A DNA stretch of 32,000 nt from Puniceicoccales bacterium (GTDB lineage: Bacteria; Verrucomicrobiota; Verrucomicrobiia; Opitutales; JAIRLG01): NCBI GenBank assembly GCA_031288595.1, contig JAITRB010000005.1, forward strand, positions 1 through 32,000, given 5' to 3'. The translations under genes were made by a program, and so were the position numbers. The notes beneath the pieces were generated by a model, which did no database searches, had not been told where the DNA came from, and saw only the letters and a program-made list of their open reading frames with translations. Below are positions 1 through 32,000 of this stretch, one piece after another. Each line of letters begins with the position of its first letter. Within the stretch, counting starts at the first letter, position 1.

Positions 1-29
1 GTAGAGTCCCTTTTTGGAGAAGTATAATT

Positions 30-1646
30 ATGAATATGAATTGTGCGCATCTCGGGCGGTTGATATGTTTTTCTTTATTGGCTCTGGTGGTTGCGTGTCG
101 TCCTTTCGGACGCTCAGCGACCGCCTCTTCCAAAGTGCTGCATGTGGGAAATGGCGCTGAACCGTCCTCTCTGGATCCCCATGCGGTGAATGGAGTCCCG
201 GAGGCGACTATTTTACTCTCTCTCTTTGAAGGTTTGCTGGTGCCGGATCCCAAGACAGCGGAACCGTGCCCGGGAGCGGCCTCCAGCTGGTATATCTCGC
301 CGGATGGACTTCGCTATGTCTTTAATTTACGGGAAAATTTGCGCTGGTCCAATGGGGATCCCTTGGTCGCCAAGGACTTCGTCTATACCTTTCGGCGGGC
401 GATTTCTCCCAAAATGGGGAACCCTTGGGTCTCTTTTTATTACAATGTTCGCAATGCCGAAGCTTATGCCACGGGAAAGATAGGTGATTTCAGCGATGTG
501 GGTATTCGAGCGATCGATGATCTGACCCTGGAGATCATCTTAGAAAGACCGGTTGTCTATTTTCTCGAACTCTTGGCCCATGTCGCTTGGTTACCTGTTC
601 ACCGAGACACGATTGAAAAATTCGGTGCGCTGGATGAGCGGGATACTCGCTGGATAAGGCCGGGGAATATGGTCTGTAATGGGCCTTTTATGCTGAAATC
701 CTGGGAAAATGGAAATTATATCCTCGTCGTGAAAAACCCTCATTACTGGGATAAAGATAATGTCGCTCTTGAAAAAATTTACTTTCACGCGGTGTCCGAC
801 TCGGCAACGGAGGAGAGAATGTATGCCGCCGGTGATCTGGACATCAGCAGCGGGCTGCATGTGAGCAAACGTCCCCATTATGCGAAAAAGGGAGAGCTCC
901 ATATAGATCCTTATATGGGATGTGCATGGGTGGCGGTAAATTGTCAACGGCCGCCCTTCAATGATCCGAGGATCAGAAAGGCCCTGGCCCTCGCCATTAA
1001 TCGCGAGGAGGTCAACAAAATCCGCGGTTTTGGTAAGGACATAAATGCCTATGGTGCTGTCCCTCCAGACGTTCATCATTATCGATCGATTAAACAGGGT
1101 TTTCAGGAAGATGTTCAGGAAGCCAGGCGATTGCTGGCCGAGGCGGGATATCCAGGGGGGAAGGGTTTCCCCAAGACGGAGGTCCTTTACAACTTCTCCG
1201 ATCAGCATCATCTTGTCTTTGAGGTTCTGCAGTCCATGTGGGAGCGGAATCTCGGCATTCATGTTGATTTAGTCAGTCAGGAGTGGAAGGTCTACCTTTC
1301 GATGATGGGGCGCGGCGATTTTACTCTCGGCCGTCACTGTTGGGTGGGAGATTATAATGATCCTATGACTATGCTGGAGATTTTTGAAGGTGGCTCTGCT
1401 AATAATTATACAGCTTGGGCATCGACCCAATATGATTATTATCTCCATCAGGCCCGCAATACGGCCAATGAAGAGAAAAGAATAGGCTTTTTACAGGAGG
1501 CCGAGCGCATTTTCGTAAAGGAAATGCCAGCCATACCGCTTTTCTGGATGAATTCTATCCATCTCGTCTCCCCTCGAGTCAAGGGTTGGTATCCGAATGT
1601 GATGGATGTCCATCTCTGGAAAGGCATTTCGAAGTCCAAGGATTGA
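30..1646 (+). CDS. ABC transporter substrate-binding lipoprotein, family 5 (OppA/DppA-like peptide binding)
   Basis: 538-aa ORF. N-terminal signal peptide with lipobox LVVAC. Family-5 SBP sequence blocks (LRWSNGDP, GDYNDP, VKGWYPN). Followed by a hairpin plus T-tract. Confidence 0.85.
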   Translation: MNMNCAHLGRLICFSLLALVVACRPFGRSATASSKVLHVGNGAEPSSLDPHAVNGVPEATILLSLFEGLLVPDPKTAEPCPGAASSWYISPDGLRYVFNLRENLRWSNGDPLVAKDFVYTFRRAISPKMGNPWVSFYYNVRNAEAYATGKIGDFSDVGIRAIDDLTLEIILERPVVYFLELLAHVAWLPVHRDTIEKFGALDERDTRWIRPGNMVCNGPFMLKSWENGNYILVVKNPHYWDKDNVALEKIYFHAVSDSATEERMYAAGDLDISSGLHVSKRPHYAKKGELHIDPYMGCAWVAVNCQRPPFNDPRIRKALALAINREEVNKIRGFGKDINAYGAVPPDVHHYRSIKQGFQEDVQEARRLLAEAGYPGGKGFPKTEVLYNFSDQHHLVFEVLQSMWERNLGIHVDLVSQEWKVYLSMMGRGDFTLGRHCWVGDYNDPMTMLEIFEGGSANNYTAWASTQYDYYLHQARNTANEEKRIGFLQEAERIFVKEMPAIPLFWMNSIHLVSPRVKGWYPNVMDVHLWKGISKSKD

Positions 1647-1684
1647 CCTGAGAGGGATTCCTTTCGCGAAAAATAGCCCTATCA

Positions 1685-1714
1685 TCCCTCTGTGAAGAGG
1701 GACTTTTCTTTTTT
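1685..1714 (+). terminator. Rho-independent terminator downstream of the first SBP gene
   Basis: Stem TCCCTCT (1685-1691) pairs with AGAGGGA (1696-1702), GTGA loop, then the T-rich run CTTTTCTTTTTT to 1714. Lies 39 nt after the stop codon. Confidence 0.6.
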
Positions 1715-1825
1715 ACAACAGCTCTGAAGGCCTCATGGAGGCCGTGATGGAAGAATTATTTTACAATTTCTTCCGAAACGAATTGCTTTTTCACAGAATA
1801 TCCTTCTCCTTCTAAGTTTTATTCT

Positions 1826-3433
1826 ATGAAAGGGAATCTGTTTTGTTGGTCTCTGGCCTTGTCATTGGCTCTGGTAAACGGTTGCCAGCCAAGAAAAAAG
1901 CAGAGCCTGAATGTGCTGAACGTTGGAGGTGGTGCCGACTTATCCGCCTTGGATCCGCAAATAGTTGATGGGAAGATCGAGTCGTATGTTATAGAAGCCC
2001 TCTTCGAGGGTCTGGTGACGCAGGATCCTAAAACTCTGGAAATTCGCCCGGGTATGGCCTCTCATTGGGAATGTTCGGCAGATGGCTTGGAGTATTCCTT
2101 TAGCTTGAGAGAGGGGCTGCGCTGGTCCAACGGAGATCCTTTTACGGCGGAAGATTTTGTGTTTTCACTGAAACGAGCTTTGTCTCCGAATCTTGGATCT
2201 CCATGGACTCCGTTTTTTTTCACAATCCGCAATGCGGAGGCTTATTACAAGGGCCAAGTGAGCGATTTTCGAGAAGTCGGCATGCGGGTGGTGGACGCAC
2301 AGCATTTGAAGATTAGGCTGGAACGCCCCGTTGCCTATTTCCTCGAATTGGTAGCCCATTCCGCCTGGTTTCCGGTCCACAAGAAGACGATTGAGAAATT
2401 CGGATCGATCGAGAAGCGGGATACGCGCTGGACGAGGCCGGAGAATATGGTCTGCAATGGCCCGTTTGTGTTGAGTAGCTGGGAGAGTGGCCGCTTCTCT
2501 TCGGTGAAGAAAAATCCTTATTATTGGGATAAAGAGTCCGTTGCCCTCGATGAAATCCGCTTCCATCCCGTTTCCGATACGGCGACGGAGGAGCGGATGT
2601 ACGCTGCTGGCGAACTGGATATCACCTACCGCGTCCATGTGAGCAAAATCTCTCACTATAAGGAGACCGGAGAACTGCATTTGACTCCTCAACTGGGGTG
2701 CTTGTGGGTGGGATTTCATTGCGAACGGCCTCCGGGGAACGATGTAAAAGTGCGCCGAGCCTTGGGCCTGGCCATCAATCGAGAAGAGATCGGCAGAATC
2801 CGCGGATTTGGAAAGGGTCTGGAATCCTTCGGTGTCGTTCCTCCTGGAATGAACCATTACGAACAACAGGCACAGCTCTTCCAGGAAGACATTGCGGAGG
2901 CCAGAAGGCTTTTGGCCGAAGCGGGTTATCCGAACGGGAAAGGATTTCCGAAGGTAGAGCTGCTCTACTATGCCTCCGATGAAAATCGCCAGATATTCGA
3001 AGCGGTGCAGGCCATGTGGAAGCGGAATCTAGGCATTCAGGTCGATTTGGTGGCTCAGGAGTGGAAGGTCTATATTTCTCTCCTACAACAGGGCGATTTT
3101 ACCATTGCCCGCCATCGCTGGTATGGTGATTACAATGATCCGACGACGATGTTGAGCATCTTTAGAAAAGATGATCCCTGTAATTACCTGCGCTGGTCCC
3201 ATCCGGAGTTTGAAGCGGTGATGCTCCGGGCTCAAGAGCTCAAGAATGAGGCGGAGCGAATTAAGTGTCTGCAGGAGGCGGAACGCATTTTTGTGCGCGA
3301 AATGCCAGGGGCTCCCGTCTATTGGGAGGCATCGGCTCACCTGGTTTCCCACCGGGTTAAGGGTTGGTACCCGAATGTCCAGGATACGCATCCCTGGAAA
3401 TACATCTCGAAGTTGCCGGCTGAAGCGAAATAG
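1826..3433 (+). CDS. ABC transporter substrate-binding lipoprotein, family 5 (paralog of 30..1646)
   Basis: 535-aa ORF. Lipobox LVNGC. Colinear with the upstream ORF over its full length, with many identical blocks (LRWSNGDP, ERMYAAG, EARRLLAEAGYP, RVKGWYPNV). Confidence 0.85.
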   Translation: MKGNLFCWSLALSLALVNGCQPRKKQSLNVLNVGGGADLSALDPQIVDGKIESYVIEALFEGLVTQDPKTLEIRPGMASHWECSADGLEYSFSLREGLRWSNGDPFTAEDFVFSLKRALSPNLGSPWTPFFFTIRNAEAYYKGQVSDFREVGMRVVDAQHLKIRLERPVAYFLELVAHSAWFPVHKKTIEKFGSIEKRDTRWTRPENMVCNGPFVLSSWESGRFSSVKKNPYYWDKESVALDEIRFHPVSDTATEERMYAAGELDITYRVHVSKISHYKETGELHLTPQLGCLWVGFHCERPPGNDVKVRRALGLAINREEIGRIRGFGKGLESFGVVPPGMNHYEQQAQLFQEDIAEARRLLAEAGYPNGKGFPKVELLYYASDENRQIFEAVQAMWKRNLGIQVDLVAQEWKVYISLLQQGDFTIARHRWYGDYNDPTTMLSIFRKDDPCNYLRWSHPEFEAVMLRAQELKNEAERIKCLQEAERIFVREMPGAPVYWEASAHLVSHRVKGWYPNVQDTHPWKYISKLPAEAK

Positions 3434-3494
3434 CGGGTATAGATTTACTTCGCTGGTAAAGCAAAACTTCCTCTCATAAGGTAGCTTAATAAGC

Positions 3495-3522
3495 TTGAGT
3501 TTCGTTTCTTTTCCCATAAAAT
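3495..3522 (+). promoter_or_regulatory. Possible sigma70-type promoter for the chaperone-sctC pair
   Basis: TTGAGT (3495-3500), 16-nt spacer, TAAAAT (3517-3522) in an AT-rich tract. It would give a nearly leaderless transcript relative to the ATG at 3532 or 3538. Pattern match only. Confidence 0.25.
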
Positions 3523-3531
3523 ACTATTTTA

Positions 3532-3957
3532 ATGGGAATGGGAGGAGAGGAAGCTCTGGCCGTTCTTGGAGAGGTATTCCAGGCGGATTTTACTTCGCTG
3601 CAGGCAGGGGAGCCTGTGGCGGTCGTCCATGGGAATGTGGATTTTAGCTTTGCTAGACCGGAGGAGAATATCTTTCTCTTTTTGGGATATATCGACCTTC
3701 CGGGTCTGGCAGATCTATGGTTGCAAAAGGCATTGCAGCTGAATCTGGCCTACAGGGCGGAGCACGAGGAATCGCTTTCCTGGGATGAGGAGAAGCACAA
3801 GTTATGCCTTTCGCTGCGCCTGCTGTTGCATGAAAGCACGGAGGATACATTCTATAGGCATTTGGAATCCTTCATCGCCCAGCTGGGATTCTGGGCAAAG
3901 ATGGCCTCGTCGCCGCCGATGGCTGGGCTGCCGAGTTTGTTTTCAGATCGCTCTTGA
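3532..3957 (+). CDS. Type III secretion class-I chaperone, CesT/YscB-like
   Basis: 141-aa acidic protein. Matches the CesT-family pattern (N-terminal helix, hydrophobic beta core FLFLGYIDLP, central LxLNL motif, C-terminal amphipathic helix). Sits directly upstream of sctC, as yscB/pscB does in Ysc-type systems. Confidence 0.55.
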   Translation: MGMGGEEALAVLGEVFQADFTSLQAGEPVAVVHGNVDFSFARPEENIFLFLGYIDLPGLADLWLQKALQLNLAYRAEHEESLSWDEEKHKLCLSLRLLLHESTEDTFYRHLESFIAQLGFWAKMASSPPMAGLPSLFSDRS

Positions 3958-3977
3958 TAGTACGAGGATGAGAGAGT

Positions 3978-5891
3978 ATGGGGTGTATCAAGCTTGGCAG
4001 ACTTAAGTATCCTGTTTTAGCCCTGTTGGGGATATTTTTCATTTTCCACTGGACTGTTCGGGCAAATGCTGAATCAGATGCGTTTCCTCTTCTGGGTAAG
4101 CGCAGCATTCCTTGGCCGGGGGGAAAGTACCACCATTTTTCCAAGAACCAGGACTTGGCGGAATTGCTGAATGATTTCTGCTCCACGCAGGGGATCAGCG
4201 TCATCGTCAGCCCGACGATCAAGGAAACGGTCAATGGGCGCTTCAACGACATCGCACCGGAACAGTTCTGGCAGGATATGGTCAATGCCTATAGCCTGAT
4301 CTGGTTCTTCGACGGCAGTATTCTCTATGTTTACGAGAATAAGCAAATCCAGACCTATGTCTGGTCGATGACGGTCGACGAGATGAACACGCTCTGCCGC
4401 GTCATCGATGAGCTGGGCATTGCCAGCTCGCATCTCTCGATACGTCCCCTGGAACGGGCGGGTATTTTAGTCATCAGTGGGCCACCTCGGCTCATCGCCG
4501 TCGTTGGAGAGTTGTCCCAGAAGATCGTCATCGAGCGCATCGATGAGGTGAGCGATGTGAAGGTTTTCCCCTTAAAATACGCCTGGGCCTATAATATGTC
4601 GATCACCTCCAAGGATGGGAATATCATGATCCCGGGTGTGGCGACGATGCTCCAGCAGCTCCTGGTCTCCAAGCAACAGGGCGGTGAGGGAACTGCGGTG
4701 CCGGTTTTCAATCTCAGCAGCGCCGATAAGACGAAGGCACAGCCGCACAAGGAACTCATCGAGGGACGGGTATCGGGTATGAAACCATCCTCCTCCGCCA
4801 ATGATAGGACTGCAAGCCATGCGGCGGAAAGCACAGGTGGGCAAAATATTCACGTCGAGGATACCCTGATCAGTTTCGATGCCCGCCTGAATGCCGTAAT
4901 CGTCAAGGGGAAAAAGCAGAACATGCCCTTTTTCGAGCGGGTTATCCAAGAACTGGATGTGCCCTGCAAGGTTATCCGCATCGACGTGGCCATTGTGGAT
5001 ATCGACCAAAAGGCCGCTCAGGAATTCGGAACGGATCTTTTAGAAATTTACGACAGACCCAAAAGGCGTATTTTCTCCTTTTCGCCCAAGGGAAAGTTTC
5101 AAGACGCTGGCAATCTTTCTTCCAATCTAAGGCTTCCGCTCAACAGTATCTTTAGGAAATTTAATGTCGAGACCTACCTGCAGGCTCTCGAGGAAAGCGG
5201 AAATGCCCAGACCTTGGCGAGGCCCTCGGTCCTGACAATCGACAACATCGGAGCGACCATCGACCGTTCGAATACCTTTTACGTAAAAGTTTCCGGAACG
5301 AAAACCGAGGGACTCTATGACGTGAGCGCTTCCACAAAGCTTCGGGTGGTGCCGCACATCATTCCCGGCGAGTTCAATGAGGTCGGCCAAGCCAAGATCA
5401 AGCTCTTCGTCGAAGTGGCCGATGGTTCGGTGAGTCAGAAAACTGATATCAATGCCGGAACGCCGACGACCGACAGCAACATGATCAATACACAGGCGGT
5501 TCTGTATGAGGAACAGAGCCTCGTGATCGGCGGTTATTTCCACGAGATCCACAGCACCGCCGAGGTAGGCCTTCCCATCCTCAGCCATATTCCGGTACTG
5601 GGCCATCTGTTCAAATTTCAGGAGAGAGGCAAGGAGGTTCGAGAACGGATCTACGTCATCACCCCGAGGATCGTGGACATCGACGGCGATCCGGATGCCG
5701 ATACGCGGCGCTTTTTCCAGAAAGGCAATCTGCGCGGGGCGGCAACCCTATCATCGAAGGCCTTTGGTCTGAGCGAAGAGGCGAGCTTGCCGGAAAAGGA
5801 ATGGCTCTTCACACCGAAGGAGAAGAGCGCTGCACCCAGCGCCGACGCAGCACGACGCCCTCCGAAAAGACGGCGGGTGAGGCATGGATGA
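3978..5891 (+). CDS. sctC: Type III secretion system outer-membrane secretin SctC (YscC/InvG/CdsC family)
   Basis: 637-aa ORF with N-terminal signal. The N0-domain signature LIWFFDGSILYVYENKQI resembles the YscC block LIWYFDGQAIYIYD. C-terminal secretin domain (ARPSVLTIDN, LRVVPHI, QSLVIGGY, IPVLGHLF). Basic C-terminal tail. Confidence 0.85.
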   Translation: MGCIKLGRLKYPVLALLGIFFIFHWTVRANAESDAFPLLGKRSIPWPGGKYHHFSKNQDLAELLNDFCSTQGISVIVSPTIKETVNGRFNDIAPEQFWQDMVNAYSLIWFFDGSILYVYENKQIQTYVWSMTVDEMNTLCRVIDELGIASSHLSIRPLERAGILVISGPPRLIAVVGELSQKIVIERIDEVSDVKVFPLKYAWAYNMSITSKDGNIMIPGVATMLQQLLVSKQQGGEGTAVPVFNLSSADKTKAQPHKELIEGRVSGMKPSSSANDRTASHAAESTGGQNIHVEDTLISFDARLNAVIVKGKKQNMPFFERVIQELDVPCKVIRIDVAIVDIDQKAAQEFGTDLLEIYDRPKRRIFSFSPKGKFQDAGNLSSNLRLPLNSIFRKFNVETYLQALEESGNAQTLARPSVLTIDNIGATIDRSNTFYVKVSGTKTEGLYDVSASTKLRVVPHIIPGEFNEVGQAKIKLFVEVADGSVSQKTDINAGTPTTDSNMINTQAVLYEEQSLVIGGYFHEIHSTAEVGLPILSHIPVLGHLFKFQERGKEVRERIYVITPRIVDIDGDPDADTRRFFQKGNLRGAATLSSKAFGLSEEASLPEKEWLFTPKEKSAAPSADAARRPPKRRRVRHG

Positions 5892-6114
5892 GCGCGGTGT
5901 TTCCGTGTCCACATGGGCCTGCTCAGACTTGAAACTCTGCCCTGCAAGTGTAAAGAAACTTAGACCTGTAGCCGAAGAGCCGCTCTTCGAGAAAAGATGC
6001 TAAGCGCGAGAGCCTTTTTCCGGGAAAATGGGTTTCCCTCTTCTTCAGTGCTTTGAAAATACTGCCAGAGTCTGTGCTGGGCCAAACGGCTAAATCAGCG
6101 CAGGTGCACCTGGC

Positions 6115-6750
6115 TCATGCCGAAGGAGGATTGGAAGGAGATTGATCTTTCAGGTTGGCCGAATGGCTGCGGCAGAAACGGCGATAGAGCAGGCTGGACA
6201 TGGCTCCGCAGAGGAGACCGAGGAGGGTTCCTCCGATGGAGGTTGTGATGAACCAGCGAAAGAGTTTTTGTCCCACAAGGCCCACTTTGCTGAAATGTTG
6301 GGTGAGGTCGCCGGCATGGGTGCAGGCCTCCTGAATGATGTTCCAGGTGTCGATGTGGAGGAGGTGCAGGACATACTTCCCGACCTTGTAGTCGATGTAC
6401 CAGAGAAAGGGGACGGTGAAAGGTGTGGATACGAATTGCAGGGCGACGAGGATGACGACGTTGGCCCGAAAGAGGATAGCGGCAACGCAGGCCAGAAAGA
6501 TCTGGCAAGACATGACGGGAAGTAGGGTGAGCACCCAGCCGGCGTAGAGGGCCGGAATTGCATCCTCGCTGCGGAATGACCAGAGATAGGCGCGTTTGCG
6601 AACCGTCGAAGCGAAGTGCTTCAGAATGGGATGCCGGTGCGCAGTCGCCTTGCGCGGGAGATACCTCATCCATTTCTTGATCCGACGAATTCGGCGGTAG
6701 CGCCGGATTCGTCCCTGATCCATCGAGCTTCCTTTATCGGAATCCGTCAT
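6115..6750 (-). CDS. DUF2062 family membrane protein
   Basis: 211 aa. Basic N-terminus (RRYRRIRRIKKWMRYLPRK), then RANVVILVALQFVSTPFTVPFLWYIDYKVG, typical of DUF2062. Multiple TM segments. Confidence 0.6.
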   Translation of the reverse strand: MTDSDKGSSMDQGRIRRYRRIRRIKKWMRYLPRKATAHRHPILKHFASTVRKRAYLWSFRSEDAIPALYAGWVLTLLPVMSCQIFLACVAAILFRANVVILVALQFVSTPFTVPFLWYIDYKVGKYVLHLLHIDTWNIIQEACTHAGDLTQHFSKVGLVGQKLFRWFITTSIGGTLLGLLCGAMSSLLYRRFCRSHSANLKDQSPSNPPSA

Positions 6751-6798
6751 CAGCTAGCAGGGGATTCGGGAAAGAGGAATACCTGTGACCGAACGCCT

Positions 6799-7749
6799 TC
6801 ACTGGCCCTTCGTCGTCGTTTGGATCGAGACGGCCTCGAATTTGCCCTTGAGCTCCGACAGAACCTTTTTGCCCAAGGACTGTAGCATCTTCACCCCGCC
6901 ATGGACATGAGAAATCCCCGGAAGGCCGAGCAGGGAATCGAAAATGGACCGCATGAATAGCGAAATTCCATAGGGCTTGAAATCCGTCAGCAGCGTGTGG
7001 ATGATGGTGTCCAGGGAAGTGATCTGTGTCCACTGATGGCGATAGAAGATCTCGAAGGATTGCTCCTGGACCTTGGAAGACTTGAAATCCTGCCAGCGGA
7101 GCGAGTCCAGGTGGAAGGTCAGCTGCTCGATGCGCCACCTGGCTTCCTCTTTCCCGTTTCGACTCTTCTGTCCAGTGGAGACGTAGGAGAAGCCACTCCT
7201 CTGGTCTTGTCTATTGTCTGGGGTGGCCGCCGATTCCGAGGAATTCGGAGAGGATTTCTTGCCCTTCTCGCGGCTGAGGGCCTCGAAGCACTCGACGAAG
7301 TTGATCGTCCCCTGGGTATTGCGGACGATGCTCAGGTCGTCGATGTCCAGATAAATATTGGAGATGAGGAGCTCTTCGTTATGCCAAAAGCTCTTCCAGA
7401 GCTGGGAGGGACGGATATCCACCTCCAGCATCTCGATGCTCAGGGCATGGTCGGTCGGATAGCGGGCCGCTGGGTTCTTCATGAGAATGTTTTCGAACTC
7501 CAGATGTCCTTTGAAGAGATTGCACCTCGAGGTGTCGATGTGGAGCGAAAAGCCGGTCTTGTTCTCGATGTGCCGCTCCAGGAGAAAAGGGAACCAGGTA
7601 TTGGGGAAGATCAGAGCCACGCTTCCCATGAGGAAGAATCCCAGGAAAATCGCAAAGGCGATCGAGAGGCATTTTTTGAGAAACCACCACAGGAGCTCGA
7701 GCACCTTGAGGAAAGGCCAGAGGATGACGTGAAACAGAGCAGGCATCAA
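6799..7749 (-). CDS. Hypothetical membrane-anchored protein (AsmA/DUF748-like N-terminal region, weak)
   Basis: 316-aa ORF with two N-terminal hydrophobic segments and a soluble remainder. Co-directional with the DUF2062 gene 48 nt downstream. No confident family assignment. Confidence 0.5.
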   Translation of the reverse strand: MMPALFHVILWPFLKVLELLWWFLKKCLSIAFAIFLGFFLMGSVALIFPNTWFPFLLERHIENKTGFSLHIDTSRCNLFKGHLEFENILMKNPAARYPTDHALSIEMLEVDIRPSQLWKSFWHNEELLISNIYLDIDDLSIVRNTQGTINFVECFEALSREKGKKSSPNSSESAATPDNRQDQRSGFSYVSTGQKSRNGKEEARWRIEQLTFHLDSLRWQDFKSSKVQEQSFEIFYRHQWTQITSLDTIIHTLLTDFKPYGISLFMRSIFDSLLGLPGISHVHGGVKMLQSLGKKVLSELKGKFEAVSIQTTTKGQ

Positions 7750-7878
7750 ATTTTGAATTATAAATATCCGCTGCGGAAGTCAATCGAGCAGAAGCGGAAT
7801 CGGTGGAGATTTTACGGCTTGGGAAAAGACTTTGGCAGTTCATCGACCCAGCCGAGTTTTGGTGATGGGGACTCGTCG

Positions 7879-7974
7879 GTGGCTGTCTTTGCCCCCTGAG
7901 AAATTTTTCTGGAAAATTTCTCAGGGGACAGCCTGCTCTGCAGGCGGATTCCTTTGGAATCCAAAGACAGCCAC
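7879..7974 (-). repeat. Four-way-junction intergenic element, copy A (family 1)
   Basis: Closing stem 7879-7891 GTGGCTGTCTTTG pairs with 7962-7974 CAAAGACAGCCAC. Long hairpin 7893-7907/7913-7927 (15 bp). GC hairpin 7931-7936/7940-7945 (GCCTGC/GCAGGC). Hairpin 7947-7952/7956-7961 (GATTCC TTT GGAATC). Reverse orientation relative to copies C-E. Confidence 0.85.
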
Positions 7975-8038
7975 AAAAAAATGCCCTTTCGGAACAATCT
8001 CTAAGCAAGCGACAGTGGGAACCCGTCCTTGGAGGCCT

Positions 8039-8112
8039 TGGTGCGGGCAGACGGAATCGAACCGACGACACCAGCTTGGAAGGCTGAGGTTTTACCGCTA
8101 AACTATGCCCGC
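8039..8112 (-). tRNA. tRNA-Gly (anticodon UCC)
   Basis: The reverse complement GCGGGCATAGTTTAGCGGTAAAACCTCAGCCTTCCAAGCTGGTGTCGTCGGTTCGATTCCGTCTGCCCGCACCA folds as a cloverleaf. 7-bp acceptor, anticodon loop CTTCCAA, TTCGATT T-loop, encoded CCA. One U-U mismatch in the T stem. Confidence 0.85.
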
Positions 8113-8237
8113 GGGGTCCGGGTCGGAGGGAAGGCGTTTTGCCGGGGCGGTCAAGCCTCTTTCCTCAGGAGTAAAGGGGGATAAATAGCCATGAAAAGCC
8201 TCATTTTAAGTTGGCCAAAGCGACAATGTCCCCTTGA

Positions 8238-10766
<2,529 letters not shown>

Positions 10767-10787
10767 GATCCCCCCAAAGATTCAGCT

Positions 10788-13220
<2,433 letters not shown>

Positions 13221-13342
13221 GGTTTAGGCTCCTCGGCTCTTGCCCTTTTGGGATTATCAGAAAATATCCCGTTCTTCCTTGCCGTCGGGGCGTTTTTCCC
13301 TTCCCCTAAAACCAAGGCCTTTCGCGCTATACATCGCGCATT

Positions 13343-13419
13343 GGGCGGCTGGCTCAGTTGGTTAGAGCGGCGGATTTACATTCCGCAGGTCATAGGTTCG
13401 AGTCCTATGCCGCCCACCA
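13343..13419 (+). tRNA. tRNA-Val (anticodon UAC)
   Basis: GGGCGGC TG GCTCAGTTGGTTAGAGC G GCGGA TTTACAT TCCGC AGGTC ATAGG TTCGAGT CCTAT GCCGCCC A CCA. Perfect cloverleaf with encoded CCA. Confidence 0.92.
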
Positions 13420-13500
13420 GAATTTTTAATCTGAATCCATAGGGCTTTGGGGCTTTTTGGGGGAAGTTTTGCTTTGGGGATAAAAGGCGAGGTGTGTCCG

Positions 13501-13599
13501 CTGTGGCTGTCTTTGCAACAGGAAAAAATTTCCCCAGAAATTTTTCCTGTTGTGGCCCGCGCCGCGGGCGATTCCTTTGGAACCCAAAGACAGCCACAG
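13501..13599 (-). repeat. Four-way-junction intergenic element, copy B (family 1)
   Basis: Closing stem 13501-13515 CTGTGGCTGTCTTTG pairs with 13585-13599 CAAAGACAGCCACAG (15 bp). Long hairpin 13516-13531/13538-13552 (one bulged A). GC hairpin 13555-13560/13564-13569 (GCCCGC/GCGGGC). Hairpin 13570-13575/13579-13584 (GATTCC TTT GGAACC; A-C on the plus strand, G-U on the minus strand). Confidence 0.85.
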
Positions 13600-13662
13600 A
13601 ATCATCCCAAGAGCCTCCCAGGCCGAGCTCCAGAGCGAGCATCTTTGGGCTGAATCTAATCC

Positions 13663-14307
13663 TCAACTCTCGCTGTTCTGGAGCCGATAGAAGAGGATAA
13701 GTCGCTCTCTGAGTTTTTCGCCGTAGTGCCGGTCGGAGGCCCAGCGGCCAGCGAGGTCGTAAAGGGTACGAGCAGAGCCCCTTGAAACAAAGTGAAATCG
13801 CGGGTCGACGCAGGGATTTTTTAGCGCCTCTCTAGACCCGTAGGCCTTGAGGTGCTGGATATGTGCCCGTATCCCCTCGCGGACGCTGCGGAAGCTCACC
13901 CCATGGGCGCCATCATCCGTCGCCCCCAGGCCGCAGAAATTGTTTTGACTCGCCCTGACCTGCCCTCTGAAGCGGAGATAGCCTGTTTCCAGAGACATCT
14001 GGGCGAAGGCGAGGTCGTGATTGACCCCTTCGGCCCTGCTCTCTTCCAGATAGGCCCGAGCAATTTCCTGGATTTTCTCCTGGCTGAGCTGGGGGTTGTT
14101 CTGCCCCAATGCTCTTTCCATCGTCGTCAGCGTCAGTCTGCCCTGGCCCATGATCCGTGTGCTGATCCTCGTCTGCCTATCCCTCTCTGGAAGAGGAAGT
14201 TTTGGCTCATTCCGGCTGCGCCGGTACTCCGTGACGAGGGCCGTGCAACCGCAGAGCAGGCCCAGGGCGAGAAAGATTCCATGGCGCACCTTCATCGGGA
14301 ATGTCAT
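13663..14307 (-). CDS. Glucosaminidase-domain (mannosyl-glycoprotein endo-beta-N-acetylglucosaminidase-like) lipoprotein
   Basis: 214 aa. Lipobox LLCGC. The block AFAQMSLETGYLRF...NNFCGLGA...REGIRAHIQHLKAY resembles the PF01832-type domain. Its start overlaps the upstream gene's stop (ATGA on the minus strand, 14304-14307). Confidence 0.65.
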   Translation of the reverse strand: MTFPMKVRHGIFLALGLLCGCTALVTEYRRSRNEPKLPLPERDRQTRISTRIMGQGRLTLTTMERALGQNNPQLSQEKIQEIARAYLEESRAEGVNHDLAFAQMSLETGYLRFRGQVRASQNNFCGLGATDDGAHGVSFRSVREGIRAHIQHLKAYGSREALKNPCVDPRFHFVSRGSARTLYDLAGRWASDRHYGEKLRERLILFYRLQNSES

Positions 14308-15248
14308 AGCTCTAAAATCTCGAATACCCTGTCGATAACCTTGGGGACTGGCAAGGTCTTTAAATCCCCGCCAGCTGCCCGGATCCAGGCATTCGACGGA
14401 CGGCTAGAGGGGTAGGGGCCAAAGCGCTTCGGATCCGTGGGGCCGTAGAGCCCAATGACGGGGGTTCCCATGCTGGCGGCGAGGTGGACGGGCCCACTGT
14501 CATTGGCCACGACGCAGCGCGCATGCCGTATAAGGGACAGAAGTTCTGCCAAATGGGTGCGCCCTCGCTCATCCTCTAATCGAGGATGGGAAGCGAAAGC
14601 ATTGTCTTTCCTGCAGCCAAGGATCTTTATGCTCCATCCGGCCGGTAGTCGCTCATCCTGGAGAAGACCCTGGGCGAGAAGGGGGAAAAGGGGCCATTCT
14701 TTCCCTCTGCCTCTAGCTTCCGGAAAAAGGGCAAGACTGGGGATCTCAGCTTCGGCTGCTGCTAGATGGGACTGTCGCCAGTCGATGAGTCCTGTGACCG
14801 ATGAGGAAAGGCCTAGGGTAGGCAGGAAATGTGCCAGAATGTCCATCGCATGGATCTCTTTGGCTAGGATTTGGGTCGGACCGATATGTTCTCGATAGGC
14901 TAAAAAGGCGCACTCCCGGGCATCGCTGCGACCGATTTTTCGCTTCGCTCGAGCCCCATAGGTCATGAGCGCCGTCCGCGCCAATCCCTGCATGTCCCAG
15001 ACACTTTCGTATTCGGTGCGGCGAATCTCCCGAATTAGACGGAAAAAAGCCCCCAATCCTGCGTCTCGATGGAATTTATAGACGTGATCCGCTAGGCCCG
15101 AGTAGGCGATCAGGGGAGCTAAATCACTCCGAATAACCCAGTCAACGACGATCTCTGGTCTAGTCCAGCGCAAGGTCTGGATGATCGCCAAGGCGTGAAT
15201 TACATCCCCTAGCGAAGACGGCTTGATGACCAGAAGCCGCTCCGGCAT
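14304..15248 (-). CDS. Glycosyltransferase family 9 (LPS heptosyltransferase-like)
   Basis: 314 aa. N-terminal LLVIKPSSLGDVIHALAIIQTLR is characteristic of GT9. C-terminal VANDSGPVHLAASMGTPVIGLYGPT. Confidence 0.8.
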   Translation of the reverse strand: MPERLLVIKPSSLGDVIHALAIIQTLRWTRPEIVVDWVIRSDLAPLIAYSGLADHVYKFHRDAGLGAFFRLIREIRRTEYESVWDMQGLARTALMTYGARAKRKIGRSDARECAFLAYREHIGPTQILAKEIHAMDILAHFLPTLGLSSSVTGLIDWRQSHLAAAEAEIPSLALFPEARGRGKEWPLFPLLAQGLLQDERLPAGWSIKILGCRKDNAFASHPRLEDERGRTHLAELLSLIRHARCVVANDSGPVHLAASMGTPVIGLYGPTDPKRFGPYPSSRPSNAWIRAAGGDLKTLPVPKVIDRVFEILEL

Positions 15249-15263
15249 GAACGAGCCTTAGCC

Positions 15264-16001
15264 CTAACGGCGGCTGTGCAGCTTGGATAGCAGTCGTAGG
15301 ATTTCCACGTAGAGCCAGACTAGGGTCACCATGAGCCCGAAGGCGGCGTACCACTCCAGCTCCTTCGGAGCTCCGCGACGGGATTGGCGGGCGATAAAAT
15401 CGAAGTCAAGGACGAGGTTGAGAGCGGCCACGGAGACGACGAAAAGGCTGAAGACGATGCTGATGGGACTGGAGCTGTTCAAAACTCCGTGCCCCGTAAA
15501 GAGGCGGAAGAGTATATTCGCCAGGTAGACGAGCATGATGCCCATCGTGGCCGCGAAGAGGCCGATGGCGAACCTCTCATTGACGCGGATGAGCTGGGTC
15601 TTGTAGACCACCAACATGGCGGCGAATACCCCAAAGGTCAGGGCGATAGCCTGCGTGACGATACCCGGATAGGAGCGTTCGAAGAGCAGGGAGATGCTGC
15701 CGAGTACTAGGCCTTCGAAGAGAGAATAGAGGGGGGCTGTAACTCTAGCGAGATTGGGTTTGAAGATGCCGAGCAGCGCGGTGGTGAAGGCGAGAATGCT
15801 GAAGAGCATCCCCTTTCCCATGAGCTCTTCGATGGAGGCATAGGGGGTCTTCCAGGCGAAAGCTGCCGATAGAAAAACCAGGCCGAGGCAAATGGCGGCC
15901 TTGTTGACGCAGCCGGAGATGCTCATGAAGGCCGTGGCAGCCGGTATGGCCTCAAAGGCGCGCTCCTGGAGGACGGGATTCGACGTGCGCTCGTATTCCA
16001 T
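15264..16001 (-). CDS. Bax inhibitor-1/YccA family integral membrane protein
   Basis: 245 aa. N-terminal TSNPVL motif followed by about seven hydrophobic segments. Basic C-terminus. Confidence 0.65.
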   Translation of the reverse strand: MEYERTSNPVLQERAFEAIPAATAFMSISGCVNKAAICLGLVFLSAAFAWKTPYASIEELMGKGMLFSILAFTTALLGIFKPNLARVTAPLYSLFEGLVLGSISLLFERSYPGIVTQAIALTFGVFAAMLVVYKTQLIRVNERFAIGLFAATMGIMLVYLANILFRLFTGHGVLNSSSPISIVFSLFVVSVAALNLVLDFDFIARQSRRGAPKELEWYAAFGLMVTLVWLYVEILRLLSKLHSRR

Positions 16002-16138
16002 AGGTGCAAATGATAGACAAAGACGAACTGAAGTAAAGGATATAGGGCAACTGGAGGAGCTGTCAACTCCGTCCTGCGCCCAGAGGTGGCCGAAGGGTGA
16101 GGGGAATCTTCAGCGCCAGGTGGATTTGGCGGCTCCCT

Positions 16139-17518
16139 TTATCCGATCTGGGCGAGACCCGCGAAGAAGTGGCGGAAGACGCGGTAAGCCTTGGTCATCA
16201 TCGCGAGAGAGAGGTTTTCATTAGGTGCGTGGAGCCGGTTCTGGGAGGTGAAAAATCCGATCATCAGCGGATTCATGCCGGTCGTCTCCTGAATGGTCTG
16301 CATCAGGGGAATGCTGCCGCCCTCGCGGGTGAGCAGGAGCGGCGTTCCCATGACGCGCTGAGTGGCCTTTTGCAGGAGCTGGAAAGCCTGGGCCAGAAGG
16401 GAGGGCGAACTGCCTTGGGATGACAGGGTCTCTAAAGGGAAACGATAGGGCTTTCCAAGGGCGTCGGGAAATATCGCGAGGCGGGCCCAGGGCGGACAGA
16501 GGGCCCGCAGGCGCTCCTGAAGTGACTTGAGGATCTTTCCAGGCGATTGCTCCGGCACCAGCCGGCACGAGATCTTTGCCCGGGCAGTGGAGGGAATGAC
16601 AGTCTTGACGCCCGGGCCTTGCCAGCCGGAGCCGAACCCATTGATCTCCAGGGTCGGAAGGAATTCCTGCGCATAGGCTGCGGAGCCCTCATGGGGTGCG
16701 AAGGCCTCGATGCCCGCTTCGCGGCGCAGGGTCTCTTCCGAGAGGGGAGCATTTTCCAGAGATGCCAACTCCTCAGCCGAAGGTTCTCGCAGCTCGCTAT
16801 AGAAATCTTCCACCGTCACCTTCCCGTTCGCGTCGTGCAGCTGGGCACAGATTTCGGCAAGCACCTGGGCGGCGTTCGGCATCGGCCCACCCATGCCGGA
16901 ATGGAGATCTGTGGTGGCCGTTGTGACTTCGAATTCCAAGGTCAGGAGGCCCCGAAGGCCGGTTGTCAGGCTCAGGTGCTGCTCGTCGCAGGTCCCGGTA
17001 TCGGAGAGCAGGAATAGCTCGGAGCGGAGCGCATCGCCGTGTGCTTTTAAAAATTCCTCCATGTGCGGACTGCCGATTTCCTCCTCTCCCTCCAGTAAGA
17101 GGCGGATATTCCAGGGGAAATTGGGATTTTCCTGCAGCCCCTGGACTAGGGCATGCAAGAGGATCGCATGGGCCCCCTTGTTGTCGGCGATGCCACGGCC
17201 ATAGAGGGCATCGTGGCGAAGAGTGGGCGCAAAGGGCGGCGATTCCCAGAGCTCCAGTGGTTCTGGTGGCTGGACATCGTAATGCCCGTAGAGGAGAAGC
17301 GAGGGAGCTGCCGACGAGATCAGGCGCGAGGCCAGGAGAATGGGATGTTTTGCGGTGGCTATGGTCTGAACTTCGAAATGCTCCCGCCTCAGAAATTCGG
17401 AGATACAGTCCCGGGTATCCTGCATGCCCCGTTCACAGGTCGGGTCGCTGGAGATGCTGGGATAGCTGGCGTAGCGCCGGAGGAACTGGATGATGGGCTC
17501 GATTTCCTGGCAATCCAT
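16139..17518 (-). CDS. M20 family metallopeptidase (dipeptidase/deacylase-like)
   Basis: 459 aa. Motifs LLLYGHYDVQP, LYGRGIADNKG and LLLEGEEEIGS are typical of M20/M25/M40 enzymes. Confidence 0.85.
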   Translation of the reverse strand: MDCQEIEPIIQFLRRYASYPSISSDPTCERGMQDTRDCISEFLRREHFEVQTIATAKHPILLASRLISSAAPSLLLYGHYDVQPPEPLELWESPPFAPTLRHDALYGRGIADNKGAHAILLHALVQGLQENPNFPWNIRLLLEGEEEIGSPHMEEFLKAHGDALRSELFLLSDTGTCDEQHLSLTTGLRGLLTLEFEVTTATTDLHSGMGGPMPNAAQVLAEICAQLHDANGKVTVEDFYSELREPSAEELASLENAPLSEETLRREAGIEAFAPHEGSAAYAQEFLPTLEINGFGSGWQGPGVKTVIPSTARAKISCRLVPEQSPGKILKSLQERLRALCPPWARLAIFPDALGKPYRFPLETLSSQGSSPSLLAQAFQLLQKATQRVMGTPLLLTREGGSIPLMQTIQETTGMNPLMIGFFTSQNRLHAPNENLSLAMMTKAYRVFRHFFAGLAQIG

Positions 17519-17632
17519 AAAAATATCTGTATGCGGAGCAGTTCTATAGGGTTCCAGAGGAGAGAAGGCAATCCAGTTCTGGATGGCCGAGGGGATTTAG
17601 CCTGGGTTTGCTGGATGAGGGGGCTTAGGGAG

Positions 17633-17730
17633 GTCGGCTGGCTTTTGATGCCAAAGGCATCGGGCCCGCGGAGCGGGCCCACAGTGGAGGCCAGGACTCT
17701 GTCCTGGCCTCCACTGAAAAGCCAGCCGAC
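17633..17730 (+). repeat. Four-way-junction intergenic element, copy F (diverged closing stem)
   Basis: Closing stem 17633-17646 GTCGGCTGGCTTTT pairs with 17717-17730 AAAAGCCAGCCGAC (14 bp). Hairpin 17647-17652/17656-17661 (GATGCC AAA GGCATC). GC hairpin 17662-17669/17673-17680 (GGGCCCGC GGA GCGGGCCC). Long hairpin 17682-17697/17701-17716 (16 bp). Confidence 0.8.
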
Positions 17731-17796
17731 AGCACCTTGGCCCCGCGATTTTTTCCAGGAGCCTCCCGAGTAGCTCTAAAAATTTCAAAGAATGGA

Positions 17797-18633
17797 TCAC
17801 AGAAAATACCTCTCCTGCCTTTCGGAGATCGGCCGGCCCACCCGTCGCATGACCGCCAGCATATCCTCCCAGACGAGCCGCTTCGTGGCGCTGGTCTGGT
17901 TCCGCAGCAGGTAGGAGGGATGGAAGGTGACCATGAGAGGGATGTCTTGAAAGAAATACCACTGGCCACGGCAGAGGGTGATTCTCCGCTGGCTGTCGTA
18001 TCCCAGAAGCCCGTTGACCGCAGTAGCCCCCAGTGCGACGATGACTTGGGGTTGGACGATCTCCAGCTGGGCCCGAAGATAGGGCAGGCAATGTTCCATC
18101 TCTTCCTGTGTAGGCGGGCGATTTCCCTGTTCCGCCGAAGTCTCGGGTCGCCAGTTCATGATGTTCGTGATGTAGACCTCCTCTCGCGTCAGACCCATGG
18201 CGAGGATAATTTTCGTCAGCAGCTGCCCCGCACGCCCGACGAAGGGAATGCCCTGGATTTCCTCATCTGCCCCGGGCGCTTCGCCGCAGAAGAGAATGTC
18301 CGCTTCCAGATTCCCAACGCCAAAAACCAGCTGTTTGCCCGGCCGCAGATGCCGCTGAAAATCTCTGGAATTCAGTACCTGTGCGCGAAGCCATTCCCAC
18401 TGTTCCTGCTTAGGACCAGGGGGCAGAGATACGGCCATCGTGCCGTCGTCCAGTAGAGCTTGCTGCGAGGGCGGTGAGGGGATATGCTTGGAAGAGGACA
18501 TGACTTGGGGAGTAGTTTTCAGAGTTTCCAGGAAGAATTGCCAGTTCTCGAGGCCGATGTAAATCTCTCGTTGGCCGGCCTCTCTCATCGACTGAAGTGT
18601 CCGGAGCAGAAGTGTGTGAGGTAAGTCGCCCAT
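17797..18633 (-). CDS. Uracil-DNA glycosylase, family 4, with N-terminal extension
   Basis: 278 aa. Motif A GEAPGADEE, FVGRAGQLL, and motif B FHPSYLLRN. Confidence 0.85.
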   Translation of the reverse strand: MGDLPHTLLLRTLQSMREAGQREIYIGLENWQFFLETLKTTPQVMSSSKHIPSPPSQQALLDDGTMAVSLPPGPKQEQWEWLRAQVLNSRDFQRHLRPGKQLVFGVGNLEADILFCGEAPGADEEIQGIPFVGRAGQLLTKIILAMGLTREEVYITNIMNWRPETSAEQGNRPPTQEEMEHCLPYLRAQLEIVQPQVIVALGATAVNGLLGYDSQRRITLCRGQWYFFQDIPLMVTFHPSYLLRNQTSATKRLVWEDMLAVMRRVGRPISERQERYFL

Positions 18634-18720
18634 AAGCTTCTTTTAACGAAATTCATCCCACTTGGCAAGGCATAAACCTTGCGCTTGCCAGGTATACGAT
18701 TAGGCTTGTCCCTTGGAGAC

Positions 18721-19530
18721 ATGAAACGGCGATTTTATCTTCTTCTGGCAGGAGGGATTCCCTGGCCATTGGGGCTCCTGGGGACTGCAGATGAACCGAC
18801 ATCGGTGGCTGCGGTTCAGGTTCAAGAGAACACAACATCTGCAGGAGCTCTCATAGGCATGCCGAGTACTTCTGCGGTGGCGCGCACTCCGCCGGTGGCG
18901 GAACCAAAGCTGGACGAGGCAGCGGGACTGCAGGATGAAACCATCATCGAGACCTGGATGAGGGTTTTGATCCAAAATGCGCTGCGCTGTCTGCGGGAGA
19001 ATCCCTGGAAGACCCTTTCTCGCCTGAAGTCGGCTCGGGGCCTGCTGCTGCTGGGGCCGGAAAAATTGGGAAGTCTGCTGGGGGTGCACGCCGGGGCGGC
19101 CCTCGGGTTTTACCGGAGAAGCGATGGACACTGGGGCCTTCCGGCCATCTACCAGGTCGAATCGAAATCGCCCATCAAATGGGGTGAGGTGAGCTCGCTG
19201 ATTCTGCCCATCGAAGACGAGAAGACCCAGGTAAGCCTGCTGTTGCCCCAATGGCCCTGCGCGGTGGCGGCGAAAGCGCCGCCAAACTTCGGCCCCTCTT
19301 CGGAACTTGCCCAGGAGCTGGAGAAGGAGGAGAGTCCTTCGCTCTGGATTTTTCCGGAATCGAGGGATTTTCCCAAAAAGCTGGAGCTGATCTTCCACTT
19401 CAACCGCGAGATCAATGAGGAATTTTATGGGAAGGAAGGAATCCGGGCCGTGGATATTTTTTTTGACGATACCGCTGAGCCAGCGCACCTGAGAGAATGG
19501 TGGAATTTTTTGAAAAAGGTCTTAAACTAG
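18721..19530 (+). CDS. Hypothetical secreted protein
   Basis: The ORF track starts at 18679. The ATG at 18721 (MKRRFYLLLAGG...) has a GGAG 4-7 nt upstream and gives a signal-peptide-like N-terminus. No confident family; there is a weak SYLF/DUF500-like stretch. Confidence 0.5.
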   Translation: MKRRFYLLLAGGIPWPLGLLGTADEPTSVAAVQVQENTTSAGALIGMPSTSAVARTPPVAEPKLDEAAGLQDETIIETWMRVLIQNALRCLRENPWKTLSRLKSARGLLLLGPEKLGSLLGVHAGAALGFYRRSDGHWGLPAIYQVESKSPIKWGEVSSLILPIEDEKTQVSLLLPQWPCAVAAKAPPNFGPSSELAQELEKEESPSLWIFPESRDFPKKLELIFHFNREINEEFYGKEGIRAVDIFFDDTAEPAHLREWWNFLKKVLN

Positions 19531-20141
19531 AGGCCGTGAAGGGGGAATTCAGGCGGGCCCAGGGTTTTTTGCTCATCGAGGTCGTCGTGGCCCTGGCGGT
19601 TTTTGCCGTTTCAGCCGCCATCATCGTCCAGAGCTTCGCCAATGGGCTTGTGGCTAAGTACCAGCGGGAGAACTCACCCGACGCGGGGGACCGGTTGCTG
19701 TTTCTGGTGGATCAGGTCTTTGAGCAGATCAGAGGGGGAAGGTCCAGCAAAGAGGACTTGGCCAACGGTGGGGAGATGCATTTCCCCGATGGGAGCTGTT
19801 GGCGCTGGAAGATGCTGTGCCAGCCAACGAATGTGCTGAATCTCTTCCAGATTTCCCTGGAGTTGATTCTCCCGAAGGGACAGGAGGAGTACCAGTTCTA
19901 CCGTTGGGTGCCTGAGTGGAAGGATTGGGACCAGGAGACAAAGGCCAAGGAGTATTTTCAGAAAAATAAGGGAAAGGGCTTGGGGAAACCCAAGAAGTCT
20001 CGGAAGGGAAAAGCTCAAGTCTTGGGGTTTGTCTCTTCGCTGTCTTTGGATTCCGGAGGAATCGACCCGCGCAGCGGGCCCCAGGATAAAAACAAAAGGG
20101 AGTTTTGTTTTTATCCTGCAAAGACAGCGAAGTACTGCTGA
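19497..20141 (+). CDS. Prepilin-type N-terminal cleavage/methylation domain protein (T2SS/T4P pseudopilin-like)
   Basis: Class III signal QG|FLLIEVVVALAVFAVSAAII. An in-frame GTG at 19536 would give a canonical short leader (MKGEFRRAQG). The last 35 or so codons (from 20035) are encoded by repeat copy C. Confidence 0.6.
   Translation: MVEFFEKGLKLEAVKGEFRRAQGFLLIEVVVALAVFAVSAAIIVQSFANGLVAKYQRENSPDAGDRLLFLVDQVFEQIRGGRSSKEDLANGGEMHFPDGSCWRWKMLCQPTNVLNLFQISLELILPKGQEEYQFYRWVPEWKDWDQETKAKEYFQKNKGKGLGKPKKSRKGKAQVLGFVSSLSLDSGGIDPRSGPQDKNKREFCFYPAKTAKYC
20035..20132 (+). repeat. Four-way-junction intergenic element, copy C (family 1)
   Basis: Closing stem 20035-20048 CTTCGCTGTCTTTG pairs with 20119-20132 CAAAGACAGCGAAG (14 bp). 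Hairpin 20049-20054/20058-20063 (GATTCC GGA GGAATC). GC hairpin 20066-20070/20074-20078 (CCCGC GCA GCGGG). Perfect 16-bp hairpin 20082-20097/20103-20118. Confidence 0.88.
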
Positions 20142-20308
20142 TCCACACTGGAAAACCCTATCTTGCTTCACCTTTCGATTCTCTGAATTCTCTGCAAAGA
20201 GCCGTAGGGCTGATGAGTGCTGGAGGGAAGCAGAGACGGCAATTCCCTTTCGCCCTTGACCCCAGGGGTCGCTTTTTCAGTCTTCTGGAGATCCAGGTGT
20301 TCCGTTTC

Positions 20309-20404
20309 CCGCTGTCTTTGGATTCCAAAGGAATCGGTCCGCATAGCGGTCCCCAGGGGTAAAGGGAAGGCTTTGCCTTCCATTTACTCCTGCAAAGACA
20401 GCGG
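20309..20404 (+). repeat. Four-way-junction intergenic element, copy D (family 1)
   Basis: Closing stem 20309-20320 pairs with 20393-20404 (CCGCTGTCTTTG/CAAAGACAGCGG). Hairpin 20321-20326/20330-20335 (GATTCC AAA GGAATC). Hairpin 20336-20342/20346-20352 (one T-T). Long hairpin 20354-20371/20375-20392 (one G-T, one G-A). Confidence 0.85.
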
Positions 20405-20430
20405 CGCTTGCCTGAAAACGCTCAGAATTT

Positions 20431-21534
20431 ATGCTGCGAGTGGGGATTGTTGGATTGCCCAATGTGGGGAAGAGCACGCTCTTCAATGCCCTGACGCGGA
20501 CGTACAAGGCCGCAGCGGAGAATTATCCTTTCTGCACCATTGAGCCGAACGTGGGCATGGTCGAGGTGCCGGACGGGCGCCTCGAACCTCTTAGGAAAAT
20601 GGCCAAGACGGAGAAGGTGGTACCGGCCGTCATCGAGTTTGTCGATATCGCCGGTCTGGTAGCCGGTGCATCCCGAGGTGAGGGGCTCGGTAACCAATTC
20701 CTGGCCCACATCCGCGAGGTGGATGCCATCCTGCAGATCGTCCGCTGTTTTGAGGATGAGAGCATCGTCCACACGATGGGAGTGGTGGATCCGCTGCGGG
20801 ACATCGGGATCATCCGTACAGAACTGCTGCTGGCTGATCTGCAATCAGCGGAGGGCCAGCTGGAGAAATGGCGCAAGAGGGCCCGCAGCGGCGAGAAGGA
20901 GGCGGTGGAGCAGGTGGGATTGCTGGAAAAAATCTGCGCCCAGCTGGACCAGGGGAAAGCCGTAGGGACCTCGGCGCTATCCGCTGAGGAACGGGCCCAG
21001 GCAGAAGTTTTCCATCTCCTGAGCTCGAAGCCGATGCTCCTCGCCTGCAACGTGGCCGAAGGGGATTTAAGTGATCCCTCGGCCAATCCTCATGTGGCCC
21101 AGGTGGGACGGCATCTCCGCGAGGAGGACGAGGGAGAGCTCTGTGTCGTGAGCGCCCGTATCGAGCAGGAGCTTACCGCCCTGTCTCCGGAGGACGCCCG
21201 GACCTATCTGGAGGCAATCGGTGTGGGGGATAGCGGCGTGGCCCAGCTGATCCAAAAGAGCTATGCCCTGTTAGGCCTAGCCTCCTATTTCACGGCCGGC
21301 GAGAAAGAGGTGCATGCCTGGACTTTTAGATGGGGGATGAAGGCACCAGCCTGTGCGGGTCTCATCCACGGCGATTTCGAGCGGGGATTCATCCGGGCGG
21401 AGGTGATCGGTTACGAGGACCTGAGAAGGGCCGGCTCGGTGGCCCGTGCTCGAGAACTAGGCACCTATCGCCTAGAGGGCAAGGATTACGAAGTGCGGGA
21501 TGGCGATATCCTGGTCTTCCGCTTCAACGTATGA
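20431..21534 (+). CDS. ychF: Ribosome-binding ATPase YchF
   Basis: 367 aa. N-terminal VGIVGLPNVGKSTLFNALT. Conserved FVDIAGLV and C-terminal TGS-like domain (AWTF..G..AP.AAG.IH.DFE.GFIRAEV). Confidence 0.95.
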   Translation: MLRVGIVGLPNVGKSTLFNALTRTYKAAAENYPFCTIEPNVGMVEVPDGRLEPLRKMAKTEKVVPAVIEFVDIAGLVAGASRGEGLGNQFLAHIREVDAILQIVRCFEDESIVHTMGVVDPLRDIGIIRTELLLADLQSAEGQLEKWRKRARSGEKEAVEQVGLLEKICAQLDQGKAVGTSALSAEERAQAEVFHLLSSKPMLLACNVAEGDLSDPSANPHVAQVGRHLREEDEGELCVVSARIEQELTALSPEDARTYLEAIGVGDSGVAQLIQKSYALLGLASYFTAGEKEVHAWTFRWGMKAPACAGLIHGDFERGFIRAEVIGYEDLRRAGSVARARELGTYRLEGKDYEVRDGDILVFRFNV

Positions 21535-22712
21535 GGGCATTGCGGCTTCGGGACTTCCCTCTGGCTCTGGATGGGTCCCGTCCCGACTTCCTGATCATCG
21601 CGGGAGAGGCCTCTGGAGATGAGCATGCGGCCCGTATGGTAGAGGGTTTATTCTGCGAGAATCCCCAAGTGTCGGTCTATGCCTTCGGCGGGAAAAATCT
21701 CCAGGCGGCCGGTGCCCATCTGCTCTATGATCTGACGCAGCACGCGGTCATAGGCCTGTGTGAGGTTTTGAGGAATCTCGGCCTGTTCCGGCAATTGCTC
21801 GCGGCGGTCATCGACTGGGTGGCCATCCACAGGCCGCGTACGGTCTGCCTGGTGGATTACCCGGGCTTCAACCTGCGATTGGCCAAACGCCTTTTCCAAA
21901 GGGGCTTGAGCCGGAAGGGTGGCGGCGAGGTCGCGCTCTACTACTACATCAGCCCGCAGATCTGGGCCTGGAAGGCAAAGCGCCGCTTTGGGATGGCCCG
22001 CTGGCTCGACCATCTGGGGCTTATCTTTCCCTTTGAAAAGGATTTTTTCGCAGACATCCCGCTGCGGGTCTCCTTTGTCGGCCATCCCTTGTTGTGCGCC
22101 AAAGCTTCTTTCCTATCGTACGCTCCCCAGGGGGTACTGCTCCTGCTACCCGGAAGCCGCGTGGCGACCGTCCGCCGGCTCTTCCCGCTGATGCTCGAAA
22201 CTTTTCGGCGACTGCAGCCCCAATTCCCACACCTCTTAGCGGCGGTGCCGTATGCCGACGAGGGGGTGTTGGAAGAATTGCGGGGGATATTTGCAGGGTA
22301 CGAAGACCTTCGGTCCTACCTGCGATTTGTTTCCGTTTCAGGCCCAGATCTTCCCTGTGCGGCGAGCCTGATGGTCTCCGGCACCATGTCCCTCAGCTGC
22401 GCTCTGGCCGGTATCCCTGGGGTCATCACCCATAAAATCCATCCCCTGAGCTACTTCCTGGCCAGGCACTGGGTCAAGATTCCCTACATCGGCATGGCCA
22501 ATATTCTGCTGAAGCGGAAGTCGCTGCCGGAGTATATCCAGAGCGAGGCCGAGCCTTCTGCCCTGTGCGAGGAAGTCTCGCAGTGCCTGCGGGATCCCAG
22601 GAGAATCGAACAGGCGCAACAGGATGCCGAAGCCCTGAGGGCCATCCTTGGAGCACAGCCGGATCTGAAGGTGGCCGAGTGGCTCCTCACTTCGCTGGAG
22701 GAGAAATTTTAG
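21531..22712 (+). CDS. lpxB: Lipid-A-disaccharide synthase
   Basis: The LpxB-like sequence begins at MRALRL...FLIIAGEASGDEHAARMV. The ATG at 21531 overlaps the ychF stop (ATGA, 21531-21534). The track ORF start at 21330 lies inside ychF and was rejected. Confidence 0.88.
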   Translation: MRALRLRDFPLALDGSRPDFLIIAGEASGDEHAARMVEGLFCENPQVSVYAFGGKNLQAAGAHLLYDLTQHAVIGLCEVLRNLGLFRQLLAAVIDWVAIHRPRTVCLVDYPGFNLRLAKRLFQRGLSRKGGGEVALYYYISPQIWAWKAKRRFGMARWLDHLGLIFPFEKDFFADIPLRVSFVGHPLLCAKASFLSYAPQGVLLLLPGSRVATVRRLFPLMLETFRRLQPQFPHLLAAVPYADEGVLEELRGIFAGYEDLRSYLRFVSVSGPDLPCAASLMVSGTMSLSCALAGIPGVITHKIHPLSYFLARHWVKIPYIGMANILLKRKSLPEYIQSEAEPSALCEEVSQCLRDPRRIEQAQQDAEALRAILGAQPDLKVAEWLLTSLEEKF

Positions 22713-22782
22713 GGGAAAGCCTAGGTCTTACACGGGAAAGGCCGATTTGGGGAATTTCGGGCCCGGATATTTGGGCGGAGCT

Positions 22783-22881
22783 GGCGCTGTCTTTGGATTC
22801 CGGAGGAATCAGCCCGCGCAGCGGGCACCAGAGCGGCAAATGAAAAGGCCTTTTCATCTGCCGCTCTGCAAAGACAGCGCC
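22783..22881 (+). repeat. Four-way-junction intergenic element, copy E (family 1)
   Basis: Closing stem 22783-22795 GGCGCTGTCTTTG pairs with 22869-22881 CAAAGACAGCGCC (13 bp). Hairpin 22796-22801/22805-22810 (GATTCC GGA GGAATC). GC hairpin 22812-22817/22821-22826 (GCCCGC GCA GCGGGC). Long hairpin 22829-22846/22851-22868 (one A-C). Overlaps the last 9 or so codons of mutY. Confidence 0.88.
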
Positions 22882-23942
22882 GGAGCCGATGGCCCCCCTT
22901 CTTCCCGCACGATTTCCCGGAGTTTGGGCAGCCAGCGGCGATGGGGCCCTGAGAGGGGGATCTGTTTCAGTTCCGCAGCCGAGAACCAGCGGCCATCGGA
23001 GGGTATCGGGGTCCTCTCATCGACTTTTAAAATGTGAAACTTTTCCGTGAACCGTGTGAGGCCGATGCTTCGCCTGCCCGTAAAGATGGGCGGGAGGAGT
23101 TTTGGGGAAAACGGAATTGGAATTTCCGGGAATTCCCAGATGAGGGCCGTAGGCTTGCTCGGAATGCCCATGGGCGATAAGAGGAGCCGGTCCCGGTGGA
23201 AAAAGAGGCCGCGGGCCTTGCTGGCTTTTCTGTAGCTGGGGATCTTGAATCGCGGGATGCTTTCGGCCGTCGCGTGGAGATGGGCCCGACAATGAGAACG
23301 TAGGGGGCAGAGCAGGCACTGTGGGTGCTGTGGCAGACAGATCAGCGCGCCGAGCTCCATGAGCCCCTCATTGTAGAGGGCATGGCGTGGGGAATCGAGG
23401 CAGCGCTCGGCCAAGGGACGTAGGTAACTCAGGGCCTGCGCCTGGCCGTCGAAGGCACGTTGGATATTTCCGAAGCGCAGCAGGACGCGGAGAATATTTC
23501 CATCCATGACGGCCACTGGTGTATCTTGAGAAAAGCTGGCGATGGCCGCCGCCGTGTAGCGGCCGATGCCGGGGAGTTTTTCCCAATCGCCGACCGTTTG
23601 GGGCAGATGCCCTTGCCGTCGAATGATTTGGGCGATTTCGTGGAGTGCCGAGGCACGCCGATAGTAGCCCAGTCCTTCCCACAGGCCTAGAACCTCCACC
23701 TCATCAGCTTGGGCTAGGCTTTCCAGGTCAGGGAAGCGCCGGATCCATCGCTCGAAATAAGGCACGACCGTTTTGACCTGGGTCTGCTGGAGCATCATCT
23801 CCGAAATGAGTGTGTGGTAGACGGAGCGTTTCTGGCGCCAGGGCAGAGAGCGAGCCTGGTGGGCATAGAAATCGATCACCGCTTGCCTGAGAAAGAGGAT
23901 TGCCTTTCGGGATAGGTGGAGTGACGGCATGGGATGAGCCAT
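22854..23942 (-). CDS. mutY: A/G-specific adenine DNA glycosylase
   Basis: 362 aa. Motifs SEMMLQQTQV, GLGYYRRA, MDGNILRV, and Fe-S loop C..QHPQCLLCPLRSHC. C-terminal NUDIX-like domain. Confidence 0.9.
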   Translation of the reverse strand: MAHPMPSLHLSRKAILFLRQAVIDFYAHQARSLPWRQKRSVYHTLISEMMLQQTQVKTVVPYFERWIRRFPDLESLAQADEVEVLGLWEGLGYYRRASALHEIAQIIRRQGHLPQTVGDWEKLPGIGRYTAAAIASFSQDTPVAVMDGNILRVLLRFGNIQRAFDGQAQALSYLRPLAERCLDSPRHALYNEGLMELGALICLPQHPQCLLCPLRSHCRAHLHATAESIPRFKIPSYRKASKARGLFFHRDRLLLSPMGIPSKPTALIWEFPEIPIPFSPKLLPPIFTGRRSIGLTRFTEKFHILKVDERTPIPSDGRWFSAAELKQIPLSGPHRRWLPKLREIVREEGGPSAPALSLQSGR

Positions 23943-24002
23943 GCCGCGAAAAACTTTAGGTTTGGCAATACGGAGGAAATTTTTATAAAGGGAGGCTGGC
24001 TT

Positions 24003-24494
24003 ATGGATCGCAGGGAACAGGTGAATTTGTTACTAAAGGGGGTCTCGAAGCGCCTGGGGCTTGGGCTGAGATTCGACGGAGAGGCTAGTACCTGCCGGTT
24101 TCGGGATAACGGCTCGCAGCGGCATTATATTTTGGAAGTACTGGAGAATCACGACATGCTCTACATCTACTGCCCACTGATGGAAGTCCCCTGCGAGGGG
24201 TGTGAGACCTTCTTTCAATTCCTCCTGAGCCTCAACCTGCATGGACTCCTGACGCAGCATGCCTTCGTCGGCCTCGATGAGGTGAAAAATCTCATCGTCA
24301 TGTCCTACTCCTTTCCCATCGAGCTTCTGGATGAATCGCTGCTCTTCAACCTGATCGTCCACTTCACCTCCTCGGCTGAAAAGGTCTACCAGATGCTGGA
24401 CAATTTTCTCAAGTCGAGCTCCTTTGCGAAGGGCATCGGGGCGAGCCGCAGGAATGACCTGGCTAAGACGAGCCGGCTCAGGGTTCGGGTTTAA
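24003..24494 (+). CDS. Type III secretion class-I chaperone, CesT family
   Basis: Start placed at MDRREQVNLLLKG, with GGGAGG 8-13 nt upstream. 163 aa, acidic. Matches the CesT pattern (LGL.LRFD..., YILEV, MLYIYCPL, FLLSLNLHG, LIVMSYSFP, helical C-terminus). Confidence 0.65.
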   Translation: MDRREQVNLLLKGVSKRLGLGLRFDGEASTCRFRDNGSQRHYILEVLENHDMLYIYCPLMEVPCEGCETFFQFLLSLNLHGLLTQHAFVGLDEVKNLIVMSYSFPIELLDESLLFNLIVHFTSSAEKVYQMLDNFLKSSSFAKGIGASRRNDLAKTSRLRVRV

Positions 24495-24501
24495 CAAAAA
24501 G

Positions 24502-25176
24502 ATGTCGGAATTCCCCTATGCCTTGGGCTCAGCTTCGACGGGGTCGGTGCAGGAGACGATTGCCTCTTCCAGTGAGCCGAAAGGACTGGAAAATCCGGTC
24601 AGTTCAGTGGCGGACTTGCTGCGATCCCATGGCGAGCTGGTGGGCTCTCCGCTGGTGGAAGTGGCGGAAGCGAGAATGGATTTGAGTGTCGTTGAGGAGA
24701 GTGAAGAGGAATCGACCCGCAGCATCGGCCAGATGGAGAGGGAGGGGATTTTTCTGGATACCGACGGTGATGGGATTCCGGACTACCGCGACCTGAGTGG
24801 CAGCGAGTCGCGCTTCGCGCAGGAGGCGGATAAGGGGATGAGCAATGCGATGGAAATGCTGAGGGCGATGATGGGGAATGTTCTCGGGTTTAATTTCCGA
24901 CCCGATATCCTGAAGTCGGAGGAGGCCGTGAGTGAAATTTCAAAGGCACAGGGCGGAAACCTGCAGGCGACACTGGCGGCTACCCATAGAAATCGCGTCA
25001 CAATGGACTTCGATGTCGGAGTCTCGTCCTGGCGTCGGATGGCCCAGAAGCGGAGGGACCTCTTCCGCCGGACGAGGGAACTTAGGGGGCTTAGCCATAT
25101 GGAGGGTTTTTATAAAAATATGCCCCAAGTGGCGGATCGCTCGCGGATAGATGCTGATGTGTCGAGGCCGCGCTGA
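24502..25176 (+). CDS. Hypothetical protein; candidate T3SS substrate
   Basis: 224 aa from the ATG at 24502, 7 nt after the chaperone's stop. No signal peptide. Ser/Thr-rich, disordered-looking N-terminus. Contains DTDGDGIPDYRD (TSP type-3-like Ca-binding motif). No recognisable enzymatic family. Confidence 0.45.
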   Translation: MSEFPYALGSASTGSVQETIASSSEPKGLENPVSSVADLLRSHGELVGSPLVEVAEARMDLSVVEESEEESTRSIGQMEREGIFLDTDGDGIPDYRDLSGSESRFAQEADKGMSNAMEMLRAMMGNVLGFNFRPDILKSEEAVSEISKAQGGNLQATLAATHRNRVTMDFDVGVSSWRRMAQKRRDLFRRTRELRGLSHMEGFYKNMPQVADRSRIDADVSRPR

Positions 25177-25209
25177 GGATTTTGAGAGGAATCGTTTGTG
25201 ATGCTTTGT

Positions 25210-25309
25210 GGGCGATGGCCCGTCGGAGAACGGCCTTTGGCCGTTCTCCGACTCCGGCTGTTTTCATGCAATGAAAACAGCCATCTGGCTTTGCCAGGGG
25301 CCATCGCCC
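25210..25309. repeat. Four-way-junction intergenic element, copy G (family 2)
   Basis: Closing stem 25210-25221 GGGCGATGGCCC pairs with 25298-25309 GGGCCATCGCCC. Hairpins 25222-25235/25239-25252 (14 bp), 25256-25267/25271-25282 (12 bp) and 25285-25289/25293-25297 (CTGGC TTT GCCAG). If the short hairpin is taken as equivalent to the first hairpin of family 1, the element is minus-oriented (tentative). Confidence 0.75.
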
Positions 25310-25447
25310 CACAGCACGCCCCATAAGCTCTCGTCTCCCGCCGCCAACGCCTTTCCCTCTGTCTAGATTTCCCATCTCCAAACTCGGATGTTCCTCTGAC
25401 TATTTGCTTGTAAGGATCCCCAACGCTTCCAGAAATGCGAGGACTGA

Positions 25448-26016
25448 GTGGAGATCGATCGGGAGAAAATTGAGAGGAGCGTACGGCTCCTGCTGGCAGG
25501 AATCGGCGAGAATCCGAAACGCGAGGGCCTGTTCGGAACACCGGGACGAATCGCTGCGTTTTTCGAGGAGTTCTTGGGCCTAAGGGATACATTTGAAAGT
25601 GTCCGGAAGCTGTTTCAGGTCGAGTCAGATGGCCGCTATGTGCTCTTGGCATTCCCTTCTATTCGCTCTGTGAACATCACTTCCTGCCCTTTTACGGCAA
25701 GGCATCGATGGCCTATGAAGTGTCCCAGAAGCGCGTTCTAGGCCTGAGAAAATTCATGCGCTTAAGACTCTGTACCGGCCACCTACAGCTGCAGGAGCAC
25801 CTGGCGGAGGAACTGGCGAATGCCCTTGTGAAGGCGACGGACGGCGGGAGTGTCCTGATACTCCTGGAGGCCGAGCATCTCTGCACCCGCATGCGGTGGC
25901 TTAGGTCGGAAGGAGCCTGCTACGTAACCCGAGCCCTGAGGGGGAATTTCGCCGGCGACACCGCCCTGCTCTCGGATATGCTGGCGATGATCCGTCTGGG
26001 AAGGACAGGACTCTGA
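25448..26016 (+). pseudogene. folE: GTP cyclohydrolase I (FolE), interrupted by a frameshift
   Basis: The N-terminal part (GTG at 25448; GENPKREGL.GTPGRIA) is in one frame. The catalytic block GIPFYSLCEHHFLPFYGKA and the rest (to 26016) are in the -1 frame, which is open from 25597. The frames must switch near 25640-25650. Confidence 0.7.
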
Positions 26017-26024
26017 GCAAATCG

Positions 26025-26816
26025 ATGGAAGAGGCGATTCTCGTCGGCGTTCTGAACCTCACACCGGATTCCTTCTCGGATGGCGGTCTTTACTGTACGC
26101 TGGACCGTGCCCTGGAACACGCGCGCCAGATGCGGGCGGAAGGCGCTGCCTACATCGATGTGGGGGGGGAATCGACCCGCCCTGGCTTTACGGCCATAGG
26201 CGTTCGGGAAGAATGGGAGCGCATCGCTCCGGTCCTCGAGGAATTGCGGAGGGAGCATATTCCGATCTCGGTCGATACGAGAAAACGAGAGCTGATCCCG
26301 CTGGCTTTGGATGCCGGAGCTTCGATGATCAACTTCCAGGGCAGTGTTCGCGAGGCCCTGGAGCTGACGAGGTCATCGGAATTTCTTCGGAGCGAGGGGC
26401 ATTGGGTCCTGATGTACAACGGCCGTACGGACGAAGGGAACGAAAAGCTCTCACCCGAGCAGCGGAGAGTCCTGTTTTTCGAGCGCTGTGCCGAGCACCT
26501 GGCTTCGAGAAACATCCCCGCCGAGCGCGTCATCTTCGACCTCGGCATCGGCTTCGGGACCTCAGACGGAGAAGCTGAGTATCTTCTCCGCCAACAGGAG
26601 CGTTTCATCCGGCGCTGGGAACATCCCTGGATGCTGGCGATTTCCAAAAAATCCTTCCTGAAGCGCTGGTGTTCAGGCGCGGGAGCGGAGCAACGGCTGG
26701 AGCTTAGTCTGGCGCTGGCACTCATGAGCTACCGGCAGGGCTGCCGCTACTTCCGCGTCCACGATGTCCGGCCGCATCGGGATTGCCTCCGAGCCATACG
26801 TGAAATTTATGGATAG
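26025..26816 (+). CDS. folP: Dihydropteroate synthase
   Basis: 263 aa. Motifs GVLNLTPDSFSDGG, IDVGGESTRPG, SVDT, DLGIGFG and RVHDV. Confidence 0.9.
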   Translation: MEEAILVGVLNLTPDSFSDGGLYCTLDRALEHARQMRAEGAAYIDVGGESTRPGFTAIGVREEWERIAPVLEELRREHIPISVDTRKRELIPLALDAGASMINFQGSVREALELTRSSEFLRSEGHWVLMYNGRTDEGNEKLSPEQRRVLFFERCAEHLASRNIPAERVIFDLGIGFGTSDGEAEYLLRQQERFIRRWEHPWMLAISKKSFLKRWCSGAGAEQRLELSLALALMSYRQGCRYFRVHDVRPHRDCLRAIREIYG

Positions 26817-27201
26817 TTTATTTCTGCGAGGTCTTTCCTATGAGGCGCGACACGGCGTCGAGGATTTCGAGCATCAGGTCTCCCAGACGTTTGGGCTTTC
26901 CGTCGAACTTCGCGGTGATTTCGGTCGGGCCATCGCGACGGATGAGCTTGCAGAATCCGTAGACTACGATGCGGTGGAGCGCTGCCTGGCTCGGGAAATC
27001 CATGCGAAGAGCTTCCATCTCATCGAGGCCCTGGCATCCCATCTGGTAGCGGAGCTTTTTCGAAGCTTCCCCTCCGTGGTGGAAATTCGCCTGGAGCTGA
27101 GCAAGCGGCCGCTGCTGTGGGAGGGAAAATCCTATCACTCGATCGGGTTTTCCATGGAAAGGCGACGGCATGACGCGTGTTTATCTCTCACTCGGAACTA
27201 A
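26809..27201 (+). CDS. folB: Dihydroneopterin aldolase
   Basis: Start placed at MDSLFLRGLSYEARHGV..E, overlapping the folP end by 8 nt. Shows the DHNA pattern (Q.F.L.VEL, VDY, LIEALA, LSKRP). Confidence 0.75.
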   Translation: MDSLFLRGLSYEARHGVEDFEHQVSQTFGLSVELRGDFGRAIATDELAESVDYDAVERCLAREIHAKSFHLIEALASHLVAELFRSFPSVVEIRLELSKRPLLWEGKSYHSIGFSMERRRHDACLSLTRN

Positions 27202-28198
27202 TCTGGGCGATCGGGAAACCCAGCTCCGCAAAGCCGTAGGACTTCTGCAGGAGAGCTTTGGACTCTTCGCCCTTTCCGGTCTCTGGGAGACGGAGCCCTG
27301 GGGGCGTGTCCGGCAGCCGCCTTTCCTGAACCTCGCCCTGGGCCTCGAAGTTTCCGGGTCCATCGAGGCATTTTTCTCCCACATTCAGGCCATCGAGCAG
27401 CGGCTCGGCAAGAGGAGAGATGGCTTCTGGGCTGCCCGCAACATCGACATCGATCTCCTCTTCTGGGGCCACGAGCATTACCGTTCTCCGCATCTGCTGG
27501 TTCCGCATCCCTACTGGCATCAGCGGGCATTTGTCCTAAAACCTCTTCTGGAAATCGCCCCGCTACTCAATCCTGGAGGGAAAAATCTTCCTTTCTGGCT
27601 GCGGCGCTGCGAAGCCGAAGATCCATCAGTTGCTGCGCGCCGTGTCGGCCAACTCGAAGGCATTTCTCTCCCTCCACCTACTCCCTTGAGCTACGAGGAA
27701 TTGGAGGCACAGGGAGTCATCCTTAAGGGAATCGCGGGGGTGGATGCCCGGCAGGGCCTGGCACGCGAAGGAAGGATTCCCTGGGAGCTTCCCGAAGACC
27801 GTTCCTTTTTTCGCGAGCAGACCCGCGACGGCATCCTATGCCTGGGACGCAAAACGATGGAATCCCTGCCGCATGCCTTCGCTCCGGAGGAGCGCGAACT
27901 GTGGATTCTGAGCCGGAATGCGTCGTCCTGCGACCGTTTTCCCGCTGCCCTGGTCTTTCACCATCCGAGAGAACTGCGAGATGTGCGGACGCCGAAGAAC
28001 ATTTGGATCTGCGGTGGTGGGGAGGTTTATGCGCAATTCCTTCCTCTCTGCTCGGAGATCTATCTCACGCAACTGGCGGCGGATTACAACTGCGACCAGT
28101 TCCTCGACCCTTCCTGGCGGAAATTGTTCTCCGAAATGCGCTGTCTCAAACGCAATCCCCATGACGCCGTTTGGTACTACCGACGTCTTGGAGAATAG
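27170..28198 (+). CDS. Bifunctional HPPK (FolK) / dihydrofolate reductase-like (FolA) fusion protein
   Basis: 342 aa. The N-terminal 150 or so aa are HPPK (YLSLGTNLGDR, ETEPWG, NIDIDLL, VPHP). The C-terminal 165 or so aa are DHFR-like (IPWELPEDRSFFREQT, LGRKTMESLP, WILSRN, IWICGGGEVY, LTQL...CDQF). Confidence 0.8.
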   Translation: MTRVYLSLGTNLGDRETQLRKAVGLLQESFGLFALSGLWETEPWGRVRQPPFLNLALGLEVSGSIEAFFSHIQAIEQRLGKRRDGFWAARNIDIDLLFWGHEHYRSPHLLVPHPYWHQRAFVLKPLLEIAPLLNPGGKNLPFWLRRCEAEDPSVAARRVGQLEGISLPPPTPLSYEELEAQGVILKGIAGVDARQGLAREGRIPWELPEDRSFFREQTRDGILCLGRKTMESLPHAFAPEERELWILSRNASSCDRFPAALVFHHPRELRDVRTPKNIWICGGGEVYAQFLPLCSEIYLTQLAADYNCDQFLDPSWRKLFSEMRCLKRNPHDAVWYYRRLGE

Positions 28199-28708
28199 AC
28201 GCTTGAGGGGAGTTTTTTCTTGCCTCATGTATACAAGCACCGTAATATAAAAGGAGAGGAGGTATATACTGCCTCAATTCTGAAGGGAAGGGTTATGGTG
28301 GGAAAAATTCATCTGGCGGGGCTTAGTGCTCTGTGGGGCACTCTGTCTGTAGGGTATGCCGAGCGTTGGCCGAGAAATGGGATGACCTAGGAAGAGCTTC
28401 GCATTGCCGTGTACTGGAAGAACAAAACAGCTTTGTCGCCTCATGCCGAAGCTCGACCAGCACCCGCTTGTGCGATGTCGAGGACAGGTGGGGCCGGCGA
28501 AGGTGTTGACTTGAGAGGATACCCTGGTTTCCCTCATCTTGAGATGGATGGATCTGTTTGGCTCTGTAATCCTGATTTGGCCAAAACGCCTGAGCTGGAA
28601 GCTCCGGAAGACCCATTTGGGTTCCGTTCCTGAAAGGGGCCGTATTTCCCTCCTGAGGAGGGGGAATGGGTCCGCTGCGAAGAGCTTCTGGTCGCAGAGG
28701 GAAATTTT

Positions 28709-29686
28709 ATGCCAAACGTATTGGTGACCGGAGGTTGTGGCTATATCGGCTCGGGTCTTGTTCATCGGCTGAAACGCCTGAGCTATGGTGTGTCGGTGCT
28801 GGATTCTTTGGTTCATGGGGATAGGGGAGCGATTCCGGAAGACGTCCCGCTCTATGTCGGGGATTACGGCCACCTCGCTCTGATGGAACAGATTCTATCG
28901 GAGCAGGTGGTGGACTGCGTTCTGCACTGCGGGGCCTGGACGGACGTGCGCGAATCGCTGGCCTGGCCGATGATGTACTTCGTCAACAACCTGGCCGGAA
29001 CGATGTTTTTGCTGCAGGCCATGGTTCACAAGCACGTGAAGCAAATCATCTACCTATCGACGGCGTCGGTCTATGGAGAGGTGGAGAGTGGTTTAGCGGA
29101 TGAATCGCAGGTCCCGAATCCCATCAATCCCGACGGGATGACGCATCTGGGCGTCGAGCAGCTTTTGGCAGCTCTGGCGGAGTCCGAGCGCTGGAGCGTC
29201 GTCATCCTCCGTCCTTCCAATGTCGTAGGACGGGCCTCGTCGGGGGAAAGTATTTCTCTGAAGAAAGATAACCTGTTCTCCATTCTGGGTGAGGTCGTGA
29301 ACGGCGAACGGGAATCCTGCGAGGTTTTCGGTAACGACCGACCCACGTTCGACGGCACGGCGGTTCGGGATTACGTCCATGTGGAGGATGTGATCCATGC
29401 CTTCATCTCCGCCCTGTCGTCCATGCCGGCGATGGGGACGAGGGGAAGCTATAACCTCGCCTCCGGTCGGGGATATTCGGTCCGAGAGGTCATTCGGAGC
29501 TTCGAAAGGATTTTCGGCAAGAGGATTCCCGTTGTGGAGTCAGACGCTCATCCTGGGGAAATCGCCCGTTCCGTTCTGGACCCGAGGAAGGCACAGCGGG
29601 AACTTCACTGGGAGCGGCGGTTCGATGATCTGAAAACTCTGGTACGGGATACCTGTCCGGGGAGAGAGGGAGAGCTTTTCGGCTGA
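28709..29686 (+). CDS. NAD-dependent epimerase/dehydratase family protein (GalE-like extended SDR) with non-canonical active site
   Basis: 325 aa. Rossmann motif VLVTGGCGYIGSGLV, and STASVYGE. The expected PYGxSK (YxxxK) reads PDGMTH. Confidence 0.8.
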   Translation: MPNVLVTGGCGYIGSGLVHRLKRLSYGVSVLDSLVHGDRGAIPEDVPLYVGDYGHLALMEQILSEQVVDCVLHCGAWTDVRESLAWPMMYFVNNLAGTMFLLQAMVHKHVKQIIYLSTASVYGEVESGLADESQVPNPINPDGMTHLGVEQLLAALAESERWSVVILRPSNVVGRASSGESISLKKDNLFSILGEVVNGERESCEVFGNDRPTFDGTAVRDYVHVEDVIHAFISALSSMPAMGTRGSYNLASGRGYSVREVIRSFERIFGKRIPVVESDAHPGEIARSVLDPRKAQRELHWERRFDDLKTLVRDTCPGREGELFG

Positions 29687-29749
29687 TGGAGGGAAGGTTC
29701 TTTTGAGGGGTATTCGGAGAGGTGGTCTTTGGGGCTGGTTTCAAAATCT

Positions 29750-29857
29750 GGCGCGATGGCCCGTCGCTAAACGGACAAAAGCCGTTTAGCGACAGGGCTC
29801 TCCTCCGCGCGGAGCGCGGAGGAGAGCCCCTTTGCTCCGCAAAGGGGCCCTCGCGCC
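29750..29857. repeat. Four-way-junction intergenic element, copy H (family 2)
   Basis: Closing stem 29750-29762 GGCGCGATGGCCC pairs with 29845-29857 GGGCCCTCGCGCC (one T-C mismatch). Hairpins 29763-29774/29782-29793 (12 bp), 29795-29810/29814-29829 (16 bp) and 29830-29835/29839-29844 (CTTTGC TCC GCAAAG). Shares the 5' block GCGATGGCCCGTCG..AACGG with copy G. Confidence 0.75.
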
Positions 29858-29890
29858 AAAAGATTCCAGCAGTTGGAAATCACCGAAGCA

Positions 29891-32000
<2,110 letters not shown>

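Follow-up and report, generated by a model that had tools for sequence, protein, structure and literature searches.

The window analysed here is a stretch of 32,000 nucleotides from a Puniceicoccales bacterium (Verrucomicrobiota; contig JAITRB010000005.1 of assembly GCA_031288595.1, positions 1 to 32,000). It carries two intergenic elements, termed G and H, each of which consists of a closing stem around three near-perfect hairpins that can fold on either strand. Element G begins 33-35 nt past the end of an ORF that ends at 25176, and element H is located 32-36 nt past the stop codon of glgB (29891). The glgB gene itself is truncated at the end of the window. The component parts of the two elements are as follows.

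25210-25221, unstranded: G closing stem, 5ʹ arm, GG followed by GCGATGGCCC; its partner in the MFE folds of the two strands is 25298-25309
25222-25252, unstranded: G long hairpin, GTCGGAGAACGGCC-TTT-GGCCGTTCTCCGAC; 14 bp with a 3-nt loop
25256-25282, unstranded: G middle hairpin, GGCTGTTTTCAT-GCA-ATGAAAACAGCC; 12 bp, in the MFE fold
25285-25297, unstranded: G short hairpin, CTGGC-TTT-GCCAG, in the MFE fold
25298-25309, unstranded: G closing stem, 3ʹ arm, GGGCCATCGC followed by CC, in the MFE fold and the alignment
29749-29762, unstranded: H closing stem, 5ʹ arm, TGGC followed by GCGATGGCCC; one T-C mismatch with 29845-29858
29763-29793, unstranded: H long hairpin, GTCGCTAAACGG-ACAAAAG-CCGTTTAGCGAC, in the MFE fold
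29795-29829, unstranded: H middle hairpin, GGGCTCTCCTCCGCGC-GGA-GCGCGGAGGAGAGCCC; 16 bp, in the MFE fold
29830-29844, unstranded: H short hairpin, CTTTGC-TCC-GCAAAG, in the MFE fold
29845-29858, unstranded: H closing stem, 3ʹ arm, GGGCCCTCGC followed by GCCA, in the MFE fold and the alignment

A sequence-only reading of this DNA had proposed G and H as a second sequence family with the plan of a first family in the same window, based on the blocks GCGATGGCCCGTCG...AACGG and GGGGCC(A/C)TCGC that the two elements have in common. Both blocks are present where that reading had placed them, and because the palindrome extends 2-4 bp past the shared block, the full elements are those delimited above (25210-25309 and 29749-29858). 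The hairpin beside the 5ʹ arm covaries as had been claimed, with GTCG-GAG-AACGG / CCGTT-CTC-CGAC in G versus GTCG-CTA-AACGG / CCGTT-TAG-CGAC in H, such that three positions are altered on both arms, and the two short hairpins have the forms that were described. The middle hairpins had been called perfectly paired in each element but unrelated to each other. They are indeed perfectly paired and different (12- versus 16-bp stems), but they are related by descent, and same-locus copies elsewhere exhibit compensated changes rather than replacement. Likewise, a distance of about 34 nt from a stop codon is approximately correct for both elements but has not been conserved: at the locus matching that of G in a related genome (L130; related loci are denoted by such labels), the copy resides 115 nt past the stop codon.

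The arrangement of a closing stem and three hairpins constitutes the MFE fold of each strand of G and H, in agreement with the proposed plan, and the same four-way junction is obtained with DNA folding parameters. As RNA, the two strands of G have MFE values of -83.3 and -82.5 kcal/mol, and those of H have values of -91.2 and -93.0 kcal/mol. These folds correspond to z values of -10.9 to -14.0, and none of 200 shuffles is equally stable (both strands, RNA parameters).

G and H genuinely belong to a group of intergenic palindromic repeats that is abundant in uncultured Verrucomicrobia (Puniceicoccales) and has apparently not been described before. The initial set for their family (family 2, or F2) comprised 14 full copies, of which two are in the window and 12 are distributed over ten loci of three Puniceicoccales MAGs. 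Three additional full copies were found at loci matching those of G and H (L127, L128 and L130), and two cut copies are present at contig ends. Related Puniceicoccales contigs thus contain at least 15 further full copies and two cut ones, and G and H are not an isolated pair. The family has members at unrelated loci in several related genomes. The genome collection was scanned with two arms separated by a free gap, which returned many chance matches from GC-rich genomes, and members were selected by folding among the matches listed. A scan of metagenomes using the 5ʹ arm and the short hairpin yielded a single partial match, probably degenerate, and searches of viral-contig, phage and plasmid collections produced nothing beyond chance matches.

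A model-based alignment with 34 pairs was built from the first 14 F2 copies found. In this alignment, 95.6% of pair cells are paired, compared with 73.6% upon shuffling and 38-44% when partners are slid, and changes on both sides occur in 23 of the 34 pairs; none of the covariation measures was reached by any shuffle (0/500). The long hairpin carries such changes across the family at all 11 of its modelled pairs, and the tetranucleotide CGTC is found at its base in 7 of the 14 copies but never in families F1 or F3, which are described below. The core GCGATGGCCC of the closing-stem 5ʹ arm is invariant throughout F2. The CTGGC-type short hairpin of G alternates with CTTTGC-NNN-GCAAAG, the most frequent form in the family, through a compensated T-A/G-C change (alignment pair 17-50).

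Individual copies illustrate how the arms evolve. The L130 counterpart of G has the same long-hairpin stem but a TCC loop, and its middle hairpin is present as a 42-nt version. The segment GGCTGTTTT of the G middle hairpin is kept in a related copy at a different locus of another genome (L093), and the ymdB-ksgA gap of another genome holds a copy that is 85% identical to G, including the supposedly variable hairpins, between flanks that lack homology. The long hairpin of H differs from its same-locus copies in L127 and L128 by compensated changes (GTAGCTAAACGGCC... and GGTCGCTCGGCGGC...), and the middle hairpins of these two copies have diverged strongly from that of H while remaining perfectly paired. 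The middle loop of H is inverted relative to these relatives, as the glgB-sense strand reads TCC in the window versus GAA in L127 and L128.

Elements with the same plan but other sequences recur along the window, where family 1 (F1) contributes the following representatives.

7879-7974, unstranded: family 1 element of the same plan with inverted hairpin order, downstream of tRNA-Gly
13501-13599, unstranded: family 1 element with inverted hairpin order, between tRNA-Val and a convergent gene
17633-17730, unstranded: family 1 variant with the compensated closing stem GCTGGCTTTT/AAAAGCCAGC
20035-20132, unstranded: family 1 element, read through by ORF 19497-20141
20309-20404, unstranded: family 1 element upstream of ychF, with a same-locus copy in L130
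22783-22881, unstranded: family 1 element between lpxB and mutY, with a same-locus copy in L130 and none in L131

The 3ʹ ends of two genes, mutY and a prepilin-like ORF, are altered by elements. A check for co-occurrence of families 1 and 2 also proved favourable, as three MAGs have stretches of 8 kb that contain both, and F1, F1b, F2 and F3 are found together within such loci. These palindromes form a superfamily specific to the Puniceicoccales clade (Verrucomicrobiota), which comprises four or more sequence families built on a single plan, wherein a closing stem of 10-15 bp encloses three hairpins whose loops are mostly 3 nt, giving an element of 70-125 nt with four helices and only 0-3 unpaired bases in the junction linkers. 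Sequence is conserved in the closing-stem core and in the short hairpin, and the remaining arms are constrained only to self-complementarity. When the plan alone was used as a descriptor (RNAfold-based, requiring a closing stem of 7 bp or longer that encloses exactly three branches, with 80% or more of the bases paired), 48 elements were recovered in 147 kb of window and related contigs versus two in 822 kb of control sequence that is unrelated and for the most part GC-rich. An earlier and stricter descriptor based on hairpin lists gave 11 elements. The density is approximately one element per 3 kb. Among the hairpin loops, about one in two is of the form GNA or TNC, compared with about 12.5% of possible 3-nt loops, and the pair that closes these loops is mostly C-G; the motif c-GNA-g forms DNA mini-hairpins of unusual stability.

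The hairpin-forming population persists over time, since the fold is kept at five loci shared by related genomes. Seven pairwise comparisons at these loci reveal 31 changes on both sides of a pair with pairing kept, as opposed to 22 one-sided changes (8 with the pair kept and 14 with it broken), and about 48% of unpaired positions differ between same-locus copies. Same-locus copies from different genomes do not differ in their closing stem and short hairpin; in L073 and L089, for example, both parts match completely, and the adjoining gene is 75% identical in DNA sequence. Same-locus retention, together with a core more conserved than the neighbouring gene, fits a host function as well. Occupancy of shared sites also varies. 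L127 has an additional F1b element 3ʹ of glgB that is missing from the window and from L128, and lpxB and mutY overlap in L131, which lacks the F1 element that separates them in the window and L130. The 3ʹ end of glgB is occupied in all four related genomes, by F2 in three and by F1b in one (L129). Movement is thus read indirectly, from such presence and absence at shared sites and from the close copy of G in the ymdB-ksgA gap. Deletion could also give the pattern at shared sites, and one site carrying different families across genomes could mean either that a structure is needed there or that the site is an insertion hotspot.

Whether the pairing serves RNA or DNA was left open by the sequence-only reading. 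Intergenic regions of every type contain elements, which can lie either way round. For comparisons of strands, gene directions were derived from GC content by codon position and from Pfam, as naive or codon-usage ORF calls are too noisy in these MAGs (46-64% GC). The stems are nearly all Watson-Crick. G-U pairs are almost absent and number 16 in the sense and 17 in the antisense direction (30 elements with the transcript strand fixed by flanking genes), and the more stable strand is the sense strand in 14 and the antisense strand in 15 of 29 non-tied elements. An apparent excess of G-U pairs on the strand that begins with the short hairpin (28 versus 13) is weak, is partly due to one G-T inherited within a subfamily, and is gone once strands are sorted by transcription. 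The GNA loop was also considered as a mark of the functional strand and rejected, as GNA and its complement TNC share a strand and a loop can be inverted from one copy to another. Of 52 elements, 17 are flanked by a 5ʹ T-run or a 3ʹ A-run, and none (0/52) by the reverse arrangement. These observations favour a DNA-level palindrome over an RNA structure.

Nevertheless, explanations that place the function in RNA must be weighed. The elements might be cis-acting RNA structures at gene ends, such as 3ʹ-UTR stabilisers, terminators or operon insulators, maintained through selection acting on the transcript, with the families representing interchangeable versions of one module. Most copies do reside 8-80 nt after a stop codon, canonical terminator-like sites between 22000 and 32000 are fewer than in shuffles (7 versus 10.6), and both the constant occupancy of the glgB 3ʹ end and the compensated changes between same-locus copies are in keeping with such a role. 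However, the order of the hairpins relative to the flanking genes is mixed, elements are also present in the divergent promoter regions upstream of glgB (L127, L128 and L129), and many gene ends in the window are bare. A 3ʹ-side T-run or U-tract is present in none of the 52 elements, whose flanking runs have the opposite polarity, a canonical terminator scan gave no site at G or H, and a search for terminator hairpins preceding a T-run gave none that is convincing. Equal sense and antisense G-U counts argue further against RNA because under selection on RNA, G-U pairs would be acceptable on the transcribed strand alone, and neither such tolerance nor better folding distinguishes that strand. 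We consider a cis-acting RNA unlikely. Stand-alone small RNA genes are very improbable, even though the strongly covarying fold, a cloverleaf with four helices and about 100 nt, recalls a tRNA. Rfam (gathering thresholds) and ARAGORN report only two real tRNAs in the window and nothing at G or H, and relaxed Rfam searches give only sub-threshold hairpin matches, the top one being the SucA motif with 30.3 bits versus a gathering threshold of 40. In addition, loop and junction nucleotides are not conserved, promoter and terminator signals are lacking, the strands fold equally well, and the density observed is implausible for RNA genes.

Two further explanations invoke folded DNA. The elements could be host sites whose cruciform or junction structure would be bound by a nucleoid, topoisomerase or recombination protein in chromosome organisation, with spread being secondary. 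BIMEs, for example, bind gyrase and IHF. The equal folding of both strands, the perfect junction with its short linkers, the excess of GNA/TNC loops, the flanking A/T runs, and the conservation of the closing stem and short hairpin beyond that of neighbouring genes are all compatible with this arrangement. However, the protein partner would be hypothetical, the unrelated cores of F1, F1b, F2 and F3 would each need recognition, in vivo extrusion of multi-hairpin palindromes of 100 bp is putative, and gain, loss and family replacement at one site resemble mobile DNA. We regard host sites of this kind as quite unlikely. The other explanation, which was already disfavoured and is barely credible, is that these are folded single-strand recombination sites of the integron or Xer type (attC-like). 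IntI and XerCD are known to use folded single-stranded DNA substrates, and the elements share with attC a conserved structure, a variable sequence and a position directly after ORFs, one F2 copy being located 47 nt past a tyrosine-recombinase gene (L029). That lone adjacency is expected by chance at this element density, though, and the aligned copies lack R and L boxes and a GTTRRRY core. They are also present in both orientations, whereas attC sites follow promoterless cassette ORFs in a single orientation. Moreover, their conserved-order housekeeping neighbours (glgB, fol genes, ychF, lpxB and mutY) indicate that they are not cassettes.

The elements have closer parallels among small dispersed repeats. 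A REP comprises one stem-loop, 20-40 nt long and tagged at one end by GTAG or CGTC (PMC3733652). Like REPs and BIMEs, the elements described here are high-copy, extragenic, GC-rich palindromes present in both orientations, often in clusters of different units, with families specific to a species or clade and with some copies that extend into gene ends. They differ in forming four-way junctions of 70-125 nt rather than single hairpins with short tails, and they have neither GTAG nor any shared tag. REPINs comprise two inverted REPs as one long imperfect hairpin (PMC3116915; bioRxiv 10.1101/2021.07.10.451892), and the REPIN-RAYT system resembles the present superfamily in that its units are non-autonomous, must fold as hairpins, persist vertically at the same locus over long periods, and evolve as sequence populations within genomes. 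The persistence seen at the five shared loci, with the fold kept through compensated double changes, is of this kind. Unlike REPINs, the superfamily unites several families with different cores in one architecture without GTAG, and no gene for a RAYT (an IS200-like tyrosine transposase, encoded in that system by a single-copy gene with the repeats on its flanks), for any other transposase or for another candidate enzyme is found in about 150 kb of window and loci, small ORFs near elements included.

Other systems provide partial likenesses. Bacterial MITEs, including Correia, RPE, ERIC and BOX (reviewed in PMC3184786 and PMC2229807), are also small, have terminal inverted repeats (here the closing stem), spread through intergenic DNA and occasionally extend a neighbouring ORF. 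In contrast with DDE-type MITEs, the present elements have inverted termini without a target-site duplication, as no consistent direct repeat was seen (0-2 nt in nearly all of 35 elements checked), their internal arms differ almost completely between copies yet pair perfectly, and same-locus copies are maintained rather than decaying. Double-hairpin and repetitive hairpin elements of eukaryotic organelles have one or two hairpins (PMC2800124, PMC4478555). These are likewise mobile palindromes with multiple hairpins, defined more by fold than by sequence, that fill intergenic DNA, but they are smaller and lack a closing stem around three hairpins. The ITRs of parvoviruses such as AAV and other HUH hairpin origins also place a closing stem around small GC-rich hairpins with 3-nt AAA/TTT loops. 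As an analogy only, the two orientations of the internal part recall flip/flop, and both would involve a single-stranded DNA fold. However, ITRs terminate linear viral genomes in a three-way T shape, whereas the elements here are four-way, chromosomal and dispersed, and no Rep-like gene was seen around them in the window and loci. By analogy, the superfamily is best read as a counterpart of REP/REPIN that is set apart by its four-way-junction fold.

We lean towards the view that G and H are copies of a long-lived, dispersed, non-autonomous palindromic DNA element belonging to this clade-specific superfamily, which probably spread as folded single-stranded DNA. Their most likely identity is that of small mobile elements of the REP/REPIN type, and not of RNA genes or terminators. 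The flanking T-run counts against this view, as none of the steps demonstrated here accounts for it. Spread within the genome would depend on a putative trans-acting enzyme, specific for both structure and sequence, with the conserved closing stem and short hairpin as its target. The closest parallels would be the movement of REP/REPIN by RAYT or the action of other HUH or tyrosine enzymes on hairpins. Pairing in the variable arms may persist because copies unable to fold are neither propagated nor tolerated, and/or by intra-strand template switching in which one arm is re-copied from its partner arm. Any effects on transcripts, such as blocking of 3ʹ exonucleases, would then be an orientation-independent by-product.

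A more speculative version of mobile DNA, possible although not probable, is that the elements are new long-lived intragenomic replicators whose heritable unit is single-stranded DNA folded into the four-way junction. A 'handle' for the putative enzyme would be provided by the closing stem together with the short hairpin, and the other arms would be free modules that can be re-templated from the partner arm, flipped in their loops and swapped. Insertion would occur 3ʹ of a T-run without duplicating the target, and families with different handles might coexist and compete for the same intergenic sites.

Small structured repeats of the REP, REPIN and MITE types have been described mainly in proteobacteria and are single hairpins. 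The four-way-junction superfamily, if it holds, would take this class of repeat into the PVC group and add a new architecture to it. It also offers a natural data set for separating selection on pairing from palindrome-templated mutation as sources of covariation. This distinction is relevant to every claim of RNA structure that is based on covariation. The covariation observed here is very strong, and yet the evidence points to DNA. The repeats have a practical consequence as well, in that MAG assemblies are broken by them: 8 of 22 contig ends fall in or beside an element, compared with a background of 8.6%.

Elements G and H have the sequences that the sequence-only reading had described, including a closing stem and three hairpins. 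Under both RNA and DNA parameters, and on both strands, the closing stem of each encloses three near-perfect hairpins (long, middle and short), with folding energies for the two strands of -83.3 and -82.5 kcal/mol for G and -91.2 and -93.0 kcal/mol for H. The corresponding z-scores range from -10.9 to -14.0, with no equally stable fold among 200 dinucleotide shuffles. The compensated difference reported at three positions of the long hairpin, GAG/CTC in G and CTA/TAG in H, is real. The closing stem reaches 2-4 bp past the block shared by the two elements, giving the following full extents:

Element G, positions 25210-25309, folding on either strand, with the closing-stem extension
Element H, positions 29749-29858, folding on either strand, with the closing-stem extension

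Family 2 is not limited to this pair, because at least 12 further full copies are present in related metagenome-assembled genomes (MAGs). One genome per species was searched with the two arms as query, separated by a free gap. Most matches arose by chance in GC-rich genomes, and the true loci were separated by folding each match. At least 10 loci resulted, all in three MAGs titled Puniceicoccales bacterium (Pcl387_bin136, Pcl387_bin38 and Ct408_bin121), and looser arm matching located the at least 12 full copies within them. The GlgB protein and CesT-type chaperone encoded in the window have their best relatives (88-91% identical) among proteins named from Puniceicoccales MAGs, which assigns the window to this order. 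A covariance model trained on 14 family-2 copies and run over 113 kb recovered exactly those copies plus one cut by a contig start, with no other family-2 copies and no family-1 copies.

The covariation first noted between G and H extends through the model-based alignment of the 14 copies, where changes on both sides occur in 23 of 34 pairs (105 cells). Standard pairs occupy 95.6% of pair cells, compared with 73.6% when partners are shuffled and 38-44% when partners are slid, and no shuffle attains any of the pairing or covariation measures. The invariant pairs form the closing-stem core and part of the short hairpin, and every pair of the long and middle helices is variable.

Over 113 kb, a scan based on structure alone revealed some 35 real elements, which fall into four groups:

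Family 1, closing stem GCTGTCTTTG
F1b, a sister family to family 1, closing stem GCCGCCTTTG, sharing the GGCCCGC-NNN-GCGGGCC hairpin with family 1
Family 2, the group that contains G and H
Family 3, short (68-79 nt), closing stem CCCGGGAT, three short hairpins; for example L047 2102-2169, L047 3067-3145 and L093 4454-4530 (L numbers denote loci from related genomes)

Six family-1 copies lie in the window, one of them with a compensated closing stem. The hairpins of family 3 carry the loops GAA, GCA and GAA, one each (GCGAAGC-type), and its copies frequently adjoin those of family 1 or family 2. Families 1 and 2, whose co-occurrence had been raised as a question, do occur together; indeed, all four families are found within the same 8-kb loci. 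When 80% or more of the bases must be paired, 48 elements emerge from the 147 kb that make up the window and related contigs, versus 2 in 822 kb of unrelated, mostly GC-rich control DNA. Moreover, 8 of 22 contig ends in the MAGs are located within an element or next to one, compared with 8.6% in the background (among them the starts of L034, L047, L076, L093 and L127 and the end of L132), an excess that is expected of high-copy repeats. The elements fragment MAG and metagenome assemblies of this clade.

Loci with the same gene order were taken from contigs that code for proteins closely related to GlgB and the chaperone. A counterpart of H directly follows glgB in L127 (GlgB 88% identical) and L128 (76%), and in the latter the closing stem itself carries a compensated change (CGCCATGGCCC/GGGCCATGGCG). 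An F1b element occupies the place of H in L129 (GlgB 74% identical), and L127 has an additional F1b element at its glgB locus that the other genomes lack. G is matched by a counterpart in L130 and by a truncated one where contig L132 ends. The family-1 element upstream of ychF in the window has a counterpart in L130; a second element near ychF belongs to family 1 in the window and is F1b-like in L130, and L131 carries two F1b-type elements there. The family-1 element between lpxB and mutY occurs in both the window and L130 but not in L131, where the two genes overlap. Elements are thus gained, lost and swapped between families at shared sites. L073 and L089 share a family-2 copy situated downstream of a gene common to both; this gene is 75% identical in DNA, whereas the closing stem and short hairpin are identical.

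Copies at five shared loci, compared two at a time in seven combinations, have 245 base pairs unchanged. Changes on both sides left 31 pairs intact and 3 broken, one-sided changes kept 8 pairs and broke 14, and about 48% of unpaired positions differ. At the G locus, the middle hairpin measures 27 nt in the window (25256-25282) and 42 nt in L130 (element 5728-5842), yet both are perfectly paired, the other arm having altered to match the 15-nt length change. Comparison of these two copies suggests that one arm was re-copied from the other. The elements have therefore long occupied their sites, with arms that turn over without losing their pairing. Whole elements also get copied to new places, since another genome has, in the ymdB-ksgA interval, a copy 85% identical to G, 'variable' hairpins included, whose flanks are unrelated to those of G.

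Several observations point to a palindrome whose relevance is at the level of DNA, on both strands, rather than to a transcript structure. For 30 elements whose transcribed strand is fixed by flanking genes, G-U pairs number 16 on the sense and 17 on the antisense strand (only about 1-2% of all pairs), and the more stable strand is sense in 14 and antisense in 15. Hairpin order relative to transcription is mixed, and elements lie between convergent, co-directional or divergent genes, the last upstream of glgB in three genomes. Of 52 elements from the window and from loci L029-L131, none has a T-run on its 3' side. A run, defined as five or more T in the 12 nt on the 5' side or five or more A on the 3' side, flanks 17 of the 52 (e.g. 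next to window 7879-7974, L093 4279 and L047 6024) and none has the reverse arrangement, against a background of about 1.6% per flank. These runs touch the palindrome, are mostly single-sided and independent of gene direction, and have no hairpin ahead of them. GNA or its complement TNC accounts for about half of all loops, mostly closed by C-G, and AAA or TTT for another sixth; loop flips are seen between same-locus copies. The c-GNA-g motif is a very stable DNA mini-hairpin.

On balance, the elements most likely form a superfamily of mobile, non-autonomous palindromes specific to this clade. A trans-acting enzyme would probably read the conserved closing stem and short hairpin and mobilize the elements, pairing would be the sole requirement for the remaining arms, insertion would adjoin T-runs, and arm-to-arm templating might renew the hairpins. 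About 150 kb of flanking sequence from the window and related loci showed no candidate mobilizing gene, and no target-site duplication was found in element flanks. Constant occupancy of certain sites and strong core conservation are also predicted by host function. Two rivals retain some probability. One is an RNA module of transcript 3' ends, which is nonetheless unlikely given the even G-U counts and the lack of a following T-run; the other, marginally less probable still, is a binding site for a host DNA-junction protein. A small RNA gene and an attC-like recombination site are both very improbable. Searches with the elements gave no match to any Rfam family or tRNA model, nor to a plasmid, a phage or a viral contig.

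Mobile palindromes of this sort would resemble REP/REPIN sequences in abundance, extragenic position, occurrence in both orientations, clustering, same-locus persistence and dependence on foldability (PMC3733652; PMC3116915; bioRxiv 10.1101/2021.07.10.451892), but differ in their four-way-junction fold and several coexisting cores. Full-text literature searches on bacterial cloverleaf or four-way-junction repeats, and on repeats in Verrucomicrobia, returned only general REP/MITE work and organellar hairpin elements. We rate the elements as a new form of small structured extragenic repeat, noteworthy mainly for the way they are built, for strong covariation that carries no RNA signature, and for the polarity of their T-runs and the use of shared sites by different families.

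Some neighbouring genes incorporate element sequence. The mutY ORF ends (22854-22881) inside the family-1 element at 22783-22881, which encodes the last residues of MutY, PALSLQSGR (likewise PALSLQNGP in L130). ORF 19497-20141, with a prepilin-type N-terminal methylation motif, traverses the whole family-1 element at 20035-20132, which supplies its final ~35 codons. Near G, folE (GTP cyclohydrolase I, 25448-26016) is split into overlapping ORFs at 25448-25741 and 25708-26016, reflecting either a frameshift or a sequencing error. With the same gene order, L130 lacks folE between the G counterpart and folP; folE seems to be undergoing decay in this lineage. Three related Puniceicoccales contigs encode a CesT-family type III secretion chaperone and, after it, a conserved 224-aa protein that has no Pfam match:

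Window 23934-25176, chaperone and 224-aa protein
L130 4440-5612, chaperone and 224-aa protein
L132 188-1385, chaperone and 224-aa protein

The window ORF 24424-25176 (250 aa from TTG) probably starts later, and its product is a candidate effector beside a type III chaperone in a Verrucomicrobium. Two tandem paralogous genes of ~535 aa each (30-1646 and 1826-3433), with stretches ~71% identical in DNA, probably encode peptide-binding proteins of an ABC transporter.
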